Shown here: one piece after another, positions 1 to 64,000 of the stretch
How the letters are laid out: each line of letters begins with the position of its first letter
Position numbering within the stretch: the first letter of the stretch is position 1
Source of the DNA: Mantamonas sphyraenae STR306
Taxonomy: Eukaryota > Protista > CRuMs
Direction: 5' to 3'
Assembly: GCA_026936335.1 (NCBI GenBank)
Contig: JAPMXV010000059.1
Location: 268,105-332,104, forward strand
Length of the DNA: 64,000 nucleotides
The notes under the pieces: generated by a model
Database searches by the model: none
What the model saw: the letters and a program-made list of their open reading frames with translations, nothing else
Told to the model about the DNA's origin: nothing
Position numbers and translations under genes: made by a program

Positions 1-2100
1 CCTCGCCAGCGTCGCTTTCTCCCCTTCGTCCTGTCCGTGTACATCCTCGTTGCCAAACACTTCTTCGCGGTCGCGCTTGCGGCCAGTCGGCAGCCCACTC
101 GACCCGCCCCCGACGTCGTTCATCAGCGAATCAAAGCCATTCTGGCCAAACGCATCCGTGGCAAACGAGTCCACAACCTCTGCAGCTACGGTGGCAGGCG
201 ACATGCGCGGCTGTGCCCTGCGTGCCGCTCGCTCAAGCTTGTTGTTGAACAGTCGCAGCAACATCGTCCTGTTCTTGAGCACCTCCTGCGTGCGTAGGTA
301 TTTACATACACGCACAAAAGTCACCAAAAGCGAGTGCATAGCAAGATGCACGTTGTCAATGCCCGTTTGCTGGGCCTGCTCGTGGCCCGGCAGTCTGCGT
401 CGCTTGCTGCCCTGTCGCAGCATGCTCGCGCCGTTTGTCGACGTGAGTGCTAAATGTCGCTCGTGGCCCACTTGAGGGCATGCAAGGTACACAATGTCTT
501 CTACCAGCAGCGTCACAACCTCCAGAAGCCGCCCGTGCGCATTCAGTGCCTCCAAGCACCCCTCCGCCTGCCTTTCCGTCACCTTGACTCCCAATAGTGT
601 GCTCATGGCTCCGTCAGCATCGGAGGTGTCTCTGCGTATCAGTTCTATCGCACGATCACACAGCTGCGGCGTCCACATGGCTCCGTCGCTTGCAGCGGCA
701 AACACTTCGCCTGCGTCCATCCCCTGCAGGGCCTCGTCACTGAGTTGCTCCGATTGTATCTGTGCACGCATCTCTTCCAACACTGTGTGCAGCGCCGTGT
801 GGTGTGCAAACGCATCCTGTGGCAGCAGGCCGGCTTGCAAACATCCGCGAACCACAATCGGCATGCACGTCTGTTCACTTGACCCTATCCTTGCGACGGC
901 CAGCGTGTCGTCACGTATGACCTCCAAAAGGGCGTCGACGTGTGCGTTTGTCTCCGTGTCGACAAGCGTGTGCATGGCCACGACGATGCGTGGCAACATG
1001 GTGCCCAGCACACACCTGTACCTTGCCATGCGGCTGCTTCCTGCCTCGGCCTCGTGTGCCTCTGCATCTCTGTGTATCACCAATGCCGTGGTCTTCCACA
1101 CCGTCTCGTACGTTTCCTGCAACGGCCGGTTGCCCAGCCGGTGCAGGTTGAACAACTTTTGTGCGTGCTCGAGCGCGTCAAACACCTCATGTGCTCCCAG
1201 CACCAGGTGGCTCAAGTACGCTTTGAGTGGGTAGCCCCTGTCCAACGGCTGTGTGATGCTGATGTTGTTTGTGAGCAACAGGCAGCCCGTGTTGAACTGG
1301 GCCGCGTGGGTAGAGGTTGACGACTCGCTCTCACTCTTCACATAGAACCCCTTGGGTGAACTGGCCACCAGAAACGCTTGCCAGTTGGGCGTGGAACACT
1401 GCCGCTCAAACACAGCGAGCGCAGGGACGTGGCTGCCCCGTGCCAGCGTCGCTTGCCACTGTTCGGGTTGCTTCCGTCGAGCGACGTACAACAGAGTGCG
1501 CTCCCACGACGAACGCAGCCATCGTTCCACGCACGCGGTCGCCCGCTGTTGCACAGCGTCGATGAGATGAGCACCCTTGGTGTCGCCTTGGGTCTCTTTG
1601 TGTTCACTGTCCAGCTGCGTCGTGGCCAGGAAGAGCTGGAAGGCTTGCAGACATGCGCTGCACGCCAGCCCTGCCCGGTCCTGGTTGCCGCTGCTGCCGG
1701 CGTAGGGCAGAGAAGACTGCCGAAGGGTGTTTTGTAGGGCACAGTGCAGGTCGGTGCTGTTCATGAACGCATACACCAGGTCGAAAACTGCCAGAAAGTG
1801 CAGGGGCTTGTTTGTCACCTCCATGGCCCGGTCACACAGGGTGCACACAAGCAACAGCGGGTCCAGCACTTGTGTGTTCAGTGCATACGCCACGTACTCC
1901 TTGACGCGAGCACTGGGCACGCGCGGAGTGAGCATCACATCCAACAGTTCGCGTACCACAGCCTGCTGCACTTGCACCTCGTCCTCTGCCAGTCGCTTGC
2001 TGTCCAGATACGCCTGCAGCTGCACACCCCACTCCAACTCGTTGAATCTGCGCTCCACAGCCAACGCAATCGAGGATCGCTGCGCCGTGCCAAACTCCAT
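1..2100 (-). CDS. Mediator tail subunit Med24/Med5-like helical protein (3' end lies beyond the window)
   Basis: Frame starts at ATG 2100; no stop found in the stretches I translated down towards position 1. It is absent from the ORF track because it has no stop in the window. N-terminus MEFGTAQRSSIALAVERRFNELEWGVQLQAYL...ELLDVMLTPRVPSARVKEYVAYALNTQVLDPLLLV resembles, by eye, the Med24 N-terminus (AW.ERWS..QW...P.PN..ILSYLKYAISSQ). Confidence 0.55.
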   Translation of the reverse strand, partial: MEFGTAQRSSIALAVERRFNELEWGVQLQAYLDSKRLAEDEVQVQQAVVRELLDVMLTPRVPSARVKEYVAYALNTQVLDPLLLVCTLCDRAMEVTNKPLHFLAVFDLVYAFMNSTDLHCALQNTLRQSSLPYAGSSGNQDRAGLACSACLQAFQLFLATTQLDSEHKETQGDTKGAHLIDAVQQRATACVERWLRSSWERTLLYVARRKQPEQWQATLARGSHVPALAVFERQCSTPNWQAFLVASSPKGFYVKSESESSTSTHAAQFNTGCLLLTNNISITQPLDRGYPLKAYLSHLVLGAHEVFDALEHAQKLFNLHRLGNRPLQETYETVWKTTALVIHRDAEAHEAEAGSSRMARYRCVLGTMLPRIVVAMHTLVDTETNAHVDALLEVIRDDTLAVARIGSSEQTCMPIVVRGCLQAGLLPQDAFAHHTALHTVLEEMRAQIQSEQLSDEALQGMDAGEVFAAASDGAMWTPQLCDRAIELIRRDTSDADGAMSTLLGVKVTERQAEGCLEALNAHGRLLEVVTLLVEDIVYLACPQVGHERHLALTSTNGASMLRQGSKRRRLPGHEQAQQTGIDNVHLAMHSLLVTFVRVCKYLRTQEVLKNRTMLLRLFNNKLERAARRAQPRMSPATVAAEVVDSFATDAFGQNGFDSLMNDVGGGSSGLPTGRKRDREEVFGNEDVHGQDEGEKATLAR

Positions 2101-4013
2101 GAGCCAGAGCGAGGTGGGTGTTGGCGAAATACGCGCACTCTGGATACTCGATGGCCAGGCGAATGTCCTCTGGCACAGACGCTTTGGCACAGTCGACACC
2201 CGTTGTCTACGTGCACGCCTCAACCTCGCCCTCGCCCAACAGGCTCGCGAGAAACAGCTCGCTGCCGAAGCCGAAGCCGCCGCCAATGACGACGAATACG
2301 ACGAACGCGTCGACACGGACGATGTCGCCGACCGTGCCTCTTCCACACACGAGAGCGTGGGCGGAGCGAGCAGCAGCAGCAGTGGTCGAGCCAGTGGCAG
2401 TGTCGGACCCAAGGCTGACGACGACACGTCCTCCAAACAGGCTGACCAGGACCCGCAGCTCGATCTGCAAGCCGTACGCAGCCTGTTCGGCATCCCTTCC
2501 AACGGCGAGCTGTCCTTTGCAGTGGCAAACGACTTTCTCGAGCAGGTGGACGATCCGCACACGGTGGGCGCCTCGTCCCCTGTCCTGCGGCTGCCCACCT
2601 TGCCCGCGCTGTTCCCGCTCGCCTTGGTCGTCCACGCCGACCTGTTCTTCCTCGCTCTCCCGGCCACAGAGCCCACCGTGGACCTCGACACACCCATGCT
2701 TGACTTGTAAGTGACCCATTACAACGCAGAGCATGTTCATTGTCGTGTCATCACATGCCTTTGGCCCGTTCGAGGTGATTCGCGACCGGGCAACTCACAC
2801 ACACACTCCTCACACTCTCCACAGACCCTGTGTCACCATGGCACTGCAAGTATTGCAGGACATGGCCCAATTACACAGCTCACTTCTGGGAGGAAACCTG
2901 GATGAGCTCACACGGAGCGCCATGCTTCACTCGTTCGTGTCGCTCATGATGCCCTTTGGCAAGCCGCTGGACACCGATGTGAACAACGTGCGCAAAATCA
3001 TTTCCACTGAATTCCCTCGTCCCGAGACACTGCATGAAGCTAGACCGGCCTGGAAGCCCTATGTGCACCGTGGCAAGCAGCGCTTGGACTTTGCCGTGCG
3101 TGAGAAGCTCAACGTTGTTCTGTACGACCAGGAGGAGCTCACGGACGTGTGTCAGGTCCACGGACGCATCCGGTGTCGTGCAGAGATCGAAGGCGTGCCC
3201 AGCGTCACGCTGGCACTGGCCAACCACACCAACATTGCTCACATGAGCAGCCACCACTGTGTACAGACTCCCGACTCCTTCACAGCCCACCAGATCTGCT
3301 TCACGCCGCCTCTCGACGTGTTCGACCTCATCCAGTACCAGGCTGTCGACGCATACACCTCCCCAATCCTCGGCTTCTACCAGATGATGGAGAACGAACA
3401 GCAGCCACACCAGGTCGACGTCCTCGTCCAGCTCAAGCTCGCCATGCCCGACGTCAACAACTTTGAATACTGCGAGGTCCGCATCCCGTTTGCCAATCGC
3501 GGTCCCATCAAGTCTCATCAGCTCCAGCCTACAAACGGCTCTGTCTCTCTCAGTGACGACCGCAAGGCCATCCTCTGGTCCATTGGCAACCGCTTTGCCT
3601 CGCGCAACCTCGAAGTTGCCCTGCCGGGCAGCGTGTTTTTCGCATCCGACCAAGATGGCCAGCAAGCAGCCTCAACGTCTTCCTCTTCGTCGTCGTCGTC
3701 GTCGCCCTCCTCCTCCGCGGCAAACAAGGGCTCCAGCTCCGACGACCCGTTTCTCTGCGGGCCCAACAGTTTCATCGAGCTGCGTTTCCGCATGCCCTTC
3801 TCCCTCAGCGAGGTGTCCATTGATCAAAAGTCTGTGTCTGTGTTTGGCAAGAACACGCGTGTGGCCGTCAATGTGGAACACACCCTCGAGTCGGATTCGT
3901 TTATCATCTGGAATTCGCTCGGGAAGGCAGCTAGCGTGGCCACACCCCCACACCCCAACCAGTGGGTTTCGCTTGACGAATCCATTGTTGACAACGAGCC
4001 CATAGCTCAATGA
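2099..4013 (+). CDS. AP5M1: AP-5 complex subunit mu
   Basis: Exons 2099-2706 and 2825-4013; intron GTAAGT...CACAG restores the frame (LP-CVT). Motifs IRALWIL...HRRFGTVD, MPFGKPLDT, PAWKPY..GKQRLDFAVRE, mu-homology domain with CFTPPLD and ending IIWNSLG. Confidence 0.9.
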
Positions 4014-4039
4014 AAACGAATGATGTGCATTGGCATCCA

Positions 4040-6087
4040 TCAAAAACGCACTGCAGACACTCCTGGGCGCGTTGTGGACGCGTTGCCCACACGCTGTTTC
4101 CTCTGTTTCATCTCTTCCTTCTTGAATGCCTGCTTCAGCGTCTTCTTCTCCTTGCGGCGAGCCTTGCGTGCAGCCTTGACTGCCTTTTTGCGCATGCGCT
4201 TCTCCTCTGCCGATTCGTGCTTGTCTCGCTTCTCTCCCATGTTGACCGACGCCACCGAATAGTCGTCGTCGTCGTCGTCATACTCGTCTTCCTCCTCTTC
4301 CTCTTCCTCCTCTGCCTCCTCGTCGTTGTTTGCCACGTCGCTCTTTGCTGCGCGCCTCGCCTCGAGCACTCCCATGGGCAGGCCGTGCTTGTTCAGCTTG
4401 ATCTGCTTCTTGGCCGGCCGCACGTCCTTGATGAGACCCGGGTGGTTCTCTGTGTTTGTCAACTGGCTTGCGTACGACACCACGTCCCACTGCGCATCCC
4501 TGTCCTTGACACGAATCCACTCATACTCGTCCTCGTCCTCGTCCTCGCCCTCTTCCTCCCTCCCGTCCCCGTCCTCTTTGCCGTTGTCCTTCTTTGCCTC
4601 CTCCTGTGCTTTGGCCATTGCTACTTCCTTGGCCTTTTCGCTTCCTGGTACAGGCACAAGCATGGGCGGTTCGTCTTCGCTGTCGCTGTCGCTGTCGCTT
4701 TCATCCGCGTCTCCGGCCGCTGCCTTTGCTGCCGCCTCTTCCGCTGCATCCTCCTCCTCCAACTTCTTGTACACAGCCTGCACCCCCTGGCGCTTTTTGG
4801 CTTCCTCCTCGTCAAACTCGTCGAAAAGATGCTCCACGGCCTCCAGGCTCAGGCCACCCTTGTTTTCCAGTCGCGGGTCTGTGTCCTCGAATCCGCCAAT
4901 GTCTTCCTCGCCGTACGCCTTGTTCATCACCTGTTCAAAGTGCTCCTCAGCAAAACCTCCGTCGTGTTTGTGCGTGCGCGTCGACGCGTACGAGCGCTCC
5001 TCCATGGCAAACTGCCGTCCGCCACCCATTCCAGCCTCAAACTCGTCGCCGCTGCTGAATTCTTCGAACCCGTCGCTGTCGTAGTAATCCAGGTTTTCGT
5101 AGCCAACCATCTTTTCGTATTCGTCCAGCGACATGCCCTTCTTCTCGGGCTTGCCTTCACCGCCGGCCAACGCTACAAAGTCGTCCTCCAGTTCGTCCAC
5201 TTCCTCATCATCCACCAGTCCGTCCAACACACCCATCACGTCTGTATCCAGCGTCGGGTCGAATCCCGTCGGTGCTGCCAGATTCAGCATGCCTACATCG
5301 GCCTCCTGGGCCAGCGACGAGCCGAACAGGGAGCCCTCGTTTGCCGAGCTGCCCAAGGCCTCCTGAGCCTCGGCAGACACAAACTCGGCGCCGGCCATGG
5401 GCAGCAAATGCTGCGAGTAATCATATCCGTCGTCAGGAAAGGCATAGTTGTCGTACTCGGCCTTGGAGAGCATTTTGGGCTGCAGGTCGGCGTACAGCTC
5501 GCCGTCGTTGCCCACGTGCTGCATACTACCACGACCCTGCGCTCGTTCATACTCTTCATACACTTCGTCGTCGTGGTAAAAGTACTCTGCGTCAAAGCCG
5601 TCTGCAATCAGGTCCTCCTTCGTCGTCCCGCCCTGTGTTTGCGTTGCAAAATGCACACCGAAAATCCGCGAGTCAGGTTCCGTCCTGCCCCACGGCCCAC
5701 GCTGTCTCTCTGACACACGTCTTTACGCCACATGGCTGTACGCCACACACATGGGCCCTTCTGGCGTGCATGGGCTCCACATCACAGATGCGTTGGCTGG
5801 AGAACGGCCGGCTGTGCATGGGCTTCTTGGAAAGCCAGCTCCAAACCCAGCCGTCGCCGATACAACACGCGTGGAGCAGCTGCTTGCACAGGCAAACCAC
5901 AGCCAAAGTGGGAAACAAAGGGCATGCGAACACTCACCTGGCGCTTGTGCGGATTTTCCATCTCAATGAGGACCCGCTGCGAAGCATTCTCGTCGGCGAT
6001 GAGCGGGTCGCGTTGCGAACGGTGTCCCACCACAAAGTGAACAGCCTTCTTCTTGTCAATGAACTGCTTTTTACTGTGTTTGCCCAT
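4040..6087 (-). CDS. LTV1: Low temperature viability protein LTV1 (40S biogenesis)
   Basis: Exons 6087-5938 and 5701-4040; intron GTGAGT...GACAG, phase 0. Motifs FIDKKKAVHFVVGHRSQRDPL, DDGYDYSQHL, WDVVSYASQLTNTENHPGLI, ES.EEKR.RKKAVK..RK.RR.EKK..K.AFK.E. Confidence 0.92.
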
Positions 6088-6148
6088 GGTGAGATAGAAC
6101 AACGCGGCTGTTTTCGTTTGGTGCAGCAAGCGGGTTGCGGTCTGCAGC

Positions 6149-9044
6149 TCATCGTCGGCTTGTGGCGTCTGCGATCATGCGCTGGCGCTCGGCAAAGGAC
6201 ATCTTTCCGCCTGTGCTGGACCGGCCTCCCTGGCTGCGACGTGGGCTCGAGCTGCCCCGGCTGCTTCCCCGCGGGCTGGAGCGCGAGTTGCCACGCGGAG
6301 AGAGGCCACGCGATTCGTTGTAGCTACCGCGGCTTCCACGCGGGCTGTTGCGTCCAGCATACTCGGTCCTACTGCCACCCATACCGGTTGCACTGCCTGA
6401 ACGTCGATCGGGGTAGCCCGACGGGTGAGAATCTGTCCCTCGCTGGCGCTGTGCCAATCGACTGCGGTATCGGCGTTGGATCTTGGCAGCGGCCTCGTCT
6501 TCCTCGCTTTGCTGTGTTTGCAGGCTGCTGCCGCTGTTTTGCTGACGGTAGCGTGACCCGTATCGGCTCGATGGACGTGTTTCAGGCTGCTTTCGCTGCG
6601 CCAATCGACTGCGGTAGCGCCGTTGGATTTTGGCTGCTGCCATGTCCTCTTCCGAGGGTGCACCGCGCAAGGATGTGCGAGATCCAGAGCGACTGTACGA
6701 CGAGCGGCCATAGCGATCGTCGGAAGCGCCATACGAGCGGTCTCTGGATGCTGCTGAGCCTCGTGCATCCCTCGGGCCTCTGGATCCAACGCCTGCACGG
6801 CCCTTTCGCCTGCGGAACTGCTGCTGAATCTTCGAGGCGGCGTCGTGGTGCTCTTTGTCCCACTTTTGCTGCTGGTACTCACGCAGCTCACGCTCACGTT
6901 GACTCACGGGGTCCTCGTACGCGTTGCCTCGACTGGATCGTGAGCCACTGCTGCGTTGGTGTTTGCTCACTGTGCCCGTACTTGGAGTTGCGCTGCGCCA
7001 AACGACTGCGGTACCGGCGTTGGATTTTGGCTGCTGCCATGTCCTCCTCCGAGGGTGCACCGCGCAAGGATGTGCGAGATCCAGAGCGACTGTACGACGA
7101 GCGGCCATAGCGATCGTCGGTAGTGCCGTACTTGTTCGGGCGCCCGCTGGATGCTGTGGAGCCACGGCCACTGTTGCGGCCTCCTGATCCAACACCTCCA
7201 CGGCCCTTTCGCCTGCGGAACTGCTGCTGAATCTTCGAGGCGGCGTCATGGTGCTCTTTGTCCCACTTTTGCTGCTGGTATTCGCGCAGTTCCCGCTCAC
7301 GCTTGCTGCGTGCATCTTCGTCGCGGCCTGTGCGTCCGTACGGGGAGGCAGAGGAGGAATTGCGGCCGGTGGAGGTGGAGTTCCGTCCGTACGGAGAGGA
7401 TGTGCGTGGTGCCGGGCGACCGCCCTGCTTGCGTGCGCGGTGTTTGCGGTACGCTTTCTGCACTGTGATGGACGCTTGTGCCAGCTCGTCCTGGTCCATG
7501 TCCATCAGATGTTGATGCCTGCGTTCGGCACGCTCAAAGTCCAGATCCTCCTTCTCCTGCTCTGTCATGTACTTCTTGCGCTCGTCCAGCTGTTGCTTGC
7601 GTCCAAGGAAGGGCAGCGAGGCAGTGGACGACTGCCGCATCAGCTCACGTTCGCGAGCCTCCTCGCGTTTGCGTTCCATTTCGTCGGGCTTGCGACGACC
7701 AAACTGGTCCAAGCCAGGCGTGGAGCGTTGGTATCCGTCGCTCTTGAGATGCTTGAGGCGCGAAGAAATTTCCGAGTCTTCGATCTTGCGTGTCATCACC
7801 ACCTGCAGAGGGGTGTCACGTTCAGGTGATTCAGATGCCTTTCCACGTGCACTGAGGCGTTCGGCTGTGCTCATGGTGCGTCCGCGCCTGGGCGAAACCA
7901 GGTCCTTCATGCCCTTCAGGTCCAGCTTGCCCAGGTTGCTGCCATAACGGCGTGTCGATGCACTGCCCTCCTCTGCATTGACCTTGTTGGGGCGGGACAG
8001 CGAGTAGCGCGCAAACGGGTCTGGGTTGTCCTTGCGTGCGCCGTACTCTGAGGCGTAGAACTCGTCAGTGGGCACCTCAAACTCGTACTCGGGATAACCC
8101 TTGAGCTCACGCTCGAGATCGCCCATCTGATGGTGCATGCGTGCGAGCAATGTGCGTCAATATGCCACGAGCGTGTGTGCGTGTCATGTCGGTGAGTGTC
8201 AGCCTTCTGGAAAGGCCCTGCGGGGCAGAGGGCGCGCGGTGGGGCAAAAATCGAGAAAATCCGTCAACGGTCGTCGGCGAAAACAACTCACGAGTTTGCG
8301 GGGCGTGCGCTTGAGCGTGCGCAAGCCAACAATGCGAGTGTGGTCGTAAGGGTCGAATTCGAGCACATCAATGCCTTCCAGCTTGATGAGAGAGCCGTCG
8401 AGAGCCTCCATGACGCCGCGGAACTTGTAGGCGCAGCTGTGACCCAGGGCATAGACACGGAAGTAGGCAAGGTTGACACTCTTGAAGCTGTTGCTGTACG
8501 TGTTGGCAAACCATTGGGCGAGGGCAGCTGCGCCCGTGTACTGGGCCTCGCTGTAGTGGTAGTATTTGACTGCGTTTTCGTCGAAGCAGCTCATGAAGCG
8601 CCGCTCGTCAAACGTGAGGCGGGCGTGGCGCAGGTTGTACACGGTGTCGAGCATGGCACGATCGGGTACGCCGGTGAAGAAGTTTGCCTTTTTGATTTTC
8701 AGAGTGCCAATGTGGCTGAGACCCAGGACGACAATGCCGCCGACTGCGGTGGATTCGCGCCCGTACGGCTGGTGGAAATAGCCGTCAAAGGTGGCGGCGC
8801 AGTGGTAGCCGGCGTAGACGACTCGACCCACGTCCAACTTGCCGTATGTGTACACGTTGCAGAAGTTTTGCTCCATGTACTGCTTCAGGGCCTTGCGGCC
8901 GCTGACTTTGCCTTGGTCGAGGTCGTCGCAGACTTCACCCACGCTGAGGAAGGCCACACTGAAGCCGTTGGCATCCAGAGTGGACAGCGAATCAAACAAG
9001 TCGTGGATGATTCCCTCGTAGAGCTCGTCCTGCGGGATGGACAT
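6149..9044 (-). CDS. Tandem SnoaL/NTF2-like domains fused to an Arg/Ser-rich tail with about 6 IQ calmodulin-binding motifs
   Basis: Exon 9044-8292, phase-0 intron 8291-8127 (GTGAGT...CATCAG), then 8126-6149 with a +1 frameshift (or a 31-nt intron) near 6976. Two ~120-aa units with G..AL..Y/W and GI.VL motifs; IQ motifs ITVQKAYRKH, KIQQQFRRR (x2), KIQRRYRSR (x3). Confidence 0.7.
6595..7300. repeat. Internal direct repeat, two ~300-nt copies about 400 nt apart, encoding paired IQ motifs
   Basis: 6595-6897 and 6992-7300 are near-identical over RERELREYQQQKWDKEHHDAASKIQQQFRRRKGR and DDRYGRSSYSRSGSRTSLRGAPSEEDMAAAKIQRRYRSRLAQR. Confidence 0.9.
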
Positions 9045-9104
9045 TCGCTGTCGGATGAATGGTTGAGTTTGACGCGCGAGCGCCGCGCAAGGGCAAACGC
9101 CACG

Positions 9105-12100
9105 ATGGAGATTGTGGAGAGGGCGGTGCAGGTTCATCAGCGTGTGCGTGAAGCATACGGTGTGCCAGAGACGCGTGTATGGAGTGACATGCGCAGTGTG
9201 ATTGGCGAGTGCGTGCGGTGGCTGGTGGAAGCTGGCGTCGACGATCTGGTGATCCCCACTGGACAGAGAGCGACACGGGGAGCGGGGTGGTGGCCATGCA
9301 CTCGTACACGCGTGCACATCAGCGTGGAAATGACGACGATGTGAACGAAGTTCTGTGCGTGTACAGCGCATACGTGCAGTTGTGCGCAGCCGAAGCACAA
9401 GCAGACTCACCGGGGGCTGCTACGGTGGTGCGTGATGTGTGGAAGGAATACCATGACAGGGATGGGGACGCAGGAAAGGGAGGGGATCCGTGTGTATGGC
9501 TTGTGCTGTGGAACCGGGCTCTGCTGCGTGGTTTGAACGAGTCGCAGCATTTGTCCGTCATAGGATGGCTGCAGAAAGTGTTGGTCGATCTGGACGAGTG
9601 GTGCATGGTTCGTTTGTGGCACATGTGGCACTGCGTTTGTCAAGAGTACCGCACGCAGGTGTCGCGGCTCGCAGATTGGCTGGACTTGCTTCGTGCACAA
9701 GGACCGCCAAACGTGGACCAGCTACAGAAGCACACGGCGCACAAGAGTGTGCTTTCACACAGCTATCGCAGCGGCACTTGTGTAGCTCAATCTGGCACGC
9801 AAGATTGTGACCTTGTGATTCTCCTTTGCCTGGCAATGGCGAGCGAGGAGGAAGCGGCGCAGCGCATTGACGGCAGCTGGGTGTTGAACTTTGGCAGCCT
9901 GAAGCGAGGGTGCGACTCTGTGGGGGCTTGGTGTCAACAGCAACAAGACGACGGGTTGACGACGCAGAGATTGGTCAACGTGCTGCTCGACTCGCTGACA
10001 GGGTGGTCGGATTCGCTGCGGCACGCCTGGACACAGCACATGGATGTTCCATGGACACATTTGGTAGCCGAGGCCGCCGCACAAAGATTGAGCGACGCTT
10101 CGTCGACGCTCAAGGCTGGGGATAGCGACATTCAGTCGCTGGTGAAGTGCTGATCGACAGCCTTCCGTTCTTGGACATGCAATCGGACGCAGGGGCAGCA
10201 CTGGTAGACTGTGTGCTGGACCATGGTGGCTGGCACCAGAATCAAGTGGTCAAGGGTGCGTTTGACCACCTGCTGACACAAGACGACTTTGTACAGGCCT
10301 TGATCTCGCGCACGGTTCAGTCGCCGCTGTCCGTGGCCGAGTTGGGCTCGCCCGAGCCACTGATGGCGTGGTTGGGCAGCAACGATGCGCTGGACGCTCA
10401 TTTGGTTCACCGCTTGCATCACTGTGTGCTGCTGCGCATTCACATGTACGAAGCCATCCAACAGAATGCCAGCTCGCTCTCACCCAAAGTGTGCTGTCGG
10501 CTGTGGGAGCCAATGCTGGAGCGACTGGTCACGTGCTGCTGCTTGATTGTTCCGTACGACACGTCTGTGGTGCTGGGTGGGGCGCATGCGCATGGGTTGC
10601 CGATGGCTTCCTTGCTTGCGATTCGTGACGCCCGGCCTCAGTCAGGCATCGGGAGCAGCAGCGCAGGAGAGCGGCTCGCGGACAGTGGAACGCAGGAGGA
10701 AGAACAAGACAGCGAGGATCCGGAAATGCTTGCGCTGGATGTCACACGATGTGTGGCCAGCAGGGACAACACGGAGCCTGTTCATCTGCTCCTGGCAGCT
10801 TTGATGGCGCTGTACAATCAGGGAAATCGCGATCAGCTGGCGCACGTGCTTGTGTTTGAGTCTTTGATGGAAACAGTGGACAGCTGGTCAAGTGTGTGTG
10901 GCTGGTTGCACGACGGCGACGGGTTGGCACGTGTCAACTCGAGCTTCAGGCTCAGTCCCTCCGAGCTGTTTTTGAGCAACGAGGCCTATCGCAACGTGGT
11001 GTATGGATGGAAGCAAGTGAGGGACGAGGTAGAATGGGTGGAGTATTGCCAACAGCAGCGGCTGCCCTTGGAGGAAGAACAGGTGAAGCGGACGCACAGG
11101 CTGAGGATGCTGTTTGACATCCACTTGTACAAGTTGCAGTGGCAATGGACGTCCAACGAGACTAGCTGGCCTCAAGAGGATAGTGTGTATGCTGTGCTAC
11201 GCTTGATGGAGTTTTTGGGTGCCGCATCTGCAGAGCTGCACTCTCAGTGGAGCGCAGATTGCGATCGGTTGGTGGCCCTGATCCCCAGCCGAGTGTCTGG
11301 CTTTGTGTTGGATCTGTGCAAGGACAACGTCCGTTTGGCGTCAGCGGACAATGTGGAGCTGACGGGTGCTCAGGAGATGCAAGGTGCGTTGGAAGCGCGC
11401 ATGGACGCATATGCCTTTGCTCGGCGAGGCAACGGCCACCCATGGATTCCCCAAACGTCGCTCCACCCATCGGTTCACAGTATGGCCCTTTGCATGGCGG
11501 CACACACACAACACATCGGCAGCATGTACACAGAACCTGGCGAGCTGGAAAACGAGGTGGAAGCCACCCTGGAGCTTATGCATTTGTTCACACGCAACTA
11601 CAGCAACCGGGAATCCATCTTTGAGACTCTGTTGTCGTCCGCCTTGGCGTACCTCGCTCGGTGTCTGCAACTCCTTGTGCGTTTCAAGGACCAAGGAACT
11701 GCCATGGGGCTGCTGCCACGTGTGCTGGACGAGGCTGTCGATGGTACTGTGTTTATGATGGAAAGCGAGATGGACGTGCGCATGCAAGGAGCACTGGTCG
11801 ACATGATCTGTACCGCGTGGACGCTGGGCAAGTCTGAGTATGTGGTCGTGGCCGCCATCAAAGCATCTGTGCGTGCTCTCCTTGCGCCTGAAGTGTTGTC
11901 CTTGAACGATCCTTCCCGTGCGCGTGTGCTTGTGGATGTGTACGTGGACTCTGCTACGGAGCCACTGTCTCAGATGGACACCGAGGGCAGCGGCGACCAA
12001 GGTGCAAACGCATGGCTTGCGGTGCAGGATATTCTCCTTGCGTGCATGTTGGAGAGGACACGCTGTCGCGACACTCCAGTGTGGGTCAACAAGCAGCATA

Positions 12101-12671
12101 TCAGCTGGCTGCACGCCGTACGAGGAGCTGCGCTCCAACGTGTGCCCAATCTGGCCACTGCACCTCGCCTCCTGTGGCTTTTGGATACCAAGTTGGCATG
12201 GAGCTACACATGGCGTTCCGCAGACTACTACACGGTGCTGGATGCCTCCTTGGCCTGGCTGGATGCCGTCGAAACCACTGTGAGCAGCGACATGGAGTCC
12301 GGCGCCGCTGTGCACGCTGCTCTGAGCACATGGATTGCACACAATAGCAAGAATTTGTCGGTGTACGCCGCAAAGCCGCCTCCAGGAAACTGTCGCTGTT
12401 TCGCAAGCAATTGGCTGCACAGGGCTTCGCCTCATCAGTGGGAGACGGTATGGATACAGAAGCAGCAACCTCGAACGGCAGCAGCAGCAGCAGCGGTGGT
12501 AGCACCATTGCTGGTGGTGGTGGCGGCGGGAATGGACGGCGCGGGAGGACAGGAGGGAAAAGACGCATCAATCCGACGCGCAACACATTTATCCAACGCG
12601 AGGCAGAGTCGTACGGCAACGCAGAAGGGGGTGACACGTTTGTGGACCTCGAGGATTTTATCGCAGAGTGA
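9105..12671 (+). CDS. Uncharacterised large alpha-helical protein with an acidic C-terminal DLEDFI motif
   Basis: ATG 9105; probable intron ~9249-9322 (GTGATC...CATCAG). Joins ORF frames 9209, 10147 and 12411 through two -1 shifts near 10146 and 12350. Coding-like, Leu-rich helical sequence throughout; ends RNTFIQREAESYGNAEGGDTFVDLEDFIAE*. Confidence 0.6.
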
Positions 12672-12675
12672 TGCG

Positions 12676-15633
12676 TCACACGCCAAAGCGCTTGCGGTAC
12701 ACGGGACTGGGCAGCGAGGCAAGCACACGCAGCCAAGGACGCTCGACCACCACCATTTCCTCGGCGTCCATGAAGGACAAGAACAGGATGGGTTTGTACA
12801 TGTCGAACAATTTGAAGTTGTCCTCATCCTGCTGCTGTCCCTGTTGCGTGTCGACGTCCATGGAGTCGTCATCGTTGTCGTCCTCGGCGTCATTGTCGAC
12901 GTCGTCGTCGTCGTCTCCCTTCTTGTTGCCTTGGCGTCCGCCGCGTCGACTGCGTCGGCTGTTGGACTTTTTGTTGGGCGAGCGGTATGCCGCAGACTCG
13001 TCTTTGGCGAGCCTGTCGCTGGCCTCGCCCAGGGTTTCCGAGTCGTCGTTCTTTGCCGAGGTTTTGGCTGCGGCCGTGCTGGATTTCTGTTCCTGCAAAA
13101 AGCGGTAGCGCAGGAAGGAGGAGGCGCCCGTGGACTTGCGGTACTTGAAGGACGAGCGCGAGATGGGCTTGTCTGTGTCGATGACAAAAAAGTACGCGTG
13201 GGAGTACAGAATCATGGTGGTGGGGTGTGCGGTGTCAAAAGCAATGCCGTACAACACCTCACGGCTGTTGACAAAGTGTTCGGGCAGTGTCTGCAGGCTC
13301 CAGTCGCTCAGTGTCTTGTCCTCGGCGTCAAAGAGGTAGAACTGGTTGCTTGCAGTGACAGTGACGAGCGAGCTGCTGTGTGGGTGGAAGCGCATGGCTG
13401 TGACGGCAGACTCTGTGCGAGCCAGCGTGGTGTGAAACTTCAGCGCGTCCAAATTGAACACATGCACCACATTGTGCGAGTCTGCAGACGCCAGCCACTG
13501 TCCGTCGTCACTGATGCACATGCGCAGCAGCGCAGGCGAACTATCCTTCAGCTGGGGTTGCCATTTGCTGCTGCCGCGTGTGAGGTCGTCTTCTTCCCGT
13601 TCTGTGTCTTCCCCGTTGTCCTGTGCGGTCGTGTCATCGTCGGCGTCGCTTCCACTGTCGTCTTCCTCATCACTGTCACTGTTGTCTTCCACCTGACGGC
13701 TGCTAATACGCTGCGTGCCTGTGTTTGTTGCGTGCTGAGTAAACTTGCGCACAAGCTTCACCGACACGGTCCAGTTGTCCTCCAGGGCGAGCTGTTCGTC
13801 CTCGTCCATGGCTTCGATGTCCTCCAGGTTGATTTCGGTGGCTTTGATACGATAGACGTTGACAGAGGCATCGGGCATGCCTGCAATGAGGCGCATGTTG
13901 TCCGAAGCAAAAAGCAGCGTGTGTGCGCCGTGCTGGGCCAGGCTGCGAGGAAGGGTCACCTTGATGAACCGAAACTCGGATTGTACAAAAAAGAAGAGTT
14001 TGGTGGTGAGGAGGTTGGAGACGGCAAGCCAGCGGCCGTCGTTGCTGATTGCGGCGCAGCGTGTGTTGAGATCACCCTTGAGCTTGATCTCGGCAAGGAT
14101 GTTTGGCGAGGAAGCGCTCAGGTCCCACAGCTGCAGCATGTTGTCGAATGTGGCCATCAGCCAGCGTTTGGAGGGGCACAGAGCCATGGGCGAGACGAGA
14201 GGGAACGGGCTGAATCGCAGCGGGGCTCGGTTCTTGGAGAAGGTCGAGAGGTCGAGAGCACACAGCTGACAGTCCATGCCTGCGCTGAGCACATACTCGT
14301 GCTTTCCTTCGCCGCGTGAGACAACCACCATGGCGTTGACGTCGTGCGAGTGCGGGCGGCGCGCGCTGTTGTACACCCAGCGACTGGGGCCTTCCGAGTC
14401 CGTGTCTGTGGTGGTGACCGCGGTGGAAGCGGAGGAAGAAGCAGACGAAGAGGATGAGGCAATGGTCGTGGCACGGCGGAAGAGGGCGACGTTGTTGTCT
14501 GCGCCAGACGAGAGGAGGATGTCACCGCGTGCGTTTGTGGCGAGCGTTGTGACGTCGTAGTTGTGCTCCTTGAACGAGTCGACGAGGGAGCCGTGTTTGG
14601 CGTCCCAGAACTGGGTGTTGCCGTTGCTGTCGCCGCTGGCAATGGTGTGTGCGTCGAGAAAGCGGACGGACCACACGACGGGCTTCTGGCGCGAGTGTTT
14701 GTCGACCTTAATGGTGAGCTTGCAGCGACCCGAGTTTGCATTCCACTTGCGCACAGTGCCATCTGCAGCGCCCGAGGCAATGAGGTGGCCCGTGTGGTCG
14801 AAGCAGACGCTGAGGATGCGCGAGCGAATGGGAGCACAACTGCGCTCGTACTCAAAGGCATCATCGGCGAGATTAAAGAGACGGATGGAGCCGTCTTCGC
14901 ATCCTGCAGCCAGTACGCCGTGTTTGGAGATGCTGAGGGACCAGACACCACCGCCGTAGGAGTCGCGTGTGGTCTGCAGTGGAAGGGAGGGAACAGGGAC
15001 ACACAGGCGAATGGATAAGGGCATGGCCATGTGCAAAGGTGCAAAGGGGACGTGTGAGTGCACGTGGACAGCGGGTGGATGGGCCAGGAGATGGGGGCGT
15101 GGATGTGTGGGAGGCGCCCGAGCGCATGCATGGGCGAAAGACAAAAACTCACGCGTGCTCTTAGGCTTCCCAGGTCCCACTCGACAATTTTTGCGTTGAG
15201 ACCACCGGAGAACAGGCGTTGGGTGCCCTCTTCTTTGTCGTGGTACCATGCAAGACTCTGCACAGAGATTTGCTTGCCGCCCGGAATGCGCTGTGCAAAG
15301 CGGATTTGGGTGTCAGCGGACTTTTCGCAAGGCGGCGAGGACAGACACAGAGGCACGGCTAGGCAGAGAGTGATTGCCATGTACGCGTGTGACGTGGGGA
15401 CGGCGGCGCAACAGGGGATTCGCATGCACTGGTGTGCCTGCATGGGTAGGGTGGGGTGGGGTGGCAAAACGTACGAGCATTGGGAACCAGTCGCGCTCCC
15501 AGCGCCAGACTTCGAGGTCGCCGTTTTCGCGAGCAAGAGCCAGCCAGCTGCTATCGTGGCTGGCGGCCATGCAAACGACCGAAGACGGGCTGTATTCCAC
15601 AAAGCGGCATCGGTGTACCTGTGTGGAGGACAT
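12676..15633 (-). CDS. UTP4: U3 snoRNA-associated WD40 protein UTP4/cirhin
   Basis: Exons 15633-15475, 15290-15153 and 14973-12676, all GT-AG. Motifs VHRCRFVEYSPS, LALARENGDLEVW, RLFSGGLNAKIVEWDL, GCEDGSIRLF, RPHSHDVNAM, C-terminal YKPILF...MVVVERPW...LP.PVYRKRFG. Confidence 0.93.
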
Positions 15634-15692
15634 GGTGGAAGGATTGCGTGGTCGGGCCGACGCACACGCGCCGGGGACCCCAACACGACGGC

Positions 15693-17919
15693 ATGAGTGC
15701 ATCGCAAGACAACCACACATTGGATACGGAAGACTCGACGGTGGGCTTGGAAAGTGAGAGCACAGTGGAGCTGGTGGACACGCTGGGAGGTCTGCAGGCG
15801 TCGGCTGGCCGGTCGAGCGTCGCGAACAAAGAGGTGACGGATGCGTTTGGGCAGCAGGCATTGTTGTCGGATATCATTCTGGACTTTCATTGTTCGGTGT
15901 TTCTGCAGATTCACAGACCCGGACGGCTGCTGGTGAACCGGTCCCACGCGTTCTTCATCCCCACCATGGGCACGGCTGGGGTGAGTTTGTGCGGGTGGGC
16001 GAGTGGGTGCATATGGGCTGGTTGTGGCGTAGTGTGGTTGGTGGGGACACGCAGACGGAGTGGGGAGAAAGAGGGGCCAAGGGTGAAGACGATGAAGGGC
16101 TGACGCGAATTGACGGAAACAAACTCGGCGGCAATGCAGCGTGCTGTGGTGTCTGTGCGACGCATTACAAGCATTGACGTGACAGAAACGCCCGTGGGAT
16201 CATTGTTGGGCATCACTACAGACCGTGAAGAAGTCTACTTGTCGCATTTGTCGCACCCGCACATTGTGCGCAAGCTTTTGCTTCGCCTTTGCGCAAACGC
16301 AAACGCGCTGGAGCACGCGCCTACGATCAGCACGGAGGAGGAACGGGAGGAGGCGGGAGGCAAGGAGGAGTCCCAGGCGCAGAGTGCGGTTGGAACGGCC
16401 AAGCACACAAGCAACGTGGTCCTTGTGGATTTTAACGAAGAGGAGCAGAGGGCGCTGGACCGCAAACTTGGCGGAACGGATTGGGAGCTGGTGGACGGGG
16501 GGGACAGTCATGGGAAGCAGAGCAAGGACGAATCGCCTGCACATGTGGGAGGGACGTCGTTTGGGTTGCACATGAACATGCTGGACCCAAAGGGCAAGTT
16601 CGGGCAGTTTGTGAGGTCGCTGACAGCTCGCACAGCAGTGGAGGACAAGGGTCGAGTGAAGGGGACGGCGAATCGATGGAGGAGAAACTGGAAAGCATGA
16701 ACTCGGAGGCAGATCGCAAGCTGGCTCGGCAACTGCAGGAGGAGATGGACAGGGAGTTTGCGGAGCGGCTGAACGACAACCGACCGGTGGAACGAGAGCG
16801 CAAGCACGGCTTTGGCTGGTTCGGCCACCACAGCAGTGAACATGGCCATGGCAGTAAGAAAGGCCACGGCAGTGGGTTTGTGGACTCGTACATGGTGGAA
16901 GGGGGTGGGTACCGGTTGGGCGGGTACGGAGCGCACGAACCGAGCGAAAGGGAGCGAGAGATGGCACGGCGTATCTACAACGATCGCAACGACCAGTACG
17001 CAGTGGATTTGTTTGCATACTCGTCGGCTGTGAATGGACGCTCCAACCTGGAGCTGAGCGGGCGGATCGAGCTGCCGAGCAGCTGCTTGCAAGCGATTGC
17101 CAACAAGGAGTTGACCTACCCGCTTTGCTTTCGCATCAGCTCAGACAAGGTGGAAGATCTGAGCGTGCATGCGGCAGTGCTGGACTTTACGGGTGAGGAT
17201 GCTTCCTCGCTGTCGATGCCCATGTGGATGATGGACAAGCTGGGCATCGGCGAGGGAGACTCGGTGACTCTGGTGGCCACAACTCTGCCCAAGGGTGAGT
17301 TTGTGCAGCTGCAACCGATCCAAGCGGCATGGGTGGACATCCCCTTTGACCAGCGCGGGTACCTGCTGGAGTACCAGCTGGTCAACTACCAGTACCTGAC
17401 GGAAGGGGACGAGATCCAGGTGAAACACGAAGGCAGGGTGTACGACCTGGCAGTGGTGATGACGCGTCCGGGGCCGGCCATCGACATCATCGACGCCAAC
17501 CTCACCACAGATGTGATTGAGCCACGGGAGGAAATCAAGTATGACCCGCAGGTGGAGAAGGACACGCCGACGCAGGGCTCTGTGGCGGCCGGGGAGTATG
17601 CATGGTACGTGTACCATGCCAAGACACCCAACTTTACGATTTCAGTGAGCGCAAGCAAGGGAGACCCCGACGTGTACGTTTCCGATTCGATCAAACACCC
17701 GACGCGCAGCCACTACACCGCGTACGACGCCACGTCGGGAGACACGAGCGTGACTGTGCGCGAGAGCTCCGAGGCATTCTGTGCGTCGGTAGGCCTGTTT
17801 CACATCGGTGTGACCAGTTTGAAGGAAGATTGTGAGTTTACGCTTGTGGTCGAGGACGCGCCGTCGTTGGAAACTCTGGACGGTGACAATGGCAACATGA
17901 TGAACAACAGTGGTGGAGG

Positions 17920-17954
<35 letters not shown>

Positions 17955-18658
17955 GTATGGGCGGTCTGAATGCAGATGGAGAGGAGTGCGAGTTTTGTGG
18001 GCGAGTGATTCCGTCGCGTGTGATGATGCAGCATCAGATCCACTGCCAGCAGAGGTCGTGGCGCTGTCCAGACTGTGGAGAGGTGATGCTGAAGACGGAG
18101 ATGGAGAAGCATGTGGAGATTCAGCACCAGGACGTGACGTGCGATTGCGGCGAGAGCATGCCGCAGGAAGCACTTCACGAGCATCGCGAAAAGGATTGTG
18201 TGTTGCGCACGGTGCCGTGCACGTACTGTCCTCTGAAGATGGCCAAACTGCACCTGAATGCTCACGAGGAAGAGTGCGGAAACCGCAGTGTGCGCTGCAA
18301 CCGATGTTTCCAGAATGTGACACGCAACATGTTTGCAAACCATCTGGCTGGCGTGCACGAGATCAATCCGTGCTACATCGACGTGAGCGCAGAGATCAAA
18401 GACTCACTGGCAGACAAGGAGCCGTCAGATCTTGGCGGGATTCGCAACACCGGCGGAAACCGCGGGGGCGGCAGCAGCCATGCGTCTGTGGATGCATGGG
18501 GCGGTGGTTTGGATGAGGGATTCGGTGGTGGTGGGCTGGGGCACGCATCGACGGAGCAATTTCCCTGTCCCAAGTGCGGGTCAAAGTGGAATACGTTTGA
18601 GGACCTGCAATTCCACCTGCTGACGACATGCTACACGGAAGGCGACGACTATGTGTGA
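15693..18658 (+). CDS. GRAM-like domain + UFD1-like domain + beta-sandwich + TRAF-type zinc fingers + C-terminal zinc finger (one gene with a -1 shift near 16620-16665, or two overlapping genes)
   Basis: Exon 15693-15980, intron 15981-16139, then 16140 onward. GRAM-like DFHCSV...PGRLLV.RSHAFF; UFD1-like GRIELPSSCL, HAAVLDFT, MPMWMM, LPKGEFVQLQP; repeated C..C...H...C fingers; terminal CPKC...HLLTTC. Confidence 0.75.
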
Positions 18659-18715
18659 AGTGAGTGCAGGAAAGATGAGAGTGAACACCACATGATCTGT
18701 CTGTCTATTGTTGAT

Positions 18716-19581
18716 TTACGCGGCTTGCTGCTGGGCGGCCTGGAACTCGGCAATGCGGGCCTCAATCTCCGGGCGGAAGTGGCGGATGAGGCCTTGGACG
18801 GGCCAAGCGGCAGCGTCGCCAAGAGCGCAGATTGTGTGGCCCTCAATCTGCTTGGTGAGCTCGTAGATCATGTCGATCTCCTCTGGGTCTGCGTCTCCCT
18901 TGACGAAGCGGTCCATGACGGCCGAGAGCCAGGGACTACCCTCGCGGCAGGGTGTGCACTGACCACACGACTCGTGCTTGTAGAACTTGGAAAGGCGGGC
19001 AATGGCGGCAATCATGTCGACGGACTTGTCCATGACAATGACGGCAGCCGTGCCGAGACCACTCTTGACGCGCACGAGATCGTCAAAATCCATGAGGACG
19101 TCGTCGCAAATGTCCTTGGGAATGACGGGCACGGAAGAGCCGCCAGGAATGATGCCCTGGAGGTTGTCCCAGCCACCTCGGACGCCTCCGCAGTGCTTCT
19201 CGATGAGCTCGCGCAGAGGGATGCTCATCTCTTCCTCGACGGTGGTCGGGGTATTCACATGTCCGGAGATGCAGAACAGCTTGGTGCCGCTGTTGTTGTC
19301 GCGACCCAGGCTATTGAACCAGTCGCCGCCGCGTCGGCAGATGGTAGGCGCCACAGCCACAGTCTCCACGTTGGTGACCGTGGTCGGGCAGCCCCACAGA
19401 CCGATGTTGGCCGGGAAGGGCGGCTTGGAGCGCGGCTTGCCAGGCTTGCCTTCCAGGCTCTCGATGAGCGACGTCTCTTCGCCGCAGATGTACGCGCCAG
19501 CGCCCTTGTGCACATAGACATCCATAGCCCAGCCAGAGCCACAGGCATCAGGGCCCAGGAGGCCGGCTGTATGTGTGTGTT

Positions 19582-19615
<34 letters not shown>

Positions 19616-20712
19616 GGTGTGAGCAACGCGCACAAAGCAAAGGGAGCGAGGGCGTTGGGCCCAGAGGGGAAATGCGAACGGCGCCATGTCGGGAGCGGTT
19701 TGCAGGGCGCAGGGAGGCCAAGGACAGAGGCATGGGAGTGTGCAGACACGTGTGCGGGGAAGTAACATACCCTCGTAGGCCTCATCGATGGCCTTTTGCA
19801 GATTGGAGGCCTCGTTGTAGAACTCGCCGCGGATGTAAATGTAGGCTGGTGGAGGCGAGTGGCCGAGTGAGTGTTTTGGCACACGCGAGGGCCGAAAGCG
19901 CGGGGCGGGCAAGGGGCAAGGTGGATGAGGAGAGGATGGGAAGCACGAGTGGCTTACCTGCATGTGCACCCATGGCACGGGCTGTGATGAGGCATCCTTC
20001 AACGAGCTTGTGCGGGTCGTTGCGCATGATTTCGCGGTCTTTGCAGGTTCCCGGTTCGCCCTCGTCGGCGTTGACCACGAGGTAGTGCGGGCTGTGCAGA
20101 GCAAGAGGGAGGGAGAGTGAATTGGTAAAGGGGGTGTGTGTGAGTGGCTGGTGAATTGGGGGAGCACGCAGCTGCACAAGGTTGACTTACCGGCCGTCGT
20201 TGACCTTGGGCATGAACGACCACTTGAGGCCCGACGGAAAGCCGGCGCCGCCGCGTCCGCGCAGGCCGCTCTTCTTGACCTCGTCAATGATCCAGTCACG
20301 TCCATTCCAAAGGATTTCCTTGGTTTTGTACCAGTCGCCCTGAGGGTGTGTGGGGGGGTGCGTGTGTGCAGCGTGTGCGTGGCAAAACGCAGCGCGAAAG
20401 CGGAGGTCAGTGGAAAACGTCCAATCGGCGTCGGCGCTTTCCGCAGCAGATGCGGACCGCCGCAGGGCATGGCAGCTTGCATGGACAATCCACACGTCTC
20501 GCTGGCCAATGTACACGCTTGCGCTTGCAACCTACTCGCTTCAGGGCACCCTTGAGGCCAAAGTCGTCCTGGCCGTACAGGTTGGTGAAGATGCGATCCT
20601 CGTCCGACAGGTTGCCATAGGCTCGCGTCGACATGCTCGCGCTTCCTGCCTCCACCGTGTTGATCAGCTGTGCGCCCACAGCTCGGCTCTTGCGGATACT
20701 ACGAGAGAACAT
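18716..20712 (-). CDS. NDUFV1: NADH:ubiquinone oxidoreductase 51 kDa flavoprotein subunit
   Basis: Exons 20712-20536, 20339-20191, 20091-19958, 19845-19771 and 19566-18716. Motifs [77 protein letters not shown]; N-terminal mitochondrial-type presequence. Confidence 0.97.
19571..19615. repeat. Compound (GT)n(GA)n microsatellite in an NDUFV1 intron
   Basis: Read directly: gtgtgtgt...gagagagaga next to the 3' splice site. Confidence 0.9.
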
Positions 20713-20753
20713 GGGAAAATTGGGTTGTGTGGAGTTGCGAGCAACTCTTCTGT

Positions 20754-21469
20754 TCATTCCGTGTGTGTCACCACCTTGTGTGCCTCCCCACCGCCGCCAT
20801 CGCCGTCCACGGCCTCCTTCTTCTTGCTTTCCTCCTCCTCTTGCTCCTCCTCCTCCTCCTCCTCCTCGCCATCTGCCTCCAGCCACTTGCCAAACTCCTC
20901 GATGCGCTTCTGCTCCTCGGCCTCACGCACGCTGTCGTCGACTGCCACCTTGAAGGTGGTGTACCCGTCCCACAGATCGGCTGCGAGGCGACGTCCGTCA
21001 AAGAAGCGTCCATCCATGACCTTCATGCACGCTTCGGCTGCCGATTCCTCTTCAAACAACACGTTGACCACTCCTTCGGGGTTGTTTTCATACACCCACA
21101 TCTGCTCCACGCGTCCAAACTTGCTGCACTCGCTCACCACCTCTGCTTCCAGTTGCTGCTTGAACCCCAGCTGGCGCATCTCCTCCACCTTGAAAATGTA
21201 CTTGATCACAAGAGTGCGCCTCCTCCTGTGCGACTTGTCCTCGCGTTCGTCGCTCCCTGTCCAATCCAAGGCTCTGTGTAGATGGAAGTCGTATGTGCAT
21301 GCAGGTGTCAACAGGCCGTAGTCCGCTGTAAGCATCGGTACAACCCAAAACTGCCACCAGACCCAAACTTACTTCTTTTCCTCTTTGCTCGGCTTGGCAC
21401 CGATGCGCTTTCGCTTGGGTTTTGCTTTGTTTGCGGATGCAGTGTGCGTCTGTGCTTGACTGCCATCCC

Positions 21470-21500
<31 letters not shown>

Positions 21501-21992
21501 AGTGTTGTTGGCGTCGTTGTCGGCTTCGACATCCGCATCAAACGTTGCCTGCTGGACGCGCACGACGTGCCCAGGACGGATTTCACTTTCATCGAGCAAG
21601 GTGAGAGCCAATTCCACAGAGGCCGGGTTGAGATAGTGGACCAGCGCATCTCCTTTGGGCAGCCCTGTGCTCTTGTCCAGGTACAGCTTGATCTTCGGCT
21701 TGCCTTCGTTGCTCAACTTGAGCTTGCCCATCTTTTCAAAAAAGTACACCAGCTCTGTTTGACGCACATCTTGGGGCAGGCCTGTGACGTACACGTGCGA
21801 CTCCAAGACCACACGCTGCTTCTTGGTCGCCGTCGCAGTTTCCGTTTCGTCCTGCGCCTCCGTGTCCGTACCCAGAGCTTCCTCTCGCTCGCGCTTCCGT
21901 GTGCCGCCGCTACTACTGTCGTCACTACTGCTGCTCATCACTGTCTCGCCTTCAGTGCTGGCTATGGGGTGGCTGAGTTTGCGCAGGCTCAT
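20754..21992 (-). CDS. HTATSF1: Tat-SF1/CUS2 splicing factor (RRM + UHM)
   Basis: Exons 21992-21373 and 21273-20754 (start could be the second Met near 21938). RRM with VYVTGLPQD, KIKLYLD...PKGDALVHY, SVELALTLLD, VRVQQATF; KALDW; UHM with ECSKFGRV, NPEGVV, MDGRFFDGRRLAADLWDG. Confidence 0.9.
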
Positions 21993-22049
21993 TGTCTATT
22001 CCATGTTTTCTGCATCCATCCATCCGCAACTGTCCACACATTGCTCCCG

Positions 22050-23241
22050 TCAGGCCACGATCTCCTGGCCAGACTCGGCAAACTCGGCAGTCTCCTCCTC
22101 CTGCGCATCGTCGGTGGCAAAGAGGATGTTTTCAATCTCGGCGACAACGGCGTTGTTGGAGCCGCTGACAGACTCGCAGAGGATCTCCACCTCGCGAAGC
22201 TTGTTGTAGTAAAAGTCGCGCTCACGCTCGAGCATATCGACAGTGAGCTTGAGCTCGGTGATCTCCTTGGTCATCTCCTGCAACTTGGCACTTGCTTCCT
22301 GCTTCTGGTTCTCCTTCTGCAGTTGCTGGCGCTGACGGGTGGACAGAGCCTTGCTGCCCTTGGCCGAGCGTGTGCTCGTGTTGGTGGTGCTGCTGGTGCT
22401 GCTGGTGTCCACCGTGCCGCTGCTCACGTTGCTCGTCTTGACGCTGCGCGTGCTCGTGTTGCTGTTGGCCGTGCGTGTGCTGTTGCTGCTGTTGCCACTC
22501 TTCTTGCTGGTGGTACCGCTGCTCTTGGCCCCAGCGCCCTTCCTGCGTCCCACTGCGTCGTACTCGCCGCCCGGGTACGTGCGATCAAAGTAGGCCTTCA
22601 TCCACTGCAGAAACTCAAGGTTGTCCTGGTACTTGCCCTTGATAAGCTTGTCCACCTCGATGTGCTTGTCGATGTGCAGCTTGTTGAAGGCCGTCTGTGG
22701 GTGGAGTGAGTCGAGCGTCGTGTCAGGAAACCGTCGTTTTGAGTGTGCGCGCCTTTTCCTTCGCGGTTCAGTAACGGACCTGCAAAACCTTGTAGTTCTT
22801 GACGTATTCGTAGTCAAACTTGGCATCAAAGTTCACCTTGCGCAGGGGAACCTTGCCCGGGTAGATGGCATCGATGATCTGGCAGAATGCCGCTCCTGTG
22901 TACACGTGTCAGCCAAGGCCGCCTGACACAAGCGTTTTTGCGCGCCCAAAAAATCCACTCGCCGCTGCTCACGTCGAGCCGGTGGCACAGAACACGATGC
23001 ACACACACACATACGCACACACGCACACACAGTGACAAGACCCCAACGTACCAGAGCACACTTGCTCCACCTTTGTGTAGTTGATCTTGAGCAGATCGTT
23101 GAGCCATTCGAGAAGCTCGCCGCGCGACACGAAGAACGCGCCCTCCATCATGCCAATGTTCGACTGTGCGCATCAGACCACGCAGCGTGTGTTAGCAACG
23201 TTGGAACAAGACAGGCTGGCGGAAAACGGGATGCACACCAT
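22050..23241 (-). CDS. MAPRE1: Microtubule end-binding protein EB1 (RP/EB family)
   Basis: Probable ATG-only first exon 23241-23239, then 23163-23052, 22895-22780 and 22694-22050. CH domain [40 protein letters not shown]; EBH domain [19 protein letters not shown]. Confidence 0.93.
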
Positions 23242-23318
23242 TGTGAATCTATGTTGTTTTTGGGTTTGCTTGTCACGCGCGCGTCACTCCCATCTTAATA
23301 CAGTATTACTGTAATACA

Positions 23319-26236
23319 CTAGTCCTCCAAGTCCTCCTCGACTTGCCTGGGCCCTTCGCCAAGGCTGGCAAGGCTAGCTTCAAACTCGTCATCATCCAGG
23401 TCGAGGTCCAGGCGCGCCTTGCGCTCGGATGCAGCGGCGTTGCTTGTGCTTGGGCTTGTCGCGTCTCGCGCAGTCTCGCGGGGGCCGTCGATGGCAGGTA
23501 CCTTGACAGAGGCACGTGCGTTGGAGCTGCCTCGTGTGCTGGGCTTTCGGATACTGGACGCATTCTCCACGCGTCGCAGCGTCCGTCGGCCGCTCTCCTC
23601 GTCTTCCTCGTTCTCCACGTCGTCGAAGCCCAGATCCATAAAGGCGTCGTCGGTGCCCAGGCGCAGGCTCTCCACCGTAGTGCTGTTGATTGTGCCGTAT
23701 CTGTGCGGATCCTCAAAGCAGGGCATGCCCGTGTCTGCCAGACACTGGCGAAAGTCGTCGTTGTTCTTGTACAGCGCGGCACAGCACAGGCCCACGGCCG
23801 CTGAAATGAGGATGGCAATGACCAAACCAGCGCCTCCACTGCCGCCAGGACCCAGAGTGATTCCCTTGCACACGTACTGCTCAGGCATGTGATCCACGCC
23901 ACCCTTGACCTCGCACGTGTCTCCGGGGACGAGTCGATACCCACGCGTGACTGGGATGACCTTGCCTGGGAAACAGCCAGCGGGGGGGTACGCGGGTTTC
24001 TTGCTCTCGTCCTCCAGCGTGCAGGGGCCCAAACCTCCCGAGTTGCCGTCCAGCGTCGTTCGTTTGTAGCCCACATCACACTCGTAGTCGAAATCGGTGC
24101 ATGGGCAGTTGTCCAGACGCCGCGAGTGCTCGTAACGCAGGCCGTTGAAGCACGCTGCCAACTGCTTGCGGCGCGTGTAGCTGATCTTGTGGCCCAGGAG
24201 GCAGGGCTGGCCGACTCGCTGGTCGCTTGGCGTCCAGAACTCGTAGTCGGAGCCAGGTGCACCAGGTGTCTCCGGCAGGCTGCACTGTTTGCTCAGCACA
24301 GGTGCAAAATCCACATGCACCACCTGGCCTTTTTGTCCCAGTGAGCCGTACAGCACAAATGCACGCGTGGTCGACTCGGGTTCGGCTACAATGTTCTCCA
24401 CCGCAAAGGCTTGATCGGCAAACTGGAACGGTGTGCCATGTTTCGCCCTCGTCCACACTGTAAGACAGTGTGTTGGTCTGCTTTGTCATGTCCACGGCCA
24501 CAACGATGCCTCCATGGTCGCCAATCTCATAGATGAAGGCGCCGGAGTGAGCCTTGGTCCAGGTGAGGCCTGCATCGCGAGACAGGAACGTGTTGGACTG
24601 ATCCAGCTGATCTCTGAGGAAAGGCCCATGGTTTCCCGATGCCAACACGATGCCCACGGCATTGGGCGTGGAGTATAAAGGCGGGAAGCGGTTCGTGGCG
24701 CCGGGAGCGTTGCGCCAGCCATGCAGGTGTAGGTAGCAGTCTTCGTCGCTGACGTCGCATTCAAGGTTAGCGGGAACCTTGAGAGGCGACCACACGCCAC
24801 CCTTGTCGAAGGAGATGCGTGTTTGCATCTTGCTGTTTTCACCCACAATGTTGGCAATGTAAACACCCTCGACGCCATGCACGCGCGACACATGATTCTC
24901 GGCGACGCGCTCCAGAGACACAGAGAACTTGCTGCCACGACTGCCAGACACATAGAGGTTGCCCATTGGCGGTGCACCCGGTGGAGCGGTGGCGTCGTTG
25001 TGTTTAACCCACAGCATGGCCGACGACTCGGACGCGTCGACAAACTGAACCCCCTGAATCTCCAGCTCGGTGGGGAGTTCCACGGGTGTGGCTTTGACAG
25101 TACGCATCGAATCTTTGTGCTCGGACGGCACAAACACCTCCATGGTGAGCTCGTCCTTTGGCGGCTTGGCGTACGGGTTGGGGAAGTATCGAATGACATA
25201 CACGTACTTGTCGGTTTTGACAAACTCGTTGCCATTGATCACCAGCACCACAGGGTTGGTGAAGAAGTTTGCACCGTACATAAAGTGGAACTGGCGGTTG
25301 AATTCTGTAGCTGCAGGTTGTGGCGGTTTGCTGTTGACAGGCAAAGGGTGAAACACGGTGGCAAACACACCGTCTTCGTCATCATCTGCCCAGTCAAATG
25401 AGCGCACATAGGTGGCTACCATGTTGAAGGTTTGGCAAAAGTCCTGGGTGACGTAGAGCTGGAGTGGGGGTTTGAGTCAGCAAAGGCAAGGTGGAGGCAA
25501 GGCAGGGTCAGAGATGAGTGTGCAGGGAGGGCAAACCAAAGAGGCGACAAAGACATACCTCGCAGGCTGGGTGATCCGGGTCGACGTTGCCGTTCTTGTA
25601 GTAGCAGGCTTGGGCGAGCAAAAGGCGAGGATTGCGGGGGTGGAACTTGTAGGCAGTGAATGGAATAGTGTTCTTGACGAGGGTGTAGTTGCCTGCGTGT
25701 CCTCGAGAGTGGGTGGTCCAGATGTTGTTGCTGCCCTGCTCAAGAAAGACCATTTTGCGCGGATCGCGCGGATGAGCGAGGAGCTGACGAATCTTCACGG
25801 GGTCCCCACCACTCAACGCGGCCATCTGCTTGGTCTGATCATCCCAGGTTGCGCCTCCGTCCTCGGAGCGCATCACCTTGTAGTCGAGGGTGAGCACAAA
25901 GACAATCTGCAGTCGCAAACGGAGTGTCAGTTGTTTGCGAAGAGGGAATGGACGCGTCGGCAGACAGGGTCAGACGGGCTGTCGAAACGAAGAAGGAAGG
26001 GAAGTACGAGGGGCAACGGCGTACTCTTTTGTCGTTGCCAATCCAATGGATGTCATTGACGCCACCGGTCCAGTCTTGCACAGGCGAGGCAATGGGAGTT
26101 GGGAGAGGAGCAGGAGAGGAGGTGGGATAGGGGTCGGTGCTGCATCGTCGGCCCATGCCTGGTGCACACACGCACATGCGAGCAGGAGAAGCAACGCAGT
26201 ACACACGCGTGCTCTTGGAAACGTGAGCTGCAGCAT
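23319..26236 (-). CDS. Vps10/sortilin-family sorting receptor
   Basis: Exons 26236-26025, 25906-25559 and 25458-23319, with frameshifts near 26116 and 24430. Signal peptide; BNR repeats SEDGGATW, SFDKGGVW, SRDAGLTW, SVDEGETW; 10CC module CPCTDFDYECDVGY and GYRLVPGDTC; one TM helix and an acidic tail. Confidence 0.9.
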
Positions 26237-26389
26237 GCGGGAGGGGATTGCGTGGGCGAGCAAGGGCGGATCGCCACGGCAGGCGTTTGGTGGGGCCAAG
26301 AGGTCATGTTCGGGAGAAATGGATGTTCAAAAGGACCATGAGGGTGTTGGGTGGAGCATACGCGCGACCAGAGGCACAAGAAGCAGACA

Positions 26390-29300
26390 ATGGTGCGGAA
26401 GAAGCTAGACTCACGCATCCGCACTCTGATTCGGAATGGAGTGGCACAGAACCATCGATCGTTCTTTGTGATTGTGGGCGACCGAGGCAAGGACGTGGTG
26501 ATGCAATTGCACTACATGCTGACGAAGGAGCTGGCCAAGACGCGGCCGTCGGTGGTGTGGTGCTACAAGAAGGAACTGGGCTTCAGCAGGTATGGTGACA
26601 GGGAACGAGACGAGGGCAAGGGGGGCAAGGATGTGGCGTGGGGATGTGTGTGGGCCAGTTTCGGGGAGTACACACTGACGCAATGAGGACAGCCACCGGA
26701 AGAAGCGCATGCGGCAGATGCAGAAGCAGCTGCAGCGAGGCCTGGTGGACGCTGACCAGAACGACGCCTTTGACCTGTTTCTGTCGTCTACGAACATCCG
26801 ATACACATACTACAAGGACACACACAAAATCTTGGGCAACACATACGGCATGTGCGTGCTGCAGGATTTTGAGGCGTTGACACCGAATCTGCTTGCGCGG
26901 ACGGTGGAGACGGTGGAAGGAGGCGGCCTGGTGGTGCTTCTCCTGCGCACCATGGGTTCGCTCAAGCAGCTCTATGACTTTTCCATGGATGTGCACGCAC
27001 GCTTCCGCACAGAGTCACACAAGGTAGGCAGCGTGGTTGGGCGTGGGAAGGGCCCGGGTGACGGGAAATGCGGCGTGGGCGGATTTTCCAGTGAGGGCAT
27101 ACCTGTGGGCTGACACATGGGACGGTACACACACAGCACATTGTGCCTCGATTCAACGAGCGCTTCCTGCTGTCGCTGGCGGACTGTGCGAGCTGTATGG
27201 TGGTGGACGACGAGTTGAACCTACTGCCGATCTCGTCGCACATGCGCAGTCTGGAGGCGCGTGCGCGGTTGGACGAGGAGGGTCAGGTGGTGTTGTCAGC
27301 CAGCAATGCAGAACTGGAGGAGGTGAAAGAGTCGCTGAGGGACACGCAGCCTGTGGGATCGCTGGTGTCGTGCGCAAAGACGTTGGACCAGGCCAAAGCG
27401 ATCATGACGTTTGTTGAGGCCATCTCTGAAGAGACGCTGCGTTCGACGGTTGCGCTGACGGCAGGACGTGGACGTGGCAAGAGTGCAGCGCTGGGCATTG
27501 CCATGGCGGCAGCGGTGGCGCACGGGTACGCAAACATCTTTGTGACGTCGCCGACACCGGAGAACCTGAAGACGCTGTTCCAGTTTGTGTTTCGTGGCTT
27601 TGATGCGCTCGGGTATGAGGAACACGTGGACTACGAACTAGTGCAGTCGACAAACCCGGAATTCAACGGGGCCATTGTGAGGGTGAACATCTTCCGCGAG
27701 CACCGGCAGACGATCCAGTACATTGCGCCGACGGACGGAGACAAGCTGGGCCAGGCGGAGCTGCTGGTAATCGACGAGGCGGCAGCGATTCCGTTGCCGT
27801 ACGTGAAGAAGCTGCTGGGCCCCTACCTGGTGTTTATCTCGTCGACGGTGAACGGGTACGAGGGCACGGGCAGGTCGCTGTCGCTGAAACTGTTCAAACA
27901 GCTGCGCGGCAAAGCAAGCGCAGGAGACACAAGCAGCAGTAGCAGCAGTAGCAGCAGTTCCGAAGCGAGTGGGATCACAGCACGGCAACTGCGGGAGATC
28001 AAGCTGCAGGAACCGATTCGGTATTCGGAGGGCGACGACGTAGAGTCGTGGCTGCACAAGCTGCTGTGCCTGGATGCGACAAGCGTGCCGCGACTGATGA
28101 GCGGGGTGCCTTCTGTGAACGAGTGCCAGCTGTACTATGTGAACAGGGACGTGTTGTTTTCGTACCACCGCGTGGCGGAGGCGTTCCTGCAGCGCATGAT
28201 GGCGTTGTACGTGAGTTCTCATTATCGCAACACGCCGAACGATCTGCAAATGCTTGCAGATGCGCCTGCGCACCACCTGTTTGTGCTTCTGGGCCCCGTG
28301 ACGACCAGCATTCCTGAGGTGCTGTGTGTGATCCAGGTTGCGCTGGAGGGGGAGATCTCGCGAGAGACGGTGGTGAGGAACTTTGCAGAGGGCAACCGTG
28401 CGTCGGGTGACATGATTCCATGGACCATTGCACAGCAGTATCAGGACTCGGAGTTTGCACGTCTGAGTGGAGCGCGCGTGGTGCGCATTGCGACGCATCC
28501 GGACCACCAGCGCATGCGGTACGGCTCACGTGCTATGGAACTGCTGAGTGAGTACTATGCCGGTGCCATGGTGAGCCTGGACGAGGAGGGAGGTGAGGAG
28601 GATGACGAGGAGGATGACGAGGACGACGACGACGAGGTGGACGTGGGCAAAGGCAAGTCAAAGGAGAAATCGACGCTGCTGGTGGAGCAACTGGCACCGA
28701 AGAAATTGACAAAGCCTCTGCTGATTGGATTGGAGGAGCGCAAGGCGGAGCGACTTCACTATCTGGGAGTGGCGTACGGGCTGACGCAAAGTCTGTTCAA
28801 CTTTTGGACAAAGAACGGGTTTGTGCCGCTGTACATCCGATCGACAGCCAACGAGCTGACGGGAGAGCACTCGTGCATGATGGTGAAGAAGCTGGAGAAC
28901 GAGGGGAGCGGAGGAGTGGTTGCAGAAGGAGACTGGTTGGGCCCGTTCAGCGAAGACTACCGTCGGCGCTTCCTGTCGCTGATGTCGTTTGAGTTTCAGA
29001 AGCTGCACCCAACGCTGGCGATGAGCGTGCTGCGCAGTGTGCAGCGTGCTGCGCGAGAAGAGGGCGGGAGCAAGACGCAGGGCAAGGCGCTGAGCAGGGG
29101 CGAACTGGACATGTTTCTGAGCGGACACGACATCAGGCGACTGGACACGTACAGACGCAGTCTGATCGATTATCACGTGATCATGGACCTTGTGCCAGTG
29201 CTCGCGCGGTTGTGGTTTGAGGAGCGGCTGCAGGTGGAGGGCAAGGTGACGATGACGAGCCAGACGATCCTGATGGCAATTGGTCTGCAGCACAAGAGCG

Positions 29301-29788
29301 TAGAGCAGGTTGCGCAGGAGCTGGGGATCCAGGTGAAGCAGACGCTGGCGCTTTTCAACAAGATCATTGGCACGACGGTGAAGCACCTGAACGAGCTGGA
29401 AGAGGAGGAGATTGCTCGTGAGCTGCCGTCCAAGTATGAGTACCAGGACGTGGGTGGCGAGATGATGCCAGTGGAGGAGTCGCTGCACGGTGAGCTGGGC
29501 GAAGCCGGACAAAGGGAGGTTGAGCGAGTGCGCGAAAAGATGGTGGGCAAGCGACGAAGAGACGAGGAGGAGGTGTGGGAAGATGGAAATGAGGATGAAT
29601 TGGAGATGGACAGGGGCGGAGAGGATGACGAGGAGGTGCTGGCCACACCGGAAGCGAGCAGCAGCAGCCGGTCGAAGAAGAGTGAGAAGAAGAGCGGCAA
29701 GAAGAGTGGCAAGAAGAGTGGCAAGAAGGAGAAGAAGAGCGAGAAGAAGAGTGGCAAGAAGAAGAAGAAGCAGAAGCGTGATGAATGA
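26390..29788 (+). CDS. NAT10: RNA cytidine acetyltransferase NAT10/Kre33
   Basis: Exons 26390-26589, 26693-27023 and 27137-29788. Motifs LQDFEALTPNLLARTVETVEGGG, AGRGRGKSAALG, IDEAAAIPLP, GYEGTGRSLSLKL, SHYRNTPNDLQ, RVVRIATHP; Lys-rich tail. Confidence 0.97.
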
Positions 29789-29807
29789 AGAGTTGCATTT
29801 TAGGCGT

Positions 29808-30728
29808 TCAGTCGTCCTGCAGCATCAGGGCAGCCACGAGGTTGGCAGCCTCTTCGGCCTCGCGTCCAGCACGCTCAGCCTCAGCCTTGAGTGCGTCGGC
29901 CTTGGCCTTGGCACGTGCGGCCTCCTCCTGAGCCTTGGCGGCCGTGTCGGTCAGCACAGCCGACTCGGTCTCTGCGGCGTCGGCCTGGGCCTCGGCATCA
30001 GCGACCTCCTGGGCACGCTCGACAGCCTCCAGAGACGCCTGCTCGGCGTGGGCCTTGGCCTCCTCCAGAGCCTCCTGGCGAAGGCGGGCCTCTTCCTCCA
30101 TGGCCTTCTGGAACTCGATCTCCTCCTCGCGCGAGCGATCCACGCTGTTGCTGGAGCTGGAGTTGTTGATACCGCTTGAGTTGTTGCCACCAAGGAGCAC
30201 GGTGACGCGCAGGGTGCCGTCGAGCTCGTTGGCGTAGCGGATGGCCTCGTTCAGCTCGTCGGTGTTGGTCAGCGTGCACAGATCGCCATCCTCATCCTGG
30301 TACTTGACGGTGAAGTCAATGTTGCGCAGCTGGAACACCACAGCGACCTGAGGTGTGCACACAAGCAAGCGTCAGTGGTGGTGATCTTCAAAGGCGGGCG
30401 AAAAAGGAGAGGGTTTTCCGTTTGTCTTTTGGGAGACATCGGGCGACGGCGTGGACATGTGGCAAGAGGAAGCGAGGACGACGCATGCACAGTGTTGGGT
30501 GATGGACGGGGGATATGAGGTGCGATGATGCACGGTGAAGTAGGCCAGTGCGGCCGGATTGGTGACGTGTGGCCGGAAGAAAAGAAGGGTTGGAATTCCA
30601 CGCGTTTGCGGGATTTTCTGTGCAGAGCAGAGACAACGAACCTGGTTCAGGAGGCCCGTGAAGGTCACGTCGTCGGCGGCGGTGAGACGGCGCTTGTCGT
30701 TGTTGTAAGTGAGCTTAAGCTTGACCAT
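29808..30728 (-). CDS. Small PB1-domain + Ala/Glu coiled-coil protein, paralogue A (~208 aa)
   Basis: Exons 30728-30642 and 30347-29808. PB1 basic start MVKLKLTY..DKRR and OPCA motif VKYQDEDGDLCTL...DELNEAI, then an EA-rich helix. Confidence 0.85.
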
Positions 30729-30826
30729 GTTGTGGTGAGATGTGGGTGCGTGTGGTGTTGTGCGACGGAGCGCAAACCCCGGCCCAGCTTTTCAACGGCA
30801 ACAGGAGCGCAAACCCACACGGTGTG

Positions 30827-33800
30827 ATGAAGAGAGAGGGCGAGGCTCACAGAAATGGTTCCGGAATGGACATCGAGGGCGATGGGGACCGGCGCACGGG
30901 GAGATCTGGCCAGGACCGGGTGGATGCAAGTGCATTGTGCGGGAAGCGGGCAGGGGAGGATGTGTGGGCGGATGCAGTGAGCACACACGGCGAAACCGCG
31001 GTGTTGGAGGCTCTGCTGGACATGGAGATCAGCACGCGGTGGCTGGAGTGTGTGCTGTGGCTGCATAAAGAGGCGGAAGAGGTGACAACGTCGTCTGTGG
31101 AGCAGAGGGAAGCAGTGTGGGCTCGAATGGTGAATTGGATGCAGAATGAGTCGGCACAGCAAGCATTGCGGGACGTGACGCTGTGTGCACACGGAGTGGT
31201 GGCGGTGAGCGTGAGCTTGGGACGGAGCGGCAACTCGGTGACGAGTGCAGTGGACGGGCTGGCAGACGATCGATGGCTGCTTGTGTGCAGTGCGTGCATG
31301 AAACGGTTGAGCGGGGAAGCGGAGACAGAGGTGGTGTGGGCGTGGCTGGAGCGTGTGGAGAGGTGCTTGCACTCGGCGGCGGAGCGCACACGTTTCCTGG
31401 CGCTGAATACGTTGCAATTGGCCATGGAAGAGCAATTGCATGTAAGCTTGGCACATATGGACACCATATGTGCGTGGGTGCTTCAGCTATGCCGGGACAC
31501 GATGCACTCGACACCAAAGCAGCTGAAACCGGTGGTGCTGGCGCTTGTACGCCACAGGGAGGCAGAAGCGGTGAAAGAACAGTTTGTAGAGGGAGTGTTG
31601 CGTCTGAGCTGGAGGGCCAAGGGCAAGTTTGTGGCGATGTCCGCGTTGGCGAGGGTGGATGCAAGTGGGTTGCTGGAACGCGTGCCGGAGCTGTTTGAGC
31701 ATGTGGTGGACGCTGTGCTCGAGCATCGTACTATGCGCACACACGTCACTGACCTGTTTCGTCAGCTGGTGGAGTCATTGTGTGAACAGCGCACGGCGAG
31801 GGAGTGCGCGGAGATGGCTGGGCCTGCAGTGGCGGGCGCGTTGGATGCAGACGAGGAGAATGTGGTGATGGGCCGCATCGTGCCTTTGTTGATGAAACAC
31901 TGCGGCAGCGAGGCGTGCAATGCGCTTCTACCGCGGGTGAGATCGCTGCGGGCCAAGATGGAGGCGATGAGCGTGGCGAGGAAGCGCAAACTGCTGTCGG
32001 ATGAGGCACTTCAGGATGAGAGCGACGCTTTGCGAGAAGCGTTGTGCGGGGATGGTCCAGAGGTTTTGGCTGCTCTGGCGCTGCTTTGTGACGCGTCGAG
32101 CAAACATGTGGCGCCGAGCGAGACGGAGAAGGAGCTGCTGCTGCTGTTTCTTCAGCGACACGTGAACCAAGAGACGGCCAAGGCAAGGTTGGTTGTGCTG
32201 CGGCATGTGTCTCGGTTTATGGATCGATCGAGGAGCGACGAGAGCTTCGGCAGGGCGGTGGTAAGGGAGATGGTAAAGGCGATGGTGGAGGCGGATTGTC
32301 ATGGGGTGTACGAGACTGGGGCTGGGGTGCTGACGATGGTGAAGGAGCACTTGAGAGCGGACAAAGAGGAGGTTGGGCAACTGTTGGCAATGATGTTGGA
32401 GGCGAATGATGAGGTGCTGGACGACACGCGAACGATGCTGTTTGAGGTTGTGTCACAAGGACATTTGGACAGGGCATACGACAGCGAGTGGGTGCACACA
32501 CAGAGCATGGATATGATGAACGAACTGAATGCGAACGACGTGCATGCTGGGATGTTGGGTATGCGTCTGCTGTTGGACCACGGGCACGCCAGCGAAGAGG
32601 ACTTGCATGCATGGGCAGCCGAGGAGGCAGAGAGTGTGAAGCTGCACATGGAGTGGGCTACCTTGCTGAGCAGGGATGGCAAGGCGAGGTTGGGCGAGCA
32701 AGAGTCGCTGGAAGCGACGGTGAACTATCTGGCCGAGCAGACAGACGGGCTGCTGCAGGAGCTGGAAAGCAGGCAAGAGGGCGAGGATCGAGGGCGACAG
32801 AATGCGTGGCTCGCGTTTCGTGCGGCTTTGGAGATTGTCAACTTGCACATTGCGGAGATGGAAGTGGATGGAGAGACGGGAGAACGGGTGGGCAGGCTGC
32901 TGATGCGGATCATGAAAGAGGCACGGCATCAGGGAACGGTTGTCGCCGGTCAGAGTGTGCTTCGCAGTTTGTGCACACGTATGGATGACACACGGAAGTG
33001 TGCGCTGGGTGGGCGATGGAGGTGGTGGACGAGCTGGCAGACGATCAGCTGTTTGTGCTTCGGCGATCGGTAAGCCAGTGTGCGATTCTGACGGCCGTGG
33101 TGACGGCGGGAGATGCTGGAGGAAGCGAGGGGGCACTGTTGGGTCGTGTGATGGACAAGCTGATGGGCGTGCTGCGCAAAGGGGGAGAACGTGCGCAGGT
33201 GCACTCTCTGCACGCTGTACGCACGCTGTTGTCGTGCACGGAGCTCAAGCGAGCGAGCGAACAGTATTGGGGAGACTTTCTGGCGCTGAGTGTGCCTCTG
33301 ACGCGGAGCGAGCACTTTGGGGTGCGCAACGCGAGTGTGCTGGGGAGCTGCACGGTGATGCAGCGGTGCACGGCGGGCAAAACGGCATACTTGTTCTTCA
33401 AACGGTATCCAGAGCTGCTTGGGAGTTTGGTGGAGCAGGTACGTGAGGAGAACGTGATCGGAGTGGCGATGGTGGGAGCGCTGGAACGGGCGTCGAGCAC
33501 GCAAGGGTCTGTGGAGGAGCTGGGAGAGGTTGTGGAACATGTGGCATGCAATGCGAGGAGCCACTATGTGCGGCATGTGGCTGCAGATGCAATTGGAGTG
33601 TTTGTGCCAGTGCAGGAGGCTGTGGCAGACGCTTCTCGTCGTGTGGATTGGATCGAGGCCATGGAGAGAGGTGCGAGTGGATGGTCATCGAATTGGCTGC
33701 AAGGGCAGCTGTGGATGATTGAGGCCGAGCTAGAGGGCGTGCAGGACGGCGTGGTGGAAGGCGCAGAGGAAGTGTTGCTGAGATTGCTGTGCGATCGGCG

Positions 33801-33985
33801 TGTGCCGCCCCTCGTACGCTTGCAGGTGTTGACGCTGTGCAGGCATCAGCGCGTGGTAGGAAAAGAAGGGGGCCAAGGGCTGGCAAGAGTGATGGAGCAA
33901 GACGGGGTGTTGGAGGGAGTGCGGGAGGAGCACCCTGGAGGACGGGCGTGGGTGGAACGTGAGGGAATGGCGGAATGGACAATGA
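30827..33985 (+). CDS. THADA: THADA/TRM732-like ARM-repeat protein (DUF2428)
   Basis: Motifs LSWRAKGKF..M..L, RHQGTV, W...LRRS, QVHSLHAVRTL, HFGVRNAS, FFKRYPEL, SHYVRHVAA. Needs a -1 shift near 32997 and a +1 shift near 33964 to reach TGA 33983-33985. Start codon uncertain (30827 or 30866). Confidence 0.75.
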
Positions 33986-33996
33986 GAAGTGGGAGT

Positions 33997-34927
33997 TTAA
34001 TCCTCAGCGTACTGGTAGGCAGCGACGAGGTTGTTGGCTTCCTCAGCCTCCTTGCCGGCAACCTCTGCCTGGGAACGCAGGGCGTTGGCCTTGCCCTGAG
34101 CGCGCTCAGCCTCCTCACGGGCCTTGGCGGCGGTGTCCGCAAGGACAGCAGCCTCGGTCTCCTTGCCCTCGGCCTGGGCGATGGCATCCTCAGCCTCCTG
34201 GGCACGCTCGGCGGCCTCGATGGCCAGCTGCTCGGCGCGTGCGCGGGCCTCTTCCAAAGCCTCCATGCGCAGGGCGTGCTCCTCAGCCATCAGCTGGTTG
34301 GCAGCATGCTCCTCCTGAGCCTGGATCTTGATGGCGGCGGCGACGTCCTCGGCGCTCACGGTGGACTCGACGTTGGCCTCGGCCAGCACGGTGAGGCGCA
34401 GGGTGCCGTTGGACTCGCCCGCCCACTTCAGCGCCTCGGACAGCTCGTTGTCGCTCTTGATGGTGCACAGGTCGTTGTCCTCATCGAGGTACTTGATGGT
34501 CACGGCATGGGGGTCCTCCAGCTTGTACACAGACGCAACCTGAAGCCATGTGTTGGGCGCCCACGTGTCAGCCGGCCAAACGAAGAAAAGTGTGGTGCCC
34601 TCCCACTGAATTCTGCGAGGGCCTTTTTTGGGCGGAAGGCCGCTCACACGTGCGGCGCAGAGTGCAAACACGCCGTGCACATGCTCTCGTGTGCGCACAT
34701 GCATGCATGACAGATGTCACACAAACGTGTGCGTGCATGTGCACGGTGGTGTGTGACGGAGAGTGGCCGGGGAAGGGAAAATCGAGCGAGAGCCGCGTTT
34801 GCGGAAAAAAAACATGCTGGCAAAGAGAGCCACGTACCTGCACCTGCAGAGCCAGGAAGGAGGTGTCGTTGGACACGGCCAGGCGGCGGATGTCGTCGTT
34901 GAAGTTGAGCTTAAGCTTGGTGGACAT
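33997..34927 (-). CDS. Small PB1-domain + coiled-coil protein, diverged paralogue B (~210 aa)
   Basis: Exons 34927-34838 and 34539-33997; same intron position as A and C. MSTKLKLNFNDDIRRL...IKYLDEDNDLCTIKSDNELSEAL. Confidence 0.85.
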
Positions 34928-35030
34928 GTTGTGTGAAGAAAGAGTTTTTTGATGGATGCGTCGGCGGCAATGGAACGCTCGCCTTTTCAATCGACCGACC
35001 GCAAACACGCCACCACAAACACACCCGGAA

Positions 35031-36512
35031 TCACTCGTCACGAGCCACCACGAGAGCATCGGCAAGGATTTGCACAAACTGGTGCACTTCGGAAAAGGAG
35101 TTGTACAGGGGCACCGGTGCAATGCGCATGGCGCTGGGGCGGCGCAGGTCGCAAACGACACCGGCGCGGGTAAGGGCATCGTGGACGTCCTTCATGTCGA
35201 CACTGAACTGCAGACTAAGCTGGCAGCCGCGGCGCTCGGGGTCGCGCGGCGTCAGGATGGTGACGACGCCGTCGTCGAGCATGGTGTCGAGGAGGAGCTC
35301 CAGGTAGGCGGTGAGGAGGAGGCTCTTTGCACGCAGAGCATCCATGCCAGCCTCTGCAAAAATCTCCAGGCTGGCCAACAGAGCAGCATAGGGGAGCACT
35401 GGCGGGTTGGACAGCATCCAGCCAAAGGCACCATCGGCAAAGTCGATCTGCGGATCCATGTTGAAGCGTGTGCTTTCCTTGTTGCTCCACCAGCCGGCAA
35501 AGCGAGGAAGGTCGTAGCCAGCCTTGCTGTGCTTGCTGTGGACAAAGGCGCCACCGATGGTGCCTGGACTGCCATTGAGGTACTTGTAGTGACACCAACA
35601 GGCAAAGTCGACGTCCCAGTCGTGGAGGCGCAGGGGTACGTTGCCAACGGCATGGGCCAGGTCAAAGCCAGCCACGGCGCCGTGGGCATGGGCCGCCTGT
35701 GTGATGGCCTCCAAGTCAAAGAACTGGCCGGTGTAGTATTGGATGCCGGCAAAGAGGACGAGAGCAATCTCGTCGCCGTGCTTTTCGATGGCATCCAACA
35801 GCAGTTGGGAGCTGACTTGGCCCTCTCCGTCCTCGGGAGCCACTGTGATGATGCTGTCTGCTGGATCAAAGCCGTGGAAGCGGACCTGGGACTCGACGGC
35901 GTACTGGTCGCTGGGGAAGGCGTGGTGGTCCAGCAGGATCTTGTAGCGGGTTTGTGTGGGCCTGTAGAAAGAAACCATGAGAAGGTGGAGATTGACAGAG
36001 AGCGAGTTCATGATGCAGACCTCTGTGTCGTCCGCAGCGCCGACAATGGCGCCGATTTCGGACCGGCCAAAGTGGTCGATCCAGAGCCAGGGACGTTCCT
36101 CGCGGCCGTCGTGGTGACCGAGGACACCGTTGAGCTCCCAGTTGCGCAGTTCTTGCTCCACGTATGCACGAGTGCTTTTGGGCTGCAGACCGAGCGAGTT
36201 GCCGCAGAGGTAGATGCAGTCGTCGCCGGTCCGGCCTTCTTCCTCGCTGCGCTCCTGCACCTTGAGGCTGAGGTCGCTGGGCTTGCTTGCGTCCACAAAG
36301 GCGCCTGTGCGTTGCTTTTTGGGCACGAGGAAGCGATCGCGGAAGCCCGCCAGCTCGTCTGCCTTGTCCAGCGCTTCGGCAAGAGCGACGTCGTCCAGGC
36401 CGCACTCGAGCGAGGCTGCCAGAGTCTCGATCTCGGTGCGCGCCGGGTTGTCCTGCACCTGTGCGTCTTTGGAGGTGTTGATACTGCTGGTTCCAGAGTG
36501 GGTGGTGCTCAT
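35031..36512 (-). CDS. KYNU: Kynureninase (PLP-dependent)
   Basis: Motifs IYLCGNSLGLQPK, MNSLSVNLHLLMVSFYRPT, AFPSDQYA, GFDLAHAVGNVPLRLHDWDVDFACWCHYKYLN, SNPP, RGCQLS, RIAPVPLYNSF; no intron seen. Confidence 0.96.
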   Translation of the reverse strand: MSTTHSGTSSINTSKDAQVQDNPARTEIETLAASLECGLDDVALAEALDKADELAGFRDRFLVPKKQRTGAFVDASKPSDLSLKVQERSEEEGRTGDDCIYLCGNSLGLQPKSTRAYVEQELRNWELNGVLGHHDGREERPWLWIDHFGRSEIGAIVGAADDTEVCIMNSLSVNLHLLMVSFYRPTQTRYKILLDHHAFPSDQYAVESQVRFHGFDPADSIITVAPEDGEGQVSSQLLLDAIEKHGDEIALVLFAGIQYYTGQFFDLEAITQAAHAHGAVAGFDLAHAVGNVPLRLHDWDVDFACWCHYKYLNGSPGTIGGAFVHSKHSKAGYDLPRFAGWWSNKESTRFNMDPQIDFADGAFGWMLSNPPVLPYAALLASLEIFAEAGMDALRAKSLLLTAYLELLLDTMLDDGVVTILTPRDPERRGCQLSLQFSVDMKDVHDALTRAGVVCDLRRPSAMRIAPVPLYNSFSEVHQFVQILADALVVARDE

Positions 36513-36747
36513 CTCAGGGGTTGGCAAAGGGGTGTGCGGAAAAGGTGGGTGACGGTGGGCAGAGGGAGATTGTGAGTGGGGCGAGAGAGGGAGGGAGATT
36601 GTGCAATGGTGTACGGCACAAACGGATGGTTGGTTGAAGTTGGCGGATGTGTGGGGTGGTGTTTGTGGAAGTTGGCCGTCAAAGGCGAGGGTGTTTGCTG
36701 CGCCGACGTGGGCATCCAAAACCAACTTCGGTCAAAACATCAAAAAC

Positions 36748-37101
36748 ATGGTCAAGCTTAAGCTCACATACAACGACGACAAGCGCCGCCTGACGGTGCA
36801 CGACGACGTGTCGTTCAACTCTCTGGTGAACCAGGTGCGTTGTTGTTTTCCCGAACCATTTTTTCCGCAAACGCCGCAGCCAAGGTGGAATTCCCCTCTG
36901 CCCGGGCCCCTGCGTGGGGCACGGAAGTGTGGATGACGTATGCATGTGCAGCATGGGGTGTGTGGTGTGCGTGTGGTGTGTGTTCATGTTTGCGTGTGCA
37001 GTGCAAGGTTCTTTGATCTGCAGGGTGTGCGTACACGACAAAGAAGGGCCACAACGGCCCCTTTTCTTTGATGAAAACGACGTCAACACAAACGCCGCCA
37101 A

Positions 37102-37134
<33 letters not shown>

Positions 37135-37797
37135 CACGTACATACGTACGCAGACACGTGTGCACTTGCTCGCGCGTGTCTGCATGTGCATGGTTGCTGC
37201 GGAGGATGTGGAGAGGTGGGTGCAAGGGCACTGACACAGAAAATCGTGCGCTCAACTCAACAGGTGTCGGTGGTGTTCCAGCTGGGCAACACTGGCTTCA
37301 CCGTCAAGTACCAGGATGAGGATGGCGATCTGTGCACGCTGACCAACACCGATGAGCTGAACGAGGCCATCCGCTATGCCAACGAGCTCGACGGCACCCT
37401 GCGCGTGACTGTGATCGCAGGTGGGGAGAGCTCCAGCAACAACTCCAGCTCCAGCAACAGCGTGGATCGCTCGCGCGAGGAGGAGATCGAGTTCCAGAAG
37501 GCCATGGAGGAAGAGTCCCGCCTTCGCCAGGAGGCTCTGGAGGAGGCCAAGGCCTACGCCGAGCAGATGTCTCTGGAGGCTGTCGAGCGTGCCCAGGAGG
37601 TCGCTGATGCCGAGGCCCAGGCCGACGCCGCAGAGACCGAGTCGGCTGTGCTGACCGACACGGCCGCCAAGGCTCAGGAGGAGGCCGCACGTGCCAAGGC
37701 CAAGGCCGACGCACTCAAGGCTGAGGCTGAGCGTGCTGGACGCGAGGCCGAGGAGGCTGCCAACCTCGTGGCTGCCCTGATGCTGCAGGAGGACTAA
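36748..37797 (+). CDS. Small PB1-domain + coiled-coil protein, paralogue C (~206 aa)
   Basis: Exons 36748-36834 and 37264-37797; exon 2 is nearly identical to paralogue A exon 2 in inverted orientation. Confidence 0.87.
37100..37137. repeat. (CA)n microsatellite in the paralogue C intron
   Basis: Read directly from the sequence. Confidence 0.9.
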
Positions 37798-37876
37798 GTG
37801 GAATGAATGGAGGACTTTGATGATTGCATTACAACCAACAACACGTTTGTTCAGTTGGTCAGTTCGCAGTCGCAGT

Positions 37877-38893
37877 TCATGTGCAAAAATTAGGGCCATC
37901 CCATCCTGGCTGGAGATGCAGACTGCAAGCACAGGTAAACGCACGCATGTCGTAGTGATTGGCCATAAAGGTAAACACTGCGGCGCCGAGCGAAAAGATG
38001 TGCCAGAGGTTGTGTGAGTTGAGCGCGAGATCCCACTTGCCCGGTGCTGTGACCTCGGGCCAGCGCTTGGAATTGACGAGACCACCGCAGAAGAAGCACA
38101 TGAAGCCTGCAAGGTGGTAGGAGAGAGCCACGGAACGGTAGTCTTCCCAGCGATGGAGGACGGCGTAGCAGAGGATCCAAAACAAGTTGCGGGCGACAAC
38201 ATGTGGGCCCAGGGCCACAAAGCGACCTTTGACGTCGGTGGCGGTGATGGACTTGTACAGAGCCACCACGGATTCGATGCCAAAGGCAACCAGGAAGAGT
38301 TTGTAAAAGGTGTCGTCGGCGGAGGAGCACTGGTAGCCGTACTTGAGCATGGGCAGGGCGCTGCCTGTGATGCCAATCCAAACGCCCAGCACGTCCGAGT
38401 TGAGCAGAAACAGGTACTCGCTTGGCGTGCGTGTGGCCGGCATGTACAGGTGGTAGACGACGGAGCCGCAGAGGTTGAGAGCCATGCAGCTGGTGCCAAT
38501 GGACAAGAGGGTGCAGTGGTGCATGAGAGTGGCCCACAGGGATCCCTTCCACGTAAAGGCACACTCCAGAGACTGCCAATCCCACACGACGAGGCCCATG
38601 AGGATCAAGGAGCCAATCAGGTGGCTCCAAACGTTGAACGTCTCGTTGTGCAAGCGAGCAATGGATCGTGAGCACTCGTGGATGCCGCCAATGCAAGGGC
38701 GATATCCGTGCAGAATGTACTTGTTGAACTGCAACCACGGCGGCATCTGCTTCCAGCTCTGGTTGACGCGGGAGTCGACAAACGCTTCTGGGTGGTTCAG
38801 CTCTTGCTTCCTGACGGCGCGCTGTGCGCTGGCGCGCCGTGCGGCCTCAGGCACGTGCAAATCGCTGTTGGCGTGGAATTGGAAGCCCCCCAT
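37877..38893 (-). CDS. PAQR / haemolysin-III family membrane protein
   Basis: Motifs PPWLQFNKYILHGYR, HNETFNVWSHL, SVVYHLY, D.LG, RWPE...PGKWD...NSHNLWHIF. Confidence 0.92.
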   Translation of the reverse strand: MGGFQFHANSDLHVPEAARRASAQRAVRKQELNHPEAFVDSRVNQSWKQMPPWLQFNKYILHGYRPCIGGIHECSRSIARLHNETFNVWSHLIGSLILMGLVVWDWQSLECAFTWKGSLWATLMHHCTLLSIGTSCMALNLCGSVVYHLYMPATRTPSEYLFLLNSDVLGVWIGITGSALPMLKYGYQCSSADDTFYKLFLVAFGIESVVALYKSITATDVKGRFVALGPHVVARNLFWILCYAVLHRWEDYRSVALSYHLAGFMCFFCGGLVNSKRWPEVTAPGKWDLALNSHNLWHIFSLGAAVFTFMANHYDMRAFTCACSLHLQPGWDGPNFCT

Positions 38894-39077
38894 GACTGTG
38901 GCAGCGTGGAGGCAGTCCAGAGATTGGTTGGGGGGCTGCGAGGGAAGCCGTCAAGGCGCCCTCTTTTCCTTTCGCGACACTGCAAGACGAGGAAGCGCCT
39001 GACGGCATACTTGCGCCTGTGGGTGCATATAGAGTGGCGAAAAACATGGCCGGCAAACGATTTTGTTTGCAGTCCCA

Positions 39078-39287
39078 TCACCACCAATCGCGGGAGCCGA
39101 GGCCCGCATCAGACATGTCGCCGACAACAACCATGGGCGGCATGGTGAGTTCCTTTTGAAAGTGAAACACCAACTGGCGGAGAAAGTCTGCCTCCTCCTC
39201 AGCAGTAGGCATCAGGCCACCTCGTGGGCGACCAGGGATCAGCTGCGTCCCAGTGCTGCTTCCCTTTCCGCTCCTTGACGAACCCGA

Positions 39288-39326
<39 letters not shown>

Positions 39327-40092
39327 ACTACTGCTACTTGTGCTTGCGCTCAGGTCTGCGCTTTCGTCGTTGCTCTTGTCGTAAAAATACTGCACGGACT
39401 GAATGCGCACAGTGTACGAGGTGTCCACGTCGTAGAACAGCTCTACCCCAGTGCTCACGGGCCATTTCCACACCTTGCCTTCGCCTTCACTGTCTTCCAC
39501 ACTTTGGCGGGCGCATGGACACAAAGCACGTGGCGGTCGGGGTGCGTGTGTCAGTGCTCTGTTCCTAAACGCGGCGGCGGCGCGGTTTCGCGGGATCAGC
39601 GCCACGCTCACGCGCATACGCATGCGCACACCTGGCACGTACTACTCCGTCGTATCTGGAAGGTTGTAAAAGGGCACGTAGATGTTGTTGAACATATTGC
39701 AGGAGACTGTGTGCGGTGTCGCCGGGAGGCGGGAAACGCCCGACGTGTCAGAGCAAACGGCGGCGGCACAACGGGGAACAGCAGATAAGGAACGCACACT
39801 TCATGCCCAGCTCGCAGACTTCCAGCAGTTCGAATGTACACAGTTCGCGAGGGAAGGGCATGAAGGAAAGGAGGGTGAAGGTGGCCTCTATGAAGCCGCC
39901 GCCCGTGTTGGGGTGGAAGAAGCACTCGCCGACGTGGTCCAAGGACCACAGTTCGATACACAGGCCCTTGTCGGGCACCACCCGGTTGCCATAGTCGTAG
40001 TTGACCTGCTCCTCCACCGCCTGGAGCAGTGGACGGCCCAGGTACTTGGCCTTGATGCGCAACGTCTGCTTGAGCTGGACGAGCACAAACAT
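39078..40092 (-). CDS. POLR3H: RNA polymerase III subunit RPC25/RPC8
   Basis: Exons 40092-39798, 39706-39643 and 39501-39078. MFVLV...NRVVPDKGLCI; VWKW; C-terminal VVGDMSDAGLGSRDWW; long poly-Ser insert. Confidence 0.88.
39287..39337. repeat. (CTG/CTA)n trinucleotide run encoding poly-Ser in POLR3H
   Basis: Read directly; similar AGC poly-Ser runs occur near 17921-17953, 21471-21501 and 27932-27958. Confidence 0.85.
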
Positions 40093-40156
40093 TTGGCTTG
40101 GTTGCAGTGAGGGTTGACGTGTGCTGGCTGGGTAGCTGTGCAAGTTTTCATTCGGC

Positions 40157-41705
40157 TCACTTGAGCGGCTCTGCGCTCTCTTCCACAAACAGCAACGTCT
40201 GCTTGGTGTTGTCGGCCCACTTTGCGATGCGCTCGGTCATGACGGTGATCTGACTCTTGTTGAGCACGCGTGGCTGAATCCAGGTGATGTGCACGGTCTG
40301 GTCAACCTCGTCGATGACACCCTTGATGAGCTTGAGGGACAAGGCGCGCATGAGCAGCCACTCGACGTCGCTGACGCCCTGCTGGGTGGTGTCTGCAATC
40401 TCGGCAAAGCTGAGCAGCCACTGGGAACGGTCGCGCTGGAAGACGAGCTCCAGCAAGGCCAGCAGGAGAATCTTTTCGCGCAGTGCGTCCAATGAGCCTC
40501 CTGCCGCCAGTCCCTGTGCGTGATCGTCCAGCATCCCCTTGAGCGAGTCGGTGAGCGAGTCAAACTGTTCGATGTTGCCCGCGTTGAATGCCTTGAGGGC
40601 GTCGACCAGCCAGCTGTTTTCTGTGTCTGCAAGGGTGTCCAGCACGGGGTGCAGCAGCAGCTCACCAAAGTTGTAGATGGAATCCGAGACGAGGGCGGCC
40701 ACGGCCAGGTCGCGTGCGATCTCCTGGTGGCGGTGCAGCGGCATTCCCTCCAGATCGACAAACGCAAGGTACAGGAGCGAGTCACGGTAAAACTGCGACG
40801 GCTTGCCCACATGCCGGTAGTACTTGGAGCTTGTGAGGTAAAAGTTGGCCGAGATGGCGTTGTCCACTCCGCTCGACGACTGCACAAACTTGCGGCAGTC
40901 ATCCAAAGCGTTGCGGCATCCAGCTGCGTCGTCCAGCTCGAGCTGCGGGGAGGCGTGTGACGCGTGATAGCCAGATGTGGCGGTGCGGGGTGGCGGGTAA
41001 GCGGCCGGGCAGGAGCGGTGGAGCGGTGAGAGTGGGGGGATGGCGTGCGGGAGGGCAAGAGCTCACCTTGAGCTGAGCCAGCTGCATGTCCAGGAACAGG
41101 AACGGCTGCCTTTTGTCTGCCACCTTGTCCTGTACGTTGGTCAGGAAGGCAATGGCCTCGTTGGTGTCCTCTGGTGGTGTGGCGGCGTGCCGTAAGAGCG
41201 CGTGTGCGGAAGGAGTGTCAGCGTCGACGGAACCCGCCAATTCCGGCGGCTCTCCTGCTCTGCCGTGCCGCACGTCCCGTGTTTGCTACACTCACCATAC
41301 TGCTTGGACACGGGCACTGTGATCTGTGCCAGGCTGAGCTTGTTGATGTTCTTCTCAAAGTTGGACACAAAGCCATTGTACAGGTCGATGAGATCGGTGC
41401 CGCTCTCAAACTGCTCGCGCTGCACGTACTCTAGCAGCTGCACCGTCAGCTGGTGGTACTGCCTGTTGCCATCCGTGTGCCACAAGGCAAGTTGGCGCAC
41501 GTGCGTTGCGTGGCCCACGCATGCCATGGTGCGTGTGTAGCGTGCGTGTGGGAGGAGTGTTGCTGTGTGAGCCAAAAATGCCGCCTTCCATTCACTTTCC
41601 AACTCGCTCGCGTTTCACGCACTTGTTCTGGAACAGCTCGCCCATCTCGCGGAGCAACTCTTCATCCTCGGGAAACTTTGTGGCGAGTTCATTCAGGACG
41701 TCCAT
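40157..41705 (-). CDS. PSMD13: 26S proteasome lid subunit RPN9
   Basis: Exons 41705-41623, 41462-41296, 41170-41067 and 40942-40157. Motifs YHQLT, LY..FV..FE..IN.L.L, IYNFGELLLHP, VEWLLMRALSLKLIKG.IDEV...V.ITWIQPRVL. Confidence 0.95.
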
Positions 41706-41780
41706 GGCGGTTCGGGTTGCTGCAGGATGTGCTGTGTGCAATCGGGCAGGGCGAACGTCCGCTCACTCACGCACACAGGC

Positions 41781-43424
41781 CTACTCTGCCATGCAGACCG
41801 TCTTCATCTCGGTGTAAAAGTCGATGGAGTAGTCTCCACCTTCGCGGCCGACGCCGCTAGCCTTGACGCCGCCAAAGGGCACTCGCAGATCGCGCATCAT
41901 CCACGTGTTGATCCAAACCGTGCCCGTGTGCAGCGAAGCCGCGACACGGTTGGCACGACGGATGTTTTCTGTCCACACAGTGGCACTCAGGCCGTACTTG
42001 ACGTCGTTGGCCATCTCGAGCGCCTCCTCTTCGGTGTCAAACGGCACTACGGTCACGACGGGCCCAAAGATCTCGTTCTGACACACAGGATCGCTGTTGG
42101 ACAGACCAGTGATAATGGTAGGCGCCACAAAGTAGCCCTCTGCAAGCTCGCCGTCCAGGAGGACGCGTTCGCCGCCGCACTCCACGGTGCCCCCGTTCTC
42201 CTTGGCCATTTCGATGAACGAAAGCACCTTTTCCATGTGCGGTTTGCTGTTGAGCGCACCCACCTTGGTCTCTGGGTCCTTGGGATCGCCCACCGTCCAC
42301 GACTGGGCACCCTTGACAAACGCAGCCAGAAAGTCGTCGTAGATGTCGCGTTGCACAAAGATGCGCGAGCCACACAGGCAAATCTCACCCTGGTTGGTGA
42401 ATGAGGAGCGCAGCGTGGTGGCCACGGCCTTGTCAAAGTCGCAGTCGGCAAAGATGAGGTTGGGATTCTTGCCGCCCAGCTCCAGGCTCAATTTCTTGAA
42501 GTTCTTGGCCGAGTCGCGGATGATATGTTCCGCCGTGGCCGTGCCTCCCGTAAAGGAGATGAGCGGCACGTCCGGGTGCTGGACCATGGCAGCACCGGCC
42601 TTTGCGCCGAGACCCATGACGATGTTGCACGCGCCGGGCGGCAGCTCGCTTTCCTGAAGCACCTCGGCCAACAGGTGGGCAGTCAGCGACGTGAGTTCAG
42701 AAGGCTTCCACACCACCGTGTTCCCGGCTGCAATAGTGGAGTGGTTCGTGTGAGCAAGGCGTTGCGGTTTTTCGGGAGGGGTGTGTGGGTTTCCGCCGAC
42801 GTACTGGCCAGTGCAGGAGCAATCTTCCATGTGCCCAGATACAAAGGGAGGCTGGGAAGGTATGTGGGGGGCACGGTGGCGTGCACAAAGGGTGGGGGAG
42901 TGGTGGGGTGGTGGGGTGTCAGCACGGGGCCGCTTGACGTGCAACGCACGCAGCGCTTACTTCCACGGAGAGATGAGGCCAGCCACACCGACAGGATGGC
43001 GCGTGACGTAGTTGATGGCCTTGCCCTCAAGGACGGTGCACGGGGTTTCTGTGTGCAGGATGGCAGTGGCAAAGAAGCGAAAGTTGTACACGGCTCGAGG
43101 GATGTCCACCTGCTTGGCCAGCCACACGGGCTTGCCCTGGTCCTTGCTTTCGGCCTCGGCAAACTCGTCGAGGCGCTCCTCGATGCGACTGGCAATGTCA
43201 AGCAGGATGCGCGAACGCTCCTCCTTGTTGACGGCCGACCACTCCTTGAACGCAGCCTTGGCCGCTTCCACGGCCTTGTCCACGTCCTCCTCACCCGAGT
43301 CGGGCACCAGGCAGAACACTTTGCCTGTGGAAGGGTTGTATCCGTCCAAGTAGTCGCCTCCTAGGGGCGCCACTTGCTCGTTGTTGATGTAGTTCGCCAG
43401 CACTTGCGGTTCCGAACTCGACAT
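41781..43424 (-). CDS. ALDH8A1: 2-aminomuconate-semialdehyde dehydrogenase (ALDH8 family)
   Basis: Exons 43424-42961, 42851-42805 and 42727-41781. Family-typical motifs DIPRAVYNFRFFA, ISPWNLPLYL.TWKIAPA, SLELGGKNP, NQGEICLCGSR, RDLRVPFGG.K.SG.GREGG. Confidence 0.9.
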
Positions 43425-44403
43425 GGTGGGGATAGATTGGCGCGATTGGCGCTGGGCACGTTTCACAGTCATTGCCATGTGGTGCATGATGTGGAGAGAT
43501 GGAGAGAGAGAGAGAGAGCTGGGCACAGGGCCATACCTTGCGCTGGGGCAGGCATTGTTTTCGGTTCACAAAAACGCACGTGAAGGTTGGTTTGCCTTTT
43601 TGCCGTTGTTCCCACACCCTCGACGTTGTGGATGTCCCTCCCTTGTGTGTGATCTTTCTCCGTGTGCATGTAGGCATTGGCATGCTGTTTGGTACGGTGG
43701 GTACTGCTCTCCGTGGGCAACGCGTGCCGCCGTGTAGCCAGAGGGTTCAAAATGGAAAGACATTCCCAGGAACCGGAGCGCGGGCCATCGCCGGCAACGA
43801 AGGCATGCTGGATCAACAGTGTCTGCGTGCATGGTATTATATACATGAAACACAGCGTTCCGGTGGTCGCCGTCGCCCTTGGCCATCCTTGTAGCCTGGT
43901 TGAAGAGGCAGGGAGTGATTCCACCCCAGGATGTCCCGTGTTCCATTTCCCGGCACGGCACCACAACGGCCAGACATCCTGCTAGAGGTGTGCTGTGCAT
44001 GCTCTGTGGCCATGCGTCCCTGCTCGCACGTGGGCATGCGCGACGTGTGTGCCACGTGTGTTGTTCTGCTCCGCTTGGTGGAATTTGAAAAGTCGGGCAA
44101 GAAAATGGGCAAGTGCTCGTCTGGTCACACGGCGCGTTTGCCCCCCTTTTCTCTGCATATGCTTCGTGGCGCACTGTCATAATGTGATCTCGGCATCGCC
44201 ACACACCCTCTGGTTTTACACTGGGTGCATTGTGGGTCCTGCGCATGCCCCCTTCATGGAGCCGGATATCGAAAAGAGAATCGCCTCGATTCTTCCAACG
44301 CCTTTGCCCGACATTCCTCCAAAAAAACTGACCCCCGGCTCTCAACGCGTCCGTGCACCCAGTCTTGACCTCCCCAAGGTCGCTGCAACCACACACACGC
44401 GCC

Positions 44404-47400
44404 ATGAGCATCTCGAGACACAACTCTGTTTCGACAATCAGCTTGAGCCGTGTGGGTGATGTTCGGGAAACGACATCAAACCAAACGGCGGCCCTCGCTT
44501 TGGGCAGCACGTACACGTCCTGGATTGACCGCGTCGGTGCATTCTTTGCTGCATCCAAGCGCTCCCTCTTCCAAGTGGTCTTTCTCCTCATGAAGGAGGA
44601 CCAGATGTCTGCGCGTGCGCTTATGCTGCTCTCGCTTGTGGTGGAACATCTGCAGTTTCTTCTCTTTTTTGTCTCTCCCTCCCTCATTCCTGTGGGCATG
44701 CAGAACAGCCCCATCTACACGACTCTCTACCAGATATCACTGGCTTTCAACGTACAGTCGATACTCGGCACGGGCGACACCTTTTGGAGCCTGTTTTGGT
44801 TTGCAAGCACGGTGGTTCTCGTCACCCTTGCTTTGCTCGCCTATCTCGTCGTGGCGGTCCATCGCGACATGTACATTTTCCTGTCGGTGCTTAAGCTTCT
44901 GCGCCTGTCTGTCAACCTGTTGTCCAGCGTCCTGTACCTGCCGTTTGTGCGCACGCTTATTCACAGCTTTCTCTCGGCGCAGCAGACCGCCCACAGCGGC
45001 GTCGTTGCTGCCGTGTGCATTTTGACTCTGTTTATCGTCGCCACCGTTTCCAAGGGTGTCTACTTTGACAACATCTATCGCGCGGGCACGGCGTCAGCGC
45101 GTCCACACGGCCGCGTCGACATCGCATGGGTGCTGCTGCGCACTGTGCTCGTCATCTTCTTTACGGTGGCACCTGTCATTCCTGGCGAACCCATGGTCAT
45201 CAGCATCGCCCTTGCCATCACCCTTCTCGTCGGCTCCATTGCCATGTTGGCTATGCGAGCCTTTCTGATGCCCTACTACGAGCGGTCGACGAACGAACTC
45301 GCCGTCGCTCTCTCGGCCCTTCTCGTCTGGGGCTCCCTGACGTCGCTCGTGGCCATGGCTTCACCTACAATGTCCTTTGTTGTGGTGGCCATCCTCCTTC
45401 TCGTGGGCTCGATCCTCCTCAGCATCTTGGGGGGTGTAGCCGCACGCTACTGGTTCACCTGGTACTTTCTCGATGCCCTGCGCACTCCTGTGCCGCAGAT
45501 GGTCTGGAAAGCGGGCATGTTGACCATGTATGTACAACGCACGCACCGTCAGCAGGCAAGGTTCAAGCAATCCGACTACGCTGCCCCCGTGTCCACCCAT
45601 TCACAGCACACCCTTTCCTCCGCCATGGACCCTGCATTTGGTGACTCCATCCGTGGCACCGATATCAGCGGCATCCAACTGGCGGCCATGTCCACGCCAG
45701 GCGCAGGGAACGCGCATGCGTCCATGGTTGGCGGCGCAGCTGCTCTGAGCACACCGGCAAGTATGGCCCGCGTCGCAAACGCTACCGCGTCACACACTGT
45801 CACTGTGGACAACCTATCCGACCAACAGTTTGCACGTTTGGCCATCGAGGCCGGCGACCCAGGCACGGACACAGTGTATGTCAACGGCAATGCGCTGCGG
45901 CTGCGCTCCGTGTACCATGTGGAGCTGTTTGCACGCATCCTGATGCACGACGAATCCGGGTTTGTGCGCGAGAACGTGCGCAACTTTTATGCCGCATCCA
46001 TGGTGCAGTTTCCGCGCTCACCCTACCTTCTCCTCTCGTATGCACGCTTCCTCGAGTGCCAAGAGAGTGCCTCCTGCCAACAGGAAGCCATCGCTGTGTA
46101 CGAGAAGCTGGAACGGCTCGACAAGGTTGGCGTGGACATTGAGTTTTTCTGCTACGCAGCCCTGCGCGTGCGCAAGCGCAAGACCATGTCCTTGGCTCTG
46201 CAAGGCACCTCGGACGACGGCGGCTCTCGCGACCTGGGAGTCGTGGCCCATCTGGAGCTGCAGCAGAATCTCAGCAAGGCCAAGGATGCACACTTTCGCA
46301 CTCTGCGCCACCTGCACAGCTTCTGGCAGATGCTGCTGGCCGACGAGGTCAACTTGCACTCGCTGGAGACATGCATGCACCGCATCGTGGCTGCCCAGAA
46401 GAGTGCACATGCGGCGTTTTCCACTCTGGTGCAGCAGTACCCCAAAGCACCTCGTATCCTGCGTGCCTACTCACGCTTTGTGTCGGAAGTGCGCAGTGAC
46501 GTGGCCACGGCCCAGAGTTTCATGCGCCTTGCCGACCAGTACGAGCAAGCGCAGCAAGCACAACAGCGCACAAACCACCAGGCCTTTGGCGCCGAGTTTT
46601 CCGAGCTGCGCGCAAAGACCAGTGTCTCGCTTGCCGTGTCCAGCTCGGGCGCCATCAAAGCCGGGCGCAACCTGGGCATCCTCAACTACGTCGAAGACGA
46701 GCTGCTCGAAGCCCAACTGGCTTTTCTGGTGCCACATGCCACTTCGCTGGACTCTGTAGTGGGGCTGATGATGCTGACCAATGTTGGCGCACAAGAGGTT
46801 GTTGTGCTGGACTCGCGAGGCACTGCGCTGCAGATGGACATCGCTGCGCATCGCCTGGAGGTCACCTCGGCGTCCACCGACATGCGATCGTTGTTCCGGC
46901 AGCAGCAGCTTTTCAACGTCAACTTGTCCCTTGTGGAGCAGTGGCGTGACCCCGTTCTGTTTGCGTCGGTGACTGTAGACGACGACGGCGAGGATGTGGT
47001 GAACGACTTTGCGTCGCAGCCGTCCGTGGCGACAGGCATGGGCGAACAAGGTGGCTACGACGACGACGACACACTCGGCGCTGTGATTGTGGGCGTGACA
47101 CGATCGCTACGTACCATCCTGAAGATGAGCGCACGCCGCCTGAACGGCTCCACGCTGAACTCGTACGTGTCGGATGCCACGGGCACCACAGGGCCCGAGT
47201 CGGCATTGTACAAGGCCTTGCAGCGTCTGACTCGCGGCAGTGCCAGCAGCAACGCGAGCGAAGACGTGTATGTGCGAGTAAAGTCGCGCACAGGCTATGT
47301 GACCGCGCGTGCAAACGTGTCCATGATGGCCATGCAGCGGGTTGTACGCATGCGTCTGTCCAAGATAGACCGTGTGCAGGCTGCCGACCCGACCACGACG

Positions 47401-50400
47401 AGTACGTCGACGGGTAGTCTGCTGAGTAGCATGGCACGGCGCACTTCATCTGCGGGAATACGCCGCCCCGCAGCACGCGCTCTGTCATACCACAGCACCA
47501 AACGAAGTAAGCGTCAAGGCTCCCGAAGTCTGGGGCACACACGTCCGACATCTCCTGTGTCTGTGGGATCGGACGTGGAGCGCGACCGTTCTGAGCCTGT
47601 CATCACGGTGAGCGATTCGGCGAGTGCCAAGGGCGACGACTCACTGCCGCCCCGGGGACGTGTTTCGAGTGACGAGACCATGGACAGGGATCTGGTGGCA
47701 CGTACCACTCGCTTCCACAGTGACGATGTGACCAGAGTCACAGCCACGTTGACACCGCCGCCCGGGCGGTTGATGGCGGACAAGCGCAAATCAGACGGAT
47801 CCAATGAGGTTGAGCCGATGTTGGTGGTGAACACGGATGCGAGCGCAGCAGTGGGACGCAACCGCTCCGCGCCTCTGGAGCCTCTGGCCACGGATGTGGA
47901 TGACGAGGAACGGGCTGGGCGAGAAGAGGTGGGAGATACCATGGACTCGGACCGGTCGTCGTCAGGACAGTCTAGTGGGAGCGGGAGTGACACGGACGAT
48001 GGAGTGGGCACAGGGCTTGCTGCACGCGTTCGGCGAGCCGGGGACGCGGAGCTGTCGCGTGCACGCACTCGCAAGAGTGGCGAGTCGTCCAAGCGTACTT
48101 CCGGGACCACATCAGGACACGAGACGGGCAACAGCAGCGGCGAGTACACAAGCGGATCGAGTGCGGCGTCCGGAACCTCCAGTCTGCGACGACGGCTGAA
48201 AACGATGCGGCAGAACATGAGCGACGAGCAAACAAACAGCAAGACGAGCGGAAGCGTGAAACAGCTGCAAGGAGTCGTGTATGTGGTGCTGGCCCTGCTG
48301 TTTGTGAGTTTGGTGAGCAACTTTATTGCACAGGACTCGTTCCTGACGTTGAGCGAAAACAAGGTGCTGGCGCAAGCGGATGTGAACAAGATGCCCGTGC
48401 TGGCGGCGGAAACAGGTTTCCAGACACTGCTTCTGGATCTTCGTCTGCGTGACGGGCGCTTGTTTGACTTGTCTGCTGCGTTCAAACAACTGAATGCCAG
48501 TGGCCAGGGCAACTCGAGCAGGGCCGTAGCTCTGCAAACGGAAATGACCGAGTGGACTCCTCCGGGAATGAGCACAGACGCGTTTGACAAGCAATTGCAC
48601 GTGCTGCTGGGCATGGTCGAGTTTAGCAACAACCAGGGACATGTTTCGCAGTTGGCAGTTGCCTTTAGCAAGCTGCGCACGACCCTGTTTGTGGAGAACT
48701 CGGCCTTGTCAAAGTCGGAAGTGGCGCAGTTGCGTGGGATCACAGAGACGTTCAAAATCCGAGTAGACGCAACGGGACAGGAGACGACGCGCACGATGTC
48801 GCTGCGAGACATGAGTTTCCTGTTCCAGTCGTCGATGGAGTACACGGCCGGTGTCAACGTGACTTTGGAACGCGAGCGCGGGCGAAACACTCTGGAGTCT
48901 TTGTCGCAGGTCTACTTTATCCTTCACAATGCAGAGGGAGCAGTGACAAAGGCGACGGTCAAGGCTAGCCAGCTGATGGCAACGAGCGCCCAGTCTGCGT
49001 CCGTACAGGTGACGGTGATCAGCACAACGACACTGGTGATTGCGGTGGCGGTTGTTGTGGCACTGATGTGGCTGACCTTCAGGCCTGTGGTGACACACAT
49101 CGCCATGGAGAACCACTTCACGCTGGAGACGTTTCTGGACATTCCGCGTCGGTCTGTGGTGAGCATGGTGAACAGGTACCGGCGACTGATGCTGGCCATG
49201 GAAGAGGAGTCGCAGGGCCAGGAGGTAGCGGAGTACGACGATGGCGAGCAAGGGGCCAGCGTTGGGGAAATGGCTGAGCGAGCGTCGGTGGTGGCGTTCT
49301 CGGAGGGGTCGCGCTCAGTGGGGCGCGACAACGCAGGGGGGAAGCAAACCAAAAAGGCCCACAGTGGCGGGAATGGAGAGGAAAGCCAGGGCACGGGGTC
49401 AACGCCGAGCAGTGACGAGAGCACAGGCAGCAGTGCGGATGAGGAAGGCGGGAAACGCCGGAGGAGGAAGAAGAGAAAGAAGAAGAAGCACAGGCGAAGT
49501 GTGCGAGGAGGCGGTGATATCATGACGACGGGGATGCATTTGCGGTACGTGGGCGCGTTTGTGGCGTACCTGGTTGTAGCGATCATTTCGTTCTTTGCAA
49601 CGGAGGCGGCGCACGCAAAGCAAGCAGCCATTCAGGCGGAGATGGTGGACGTGGGCATGTTGCACCAGGAGTCGTCGCACGTGCCGTTCTACGTGACACA
49701 AATGGCGTCCACGAATTCGTGGGCGGTGTACAACTCGAGCCGAGCGGAGTTGAGCAGTCTGATGGGAGTACTTCAGAAGCAGTACGCCCATTTTCTGCAG
49801 ATCACAGACACGAGCAATACCAACGACGCGCAGAACACATTGCTGTACAAGCAGGACCTTTGTGCGATTCACACGTGCTACACAGACGAAGAGAGAAAGA
49901 TGGGCAACGCTGGCATCCACCAACTGATGCAGCAGTACCTTGCGCTTTCACAGAATCTGCTGGAGGTGGATGCCAACACACGGATTACATTTGACACGGC
50001 TGGTGTGCACACGTTGCTGTCTGTGTACGAAACGCTGGTGCTGCCGTCGTTTGACACGCTGACCAACCTGCTCAAGTCGGAAATCAAGGCGCTGGAAATG
50101 GAAGAGCGAGCCATTGGGATGGCCATTATGTTTGCGGGCATTTTGGTGCTCGCGTTGAGCCTGGTGATCATCTTTACGCCGATGATGGCTATCCTGAACT
50201 CGCAGGCGAAGCACGTGGAGCACATGTTTTTGATGATTCCGCTGGAGACGTTGATCGAACTGCCGCACGTGATGAAGCTGCTGGGATTGGACGTGGAGCT
50301 AATGGATGGGGCGAGTGTGACGGGACTGCTGGCGGAGGATGGGAAGCCTGCGCTCGAGCTGGAACAAGGCAAACGGCAGGCGAAATCGGGAGGAGAAAGG

Positions 50401-52076
50401 GGGGCTAACGTGGACCACTGGCTCGACGAGGTTCAGGTGGGGGAAGAAGAGGATGCAGAGGGAGATGGAGGCGACGTGTCGGGTGCACGGGAGGAAGAGA
50501 CGTCTTCACCGACGCAGAGTGGTGAAGAGGCGGGCAGGGAAGGATTGCCGAGCGGGGCGGCTGTTGGAGCACAGCTGCTGCGGAACGCACCGTTGGACGA
50601 AGAAGGGGATCGAATGTCTGCAGAGAGCGGGAGGGTGAACGTGGAGGCGGTGCAGGAGAGCCTGGGCAGCTCGAGCGACAGCGACTCAAGCGAAGGGTCG
50701 ACTCGAGACGTGACGGAGCGGCTGTTGGACTTTCTGGGCGACTTTCACGGTCTGTTGGAGAGCCATCCACGGCGCGTCGTCGTAGTATTGCTTGCGGTGA
50801 ACCTGTTGTGGTGGATACCGACGCTGGTTGTGTTTGAGGCGGCGCGACTGAAGGAGCACGCTACGTCGCTGGCATCGCTGGCGCCTGCACTGGCACTCGG
50901 TGGTGCGTCAATGCTGGGAACGACAAATGTGTTGGGAGTGCTTCCTGTGATGGTGCCGGTATGGCTGCTGATTGGCGAGAGTTTGGGCTTTGTGCGAGAC
51001 TTTCACTTGCTTGTGCAAGCTTTGACGCTGCCGCTGTGCACGTTGTTTGCGTACTTGGTTGGTGCGCCGCTGGACCTGCGTGTGTTGGGCAATACGGTGC
51101 TGGCAGGCTTTGTGGGTTCGTGTCTGGGCTTGTTGCTGGAGACGCAAGCTATGGAGATGATGTTGTTGGCGTCGATTGTGCTGGGTTTTGTGGTGGGCAA
51201 GGCGATGGCGATCCTGGTGATGCACGTGCAGATGGAGAACGAGAACGGACGGTTTGATGCGCGCACGCGCGTGGAGCTGTTTGTCATGGGTGTGGTGGGC
51301 GGCGTGCTGACGTCGTCGGCCGGGAGCGGGATGGCCGCTGTGGTGTACCTGTACATGTCGCTGTACCTGCAAGTGGACGAACGTGTGAGTATCAACACAT
51401 CTGTGTCAAGCCTGGGCATCACAAGCGTGTTTGCGTTGTGCCTGCGTTTGCTGGTAGGAAGCGAAGTGACCGCGGGTATGCTGGACGTGGTGCTGCTGAG
51501 TGCGCCTGTGCTCTTGTTTGGGGGGATGATGGGCGTGTTGAGCACTGGGTACGTGAGCCAAACGTCGCTGCAGGCGCTGCAGGGTGCAGGGGCAATGTCG
51601 CTGTACGTGTGTGTGCTTGCGGTCTATTCGGAGCTGGGCTACGTGGTGTTTGGGGCGCTCACGCTGTTGATGAATGGCATGGTGTTGAGCTACCTCCTGG
51701 CGGTGGGCGGCAACATCCGCTCAGCGACGCTGTTGCTGATGGACACAAAGGACGGCAAGGAGTGGATGATGAAGATGCAGCGTGCGAAGCGAAGGAGGAA
51801 GAAGAAGGCGAAGAAGGCGAAGCTGCAGAGGCGAATGGAACGGACGGAGCGACGCAAGGCAGCAGCTGGCGTGGATGAGGCGGTCGAGGTGGTTGCGCTG
51901 GAGGTGGCCACTGAAGACGAAGGCGAGGTGAGAGGGAAGCCTGCACCGCGCGCTGGACGTGTGGGAGTTTCGTCTGCGTCCCAGAGTCCTGTTGGAGTAC
52001 ATGCGCCGCGTATGAATACGCTGGCAGTGATTCGGGAGCATTCGGAGGGTCAGGAGGAGGAGGAGAGGAGGAGTAA
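44404..52076 (+). CDS. TmcB/TmcC-like multi-pass PAS-domain protein with a C-terminal TauE/SafE-like domain
   Basis: Intronless ~7.7-kb ORF. N-terminal TM bundle (RPHGRVD, MPYY), TPR-like PKAPRILRAYSRFVSEV, two degenerate PAS-like segments, TM-ectodomain-TM pairs ending FLDIP and FLMIP, then ~8 TMs with GVVGGVLTSSAGSG...VDERVSINTSV. The probable true stop TAA 52074-52076 needs one G restored in a GAG run. Confidence 0.72.
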
Positions 52077-52110
52077 ACTGAGTGCATTTTTTGGATGTAG
52101 GCGGCCACTT

Positions 52111-55100
52111 CTACTGGTCCAGGACATCGCTGCCGCCTGTTTTGGCAATGCGCTCGATGAGCTCGAGGCGCTTTTGGCGCACTCGGACGGGGACGAGGAA
52201 TCGGTCTTGCAGCTTCTTGCCAAAGTCGGCGTCGAGCATGCGGGCTTGCTGGACGAGCTCGCGGATGCGTTCGTGGGAGCGGTCGACGAGCTCCTTTTGG
52301 TCGAGAGCACGGGAAAACTTCATGTCTTTGATGAGCTCGTCGAGGATCTCCTCGAGTTCCTCGGTGTGCTGCTCTTCTTGGGCGAGCAGCTCCTCGACAG
52401 TAGAACGCTCCGTGGCGTCCATCTTGAGAGACTCTTCGCGGCGGTGGAGAGGCGCCAAGCACTCTCGTTCGAGGCGGACAATCATGGCGTCGTGTTCATC
52501 GTCGTTGTCGCATAGGTCGACAATATCCTTGACGAGCTGACGGATGTGCTGGTGGGTCAGCATAATGGCATCCTTCTGCTTGACGGAGCCGACAATGTCC
52601 TTGTTGTCGACAAGGTCGGCGACGCGTGCATGGGCGGCGTCGGCCTGGTCCATTTCCTGTTGCATGCGTGTGAGAAGGGCAAGCTTCTTGAGCTCCGAGT
52701 CACGCACGCGGTGCTCGCGCTCGTCGATGGGTTGCAGGTACTGTGCAACCATGCGGTCGTGGATGTCAGCCTCTTCTTCGGCGAGAGAGGCGACGTTGTC
52801 GACCTGTTCGCGCATGCGTTTGTGCAGGTCAAGGAGGGTGGCCTTGCGTTCGTTGGCACGCGTGAGTTGGTCTGCTGTGGCCAAGCGGAGGATGTCGTCT
52901 GCAGTCTCGTCGGCCTGTGCAATTTGGCGAGCGAGCTTGGACTCGAGGGCCTGGGACCAGTAGGTGTTCATGCGTCGTTCGGTCTCGTTGAGGGGCACGA
53001 TGTAGTGTGTTTGGAGGCGCTCATTGAGTTCTTCGCCGCCAAAGGTGTGCTGGATGGCGTGGACCTGTGCGCGGACCTTTGCGTGAACGCCAATGAGCAC
53101 TTCGGTGCGCTTGAGGACACGGTCGAACTTTTCGTCCGCGACGAGGGCGCCGATTTCGTTGCCAAGGTCGACGGCCTGGCGCATGAGGTCGTCGAGGGCG
53201 GCGAGCATGGCCCGCTTGGCGAGGGTTTCTTCGTCGAGGTGGCTCTCGCGCTCCTCGAGCGGCTGTATGTACTCTGCGTCGAGGCGTTCGGCGTCGCCGT
53301 CGACGTCCACTATGGCTTGGACTTGCTCGCGTATTCTTGCATGGATGGCCATCATGTCGTCCTTCTTCTTGTCGGCCTTTGTACGCTTGCCATCCTTGAG
53401 GAGGGCGACCATTTCGTTGTCGCGTGCAATGGCCTCGCGGACCAGCGGTTGCATGGCGCCTTCGAGGGCCTTTGCAGTGAGTTGCTTGACATGGGTGCGT
53501 GCGGCCTTGAGCGGGACTGTGTATGTGTCGTGGAGTCGCTGTTCGATGCCGTCGATGTCTTCGCCAACCTGGCCGACTTCTCGGATTTGCTCGCGGATCA
53601 TGCGGTGCAGGGCGACAAGAGCGTCCTTGTGTTCGAGGGCGCGCTCGTACTGGCGATTGTCCACAAGAGTGCTGAGGTGCTGCTCTTGGAGCTGCGCGTC
53701 AGTGACTTGCTGTTTGAGGATGCCTTCGACGGCCTGGCTCCACTGGATGCGCAGGGAGGCGTCTGCTTGGCGCAGCGGCTGGAGGAAGGTCTGGTCGAGG
53801 TGTTGGCTGACGCTGTCGTCGGTCTGCATGTCCGCGACCTGCTCGCGGATCAGCTTGTGGAGGGCGAGGACCTGTTCCTTGACATCGAGTGCATCTTCAA
53901 ACTGGTTGGCCTGCACGTGGTTGGCGAGCTGCTGAGCGAGCTGGGCCTCGTTGACGAGGTTGCTGTGGATCATGCCCTCGAGGCCCTGGCGCTTGAGGTT
54001 GTCGAGACGCTCCTGTGTATGGTTGAGAGGCTCAAGGTATGTTTGGTAAAGCTTGCGCGCCTTTGCGAGATCGCCGGCGAGCTGAGCCTCTTGTTCGACA
54101 CGGGCGCGCATGGTCTCTTGTTGGGCAAGGAGCTCGTCGCGCTTGAGAAGGGCGTCCTCGTGTGCGTTGTCCTGGAGGAGCTGTGCGACGTTGCGTTCGA
54201 GGTCGGAGAGCTGTTCGACGAGCTGCTGCAGGTGGGAGGTGTCCTGGGCCTCCATTTGTGCGAGTTCTGCGTTGAGCTCCTTGATGTGAGCGGTGGCACG
54301 GACGGCCTCGTCATAGCGTTCGCCGGTGAGGGCGACGCTTTGGGCGTTGCGCAAGTTTGCAAGAACGTCGTAGATCCACTCTTTGCGAGGCTTGAACTCG
54401 ATGAGGATGTCCTGGGTCATGATGGAGCCGTCCTGGAATGCGTCGTGGATGCGTGTGTGCAACTCTGACTTTTCGCGCCTGTCCTCGTCGATGATTGCGT
54501 CGAGCTCCATCTGCTGGTGCCAGTCGTTGTCGACAGGCTCGTACATGCGGAGCTCGTCTTGGAGTTTCTCGAGCTGGTCAAACTCGCTGTTGCGCTCGAG
54601 CTGGAGCGAGAGGCGTGCAATGTCGCACATGCGCTGGCCTCGCAGCTTCTCCATGCTGAGCTTGAGTTCCTGGACGAGGACGTGGTTGTGGGCCATGGAG
54701 GCGTCGATGATGTCGTCCTGCATTTGACGGTAGGCATCGGCAGGATCGACGCCGTGGAGGCGGGGATCGCTGCCTGTGCGGCGGTAGCGCGGGAGGAGAG
54801 CAAGGAGTGCGATGACGAGGACGATGGTGAGGGGCGCGTCGAGATCTGTGGTGGACATGGTCGGGAGGGCGGCAAGGAGGAGGCCGAAGAATTGGAGGAG
54901 GGCGAGAAGGGCAGTGGCTACCATGTCGAGGGTGTTGAACCAGTCGAAATGGAGGGTGTGGACGGCGACGGCGACGGGGGCGTACGGACGGTAGTAGGCG
55001 ACGATGAAGAGGTGGATGAGAGAAAGGACGAGGAGGGCAGCGGCCTGGCCCACGGGCTGCTGAAAGAGGAGGTAGGCAAAGACGGCGCTGAGGAGGCGGC

Positions 55101-56094
55101 GGGCAAAGGAGAGGACCTCAAACCAGGAGAAGCGGATGAGGAACGAGTCGTAGAGAGGACCGTAGGCAGCGACGGTGTCGCCGTAGTAGAGGGGGTCGGC
55201 GCGGACCTTTGTTTTGATGGGGATCCCGGCGTGGAGAAGGGATGAAAGGCGCCGGGCGATGGCAAAGGGGACTAGGAGGAGAGCGAGGAGGACGAGGACG
55301 GCAAAGGAAACAGCAGCAATGTGGGCGGGGGAGTCGCATGTGATGGTGGGGTCGGGGTAGAGAAGTGGGGCGGGTTCGGCGAGGCACTGAAAAGTCGAGA
55401 GGGCCGCAGCGGCGACGGGCACATACTGGGAGTGGAGGAAGAGGAAGGAGTAGCGGCGAAGGACAGAGCGCTGGGATGGGTCTTTGGCGCGTCGGTTGGC
55501 AATAAAGAGGGCGACAAAGAGGAGGAGGTCGAGAAGGAGGATGGCGAGAAAAGAGTGATGAAAATTGAATCCCTGGAGGCAATCGGGCCCAAAAAGGGAG
55601 ACGTTGAGGTCTGTGATGCGGAGAAGCTGGGCAAGGAAGCGGAAGGCAGGCGGCCAGTTGACATTAATTTGGAGGGTGAGTGATATGAGCTGGGCAAAGG
55701 CAATGCCGAGTTTGATGTGTGTGGCGGCGGTGTCTGCAAGGGAGCGGCGGAAGCGGACGATGAGGGCGACGATGACAAGGAGGGCGACAATGAAGATGAT
55801 GGCCTGGTAGAGGGCGGTTGTGGAGCAGTCGGAGCACTGGGAGGCGACGCGGGTGTAGCCCGGGGCGCAGGCGAGGCAGAGGGGAGCCTGGCGCGAAGGG
55901 AGGCATGTGGGGGAGCCTGTGCAGGCGTATGGTTGCGGGCAGCTTGAGCATGTGGAGGAGGTGGTGGTGGGGTATGGGGAGGAGCCGGGGGAGCATGGGG
56001 CGGCCAAGGTCGGGGTTGCGAGGGAGAGGAGGGAGAGGAGGGAGAGGAGGGAGAGGAGGGAGAGGAGGGAGGGAATGGGGATGGTTGATGGCAT
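52111..56094 (-). CDS. Cys-rich ectodomain + ~7-9 TM protein with a long cytoplasmic tail of UVR-like helical repeats
   Basis: Signal peptide with (SLL)n; C..C..GY....C..C; FAQLISL...NWP, FQC, DPTITC, YGPLY..F...WFE...RR; tail repeats such as QFEDALDVKEQVLALH..IREQV...FLQPL. Confidence 0.8.
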   Translation of the reverse strand: MPSTIPIPSLLSLLSLLSLLSLLSLATPTLAAPCSPGSSPYPTTTSSTCSSCPQPYACTGSPTCLPSRQAPLCLACAPGYTRVASQCSDCSTTALYQAIIFIVALLVIVALIVRFRRSLADTAATHIKLGIAFAQLISLTLQINVNWPPAFRFLAQLLRITDLNVSLFGPDCLQGFNFHHSFLAILLLDLLLFVALFIANRRAKDPSQRSVLRRYSFLFLHSQYVPVAAAALSTFQCLAEPAPLLYPDPTITCDSPAHIAAVSFAVLVLLALLLVPFAIARRLSSLLHAGIPIKTKVRADPLYYGDTVAAYGPLYDSFLIRFSWFEVLSFARRLLSAVFAYLLFQQPVGQAAALLVLSLIHLFIVAYYRPYAPVAVAVHTLHFDWFNTLDMVATALLALLQFFGLLLAALPTMSTTDLDAPLTIVLVIALLALLPRYRRTGSDPRLHGVDPADAYRQMQDDIIDASMAHNHVLVQELKLSMEKLRGQRMCDIARLSLQLERNSEFDQLEKLQDELRMYEPVDNDWHQQMELDAIIDEDRREKSELHTRIHDAFQDGSIMTQDILIEFKPRKEWIYDVLANLRNAQSVALTGERYDEAVRATAHIKELNAELAQMEAQDTSHLQQLVEQLSDLERNVAQLLQDNAHEDALLKRDELLAQQETMRARVEQEAQLAGDLAKARKLYQTYLEPLNHTQERLDNLKRQGLEGMIHSNLVNEAQLAQQLANHVQANQFEDALDVKEQVLALHKLIREQVADMQTDDSVSQHLDQTFLQPLRQADASLRIQWSQAVEGILKQQVTDAQLQEQHLSTLVDNRQYERALEHKDALVALHRMIREQIREVGQVGEDIDGIEQRLHDTYTVPLKAARTHVKQLTAKALEGAMQPLVREAIARDNEMVALLKDGKRTKADKKKDDMMAIHARIREQVQAIVDVDGDAERLDAEYIQPLEERESHLDEETLAKRAMLAALDDLMRQAVDLGNEIGALVADEKFDRVLKRTEVLIGVHAKVRAQVHAIQHTFGGEELNERLQTHYIVPLNETERRMNTYWSQALESKLARQIAQADETADDILRLATADQLTRANERKATLLDLHKRMREQVDNVASLAEEEADIHDRMVAQYLQPIDEREHRVRDSELKKLALLTRMQQEMDQADAAHARVADLVDNKDIVGSVKQKDAIMLTHQHIRQLVKDIVDLCDNDDEHDAMIVRLERECLAPLHRREESLKMDATERSTVEELLAQEEQHTEELEEILDELIKDMKFSRALDQKELVDRSHERIRELVQQARMLDADFGKKLQDRFLVPVRVRQKRLELIERIAKTGGSDVLDQ
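56021..56072. repeat. 9-nt tandem repeat (GGGAGAGGA)x5 encoding (SLL)n in the signal peptide
   Basis: Read directly from the sequence. Confidence 0.9.
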
Positions 56095-56095
56095 G

Positions 56096-56265
56096 AGGGG
56101 GTGGTGGGGGGGGGTTTGGGGGAGGGCTGGAAGGAGGGGTGGTTTTGGTTGGTGGGGCGGGGGAGGGGAAGGGGGAAGGGGAAGGGGGGGAAGAGAGGGG
56201 AAGAGAGGGGAAGAGAGGGGAGAGAGAGGGGAAGGGGATAGGGGGTGGGGTTGGCGAGGGGGCGG
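56096..56265 (+). repeat. Extremely G-rich polypurine tract with G-quadruplex potential
   Basis: More than 15 runs of 3 or more G, including (GGGGAAGAGA)n. Confidence 0.85.
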
Positions 56266-56811
56266 AAGAGGTCAACATGGACTTGGTGGAAGACATGATC
56301 GTCATTGGAGAGATCGAGCGGCCGACTCGTGCGACATGATCACAAGGCTCGGAGGCATGTGAGCTTGTAGCATAGAGGCACAGGTGCATTGTAGTCGCGG
56401 GGTTTACATTGACATGGCGTGTGCGCAACGAGCGAGGAGGTATTATATGGCCTGTGGATGCGGTTGTTTGTGGGCAAGGAGAACGGAGATGCAATGGCGA
56501 GCGAGTCAGTGCCTGTGGATGTTGTGGGCGAAGCTGGAGAATAGGTGGATGCAAGTGTGGGTGTGAGTGTGAAGATGTTTTGGATTGCGTTGTGAGGGAT
56601 GGCGGACGCGGAGGCGAGGCACAGCGCTCTCGATGTAGAGCGGTGAAGAGGAAGAAGGCAGGAAATGATGGAGTGGATGGGAATGGGAAAGAAGGGGGGT
56701 TCATTCGAGGCGCTGGCGTTTGGAAAAGGGTGGGGGAAGAGCGCTCTTCTGGGGCCTTCGTCCTGAGAACTTTTGGCTCCAAGGCGCCCAATCTTTTCCT
56801 TTCGCTTCGCC

Positions 56812-59800
56812 ATGAACCGCGTTCTGGTTGCCTGCACCGTGCTGCTCGTTTCGATTACATGTGTGTACGCTGCCTGGCAGCCTACTGGGGTGTCTCACCC
56901 TTTCAAAACGGGTGGTTTTGACACGCCCATGTCGTTTCGACGCCGAAACACTTGGCGGGTCCCAGGCTACTTTGAGCGGATCGCCACATCGGGAAACGTG
57001 GCTGTTCTCGTTGAACCCCAACGGGAACGAGAAGGAGACAAAGTCCTGTATGCCGGTGTGGCTGAAACGGCGGTGTATGGCGTCGATGTGTCCTCAGGAA
57101 ACGTCACGTGGAAAAAGGTCGGATTTCAAAAGTCGCAAAACGTGCAGGGCCCCTTCATGGGAGAAGGCGCAGCGAAAAACGTGATGTTTGTGGAACTGGA
57201 CCGCCTGTACGCGATGGATGTGCAAAGTGGAAACATCCTTGCAACCTTTTCGGATTTGCACTTGTCCGACATGGTGGCGCTCCCTTCGGGCCACTTTGTG
57301 GTGTGTGCGGTGAACGACTCAAACAGCCGCCAGTCCGGACTCATCCTGATGGATCACAAGCTTGATGTCGTGCGCAGTGTGTATCCCAGCCAATTCCGCT
57401 GCGAATCCGTGGTGATGCGAGACAACAGCACCGCAGTGGGCTTGGGACGCGTGGTTCCGCTCGGCGTCAACAACGGCAACTCACCCCCCAACTATCAGCT
57501 TTTTTTGTGGGACATTGACACCAATGCTCTGCAGCGTCGTGGCAGCTACACCAAGGGCGACCTTGGTGCGACACCATCAACCATCCATCAGGCGTCCAAC
57601 ACTCTGCTGATCCGGGGCGGAGATCAATCCAGACCTCTGTTGGCCTTTGACGTCAGTAATGGCACCAATGGCACCTTGTTGTGGTCCACCGAGATGAAAG
57701 GCGTGATGTACTCCACCGGCTCTGCCCCTCTGGTGCTTGTGGGCGACTATGCGCTGCTGCACGTCACCGTCCCCACGGGCGGCAACAATCGAGACGGCAG
57801 CCTGTCATTGACGGGCAAAATACTCTCGTTCAACGTCCGCACGGGGGACAAGCGCCCCGATGTCGTCACCGGCACGGTGGCAATGTCATTGGCGTGGAGT
57901 GCTTCGAAGAAGCAGCTGGTCGCCTCGACCGATCTCGCCCTGGAAACGTACACCGTCACGGATGGCGTCGCGGCACCCTTCTTCAAGTATCCGTTGACCG
58001 CGTCCACGGGACAATTCATCGCATTTACGGAAGGAGGCGACTTTTTGGGCCGCCCGGTGGCTCAAACTAACGTCGATGGCACCTTGATGAACTTCTACCC
58101 AGTGGATGGGTTCACGTGTGGGCCCAACTTTGACGATGTGGAATGTCTCAAGTGCAAGAGCGGCTTCTTTCTGAGTGCGTCGAGCTGCGAGCAGTGCCCC
58201 ACCACAAGTCCGATCGTGATTGCCGCGCTGATTGGGTTGTTCTTTGTCGCCTCGGTAGTGTGGTCGACCCGCCATCCGCCGAAGCGACATGAAGCCCCAG
58301 AGGCTGTCGGCAAGAGCACTGCCATCGAAGTGGGCAAAGAAGGCGCTACCGAGGGACTCCGCATCCTCAACCAGCGCCAAGAAGAGGAGGATGAAAACGA
58401 GAAGCAGGAGACAACCGCAAAGGCAAAGCAGCAGAAGCACCAGCACACACCGACTGATGATTTCAACATCCAGCCGCTGATGGCCGTCATCCAGTTTCTC
58501 CATTTTGCGCAGCTGGTGTCCCTGATCAACCGCGTTGTGCCGCGCCGCTTCTGGCCCGAGGTGCTGCTTCCTGCGCTGGACATCACCAAGTACATCAACC
58601 TGGATATTGCCGAGGTGGGCGTGGGCTGCGAGCTGGACCTGGGCGTCGCGGGGCAGCAGTGGCTGCTTATGGGCATTCCGGTGCTTTTCTACGCCCTCCT
58701 CATCGGCGCGTACCTCTTTGTGCGCTGGCGTGGCATGGAAAAGAAGATGCAAGCGCAGGTGATGCGTGTGATTGTGCAGAGTGTGCGCTTTGGCTTTTTG
58801 GGCGCCTGCGTGCGCGGCATGACCGCGTTTCAGTGCCAGGACGACGTGGACGCCTCCCGGCTGGCTAGTGACCCCACCGTACTGTGTTTCAGTGGCGAAT
58901 GGTTTGCTTTTGCGATCCCGTCCATGCTGGGACTGCTGGTGCTGTGTGCGTTGCCACTGGCAGGCTACGTGCATATCCTGATTGCGTGGCGTGACAGAGC
59001 GGACGATCCGTTCGTCCAGCAGGCGTTTGGATTCATGTTTGTGGACTTTCGCCCACCGGCGGCCGCGTTTGAGGGGTTGGTGCTGCTGCGCAAGTTGCAA
59101 GCCACGCTGTTGGTGCTGCTGCTGGAGGATTACCGTGGAATCGTGTGCATTACCATGTTCTGCACGGTGATCCTGATGACCGTAGGCGTGGCCGTCGTGC
59201 GTCCATTCCGTCGTCGTCGTCGCAACGTGCTGGAGGTGGTTCTCGGAGTGTGTGCGGCTACGATGTACATGCTCGCGGCCCTCAACGGTTCCACGTCAAG
59301 TGTCGAGAACAACACCGTGGTAGGTCTCATCACAATGGGCTCCCTGCTTCTGGCGTTTGTCGCCGCGGTGGTCGTGGCAGTGTTGGACGTGCGCGAGGCA
59401 CGTGCGGAGAAGGACATGAGCGACACCGAGAGACTGCTGCTCGAGGAGGACGACACCCTGAGTGTGGACATGACCAAGTCTCCAAACACGACTGCCATGG
59501 GGCGTGTGCTCATCGTGGCCTTTGTCATTTGGATTGCCGGCCAAGTTGTCTCCTGGGTGGCCTTGTCCGTGGCAATGACGCGCGGCATCGAGCAAAACGA
59601 CATCCCAATCGTCGTGCCGTCGGTTTTTGCCAATTTCTCGTTTCTTGTGGCCATCGCGGTCACCTTTGTCAAGGAGGGGCGCACGGCAGATCAGAATCAG
59701 AGCGTGCGCAGCCTCACGTACCCCATGCTCGTTTTGTACGTGCTCCCCACCTACATGGACAGCGCACGCCTCGGATACCTTTTTGTGACGGGACCAAACG

Positions 59801-59886
59801 TGACCGGCCTCATCTTCATGACCATCCTGTCGCAGATCATGCAAGTGGTGTGGTGGGTGCTGCTGCTCAAACGTTGGCGCATGTGA
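56812..59886 (+). CDS. Secreted PQQ-like beta-propeller + Cys-rich segment + multi-pass TM protein
   Basis: Signal peptide MNRVLVACTVLLVSITCVYA; propeller motifs VYGVDVSSGNVTW, LYAMDVQSGNIL, LAFDVSNG...LLWS, LSFNVRTG; CLKCKSGFF...CEQCP; same TM module as the 52111-56094 gene (FAQLVSL, WP, FQC, DPTVLCFS, FGFMF..FR, FE...LRK). Confidence 0.8.
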   Translation: MNRVLVACTVLLVSITCVYAAWQPTGVSHPFKTGGFDTPMSFRRRNTWRVPGYFERIATSGNVAVLVEPQREREGDKVLYAGVAETAVYGVDVSSGNVTWKKVGFQKSQNVQGPFMGEGAAKNVMFVELDRLYAMDVQSGNILATFSDLHLSDMVALPSGHFVVCAVNDSNSRQSGLILMDHKLDVVRSVYPSQFRCESVVMRDNSTAVGLGRVVPLGVNNGNSPPNYQLFLWDIDTNALQRRGSYTKGDLGATPSTIHQASNTLLIRGGDQSRPLLAFDVSNGTNGTLLWSTEMKGVMYSTGSAPLVLVGDYALLHVTVPTGGNNRDGSLSLTGKILSFNVRTGDKRPDVVTGTVAMSLAWSASKKQLVASTDLALETYTVTDGVAAPFFKYPLTASTGQFIAFTEGGDFLGRPVAQTNVDGTLMNFYPVDGFTCGPNFDDVECLKCKSGFFLSASSCEQCPTTSPIVIAALIGLFFVASVVWSTRHPPKRHEAPEAVGKSTAIEVGKEGATEGLRILNQRQEEEDENEKQETTAKAKQQKHQHTPTDDFNIQPLMAVIQFLHFAQLVSLINRVVPRRFWPEVLLPALDITKYINLDIAEVGVGCELDLGVAGQQWLLMGIPVLFYALLIGAYLFVRWRGMEKKMQAQVMRVIVQSVRFGFLGACVRGMTAFQCQDDVDASRLASDPTVLCFSGEWFAFAIPSMLGLLVLCALPLAGYVHILIAWRDRADDPFVQQAFGFMFVDFRPPAAAFEGLVLLRKLQATLLVLLLEDYRGIVCITMFCTVILMTVGVAVVRPFRRRRRNVLEVVLGVCAATMYMLAALNGSTSSVENNTVVGLITMGSLLLAFVAAVVVAVLDVREARAEKDMSDTERLLLEEDDTLSVDMTKSPNTTAMGRVLIVAFVIWIAGQVVSWVALSVAMTRGIEQNDIPIVVPSVFANFSFLVAIAVTFVKEGRTADQNQSVRSLTYPMLVLYVLPTYMDSARLGYLFVTGPNVTGLIFMTILSQIMQVVWWVLLLKRWRM

Positions 59887-59968
59887 GTGGGTTGCTTGTT
59901 CTCTGGTCTCGCAACAATACACTGTATTAACAACTGCCAGTCTCCCCACACCTACTGCTCTGCGTGGC

Positions 59969-62900
59969 TCACTCGAGGCGTTGGCGTTTGGAGGAGGAGG
60001 AGGAGGAGGAGGAAGGGTCTTTGCGCTTGGGCAGGGTGAAGGAGGCGATGGGGTAGGCGTTGACGAGTGCGACGGTGGTGGGGCGGGTGGTGATGTGGGG
60101 TGTGATGCGGTCGATGAGGGTGTGGAGGAGGGTGTGCAGTGTGGCGTCGCTGGGTTGGCGGTTGTCGAGCCAGGCGATCTTGAGGGAGAGGGAGGTGACA
60201 CCACGATTGAGGGTGTTGCTGATGGCACGTTGAACCTGCTGGTAGGTGAGGCGTGGCCTAAGGAGGCGGACAAAGAAGGCCAGGTCGACAGGCGGCACGC
60301 CAACGTTGCCCAGCGCCAGGATGATGTGTCGCACCAGGGACAGCAGGTTGCCGTTGTTGATCAGCTCACGCAGTGACTGGTACTCGTGTGAGTGCTGATG
60401 GCGAGGGTACTTGGCTGCGCGTGCCTTCATGTGTGCCAGCAGCGTCTGGAACTCCCGCGCCGTGCAGCTGCCACGCTCGTCGCTGAGACGGCTGCTCCAG
60501 CCACTGCGAACAGACTCAGGGTGCCACATTTCCACGTTGGTGGTGGCGAGGTGGTGGTCGTAGTCGCATTGTGTCCAGTGTGGGTCGCTGTTGTTGTCAG
60601 CAGGGCGTCGTGCTTTCTGCAGCCGCAGCTGGGTCTGTTCGTGCTCCTTCCAGGTGCTGGGATGGGGCCTGTTGCCAAGGGTGTCCATCTCTGTAATGAG
60701 AAGGTGGAGGAGGGCGTAGTTGGGGTCGCCATGGTCGTGTGGCTCCTCCAGCCAGCACACCTTCAACCCAGCCTTGGTCACGCCCATGGCCAGACCAGCG
60801 TTGTCGATGGCATTGCTGCACGCCTGTTGATCCATGTCACGGCCGAGGAGGGTGAGGCAGAGGGCCATGTCGCCCTGGGAGAGGGGAATGTTGCCCAGAG
60901 CGAGCTGAATCTGTCGGACCAGCGTCAACAGGGTGCCATGGCAGACCACAACACGCGCCTGCAGGGTCATAAGGTCTGGGATGTTGTCGATGGGATGCTC
61001 GTTGGCCAGGTTGTGCGTGTGCTTCAGCAGAGCCGTATGCTCCTTCTTGTTGCTGTGCATGCGCTCGCTCTTGCGCCAGTTTGTCCAACCACTGCGCACA
61101 ACGCCATCTGGCAATCCATCCTCCACGGCCATGTTCTCCTCCTTGGTGGGCTCGGGAAGAACAAGCTCGGGGATGTCGAGCGCGTTGACGGCGTCGATGG
61201 TGGTGGGGCGGGTGGTGATGTGGGGTGTGATGCGGTCGACGAGGGTGTGCAGGAGGGTGTGCAGTGTGGCGTCGCTGCGTTTGAGAGTGTCGAGCCAGGT
61301 GATCTTGAGGGAGAGGGAGGTGACACCGCGGGTGAGGGTGGTGCTGATGGCATTTTGCACCTGTTGGTAGGTGAGTTGTGGCCTGAGGAGGCGGACAAAG
61401 AAGGCCAGGTCGACAGGCGGCACGCCAACGTTGCCCAGTGCCAGGATGATGTGGCGCAGCAGGGACAGCAGGCTGCCGTTGTTGATCAGCTCACGCAGTG
61501 CATGGTGCTCGTGTGCATGCTGATGGCGAGGGTGCTTGGCTGCGCGTGCCTTCATGTGTGCCAGCAGCGTCTGGAACTCCCGCGCCGTGCAGCTGCCACG
61601 CTCGTCGCATGTTGCAGCACCGGTCCAGCCACTGCGCACAGACTCGGGATGCCACTTTTCCACCATGGTGGTTGTGAGGTGATGGTCGTAGTCGCATTGT
61701 GTCCAGTGTGGGTCGCTGTCGTTGTCAGCAGGGCGTCGTGCTTCCTGCAGCCACAGTTGTGTCTGCTTGTGCTCCTTCCAGGTGCTGGGATGGGGCCTGT
61801 CGCCGAGAGTGTCCATCTCTGTCATGAGCAGGTGGAGGAGGGCGTAGTTGGGGTCGCTGTGGTCGTGTGGGTCCTCCAACCAACACACCTTCAACCCACC
61901 CTCCGTCACACCCATGGCCAGTCCAGCGTCTTTGATGCCACTGCTGCACGCATTTTGATCCATGTCACGGCCGAGAAGGGTGAGGCAGAGGGCCATGTCG
62001 CCCTGGGAGAGGGGAATGTTGCCCAGAGAGAGCTGAATCTGTCGGACCAGCACGTTCAAGGTGCCATGGCAGACCACGACACGCGCCTGCAGGGTCGTCA
62101 GGTCGGTGATGTGGTCGATTGGATGCTCGTTGGCCAGAGTGTGCATGTGCTTCAGCAGTGCCGTGTGCTCCTTCTTGTTGCTGTGGCTGCGGTCGTCACT
62201 GGGTCCCAATTTCCACCCTTTGCGCACAACACCATCTGGCAACTTGTTCGTCTTGTTCACGCCAGCTTTCTTCCCTGCGCCGGTGTCTCCGTTCTTGGCC
62301 CTCCTTGCCAATGTGCTCGATGTTCCTGTCTCTGTGCCACTGCCAGCCGTGACCCTGAGCCTGCGCTGTCTACTGCCTTTCATCAGTTGCAGATCAGTAC
62401 GACGGCTGGTGCTGCCTCTGTGACGTTGTGTGCGGACTCTTCTTGTGCGTCTTGGCAGCCATTCGTCTTTGTCCTCCTGCTCCATGTCGTCTGTGTCGTC
62501 GTCGCTGTCGTCTTGCGGCATGTACTCCTCATCCATGGCATAACCAGTGTCTGCATAGCTGAGTGCACCCTGAGTTTCCAACTCGTCGTCCACGTGCTGC
62601 TGGATGGCGTCGTTTGCCTCGCCGTCTTCTTCGTAGGCCTCCATCCATGAACTGGTCATCCACTCTGAGTTGCTGGAGATTGACTGTGGTTCATGTTCGC
62701 CAAAGTTCAGTACCATCAAGTCCTCCACTTCGCCGGTGTCATGTGTGTCTGTATCCTGGTTTGCGTCGTCGGCGTCGCTGTCTCCAGTCTGCCGTGTGGC
62801 CTGGTGGGAGGAGGACGACGATGTGGTGGTGGATGTGGTCCGTGTGATGCCAACAAAGGCAGGGCTGATGCGTTTGGGGACGCGGTTGTGGTTTCCGGTG

Positions 62901-63542
62901 GGTTGAGCAGGCGGAGGGTGCAACGGAGGCTGAGCGAAGTGCATCTGGGCGGTTTGTCGCGGCTGAGGAGGCGGCGGAGGAGGGTAGGCGTAGTATGGGT
63001 GGCCCTGATGAGCATATGCGGTGTGCTGCTGCGGGTGGGTGTTGACAGGGACCCAGATGATGGGTGGTTGTGGGTGCTGGTACGGGTTTTGTACGCCTGG
63101 CACGGGCAGCATGTTCGGAAACGGCTGGGCAGCCATGGGAGGGACCATGTACGCGTAGCTGTGGGGAGACGGGGAGGGGCAAGGTGGGGTGGGAACGGTG
63201 AGCGGAAGGCGGGATAGACGCGGTCGGGGCAGAAGCGGGGGTGAAGGGAAGCTGGAACGAGCAAAGAGGGAAAACGGATGAGATTGGCTGACCGGGAAAC
63301 TGGCGACGGGGAGGGCAGTGACAGGGGAGAGGGGATCGGAGAAGAACGGAGAAGGCAGCAACGGTGGTGATGGGGAAGTGGAGATGCAGGGGAGGAGTGC
63401 AGGGAAGCGACAGAGGCATGGAGGAGGCAGGGAAGCGGGAGAAGCGGGCAGTCAAAAAAAACGGAGTGGAAGGCAGAACGCACGCTGGGTAGGTGTTGGG
63501 TGTGTGTTGATGCTTCGGAGTGCTTGAGTAGTCGTTGTCCAT
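59969..63542 (-). CDS. Telomere-adjacent uncharacterised protein: Pro/Gln-rich and acidic N-terminus, four copies (ABAB) of an unrecognised ~180-aa domain, basic C-terminus
   Basis: Exon 63542-63484, intron 63483-63159 (GTGCGT...CCACAG, phase 2), exon 63158-59969; long open frame with internal duplication. Confidence 0.8.
60060..62242. repeat. Tandem in-frame duplication, unit 1128 nt (376 codons)
   Basis: LPDGVVR starts at about 62242 and again at about 61114; the two units are highly similar in DNA and protein. Confidence 0.92.
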
Positions 63543-63818
63543 CGTGGTGGTGGTGGTGGTACTGGAATGTATGCGGATTGTGTTGGACTGGTGGAGGTGT
63601 TGTGGGTGTTGGTGATATTTTGGTTGAAGGCGGATGGGCAGTGCTGACTGCGCGGCGTTGCAGGACGGCGACCACTCACTAGCCACATTTCCACTCCCAC
63701 CCATTGCCCACTGCCCCATGTCACCACCCAACTCAGTCACCCCGCCGACAGACAGAAGCACGACTCACATAACATAGACCGGACGCATCATACAACACGC
63801 CCATCTTCTCGAATCAGA

Positions 63819-64000
63819 TTAGGGTTAGGGTTAGGGTTAGGGTTAGGGTTAGGGTTAGGGTTAGGGTTAGGGTTAGGGTTAGGGTTAGGGTTAGGGTTAG
63901 GGTTAGGGTTAGGGTTAGGGTTAGGGTTAGGGTTAGGGTTAGGGTTAGGTTAGGGTTAGGGTTAGGGTTAGGGTTAGGGTTAGGGTTAGGGTTATAGGGT
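63819..64000 (+). repeat. Telomeric (TTAGGG)n array, right chromosome end
   Basis: About 30 TTAGGG units with the G-rich strand running 5'->3' towards the end; two variant units near 63945 and 63992. Confidence 0.98.

Follow-up and report, generated by a model that had tools for sequence, protein, structure and literature searches.

In animals, yeast and plants, divergent gene pairs and bidirectional promoters are known in which promoter elements are shared or interleaved and the 5' ends can overlap in antisense (PMC2335118, PMC2194621, PMC10887517). Head-to-head overlapping transcription units and genes without any spacer are also known from compact eukaryotic genomes (PMC3514955, PMC2335118). 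For example, nucleomorph genomes contain 11–44 overlapping genes, most often arranged tail to tail, and their spacers average 93–200 bp (PMC3514955).

We analyzed a 64,000-nucleotide stretch of the genome of Mantamonas sphyraenae STR306 (hereafter the window), in which two divergent genes, AP5M1 on the plus strand and a partner gene on the minus strand, most likely have their start codons within a single palindromic CATG (C2098 A2099 T2100 G2101; plus-strand ATG at 2099–2101, minus-strand ATG at 2100–2098). The features of the locus are listed in Table 1. The two start codons overlap by 2 bp, which corresponds to an ATG-to-ATG distance of −2, and a long open reading frame diverges from each of them. 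This overlap was the core of the original prediction and was confirmed by the sequence; the deduction that no non-coding promoter space separates the two coding sequences was upheld as well. The tetranucleotide alone, however, means little. We found C at position −1 in 45% of the predicted starts of this genome, so almost half of its start codons bear an antisense ATG, and the presence of a CATG by itself can be put down to chance. What chance does not account for is that apparently real coding sequence begins on both strands at 2098..2101. A likelihood scan of the strand switch placed the change from minus to plus coding at 2102, within a flat valley spanning roughly 2040–2110. Position −3 is a pyrimidine before both ATGs but a purine in 69% of predicted starts.

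Table 1. Features of the AP5M1/partner locus (window coordinates unless indicated).
Feature	Position	Strand	Basis or remark
Partner exon 1, ~701 codons	1..2100	−	Coding statistics; runs past the left edge of the window
Partner intron (89 nt), then exon 2 (~556 codons)	Exon 2 at L015:6342-8010, outside the window	−	Second exon and intron found in adjoining sequence
ATG-free stretch (any frame), 275 nt, before the AP5M1 ATG	1824..2098	+	Antisense to partner codons 2–92
CATG with both candidate starts	2098..2101	both	Sequence and translations
AP5M1 exon 1	2099..2706	+	Begins MSQSEVGVGEIRALW; ends in phase 2 before a GTAAGT donor
ATG-free stretch (any frame), 392 nt, before the partner ATG	2101..2492	−	Antisense to AP5M1 codons 2–131
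AP5M1 intron, 118 nt, GTAAGT...CACAG	2707..2824	+	Sequence; fits the intron consensus of this genome
AP5M1 exon 2 with mu-homology domain; stop at 4011–4013	2825..4013	+	PF00928; AP-5 mu-1 relatives

The plus-strand gene is a genuine AP-5 mu gene, closer to AP-5 mu than to the mu subunits of AP-1 to AP-4. Pfam family PF00928 (Adap_comp_sub) matched residues 106–390 of the exon-2 reading frame with 107.5 bits (cut-off 31.6; E = 9.5e-31), and the best relative was found at E = 1.2e-72 with 39% identity. All named relatives were AP-5 complex subunit mu-1 (Balamuthia, JGI, Callorhinchus, Manis), the others being unnamed MHD proteins, and the match to PF00928 together with these relatives upholds the identity that had been assigned to the gene. 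Joining of the two exons restores LPCVTMALQVLQDM, the equivalent of LP-CVTVTLQVLEDV in relatives (read against the Balamuthia row). The protein thus resembles its family in the mu-homology domain, in the N-terminal R..W..R..TV motif and in its best matches being named AP-5 mu-1, whereas it differs in an acidic, Ser-rich low-complexity insert within exon 1 and in extending about 7 residues further at the N-terminus than relatives do.

In an N-terminal alignment of 11 sequences, R12, W15, R28, T31 and V32 were invariant. The motif begins at R12 (2132), 11 codons past the ATG at 2099, which is the only usable in-frame ATG before it and also the top-scoring start (the other in-frame ATGs, 1763 and 1823, scored lower). 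The 11 codons at 2099–2131 total +4.6 bits when coding is compared with antisense. In relatives, the Met is found 2–4 residues before the invariant Arg, with 8 residues in Balamuthia. The claim that a nearby conserved motif constrains this start is therefore correct with regard to R12, W15 and the sole usable ATG. It is still conceivable that the partner starts at 2100 and that AP5M1 begins elsewhere, using either a near-cognate codon within 2102–2131 or an additional exon upstream that is joined to the CCAG at 2104–2107; the longer N-terminus, the T at −3 and the fact that CCAG is a common acceptor form in this genome would fit such a model. We consider it very unlikely. The nearest plus-strand ATGs upstream of 2099 are 276 and 336 nt away and the plus frame is negative there, the single donor checked manually, GTGAGC near 1926, would not preserve the frame, and the sequence before 2107 has neither a pyrimidine tract nor a CTGAC-like branch site. 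Besides, any model of this kind enlarges the overlap with the partner and never removes it.

The partner is a real gene by codon statistics. The reading frame of its first exon is intact over 700 codons with normal codon bias, and the protein comes to about 1,257 amino acids in two exons, each analyzed separately. The gene is present in a single copy, which makes a paralogue mix-up at this locus unlikely. Whereas the AP5M1 start is backed by homology, that of the partner at 2100 is derived from codon statistics and from the sole in-frame ATG in range, because no homologue was found. The likelihood was 195.2 bits for a start at ATG 2100, compared with 168.1 bits for ATG 1935 and 163.7–167.8 bits for the upstream ATGs at 2493 and 2697. 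The 54 codons at 2100–1938, which precede the next ATG (1935), scored 25.8 bits. For comparison, coding windows had a mean of 20.1 bits (sd 9.1), and 0.02% of the open windows in non-coding DNA and 0.11% of those in antisense DNA scored 25.8 bits or more (p ~2e-4 to 1e-3).

The 23 codons nearest the CATG showed a weak coding signal (bins of −2.9 and +3.4 in the coding-versus-antisense model), which would agree with AP5M1 starting at 2099 and the partner starting elsewhere, at ATG 1935 (Met56, leaving a 163-bp spacer) or in an upstream exon spliced just below 2100, e.g., at GCAG after codon 7. No homologue fixes the N-terminus of the partner, the −3 base of its ATG is poor while ATG 1935 has G at −3, and at the minus start a pyrimidine-rich run is followed by AG, acceptors of this genome being mostly CAG. 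Nevertheless, we regard this alternative as unlikely, as codons 2031–1938 by themselves scored 17.8 bits, and this value, like that of all 54 codons, is typical of coding sequence and very rare otherwise. A start at 1935 costs 27 bits, and the nearest upstream minus-strand ATGs, 393 and 597 nt from 2100, fall within exon 1 of AP5M1, in a region with a strongly negative score for the minus frame.

The partner had been described as Med24-like, with this similarity constraining the minus-strand start. Neither part was reproduced: Pfam, PDB, word and exhaustive HMMER searches yielded no homologue of any kind that could constrain the start. The Pfam family Med24_N (PF11277) gave no match in the partner even at E up to 10, nor did a scan of the genome with this family, for which the control genomes were prokaryotic and hence provided no positive control. 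A PDB search with both exons, MED24 chains included, returned chance matches only (E above 1), an exhaustive HMMER search with the N-terminal 739 residues against 1.84 billion representatives returned zero matches, and a word search with the partner protein found no relatives. Similarly, exon 2 had no relatives by Pfam, PDB and a language-model feature atlas. The language-model feature search of the partner pointed to Med23, Med24 and Integrator clusters at 0.85, which is below the evidence level. A single-sequence AlphaFold model was all helical, with a mean pLDDT of 41.5 that is too poor for fold use. The partner thus shares with MED24 a large size and a helical character in this poor model, but it lacks a Med24_N match, a PDB match to MED24 and HMMER relatives, and its identification as this Mediator subunit was not supported. 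We describe it as a large, predicted all-helical protein without detectable relatives. An HMM check had been proposed for both N-termini; for AP5M1 the N-terminal motif could be aligned, and for the partner the HMMER search gave no match.

The count of head-to-head ATG distances, also proposed earlier, was done on ~204 kb of the 25 Mb genome, which contained 21 divergent pairs. Their median ATG-to-ATG distance was ~450 bp, and since typical divergent pairs keep 200–700 bp, abutment at a CATG is atypical for this genome; the value of −2 is the extreme of the sample. Convergent genes were spaced by ~80 bp and spliceosomal introns had ~70–190 nt. The NAT10 protein encoded in this genome reached no more than 50–56% identity to database sequences. 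The arrangement had been called very unusual for eukaryotic nuclear genes. This is overstated, as overlapping and spacer-less genes are known (PMC3514955, PMC2335118), but it does describe the position of this pair among its own 21. So extreme an outlier might reflect an artefact or decay, with a spacer lost in assembly or one gene no longer expressed. Such an origin is extremely improbable, however: both frames are intact (700 and ~590 codons) and have normal codon bias, removal of the canonical AP5M1 intron re-creates a conserved motif, and the sequence carries no mark of a junction.

Among the 21 divergent pairs, 3 contain an in-frame CATG from which both genes could start. The two candidates other than AP5M1/partner lost likelihood when extended to the CATG (45.0 vs 52.9 bits for L003, 44.2 vs 46.8 bits for L006) and look like chance. 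With 45% of starts lying in CATG and one pair in seven offering a shared one, most candidates of this type need a check by coding likelihood or homology. A second candidate in the window, 30728/30740, has a clear minus-strand start (PB1-like gene) and a plus-strand start that is ambiguous among 30740, 30827 and 30866.

If both genes start at one CATG, as is most likely, each promoter and mRNA leader would have to sit inside the other gene. The stretch 1824..2098 likely holds the promoter and leader of AP5M1, and 2101..2492 likely holds those of the partner. ATG-free stretches of 275 and 392 nt were 3.3% and 0.9% events, respectively, on the antisense strand of coding DNA genome-wide. However, when synonymous codons were drawn at random with both proteins fixed, zero antisense ATGs were seen in 16% (275 nt) and 22% (392 nt) of trials, so the absence of AUGs is largely a composition effect. 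Selection against upstream AUGs was thus rejected as strong evidence, since the signal fades with protein sequences fixed. The notion that the antisense frame with shared third positions is the most stop-free was also wrong, this frame having 1 stop per 61 codons vs 1 per 170 in another antisense frame.

The upstream stretch of the partner opens with a pyrimidine-rich run that includes CCCACC, a word 2.7-fold enriched in divergent spacers. Other C-rich 6–8-mers (CCCCAC, CCACCCC) were enriched in these spacers as well, and TTTGC/GTTTGC was enriched 1.5–1.8-fold without orientation. As start-site predictors, the C-rich words and TTTGC/GTTTGC from divergent spacers were unusable, and no initiator emerged there. 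The 6-mer "spacer-likeness" of 2020–2139 lay within the upper tail of the values for coding DNA.

Over the 75 nt preceding predicted starts, the density of sense ATGs was 0.007–0.013 per nt, compared with ~0.02 further out, and this depletion suggests that mRNA leaders exist in this genome. The observation also bears on the idea that both ATGs are true and that the mRNAs have no leader or almost none, with one palindromic bidirectional initiator centered on the CATG and transcripts overlapping by a few bases. The two starts are indeed symmetric about the palindrome, and no promoter space would be required beyond the immediate flanks. Yet the depletion over ~75 nt at other genes points, indirectly, to ordinary leaders and not to leaderless or trans-spliced mRNAs, the CATG is explained by the preference for C at −1, the L003 and L006 candidates do not withstand extension and an initiator motif was not found, all of which make this idea quite unlikely. 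There is a similarly slim chance that CATG sharing represents a recurrent, selected architecture, be it a palindromic bidirectional initiator yielding mRNAs with little or no leader, or an obligate pairing of antisense leaders that couples expression.

In our opinion, the chances are somewhat better than even that both ATGs are true, with head-to-head overlap of the two transcription units. According to this explanation, the coding sequences would abut with a 2-bp overlap and zero spacer, and transcription of each gene would begin a few tens of nucleotides into the coding sequence of its partner, among the first codons, so the units would overlap. If both genes are expressed, each mRNA would have a short leader antisense to the N-terminal codons of the partner, and a scanning ribosome would encounter no AUG before that of the CATG, given that neither upstream stretch contains one. 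A plausible origin is the loss of an already small spacer together with an upstream shift of the AP5M1 start; the extra ~7 N-terminal residues of AP5M1 would then be encoded by the complement of the pyrimidine-rich sequence preceding the partner ATG.

If both starts hold, the RNA polymerase II promoters and mRNA leaders of both genes would lie wholly inside opposite-strand coding sequence, in contrast to the several hundred bp normally kept for promoters in this genome. The locus would then serve to test the minimum size of a eukaryotic bidirectional promoter, the action of promoter, leader and codon constraints on the same bases, and the coupling of, or interference with, expression by head-to-head antisense leaders. 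Like the head-to-head pairs of animals, yeast and plants, the two genes are on opposite strands with their 5' ends together. In those pairs, however, it is normally the UTRs that overlap, with a distance of tens to hundreds of bp between the start codons, whereas at this locus there is no gap between the coding sequences and the start codons have 2 bp in common. With cryptophyte nucleomorphs and microsporidia, the locus has in common that intergenic DNA is lost to zero or below and that transcripts must start or end inside neighbors. In contrast to these reduced genomes, the genome considered here has 25 Mb, keeps its introns, and maintains ~360–450 bp between divergent and ~80 bp between convergent genes.

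The bases C2098, A2099, T2100 and G2101, read directly, contain a plus-strand ATG (2099-2101) and a minus-strand ATG (2100-2098) with 2 bp in common. This confirmed the original prediction of two overlapping ATGs that open divergent frames within a single CATG, at the junction between the gene for the AP-5 mu adaptor subunit (AP5M1) and a partner gene read leftward. Open frames extended past the CATG on both sides (plus back to 1706, minus up to 2718), and by codon statistics these extensions are antisense and non-coding.

Features of the AP5M1/partner pair. L015 is one of the further stretches of the same genome (L002-L015) that were sampled with the window.
Feature	Position	Strand	Remark
AP5M1 exon 1	2099-2706	plus	
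AP5M1 intron, GTAAGT...CACAG	2707-2824	plus	phase-2 exon junction
AP5M1 exon 2	2825-4013	plus	
Partner exon 1	2100 through window position 1	minus	codon statistics
Partner exon 2, ~556 codons	within L015:6342-8110, just left of the window	minus	after an 89-nt GTGGGC...CCAG intron

The two AP5M1 exons were analyzed separately. The exon-2 ORF matched the adaptor mu-homology domain (PF00928, 107.5 bits), and its relatives, with identity up to 39%, were amoebozoan and animal AP-5 mu-1 proteins. Exon 1 was alignable to the N-termini of AP-5 mu-1 proteins, with R12, W15, R28, T31 and V32 invariant. We found that 2099 was the only in-frame ATG ahead of R12, 11 codons upstream; the spacing from Met to the invariant Arg was 2-4 residues in relatives and 8 in Balamuthia. 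The predicted AP5M1 identity and the conserved motif soon after the start were thus both borne out. Removal of the intron restored LPCVTMALQVLQDM, in agreement with relatives, and its form fits the introns of this genome, which in the window and L003-L015 were short (mostly 70-190 nt), with GT(A/G)(A/C/G)GT donors, mostly CAG acceptors and often a CTGAC-like word 15-30 nt ahead of the acceptor. Beyond AP5M1 lies an LTV1-like gene on the minus strand (4040-6129), whose first exon opens with MGKHSKKQFIDKKKAVHF close to 6087 and whose main exon spans 4043-5716. Only 26 nt separate its stop (4040-4042) from that of AP5M1 (4011-4013), so the 3' ends of these genes must overlap or nearly touch. Besides, a NAT10 orthologue (plus strand, 27134-29785) shared no more than 50-56% identity with its best matches in the database (from animals, Capsaspora, Dictyostelium and plants), so the protein collection holds no close sequenced relative of this organism.

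Codon bias supported the partner as a real gene (~195 bits per exon). It is single copy and encodes a protein of ~1,257 aa; a stop at window position -119 is intron read-through and not the end of the gene. Its proposed Med24 identity was not reproducible: Med24_N had no match in the partner protein or in the genome, a PDB search with both exons and a word search with the protein found no match or relative, HMMER, run exhaustively with the first 739 residues against 1.84 billion representatives, gave zero hits, and atlas feature scores (0.78-0.89) were below the level counted as evidence. A single-sequence fold was all helical but of low confidence (pLDDT 41.5). Since these searches gave neither Med24 nor other relatives, the claim that homology fixes the partner's start fails, and of the earlier interpretation the geometry and the AP5M1 identity stand.

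The partner's start was examined with a codon model trained on further ORFs in 204 kb of the same genome. ATG 2100 was the best-scoring start (195.2 bits), followed by the next in-frame ATG at 1935 (168.1 bits) and the upstream minus-strand ATGs at 2493 and 2697 (163.7-167.8 bits). The 54-codon stretch 2100-1938 scored 25.8 bits, where coding windows of equal length average 20.1 (sd 9.1); this score was reached by 0.02% of open non-coding and 0.11% of open antisense windows. A coding-versus-antisense change-point scan placed the strand switch at codon 2102, in a valley that was flat from ~2040 to 2110. Predicted starts in the window and L002-L015 had C at -1 in 45% and a purine at -3 in 69%, and avoided T from -1 to -4. 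In contrast, both ATGs of the CATG have a pyrimidine at -3, which counts against ATG 2100.

A CATG alone is cheap, given how often C precedes predicted starts. Divergent pairs at L003 9000/9001 and L006 7643/7644, both on contig C59, have a CATG in frame for both genes. There, the plus genes score better from downstream ATGs (9114 and 7745, respectively), and these shared CATGs look like chance upstream ATGs because extension to them lowers the likelihood. Another divergent junction with a CATG was observed at 30726-30740, where the start of a PB1-like gene is minus ATG 30728 (MVKLKLTYNNDKRRL). The plus ATG antisense to it gives only a 3-codon uORF, and a THADA-like plus gene has candidate starts of near-equal likelihood at 30740, 30827 and 30866.

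ATG-to-ATG distances in 21 divergent pairs were -2, 11 (ambiguous), 39, 83, 100 and 112, then 225-916, with a median of ~450; the median gap between coding segments was 362 bp for divergent and 80 bp for convergent genes. A promoter spacer is therefore normally kept in this genome, and the AP5M1/partner pair, at -2, is the extreme.

Sense-strand ATGs were depleted over ~75 nt before the starts of other genes, which points to short leaders of the usual kind and not to leaderless mRNAs. No ATG in any frame occurred for 275 nt upstream of the plus start or 392 nt upstream of the minus start. On antisense coding DNA, such stretches occur at frequencies of 3.3% and 0.9%, respectively; they appeared in 16% and 22% of synonymous resampling trials with the proteins fixed, and are therefore weak support. 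The composition of 2020-2139 was intermediate between coding and spacer DNA. AP5M1 codons 5-8 (EVGV), an N-terminal extension, are the complement of a CCCACC-bearing pyrimidine run just before the partner's ATG, and CCCACC was enriched 2.7-fold in divergent spacers. More generally, C-rich words were strongly enriched in divergent spacers of the window and L002-L014 relative to coding DNA (CCCCAC, 23 observed versus 3.7 expected), CCACCCC occurred in 7 of 19 divergent spacers, and CT/GA runs were enriched too; these words and runs are candidate promoter elements. On balance, we slightly favor the reading that both ATGs are true, in which each gene would start transcription at a predicted site tens of nucleotides within the partner's first codons and the two leaders would overlap antisense.

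A text search of the literature found no paper on overlapping start codons of divergent genes, a negative result that carries little weight. Genes that overlap head to head, like bidirectional promoters, are a familiar arrangement (PMC2335118, PMC2194621), and spacer-less, overlapping genes have been documented in nucleomorphs, where, in contrast to the head-to-head AP5M1/partner pair, they are mostly tail to tail (PMC3514955). The pair is probably an extreme head-to-head abutment of an already known kind of arrangement.
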